The notes under the pieces are model-generated. The model searched no databases and had not been told where the DNA came from. It saw only the letters and a program-made list of their open reading frames with translations. Below are positions 1 through 10,888 of a DNA stretch of 10,888 nucleotides, piece by piece. Every line of letters starts with the position of its first letter. Within the stretch, counting starts at the first letter, position 1. The stretch is from Candidatus Hodarchaeota archaeon. GTDB lineage: Archaea > Asgardarchaeota > Lokiarchaeia > Sigyniarchaeales > SOKP01. Position numbers and translations under genes: made by a program. The stretch lies in assembly GCA_048887225.1 (NCBI GenBank), contig JBHLJY010000041.1:1-10888 (forward strand), written 5' to 3'.

Positions 1-396
1 GCAGACTTCTTTATTCCAAGAGGTGATATGTGGAGATATTTCGAAAAAGCTGATAATTTTGATCGTGATTGGACAAATTACGACATAAATCACTGGTACG
101 ACTGGTACTGGTATGAGTATCACATCGAATATTCCTTTAATGATTTTACAGTACATATGATTTATATGCACAGCGGGATACTCAAGGGTATGATGATATT
201 TAAGAATGATGCAACTTATCACAGAATAATATTTGAAATGTGGTTAGGGGAGCCTCATGATGAAGATGATGAAGATGAAGAAGAAGATGAAAGAGCTATA
301 CCTGGCTACGATATAGTTCTAATTTCTTTCCTAATTTCTGTTGTTTCTATTATTTCTGCTATAAAAATTAAAAAATCAAAAAAAATAAAAGAGTGA
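1..396 (+). CDS. C-terminal part of a secreted/surface protein with a Loki-CTERM (PGF-CTERM-like) sorting tail; probably 5'-truncated by the window
   Basis: The frame is open from base 1 (GCA GAC TTC TTT ATT CCA AGA GGT GAT ATG...), so the ATG at 28 is probably internal. The protein ends in an acidic linker (DEDDEDEEEDE, 259-291), then IPGY (298-309), a hydrophobic helix (IVLISFLISVVSIISAI) and a basic tail (KIKKSKKIKE). This is the tripartite layout of archaeosortase-type signals. Confidence 0.8.
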   Translation, partial: ADFFIPRGDMWRYFEKADNFDRDWTNYDINHWYDWYWYEYHIEYSFNDFTVHMIYMHSGILKGMMIFKNDATYHRIIFEMWLGEPHDEDDEDEEEDERAIPGYDIVLISFLISVVSIISAIKIKKSKKIKE

Positions 397-424
397 TTTT
401 TTTTTTCATTCTATCTTTTTTTTT
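397..424 (+). terminator. Oligo-T tracts, likely archaeal intrinsic terminator between convergent genes
   Basis: Two long T runs directly after the TGA at 396, in the 44-bp gap between convergent CDSs. Archaeal terminators are U-rich tracts. Confidence 0.5.
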
Positions 425-440
425 ATAATCAAATTCCTAA

Positions 441-971
441 TTAATATTTAAATTTTTGATTTATATTCTTTTGATTTAACTCAAAACCGATTTCTAAATC
501 TGGTATTTTATCTGATTTAAGACCTATCGTATGCTTCCCTTCAGTTAATTTTCCTAAAAATGACTCATCAAGTTTGAATATGATAATAATCTCATCTCCC
601 ATAGCAATTGTCCTACCACCCATTTTGCCTTCAATAGTGTCATTGAAAGTAAAAGATTCACCTTTATGATAAACACGAAGGCTTTGTTTAATTAGTTCTA
701 TATTTTTCGAACTTTTAGAAATATCAATATCTTCCCCATTAAGCAATAATTTTCCGTATTTAGAAGGATCAATCTCATCAACATTAATATCCCCTAAATC
801 TTCCTTTATGGGAATTGAAAATGGAGCAAATATATTAACAGCTGCAATTTTTATGCTATCTGCTTTTCCATCGCCAGTTGTGTCTACTGTGAAGATACTT
901 TTTTTTGGCGGAAACAATTTCTTTATCATTGCTGCAGGAACTTTAAAATTTTTTAAATCTTCTAATTTCAT
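441..971 (-). CDS. Hypothetical soluble protein (176 aa), possibly beta-rich, with a DTTGDGKAD loop
   Basis: ATG-started ORF with natural composition that fills the gap downstream of iolG on the same strand. No family recognised. Confidence 0.75.
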   Translation of the reverse strand: MKLEDLKNFKVPAAMIKKLFPPKKSIFTVDTTGDGKADSIKIAAVNIFAPFSIPIKEDLGDINVDEIDPSKYGKLLLNGEDIDISKSSKNIELIKQSLRVYHKGESFTFNDTIEGKMGGRTIAMGDEIIIIFKLDESFLGKLTEGKHTIGLKSDKIPDLEIGFELNQKNINQKFKY

Positions 972-1059
972 ACCATTTCGACCAATTTCTATTTGCTTAC
1001 AATTATTATATTTTTTAGGATTGTTTTATTGGATTAATTTTTATTTATGGTATAGTTAT

Positions 1060-2082
1060 TTATTTATCTACTTCAGAAATTTTTACAGGACGATTCTCTT
1101 TAAATGATTTTTGGGCTGCTATTGCTACTAATACATTTTGTAAACCATCTTCCCCGCTGGGAATAGGATCCTGGTTATTTTTAAGGCAATTAAAGAAGGA
1201 TTTTAATTCAGTTGCGTATGATTCCATATATCTTTCCAAGAAAAAGTAAGGAATCTTGTCTATATTTGTACATTCTGCTGTATAAAGTCGAACAGTATTA
1301 GTAGCCTCGTTATCTGCCATTACACATCCTTTCGATCCAAATACTTCAACACGTTGATCATATCCATAGACAGCTTGACGGGTATTATCAATTATTCCTA
1401 TAGCTCCATTTTTAAATTTCAAAATTGCTACGGCAGTGTCAATATCTCCAACTTTACCGATTTCAGGATCAATAAGCACCGCACCACTAGCATAAACTTC
1501 CACCACCTCGCTTTTAGCTAGGTATCGAGCCATATCCCAATCGTGAATTGTCATATCTACAAAAATCCCCCCTGAAACTTTAATATATTCTATTGGCGGG
1601 GGAGTGGGATCGCGAGACGTAATTTTAATAATCTGAGGAGTGCCAATTTGTCCAGATGAAACAGCTTCATGAACTCGCATGAAATTTCGATCAAATCGTC
1701 GATTGAATCCCACCATTAATTTAATACCTTCTTTTTTGACAATTTTAAGCGTTTCTCTCATCCTTTTCAAGTCCGTATTAATTGGTTTTTCACAAAAAAC
1801 ATGCTTTTTTGCAATTGCAGCTTCCTGAATGAATTTAGTATGGGTATCCGTAGAAGAAGCGATGATGATTGCGACAATTTCTGGATCAGTAAAGATTTCA
1901 GTTGCGTCTGTAATAAGTTGTGGTACTCCCATGTCATCAGCCCACTGTTTCAATTGATTATTTACATTAATATCAGCTACGGTTTTTAATTTCACATTAG
2001 GTACTTTACGCAATAGATTTTCAATATGTATTTTACCGATTCTACCAGCACCTATTACACCAACAATGATATTTTTTGACAT
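1060..2082 (-). CDS. iolG: myo-inositol 2-dehydrogenase (Gfo/Idh/MocA family)
   Basis: Rossmann motif VGVIGAGRIGKIH, HVFCEKP, GFNRRFD, ITSRDP, SGGIFVDMTIHDWD, YGYDQRVEVFGSKG and FFLERY, all typical of IolG. A purine-rich GGGAGAG lies upstream on the minus strand (2088-2094). Confidence 0.93.
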   Translation of the reverse strand: MSKNIIVGVIGAGRIGKIHIENLLRKVPNVKLKTVADINVNNQLKQWADDMGVPQLITDATEIFTDPEIVAIIIASSTDTHTKFIQEAAIAKKHVFCEKPINTDLKRMRETLKIVKKEGIKLMVGFNRRFDRNFMRVHEAVSSGQIGTPQIIKITSRDPTPPPIEYIKVSGGIFVDMTIHDWDMARYLAKSEVVEVYASGAVLIDPEIGKVGDIDTAVAILKFKNGAIGIIDNTRQAVYGYDQRVEVFGSKGCVMADNEATNTVRLYTAECTNIDKIPYFFLERYMESYATELKSFFNCLKNNQDPIPSGEDGLQNVLVAIAAQKSFKENRPVKISEVDK

Positions 2083-2237
2083 AATTTCTCTCCCAATTAA
2101 TTATTATTTGCTTTTATATATTTTATGATATATTTTATTAGATATCTATATATAGTAACAACTTGAAATAGTATTATTTATTAAATAAAAAACAATTTAA
2201 AATCAATAAAAAAAAAATCTTAGAGGGAATAAATCTT
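2083..2237. promoter_or_regulatory. Divergent promoter region between iolG and the GPH transporter
   Basis: 155-bp very AT-rich intergenic region between divergent starts, with TATA-like elements (TTTTATATA 2112-2120, TATATATA about 2147-2154). The functional boxes cannot be assigned from sequence alone. Confidence 0.5.
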
Positions 2238-3638
2238 ATGAATGATACAAAACCTAAGAAAGTTTCTGGACGCATGCGACTTGCATTTGCTTGTGGAGAG
2301 GTAGGTGATAACGTTGCTTTAAATGTGTTTCAATTCTTAATTTTTACCTTTTATTTTACTGTGGTTCGTCTTCCAGTTTTGTGGATTAGCCTAGGTTTTA
2401 TACTTTGGGCTATATGGAATAGTATCAATGACCCAATGATAGGTTATTTTTCCGATAAGACGCGGAGTAGGTGGGGACGTAGAGTTCCATGGATGATGGG
2501 TGCAACTATTCCATTAGCGATTGTAATAATATTGCTGTTTACACCACCCATTTATTTAAACTCTGATTTAGTAAATTTTATGTATTTATTAATTGTACTT
2601 ATTTTATTCGACTTGGTCTACACATCATTTAATTTAAATTATAATGCACTTTTTTCAGAAATGTTCGTTGAAATGGAAGATCGGAGTGCGACTGGAAAAA
2701 TCCGTATAACTTTCGTAATGCTAGCGACAATTTTAGCCTTTGTTTTACCAACGCTTATTATTGAAGATTTGACAAACAGATATAATTATCCTTATACATT
2801 GAGTCAATATCAAATGACTGGAGTTATAGCTGCAATTATAATTATTGTGTCGTATTTCATTATCCTGAAATGGGGTGTTCGTGAACCTAAGGAATTCTCA
2901 AAAGACGCTGAAACAGCAATGTCTTTTAAAAACACAATAAAACATTCTTTCAAAAACAAATCATTTTTATGGTTTTTGCTCCCAGCTCTTGGCACATGGA
3001 TGGTCATAGGCATATTGCCAGCATTAGCTCCCTTACATATGACATATGCAGTTAAGATAGAAGATTCAGAGTTAATTGGACTTATCCTTCTTGTGATATT
3101 TGTTTCTGCTGCGTTTTCTACCCCTTTATGGGAATATATTCGAGTAAAAAAAGGTGCTCGCATGTCTGGATTGATTGGAATTGTGGTTTGGGCTGTTCCA
3201 ATTTTATTATTTGCATTTGCAATTGGTTTTGAAATGGCTTTAATTGTGGCGATTTTCTTTGGTATAGGATTAGGAGGGGGTCTCTATTTTTATGATCAAT
3301 GCATAGCAGAGATCATTGATGAAGATGAAATCACCCATGGAACTCGACGGTCTGGTATTTACTATGCAGTGATTAATTTCCTAATCAGGATTTCAGCTAT
3401 AATTAATTTTACAATAATAGGTTTAGTTTTTTCTAGTGCCGATTGGCAAACATACGAGCCGAATCCAGGAGTAGATACCATTTTAGCACTTCGAATTCTA
3501 ATGGGTGTTTATCCTGTTATAGTTCTTGTGATTGCTTTCATTGGGTTGTATTTCTATCCTATCAAAGGAGAAAGATTATTAGAAAATCGAAAGAAACTTA
3601 CTGAATTGCATGAACAAAAAAGAATGAGACTTAAATAA
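2238..3638 (+). CDS. MFS transporter, glycoside-pentoside-hexuronide (MelB-like) family
   Basis: About 12 hydrophobic segments. GPH motifs WNSINDPMIGYFSDKTRSRWGRRVPW and AEIIDEDEITHGTRRSGIYY, plus a C-terminal YPI. Confidence 0.9.
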   Translation: MNDTKPKKVSGRMRLAFACGEVGDNVALNVFQFLIFTFYFTVVRLPVLWISLGFILWAIWNSINDPMIGYFSDKTRSRWGRRVPWMMGATIPLAIVIILLFTPPIYLNSDLVNFMYLLIVLILFDLVYTSFNLNYNALFSEMFVEMEDRSATGKIRITFVMLATILAFVLPTLIIEDLTNRYNYPYTLSQYQMTGVIAAIIIIVSYFIILKWGVREPKEFSKDAETAMSFKNTIKHSFKNKSFLWFLLPALGTWMVIGILPALAPLHMTYAVKIEDSELIGLILLVIFVSAAFSTPLWEYIRVKKGARMSGLIGIVVWAVPILLFAFAIGFEMALIVAIFFGIGLGGGLYFYDQCIAEIIDEDEITHGTRRSGIYYAVINFLIRISAIINFTIIGLVFSSADWQTYEPNPGVDTILALRILMGVYPVIVLVIAFIGLYFYPIKGERLLENRKKLTELHEQKRMRLK

Positions 3639-3736
3639 GATTATTTACAAATTTAATATTTATTTTTTTTTACTTTTCTCTTTTCAACAGTTTGTTTTAA
3701 AACAAATTTAATAAAGTTATAGATTAAAATAAATTT

Positions 3737-4951
3737 ATGAGTAAACAAAAGATACAAATTTATGGATATCGTTGGGTTGTTCTGCTATTATTTTTTTTCA
3801 CAAATGTAATTTCGCAAATTCTTTGGTCTACTTATGCACCTGTTACGTCTCATGCGATGAAATTCTATGGCGTTGATGAATTTCTCATTATTTTTTTATC
3901 ATTAGTTTTTTTAATAGTGTACATTCCCATAACATTTATAGCGACCTGGTTAATTGATAAATACGATTTTAAAATTGGAGCGGGAATTGGAGCTGCATTT
4001 ATGGGTATATTTGGATTTTTACGGTTTTTTGCTACTGATTATTTGTTTATTTTGATTTTTCAAATAGGAATAGCTATAGCACAACCATTTCTTTTGAATA
4101 CCATAACTAAATTATCTGCTAATTGGTTTCCTGAAAGAGAACGTACCACTGCTACGGGAATTTCATTAATTGCAACCTCTATTGGGATTGCGTTAGGTAT
4201 GGTTGTTACACCGATATTGGTTGTAGGGATCAATTTTAGGAGTATGTTACTTATATATGGGATATTAGCTCTCATCTCGAGTTTACTCTTTTTGCTTTTC
4301 GCAAAAAATAAAGCACCAACACCACCTTCTATTAATTTAATAACTGATAGGGTATTAATGTTGAAAGGACTGAGAATATTGCTTTCAAACCGTAATTTCT
4401 TAATTTTAGTTGTTGTTTTTTTTCTTGTATTAGGGATTTTTAATATGATTCTTACCTATATTGAGTTAATTGTCATTCCACGAGGTTTTGACTCCATATT
4501 TGCAGGTGTAATCGGGATGGTCTTAATAATTGGTGGAATAATTGGAACTATAATAATGTCAGTTCTAAGTGATAAATTTAACAAACGAAAGATTTTAATG
4601 ATTCTGTCATTGTTCATTGCAACTGTTTCATTACTGATCTTTTCCTTTTCGTATAATGCCCTATTGTTAATAATATCTAGTTTTTGTTTCGGTTTTGGTC
4701 TAATGGGTGCAGGACCAGTAGTATTGGAATATGCTGTAGATGCCACAAAACCTGTTCCAGAAGCAAGCTCAAATGGAATATTAATGATGGTTGGAGCAAT
4801 TGGTGGAATTGTTTTAATTATTAGTTTAGGAAACGTAAAAATCTCTGGAGATTATTATCCTGCATTGATTATACAAACATTTTTACTAGCATTTTGTGTT
4901 GTTTTAGCATTTTTTGCAGAAGAGTATAAAGTTAGAGTTGACCATCTTTAA
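3737..4951 (+). CDS. MFS transporter (FLVCR/SLC49-like N-terminus), substrate unknown
   Basis: 12 TM-like segments. N-terminal YGYRWVVL, motif-A-like WLIDKYDFK and LSDKFNKRK, and KLSANWFPERERTTATG. Confidence 0.88.
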   Translation: MSKQKIQIYGYRWVVLLLFFFTNVISQILWSTYAPVTSHAMKFYGVDEFLIIFLSLVFLIVYIPITFIATWLIDKYDFKIGAGIGAAFMGIFGFLRFFATDYLFILIFQIGIAIAQPFLLNTITKLSANWFPERERTTATGISLIATSIGIALGMVVTPILVVGINFRSMLLIYGILALISSLLFLLFAKNKAPTPPSINLITDRVLMLKGLRILLSNRNFLILVVVFFLVLGIFNMILTYIELIVIPRGFDSIFAGVIGMVLIIGGIIGTIIMSVLSDKFNKRKILMILSLFIATVSLLIFSFSYNALLLIISSFCFGFGLMGAGPVVLEYAVDATKPVPEASSNGILMMVGAIGGIVLIISLGNVKISGDYYPALIIQTFLLAFCVVLAFFAEEYKVRVDHL

Positions 4952-5066
4952 TTATAATCTTTTTTTAAAAAGGTTTTTAACTTTCTTTAATGTAATTCTA
5001 CTAATAAAAGTTTAATTTATTATTATTATATAATTAAATAAATCTTAAAAAAAGATGATTTGAATA

Positions 5067-6275
5067 GTGAAAACAATTACTCTGTTTGCGAAATGGGATC
5101 CTAAACCTTCGTTTAAATTAGGTGCTAAAGATATTAGCGGTAAATTAACATATTTAGGTTCCCAAGTTTGGAAAAATCCAACTGTTAAAGTTAAAGAAAA
5201 AATCATTCCCAAAAATAAGCAAAATGAAGTTTTAATTAAAGTCAAACGATGTGGTATATGCGGTTCCGATGTTCATATGGCACAGTCTTACGATGATGGA
5301 TATATTTGTTATCCAGGTTTAACTGCGTTTCCAGTTACTCTTGGTCATGAATTTGCAGGTGAAATAGTAGAAGTGGGAATTAATGCAAGAGATAAAAGAA
5401 CAGGAAAGCCATACGAAAAAGGAGAACCTGTCACCGTCGAGGAAATGGTATGGTGCGGAGAATGTAAACCTTGTTGCGACGGGTATCCTAACCACTGTGA
5501 ACGGCTACAAGAAATAGGATTTTCTGTCGATGGTGCATATGCTGAGTATATTGCTGTTCCTGCAAGATTATGTTGGAGTTTAAAAAAATTAGAAGGAAAA
5601 TACGATGATATATTTAAAATTGGGAGTTTAGTCGAACCGACTTCAGTGGCATATAACGCTGTTATAGAGAGAGGTGGGGGAATTCGGCCAGGAGAAAACG
5701 TAGTTATTTTAGGTGGAGGACCTATTGGCTTAGCAGCTGTAAAAATATTAAAAACAGCTGGAGCAGCAGTTTGTATTGTTTCAGAACCAAATATACACAG
5801 ATCATTTTTAGCTAAAAAGATGGGTGCTGATTATGTAATTAATCCTGAAAAAGAAGATTTTGTGGAGAAAGTAAAAGAGTACACAGATAACGAAGGAGCA
5901 GCGTTATACCTTGAGGCAACAGGATTACCACACGTAGTAACTGAAGATATTCAAAATGCTATTTGGGATTGTAATGCCGTCAATAGCACTGTTGTAATTG
6001 TAGCTCGGGCAGAACAACGCATGTCTGTGTGCGGAGAATATTTCCAAGTACGAAGAGCCCGCATTATTGGCGCACAAGCTTAAATAGAACTCCTATTTAA
6101 TGTGTATGGCCACAGTGGGCACGGGAATTTTCCAAACGTTATCAGCAGTATGGCAGCAGGAATGGATCTTACTCAAATGATAACTAAAGAAATCTCTCTT
6201 GATGATGTGCCAGAAAATCTTAAATTATTACAAACTGATCGTGAAAACTGTAAAATATCAGTAAAAATTAGTTAA
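5067..6275 (+). CDS. iolM: scyllo-inosose 3-dehydrogenase (Zn-dependent MDR family), interrupted: join(5067..6077,6108..6275), 392 aa if the insert is removed
   Basis: GTG start. The N-terminus LFAKWDPKPSFKLGAKDISGKLTYLGSQVW matches my recollection of Thermotoga IolM. Zn motifs CGICGSDVH, GHE and CGECKPCCDGYPNHC, and the NAD motif GGGPIG. After the TAA at 6081-6083 the same frame continues from 6108 as GHSGHGNFPNVISSMAAGMDLTQMITKEISLDDVPENLKLLQTDRENCKISVKIS to a stop at 6273-6275, the expected IolM C-terminus. Confidence 0.9.
6078..6107 (+). other. 30-nt intervening sequence in iolM; candidate archaeal BHB/BHL-type mRNA intron
   Basis: Sequence GCTTAAATAGAACTCCTATTTAATGTGTAT. It contains an in-frame TAA and a perfect 8-bp hairpin TTAAATAG/CTATTTAA (6080-6087/6093-6100). 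With its flanks it forms a 4-bp central helix GCAC/GTGT, bulges AAG and ATG, and an exon helix TGGC/GCCA. The insertion itself is clear; splicing is inferred. Confidence 0.75.
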
Positions 6276-6426
6276 TAATGGACTTCTCTATTTTATATGA
6301 ACTCATAGGTTTTTAAAAGATTAATAAAAATTATCTAATCACAATTTTCTATAATTAGTACTTCAAGTAGATTTATTTTTTATTACGAAAGTATTTTTTT
6401 AGAGTTCTTACCTTGTTACGATTGAT

Positions 6427-6774
6427 ATGGTATTATTAAAACTTCTACAAGTTTTTCAAGATATTCAAGATTTCCCTGACGTAGACTATCCAGAAAATAA
6501 TATTTTCGACCAAATACCAGGATTCGGAAACACACTTTTCTTTATTATAATAGTTTTAATACTATGGTTTGTCGTGGCATCTTTACTAGCATTTTGGACA
6601 TATGGGGATATCAAGAAAAAACAACTAACTGGCTTTATGTATGTTCCTATTGTTTTATTTACTAGTTTTATAGGTTTAGTATTATATTTTATCGTTAGAT
6701 ACAATGAAAAGTGTGCATTAGCCTACGATGAAGAAGCTTGCCTATTAGAAGATGATACAGAAGGTAGTACATAA
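6427..6774 (+). CDS. Small membrane protein with two TM helices (PLDc_N / cardiolipin synthase N-terminal-like hairpin)
   Basis: TM1 (LFFIIIVLILWFVVASLLAFWTY), the loop GDIKKKQ and TM2 (YVPIVLFTSFIGLVLYFIVR) follow the W-x-Y-x-D...IGLxxYxxxR pattern. Both termini are acidic. Confidence 0.7.
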   Translation: MVLLKLLQVFQDIQDFPDVDYPENNIFDQIPGFGNTLFFIIIVLILWFVVASLLAFWTYGDIKKKQLTGFMYVPIVLFTSFIGLVLYFIVRYNEKCALAYDEEACLLEDDTEGST

Positions 6775-6856
6775 TGCTAAGGATAGCAAAAAGGTAAAAG
6801 ATATAATTTTTAGATCTTAATATTTAGAAATATAAAATTCTTTTTTATATCGCTTT

Positions 6857-7672
6857 TTACATAATTAATTTTAAATATTCTGAAGCTTCTCTTGCGACAT
6901 TTTCAAAGGAGGGCTTCATTATCGCTTCAATAGAACAAAAACCATTGAATCCAGCTTCCTTAAAAATATTTAAAAAAGTTCTAAAATCAAAATGACCTGT
7001 ACCTGGAGCCCGACGGTTATCATCTGCTAAGTGTAGATGGGCAACATATTGGACAATGTCTTTCATAGACTCCCAAATAAATAAAGGATCTTCTTCTAAA
7101 TAAGTGTGAAACGAATCAATTAATAATTTTAAATTGTCTGAGTCAATTATTTCTAATAATTCAATAGACTCTGAAATCGTATTATATGAATCTATTTCAA
7201 ATCGATTAATCGGCTCAAATATTAATTCTACATCATTATTCTCTGCTATTCTACAACACTCTTTTAGTGAATGGATAATATTTAATTTTTCTTTTTTAAA
7301 GCTGCTTTCAAAACTAAAGCGTCCTCTAATTAAGCCAATTATAACTTTAGATCGGGATTCATGAGCGAAATCTATATATTTCTCAATTCTCTCTATCGCT
7401 TTTATTCGCATATTTTCTTCTACATGTCCTAAAGAACAACCAAATCGGATGAATGTGCTCCCGGTTCCTAACGCAGGTATGTCCATATCATATGAATTTT
7501 TAATTTCAACAATATCTTTAACATTGATCTTCTCTGGTTCTAATAAACTAAGTTCAATACCTTTAAAATTTAGAGGTTTTAAGAATTCACATAAATATGT
7601 GAATTTTTCATTAATTTTTTCCTGATTGCTTCTGGATTCTTTCAATCCAGAAACAATGCTTAATTTCATCAT
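6857..7672 (-). CDS. iolO: Sugar phosphate isomerase/epimerase (xylose-isomerase-like TIM barrel), most similar to 5-keto-L-gluconate epimerase IolO
   Basis: IPALGTG, KAIERI, VIIGLIRGR, metal-site motifs FEPINRFE, IDSFH, HLHLADDNRRAPGTGHFDF and SIE resemble Thermotoga IolO as I recall it. Context with iolG and iolM supports the call. The start may be 7669. Confidence 0.78.
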   Translation of the reverse strand: MMKLSIVSGLKESRSNQEKINEKFTYLCEFLKPLNFKGIELSLLEPEKINVKDIVEIKNSYDMDIPALGTGSTFIRFGCSLGHVEENMRIKAIERIEKYIDFAHESRSKVIIGLIRGRFSFESSFKKEKLNIIHSLKECCRIAENNDVELIFEPINRFEIDSYNTISESIELLEIIDSDNLKLLIDSFHTYLEEDPLFIWESMKDIVQYVAHLHLADDNRRAPGTGHFDFRTFLNIFKEAGFNGFCSIEAIMKPSFENVAREASEYLKLIM

Positions 7673-7875
7673 TACTTTATTATGTTCATTTTATTAGAAG
7701 CTTTAACTTGGAAGTAAACTAATTTTGATGATTAAAATCATTGTCTAGAAGTCATATTTATATAGGTCAAATATTATATATAGATTATTATTAACAGAGA
7801 ATATATTAATACTAAGAATAAAATATATCGAAGAAAATCAATTATTAGTCTACGAATCCTTAATAAAAGAAAAAA

Positions 7876-7889
7876 ATTGTGATCACAAT
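7876..7889. promoter_or_regulatory. Perfect 14-bp palindrome ATTGTGATCACAAT abutting the start codon; possible operator
   Basis: The sequence is its own reverse complement and ends immediately before the ATG at 7890. Function is inferred. Confidence 0.4.
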
Positions 7890-10877
7890 ATGAATAGGAA
7901 AAGTAGAAAATTAATTGTTATTTCAATGATCTTCATCATTATAGCTTCAGCCATAAATATCAAGAAAATTTCTAATGAAAACACATCTTCCGATGAGATT
8001 GAGGTAGAAAAATCATTTAATAAGGAAAAAATAAAAGATGAACCTCTAAGTATAGAACAACCAAAAACAGCGGGTCCCTCTGGGCAGAGTTATAATTTTA
8101 CATTTAATACAACTATTTATGAGACATGGAATCGGACATGGGTTTATCCATGGAGTTTTTCTAATAGAGGCGGGGATGATTCATTTTCTTGGTTGATACA
8201 ATACGACACAGTAGGGTATTCTGTATTTTACGAGTTTAATATTACAGATCTTATAAATATGTCAGATATCGGTTTCCCTAAATTATATCCTAGTACTATT
8301 AATTTAGCTTTAGAACAATACAATGATACAGGCATATGGGAACATGTAGCATATATTAATGATGGCGCTGCAATCGGTGATGGTTATTGTAGTGGATTTA
8401 TTAATATGGAACCTTACTTACCTGGGGCTTTTAGAGTAACGTATGATTATTTTGGAAAAACAAATATTACATATTACCCTATTATGAAATTTTGGAGAAA
8501 TCCGTTTCAATCGGAAATTAGGACAGAATTCATTCCTGACACTCAAAATACACAATCAGATCTTATTAAATGGGAGTTAACCTATGAAAATTTCCTCCCA
8601 GGGTATATCTTAGGATATAGGGCGAATTTAACAATAGAAAATTTTACTTTTTTCACTTTGAGGGAAATTAAAGGTAGAAAAGGACTCTACTGGGAACCAA
8701 TTAATTATACTATGAATAATGATTTTCTTATAATAACCGAATCAGCCGAGGAATATATAATTGAGCTCCAAACACCTAATTACGTTTCAATAATCTATAA
8801 TGATAATTTAACGTGGAAAACAAATTCTAATGAACTTAATCTACATACGACCTGTAAAATGGCAGGTAATTTAACGATTCAATTTAGAGATACAAATGGG
8901 ACTATTCATGAGGATATAAAAGACCAACCTGTTGTAAAAGATCAAGAAGTATATTTCAACTATATTATGCCAAGAAATGCTACTGGTGGAATTGGATACC
9001 TTAATGTCACACTTATAAATAATTCAAAAATCCTTTTTGGTGTGAAAATAGCAGAAATAAATTTTTATAAGCAAGCGATAATTGTTGCATTTACGAATGA
9101 TACTTATGCGTTTGAACCAAGATTTTTTGTCGCTGCTTTTTATGTAGATTTTGATTATTTTATAGATCTAATTATCAACTACGGATATGATCCTGATCTT
9201 GATTTTATTGAGGTATTGAACTTAACAATGATACCTAATGCAACTATAACATATGATTTGGAAGGATATATCGGTGAATTAGATTATACGAAAATTCCTA
9301 TACCCGAGGTTGATTTTATGGTTTACTTAAAGGAGATAGATTTACGTGAGTTGCAATTACCTTCTGAAATGTATAACCTTACATTTAGAGCTTCAAAACC
9401 ATTCTATGATAGTGGCGTAAATGTTACAAAAATTAATATTTGGAAAAGACCTGTGGAAATTACAATCTCTTCAACAAATAATATTTATGCAATAGAGGAG
9501 AATTTCACGATTATAATAGACCTTTCTGTCGAGTATCCTGGATTTGGAGTTGAGAATTATCTGAGGGTGCTATCAACGGTGAATATTACATTTATAAATA
9601 ATGATACTGGTAAAATTGATATAGGCCCTATTCCATGGTGGGAACCTATTATTCAAACATTAGATATTAGCGACTCAATAAAAAATACTACGATACCAGG
9701 AACCTATATGTTAAACGTAACTTTAGATTCTGATTATTATGAAGGAACTGGTTCTTTTTTTGTTAAAATCATAAGGAAAGAGCTTGAAATTTCTGTTGGA
9801 TATTCTAGCCTAATCAAGGAGTCTATAAGCACAAATTTTACATGGATTTTAGATGAAGGAACCTTCGTAGGAAATAGAGAAAATATGACATTAGAAATTC
9901 TAGTCGATAATATAAGTACTAAAAATGTAAGTTTAAGTTTAACATCAAATTCATCAGGATATAATCTATTTTCGTTTACTCCCGGAATACATAATATAAC
10001 TTATCGTCTTATTAGTCCCTTTTATTATGCTGAAGAAACTATTGAATTTGTAGTACAAGCACTGCCTCCTCCTGGCGATGATGATGACGATGACGATGGA
10101 GATAAAGAGGAAAATATAATACTATTAATGATTATTATACTAATATTAATCGGGGTTAGTATTTTAGCAATTTTCATGGTTATTTCAAGGCATAAGGTTA
10201 AAGCTCAAAGAGAATTAGAATTTGAATTAATTGCCCTCAAAACGAAAACAGCAGCTACAGAACAAAAAATTTCTCTGATTGAAACTCAAATTTCTGAAAT
10301 CGCCTCAATCTATTGGGTATTAGTTGTACATTCAGAACAAGGAGTCACCCTTGTCGAGATTGCTGATTTTAAATTTGAAGATGTTATAGGCGAGGAACAA
10401 AAAGAACTCATAGGCAAAGGTATGCTAAGGGATTCGGCTCTTATCGGTGGATTTTTAACTGCGATACGTAATTTTAGTAGAGAAACCTCTGGTACATCTT
10501 TAGAATATCAACCTGTTTTTAATAGTCAGACAGATTATAGTACAATTGTAAATGATAATGAGGTACACAGAAGAATTTTGGAAGGAACGCATTATTTTAT
10601 GGCTTTTGTTTCTTCGAGAGGAACAATGGAAATTTCAGACGTATTGTCATTTATAAACTCGAAATTTGAGTTGGCGTATGGTGAAGCGGTTAAGAATTTT
10701 GAGGGAGCTATCAGTCCATTCAGATCATTTGAGGAAATAGTCGTTGAATATTTACATGAAGAGATAAAAGCACTACAGAAAAAATTGATTGAAGAACGTC
10801 TAGAGCTAGAACAACATGAGAGACATCTTAGGGAAGTTCAAGAAAAAATTGGGATCAAACCTAAGAAGTTAAAATAA
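7890..10877 (+). CDS. Large type I membrane glycoprotein (995 aa): beta-rich ectodomain, single TM, cytoplasmic coiled coil + longin/roadblock-like domain + coiled coil
   Basis: Basic and hydrophobic N-terminal signal. About 33 N-x-S/T sequons (hand count) before the TM. PPPG-D7 linker (10065-10097) and TM at about 10116-10187. The cytoplasmic IYWVLVVHSEQGVTLV...DSALIGGFLTAIRNFSRE...FEGAISPF segment resembles the longin-like C-terminal domains common in Asgard membrane proteins. Stop TAA at 10875-10877. Confidence 0.85.
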   Translation: MNRKSRKLIVISMIFIIIASAINIKKISNENTSSDEIEVEKSFNKEKIKDEPLSIEQPKTAGPSGQSYNFTFNTTIYETWNRTWVYPWSFSNRGGDDSFSWLIQYDTVGYSVFYEFNITDLINMSDIGFPKLYPSTINLALEQYNDTGIWEHVAYINDGAAIGDGYCSGFINMEPYLPGAFRVTYDYFGKTNITYYPIMKFWRNPFQSEIRTEFIPDTQNTQSDLIKWELTYENFLPGYILGYRANLTIENFTFFTLREIKGRKGLYWEPINYTMNNDFLIITESAEEYIIELQTPNYVSIIYNDNLTWKTNSNELNLHTTCKMAGNLTIQFRDTNGTIHEDIKDQPVVKDQEVYFNYIMPRNATGGIGYLNVTLINNSKILFGVKIAEINFYKQAIIVAFTNDTYAFEPRFFVAAFYVDFDYFIDLIINYGYDPDLDFIEVLNLTMIPNATITYDLEGYIGELDYTKIPIPEVDFMVYLKEIDLRELQLPSEMYNLTFRASKPFYDSGVNVTKINIWKRPVEITISSTNNIYAIEENFTIIIDLSVEYPGFGVENYLRVLSTVNITFINNDTGKIDIGPIPWWEPIIQTLDISDSIKNTTIPGTYMLNVTLDSDYYEGTGSFFVKIIRKELEISVGYSSLIKESISTNFTWILDEGTFVGNRENMTLEILVDNISTKNVSLSLTSNSSGYNLFSFTPGIHNITYRLISPFYYAEETIEFVVQALPPPGDDDDDDDGDKEENIILLMIIILILIGVSILAIFMVISRHKVKAQRELEFELIALKTKTAATEQKISLIETQISEIASIYWVLVVHSEQGVTLVEIADFKFEDVIGEEQKELIGKGMLRDSALIGGFLTAIRNFSRETSGTSLEYQPVFNSQTDYSTIVNDNEVHRRILEGTHYFMAFVSSRGTMEISDVLSFINSKFELAYGEAVKNFEGAISPFRSFEEIVVEYLHEEIKALQKKLIEERLELEQHERHLREVQEKIGIKPKKLK

Positions 10878-10888
10878 CTATTTTTTAA

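What the first reader, a model, noticed from the sequence alone, without database searches (positions are those of the whole stretch)
6057..6120. Candidate bulge-helix-bulge (tRNA-type) intron in the mRNA of the metabolic gene iolM
Seen in sequence: iolM reads ...RRARIIGAQ, then 30 extra nt containing TAA, then GHSGHGNFP... in the same frame. The RNA can fold as follows: exon helix UGGC(6068-6071)/GCCA(6109-6112), 3-nt bulge AUG(6106-6108), central 4-bp helix GCAC(6072-6075)/GUGU(6102-6105, one G-U), 3-nt bulge AAG(6076-6078), a C6079.U6101 mismatch, and an 8-bp stem UUAAAUAG/CUAUUUAA with a 5-nt loop. Further exon pairing GCCC(6057-6060)/GGGC(6117-6120) is possible. Established: archaeal EndA cuts after the second nucleotide of each bulge of BHB or relaxed BHL motifs, and RtcB ligates. 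Such introns are known in tRNA and rRNA and, for mRNA, mainly in crenarchaeal cbf5. Applying the rule gives cuts after 6077 and 6107, which removes exactly 30 nt and yields GCA CAA|GGC CAC (AQGH), matching IolM's recalled IVGSQGHSGHG. Structure-derived and homology-derived boundaries therefore agree. Inference: this is protein-coding mRNA splicing in a probable Asgard archaeon, which annotation would mis-call as a pseudogene. Caveat: A6076 could also pair with U6101, giving a 5-bp helix, so the motif is slightly non-canonical.
Basis: partly seen in the sequence, partly recalled or inferred. Interest (0 to 1): 0.95.

Follow-up and report, generated by a model that had tools for sequence, protein, structure and literature searches.

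The report
tRNA-type mini-intron in Asgard iolM
A 30-base insert with a stop codon splits an otherwise intact inositol-pathway gene of an Asgard archaeon. It has the RNA shape that the tRNA-splicing enzyme cuts and is conserved across species, so the mRNA is very probably spliced, which the papers I could search report in archaea only for cbf5.

Summary
Window 6078-6107 is a 30-nt insert with an in-frame TAA. It lies exactly between Q337 and G338 of a scyllo-inosose 3-dehydrogenase (IolM) whose homologs are 392 aa and uninterrupted.

The RNA folds as a bulge-helix-bulge motif. The canonical cut rule removes exactly these 30 nt.

- **Distribution:** the same insert occurs in four species-level genomes and at least three further metagenome assemblies. 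Close relatives in the same genus lack it precisely.
- **Selection:** both exons are under strong purifying selection, including the exon behind the stop. The intron is far more conserved than synonymous sites. Its hairpin shows two compensatory pair changes. Exon codon choice keeps the helices pairable only in intron-bearing alleles.
- **Other sites:** orthologs carry two further BHB introns at other positions, one of them frameshifting.
- **Same genome:** its only rtcB and its uL11 gene carry canonical BHB inserts. Two EndA paralogs are present.

No RNA data exist for this organism, so splicing itself is inferred. Pseudogene, split gene, read-through and ribosomal bypass fit poorly. Papers I could search report such mRNA introns only for crenarchaeal cbf5. 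Earlier unchecked notes of this scan report the same phenomenon in this and other Asgard genomes.

The parts
5067..6077 (+). iolM exon 1 (337 codons, GTG start; ends with the Q337 codon CAA)
   Evidence: Pfam ADH_N and ADH_zinc_N. NCBIfam IolM equivalog. Collinear with 392-aa homologs. dN/dS 0.04-0.16.
6078..6107 (+). 30-nt BHB-type intron (equivalently 6079-6108)
   Evidence: Exact 10-codon gap against homologs. Strict BHB hit with a=6077, b=6107. Conserved in 4 species and in metagenome contigs. Single copy in the genome.
6081..6083 (+). In-frame TAA stop inside the intron
   Evidence: Translation. The stop is TAA in G001 and G004 and TAG in G021, at the same codon.
6108..6275 (+). iolM exon 2 (55 codons plus stop)
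   Evidence: Same frame as exon 1. Aligned to homolog C-termini. pN about 0.09 against pS 0.7-0.9 between species. 8 synonymous and 0 nonsynonymous changes between G001 and G004.
6068..6071 (+). Helix h, 5' strand (exon 1), pairs with 6109-6112
   Evidence: 100% of cells paired in 7 sequences. Two pairs change on one side only, C-G to U-G and G-C to G-U.
6109..6112 (+). Helix h, 3' strand (exon 2)
6072..6075 (+). Central 4-bp helix H, 5' strand (exon 1), pairs with 6102-6105
   Evidence: 96% paired. A-U to G-U in three alleles. One C/A mismatch in G001.
6102..6105 (+). Central helix H, 3' strand (intron). 6102-6104 is also an in-frame GTG (ATG in G001)
6076..6078 (+). 5' bulge AAG; predicted cut after 6077
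   Evidence: Geometry. Invariant in 7 sequences.
6106..6108 (+). 3' bulge AUG; predicted cut after 6107
   Evidence: Invariant.
6080..6100 (+). Intron hairpin h' (8-bp stem 6080-6087 with 6093-6100, loop 6088-6092)
   Evidence: Two pairs changed on both sides in G021 (U-A to C-G, A-U to G-C). The loop is variable at 4 of 5 positions.
6057..6062 (+). Possible outer exon-exon helix with 6115-6120
   Evidence: In the MFE fold. 90% paired across alleles, but the innermost pair is not conserved. Weak evidence.
1060..2082 (-). iolG (inositol 2-dehydrogenase), pathway context
   Evidence: NCBIfam TIGR04380, 462 bits against cut-off 355.
6857..7672 (-). IolO-like TIM-barrel epimerase, pathway context
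   Evidence: Pfam AP_endonuc_2. NCBIfam IolO 229 bits, below the cut-off of 300.

Best explanation
Nucleotides 6078-6107 are an archaeal bulge-helix-bulge (BHB) intron inside the coding sequence of the organism's single iolM gene.

Proposed mechanism:
1. In the pre-mRNA, exon nucleotides 6068-6075 pair with exon nucleotides 6109-6112 (helix h) and with intron nucleotides 6102-6105 (helix H).
2. This presents two 3-nt bulges on opposite strands, four base pairs apart, next to an 8-bp intron hairpin.
3. The host's two-subunit splicing endonuclease (EndA) cuts after the second nucleotide of each bulge, that is after 6077 and after 6107.
4. RtcB joins the exons. This gives ...GCA CAA|GGC CAC..., which reads AQ|GH, and a 392-aa enzyme.

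Shown here: the motif, its exact agreement with the homology-defined boundaries, its conservation and covariation, selection on both exons, precise presence or absence among relatives, and the presence of the enzymes.

Inferred: the cleavage and ligation themselves.
For: 1. The boundaries from protein homology and from the BHB cut rule coincide. The chance is about 2e-6.

2. The insert sits at the same codon in four species-level genomes: G000, G001 and G004 of one genus, and G021 of another. It is also in at least three further assemblies.

3. Selection acts on both exons.
- Synonymous sites between these species are saturated (pS 0.66-0.89), yet pN is about 0.09 in both exons.
- Exon 2 of G001 and G004 differs by 8 synonymous and 0 nonsynonymous changes.

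4. The intron differs at only 3-13 of 30 nt where pS is 0.66-0.72. Variation concentrates in the loop and the unpaired position 6101.

5. Across seven sequences, 94.8% of cells pair, against 29-49% for slid controls. There are two compensatory double changes in h'. All exon changes in h and H preserve pairing. RNAalifold recovers the motif independently.

6. All 7 intron-bearing alleles have 4/4 pairable positions in h and 4/4 in H. None of 18 intron-less alleles has both.

7. Sister alleles differ only by the precise presence or absence of the 30 nt. G001 groups with G003 (support 100/99) and G004 with G008 (98/98).

8. Orthologs carry two more inserts at other sites, each with a canonical BHB whose cut rule restores the conserved protein.
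- G021: 30 nt in GICGSD|VHM, with h 8 bp and h' 10 bp.
- G017: 29 nt, frameshifting, in KRCG|ICGSD.

9. In the same genome, two other genes are split in the same way.
- The only rtcB is split at Pfam position 47 by a 29-nt frameshifting canonical BHB insert that restores GVGY|DINCG.
- uL11 has a 28-nt canonical BHB insert.

10. There are two EndA paralogs. One is closest to crenarchaeal catalytic subunits of heterotetrameric EndA. Asgard EndA is reported as the broad-specificity (alpha-beta)2 type (PMC5829648).

11. The gene is single-copy and lies in an intact iolG / transporter / iolM / iolO-like cluster.
Against: - No RNA evidence of any kind exists for this organism.
- In G000 the lowest-energy fold adds an A6076-U6101 pair, giving a 5-bp helix. 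Read literally, that would move the 5' cut by one base and shift the frame.
- The motif is slightly relaxed. There is a C/U (or C/A) mismatch at the base of h'. G001 has a C/A mismatch in H, and the Logan allele breaks one h' pair.
- All four species keep an in-frame GTG or ATG at 6102-6104. This could in principle restart translation of exon 2.
- Low intron divergence could partly reflect recent lateral transfer rather than selection, given the mosaic tract between G001 and G004.
- My structure-plus-ORF censuses found no genome-wide excess at the canonical length. Genome-wide prevalence therefore rests on individually verified cases.
Confidence: 0.85

Rival explanations
1. Split gene. The insert divides iolM into two separately translated polypeptides: 338 aa ending ...GAQA, and about 57 aa starting at the GTG or ATG at 6102. 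These would assemble into an active enzyme, with no RNA splicing.
For: An in-frame GTG (ATG in G001) at 6102-6104 is kept in all four species. The G-to-A change in G001 breaks a pair in H but keeps a start codon. Both parts are under purifying selection, which this model also predicts.
Against: - No Shine-Dalgarno-like purine run lies upstream of 6102.
- The model does not explain the exon-exon and exon-intron pairings, their pair-preserving changes or the hairpin covariation.
- The sister inserts in G021 (inside GICGSD|VHM) and G017 (29 nt, frameshift), and in rtcB and uL11, cannot work as split genes.
Confidence: 0.05
2. Pseudogene. A small palindromic insertion inactivated iolM, and the gene is decaying.
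For: An in-frame stop truncates the ORF. Gene callers report fragments.
Against: - dN/dS is 0.04-0.16 in exon 1 and similarly low behind the stop. G001 and G004 differ by 8 synonymous and 0 nonsynonymous changes in exon 2.
- No other lesion exists in any of 7 alleles.
- The insert is retained across species whose synonymous sites are saturated.
- It is single-copy and not a repeat family.
- The gene is the only iolM, in an intact pathway cluster.
Confidence: 0.02
3. Translational recoding. The ribosome either reads through the TAA or TAG and keeps 10 extra residues, or it hops over the 30 nt as in phage T4 gene 60.
For: A stop codon followed by a stable hairpin resembles the gene 60 take-off site.
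Against: - No matching take-off and landing codons flank a 30-nt gap that would keep the conserved AQ|GH.
- The 10 inserted codons show no amino-acid conservation (IELLFN against TVFLSD), while the base pairs covary.
- The conserved 4-bp helix with 3-nt bulges is unexplained by this model.
Confidence: 0.03
4. The insert is removed at the RNA level, but not by EndA and RtcB. Another nuclease and ligase, or an unknown pathway that recognises the hairpin, would do it.
For: Nothing here shows which enzyme acts. The organism's rtcB mRNA itself carries such an insert, so ligase supply is a puzzle.
Against: The geometry is exactly that of EndA substrates at every insert for which I tested the strict motif and found it: two 3-nt bulges, 4 bp apart, with cuts after the second bulge base. 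EndA paralogs are present.
Confidence: 0.05

Closest known systems
BHB intron in the cbf5 (pseudouridine synthase) pre-mRNA of Crenarchaeota (Watanabe 2002; Yoshinari 2006; Yokobori 2009, PMC2738675)
   Same: Both are short introns inside a protein-coding sequence with a bulge-helix-bulge junction. Both are thought to be cut by a hetero-oligomeric EndA. In both, presence is patchy among related species, implying gain and loss.
   Different: The lineage is different (Asgard, not Desulfurococcales or Sulfolobales). The gene is a metabolic one, not an RNA-modification gene. cbf5 in this genome is uninterrupted. The same gene family here has three different intron sites. Splicing has not been shown experimentally.
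Archaeal tRNA and rRNA BHB introns, including the many non-canonical tRNA introns of Asgard archaea (PMC11291895; bioRxiv 10.64898/2026.10.13.758758)
   Same: The motif is the same: h, 3-nt bulge, 4-bp H, 3-nt bulge, h'. The size range is the same (a 29-nt tRNA-Ala intron with an 8-bp h' occurs in this genome). The enzymes are the same.
   Different: The host RNA is an mRNA. The exon half of the motif therefore has to be built from codons, and synonymous codon choice is recruited for pairing.
Translational bypass of phage T4 gene 60
   Same: A short non-coding gap with a stop codon and a hairpin lies inside an ORF that yields one protein.
   Different: There are no matched take-off and landing codons. 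The pairing between exon and gap sequence is conserved. The mechanism proposed here is RNA cutting and ligation, not ribosome hopping.

Membership tests
Archaeal BHB (EndA-dependent) intron | [quoted passage not shown] | tested here: met
   Bulges are 6076-6078 and 6106-6108. H is 6072-6075 with 6102-6105. The rival 5th pair A6076-U6101 cannot form in G001 or G004.
Archaeal BHB (EndA-dependent) intron | Flanking helices h (exon) and h' (intron) | tested here: met
   h is 4 bp and 100% paired in 7 alleles. h' is 8 bp after one mismatch and 95% paired. The motif is slightly relaxed on the h' side.
Archaeal BHB (EndA-dependent) intron | Cuts after the second base of each bulge give a precise, functional exon junction | tested here: met
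   The rule removes 6078-6107 (30 nt) and restores AQ|GH as in 392-aa homologs.
Archaeal BHB (EndA-dependent) intron | Structure maintained in evolution (pair-preserving and compensatory changes) | tested here: met
   Two double changes and seven one-sided pair-preserving changes. 94.8% paired against 29-49% when slid. Only 4 independent lineages, so statistical power is modest.
Archaeal BHB (EndA-dependent) intron | Host encodes the splicing endonuclease and the RtcB ligase | tested here: met
   Two EndA paralogs. One RtcB, itself interrupted by a BHB insert.
Archaeal BHB (EndA-dependent) intron | Excision observed in RNA (spliced junction, circular or linear intron) | not testable with these tools
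   No RNA run holds the sequence.
IolM (scyllo-inosose 3-dehydrogenase, NCBIfam NF041097) | Score above the curated equivalog cut-off | tested here: met
   476.5 bits against 450, over profile positions 1-386 of 389, with the insert read through.
Pseudogene | Relaxed selection (dN/dS near 1) and accumulating lesions | tested here: not met
   dN/dS is 0.04-0.24. No further stop or frameshift occurs in 7 alleles.
Gene 60-type translational bypass | Identical take-off and landing codons flanking the gap | tested here: not met
   CAA (6075-6077) against TAT (6105-6107). No pair of identical codons gives the conserved AQ|GH product.
Repeated mobile element (MITE-like palindrome) | Multiple copies in the genome, target-site duplication | tested here: not met
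   blastn-short finds only chance 12-13-mers elsewhere. No flanking direct repeat beyond one G.

The most novel reading that the evidence does not exclude
This Asgard family would run a genome-wide mRNA splicing system based on the tRNA endonuclease.

- Mini-introns of 28-36 nt sit in many protein genes, including the ligase gene rtcB itself. That would make splicing capacity self-dependent.
- The introns are gained and lost at the DNA level and move between species by homologous recombination together with short exon flanks.
- Two observations point this way. One is the roughly 250-nt tract that is 95-96% identical around the intron in G001 and G004. The other is that sister alleles differ only by the precise presence or absence of the intron.
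Probability: 0.45. Interest if true: 0.92.

Novelty: new member of a known kind. Interest (0 to 1): 0.8.

Why it matters
In the papers I could search, splicing of an archaeal coding sequence by the tRNA endonuclease is documented only for cbf5 of Crenarchaeota.

This case differs in several ways. [quoted passage not shown] The same gene family has three intron sites. The genome's rtcB and uL11 genes are interrupted in the same way.

If confirmed, four consequences follow:
- Asgard archaea routinely interrupt protein genes with introns that are removed by proteins, not by ribozymes.
- Automatic annotation mis-calls such genes as fragments or pseudogenes, which distorts metabolic reconstructions.
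- Codon choice in these genes is constrained by RNA structure.
- Intron gain, loss and lateral spread can be studied in a simple system, which bears on how intron-rich genes arose.

Tried and rejected
**RNA evidence.** No RNA holder was listed for window 5700-6275. Only DNA contigs could be laid.

**Genome-wide census.** I scanned both strands for strict BHB geometry and asked whether removing the predicted intron merges two open frames. Decoy lengths of +-1 and +-2 nt served as controls. Counts at the canonical length equalled the decoys, for example 4974 against 4736-4944, and 13 against 15-18 for the strongest motifs. Adding a codon-usage score and a filter for no start codon did not help. 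The background comes from adjacent operon genes and open antisense frames, which swamp the signal. The census therefore says nothing either way. It did recover iolM and rtcB.

**ARAGORN tRNA introns.** I compared them with my strict BHB hits. ARAGORN's boundaries in these multi-intron tRNA genes are too unreliable. Only tRNA-Ala(UGC) matched.

**Leads from earlier notes.** Pfam searches for interrupted thiolase and PfkB kinase genes did not locate them. The CspA-like lead is only half confirmed. Its Pfam match lacks the N-terminus, but my strict scanner found no canonical BHB at the expected place.

**Rejected readings.**
- Assembly artefact: the insert is in independent assemblies.
- MITE-like repeat: the insert is single-copy.
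- Group I or II intron: 30 nt is far too small.
- DNA-level excision: no joined form appears in DNA contigs.

Full report
**What is in the sequence**

The window is a whole 10.9-kb contig (C41) of a 3.27-Mb genome with 30% G+C, scored 98% complete. An ORF starts at 5067 and stops at a TAA at 6081-6083. The same frame reopens and runs from 6108 to the stop at 6273-6275.

Read through, the product is 402 aa. It matches the NCBIfam equivalog for scyllo-inosose 3-dehydrogenase (IolM) above its curated cut-off, 476.5 bits against 450.

About 3,400 database homologs were found. The best are 391-395 aa and are named scyllo-inosose 3-dehydrogenase of Promethearchaeota, Lokiarchaeia or Hodarchaeota. 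An alignment with twelve of them has a single gap of exactly ten residues, between Q337 and the next G. The extra DNA is therefore 6078-6107. The range 6079-6108 gives the same product.

The neighbours are iolG, two MFS-type transporters and an IolO-like epimerase. The gene thus sits in an otherwise intact Thermotoga-type inositol cluster. It is the only copy in the genome.

**The RNA motif**

- Exon bases 6068-6071 pair with exon bases 6109-6112 (helix h).
- Exon bases 6072-6075 pair with intron bases 6102-6105 (helix H).
- The intron forms an 8-bp hairpin, 6080-6087 with 6093-6100.
- 6076-6078 and 6106-6108 are left as 3-nt bulges on opposite strands.

My own scanner encodes the canonical geometry: a 4-bp H, 3-nt bulges, and cuts after the second bulge base. 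It reports a hit with the exon ending at 6077 and the intron ending at 6107. A motif of this strength and length occurs 7 times in 6.54 million positions. Its coincidence with one of the two boundaries allowed by homology is therefore a roughly 2e-6 event.

There is one caveat. The minimum-energy fold of this allele adds an A6076-U6101 pair, and a 5-bp helix read literally would shift the 5' cut by one base.

**The insert is real and old**

Independent JGI, Logan and ENA contigs carry it. So do contigs from two further sequencing studies, without any indel.

I searched 60 related genomes.
- The same 30-nt insert lies at the same codon in G001 and G004 (same genus, 83-84% protein identity) and in G021 (another genus).
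- G003 and G008 of the same genus, and the other 15 full-length orthologs compared (18 intron-less alleles at this site in all), lack it precisely.
- Once the inserts are removed, all 25 sequences translate to 392-394 aa, apart from one contig-truncated copy.

**Selection**

Between the four intron-bearing species, synonymous sites are saturated (pS 0.66-0.89). Yet pN is only about 0.09 in both exons, and dN/dS in exon 1 is 0.04-0.07.

Within the G000 species cluster, dN/dS is 0.11-0.24. Exon 2 of G001 and G004 differs by eight synonymous and no nonsynonymous changes. The part of the gene behind the stop codon has therefore been kept as protein-coding sequence in intron-bearing alleles. This excludes a pseudogene.

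The intron itself differs at only 3-13 of 30 positions, where neutral sites differ at 66-72%. Four of five loop positions vary, and so does the unpaired position 6101. The bulges, the first two intron bases and three of four H bases are invariant.

**Covariation**

I counted pairs on the seven-sequence alignment with the canonical structure.
- 94.8% of cells pair, against 29-49% when the partners are slid.
- Helix h is 100% paired and H is 96% paired.
- In G021, two hairpin pairs changed on both sides, U-A to C-G and A-U to G-C.
- Every change in the exon strands of h and H is pair-preserving, and all but one (A6066G, Ile to Val) are synonymous.

RNAalifold recovers the same architecture on its own.

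Position 6101 is A in G001 and G004.

Codon choice points the same way. All seven intron-bearing alleles have 4/4 pairable positions in h and 4/4 in H. None of 18 intron-less alleles has both. The sister alleles G003 and G008 score 1/4 and 2/4 in h.

**Gain, loss and transfer**

In the protein tree, intron-bearing alleles are not a clade. G001 is sister to the intron-less G003 (support 100/99), and G004 is sister to the intron-less G008 (98/98).

G001 and G004 are 67-88% identical over most of the gene. They are 95-96% identical in a tract of about 250 nt, from roughly 70 nt upstream of the intron to the end of the gene, with no homology downstream. Their sisters diverge in the same tract.

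So the intron-bearing 3' segment, or its intron-less counterpart, has been exchanged by recombination. The presence or absence of exactly 30 nt goes with it. Such precise polymorphism is typical of introns and not of random insertions.

**More introns in the same gene family**

- G021 has a second 30-nt insert, with a TGA, inside the zinc-site motif GICGSD|VHM. It folds into a textbook BHB: h 8 bp, H 4 bp, h' 10 bp. The cut rule restores the motif.
- G017 has a 29-nt frameshifting insert between KRCG and ICGSD. It has a canonical BHB, and the cut rule restores the frame.

**The same genome**

- The only RtcB gene is split at Pfam position 47 into two frames. The single strict BHB hit in that region removes 29 nt and restores GVGY|DINCG.
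- The uL11 gene lacks the first 20 profile positions in its ORF. A canonical 28-nt BHB, with h 7 bp and h' 8 bp, restores GPAV|GPTGINIK.
- cbf5, the classic case, is uninterrupted here.
- Two EndA paralogs are present. One is most similar to the catalytic subunits of crenarchaeal heterotetrameric enzymes. This fits the (alpha-beta)2, broad-specificity type reported for Asgard archaea (PMC5829648).

**Rival explanations**

- *Split gene.* An in-frame GTG or ATG at 6102 is kept in all four species, and the G001 change keeps a start codon while breaking a pair. However, there is no ribosome-binding motif. The conserved exon-intron pairings are unexplained. The frameshifting or motif-splitting inserts elsewhere cannot work that way.
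- *Read-through.* The ten inserted codons are not conserved as amino acids.
- *Gene 60-type hopping.* No matched codons are present.
- *Repeat element.* The insert is not a repeat.

**What is missing**

No RNA run holds the sequence, so splicing is inferred.

My attempts at a structure-based genome census were uninformative, because neighbouring operon genes mimic the ORF-merging signal.

**Literature and earlier notes**

Full-text searches found mRNA BHB introns only for cbf5. I found nothing on Asgard protein genes. Recent work on Asgard introns concerns tRNA genes.

Earlier notes of this scan, which are unchecked AI notes, list similar inserts in this genome and in other Asgard genomes. Some claim RNA-derived contigs that lack the intron. 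I verified the rtcB case and one of the uL11 cases myself. The rest are leads.

**Verdict**

[quoted passage not shown] It is a new member of the kind so far represented in print by cbf5. I give 0.85 confidence that it is removed by EndA and RtcB.

Noticed in passing
G000 contig C13:33458-33486 (+), loci L004/L005: The genome's only rtcB, the ligase needed for BHB splicing, is itself interrupted by a 29-nt frameshifting insert with a canonical BHB. Removing it restores GVGY|DINCG. This raises a self-dependence puzzle.
   Followed up: partly
G000 contig C4:65567-65594 (-), locus L031: The ribosomal protein uL11 gene has a canonical 28-nt BHB insert (h 7 bp, h' 8 bp). About 36 nt of further in-frame extra sequence with two TAA stops lie upstream. 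My strict scanner did not call that second insert.
   Followed up: partly
L010 (G021:C200), codons 68/69 of iolM: A second 30-nt textbook BHB insert with a TGA splits the zinc-site motif GICGSD|VHM in the G021 ortholog, so this gene has two introns.
   Followed up: yes
L020 (G017:C50), about 770-798: A third intron site in iolM orthologs: a 29-nt frameshifting BHB insert between KRCG and ICGSD.
   Followed up: yes
L009 (G001) against L011 (G004), iolM nt about 950 to the gene end: A mosaic tract of about 250 nt around the intron is 95-96% identical, against 67-88% in the rest of the gene and no homology downstream. This suggests recombination that carries the intron. I did not check that note.
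   Followed up: partly
window 7890-10877 (+): A 995-aa ORF with no Pfam or NCBIfam match, directly downstream of the inositol genes. It is conserved in the JGI contig L001.
   Followed up: no
window 1060-7672: A Thermotoga-type inositol catabolic cluster in an Asgard genome. It comprises iolG, two MFS-type transporters, iolM, a small 115-aa membrane-like ORF and an IolO-like epimerase that scores below its cut-off. No iolN lies on this contig.
   Followed up: partly
whole genome G000: ARAGORN finds only 32 tRNA genes in a genome scored 98% complete, and 15 of them carry odd intron calls. Many tRNA genes are probably hidden by multiple non-canonical introns.
   Followed up: no
G000 contig C2:11381-11572 (-): A fifth cold-shock-domain gene matches the Pfam profile only from position 7. 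The upstream 30 nt carry TAG and TGA in frame (TGHVK ... WFDYRKGYGF). This is a likely relaxed BHB insert, but the strict scanner did not call it.
   Followed up: partly
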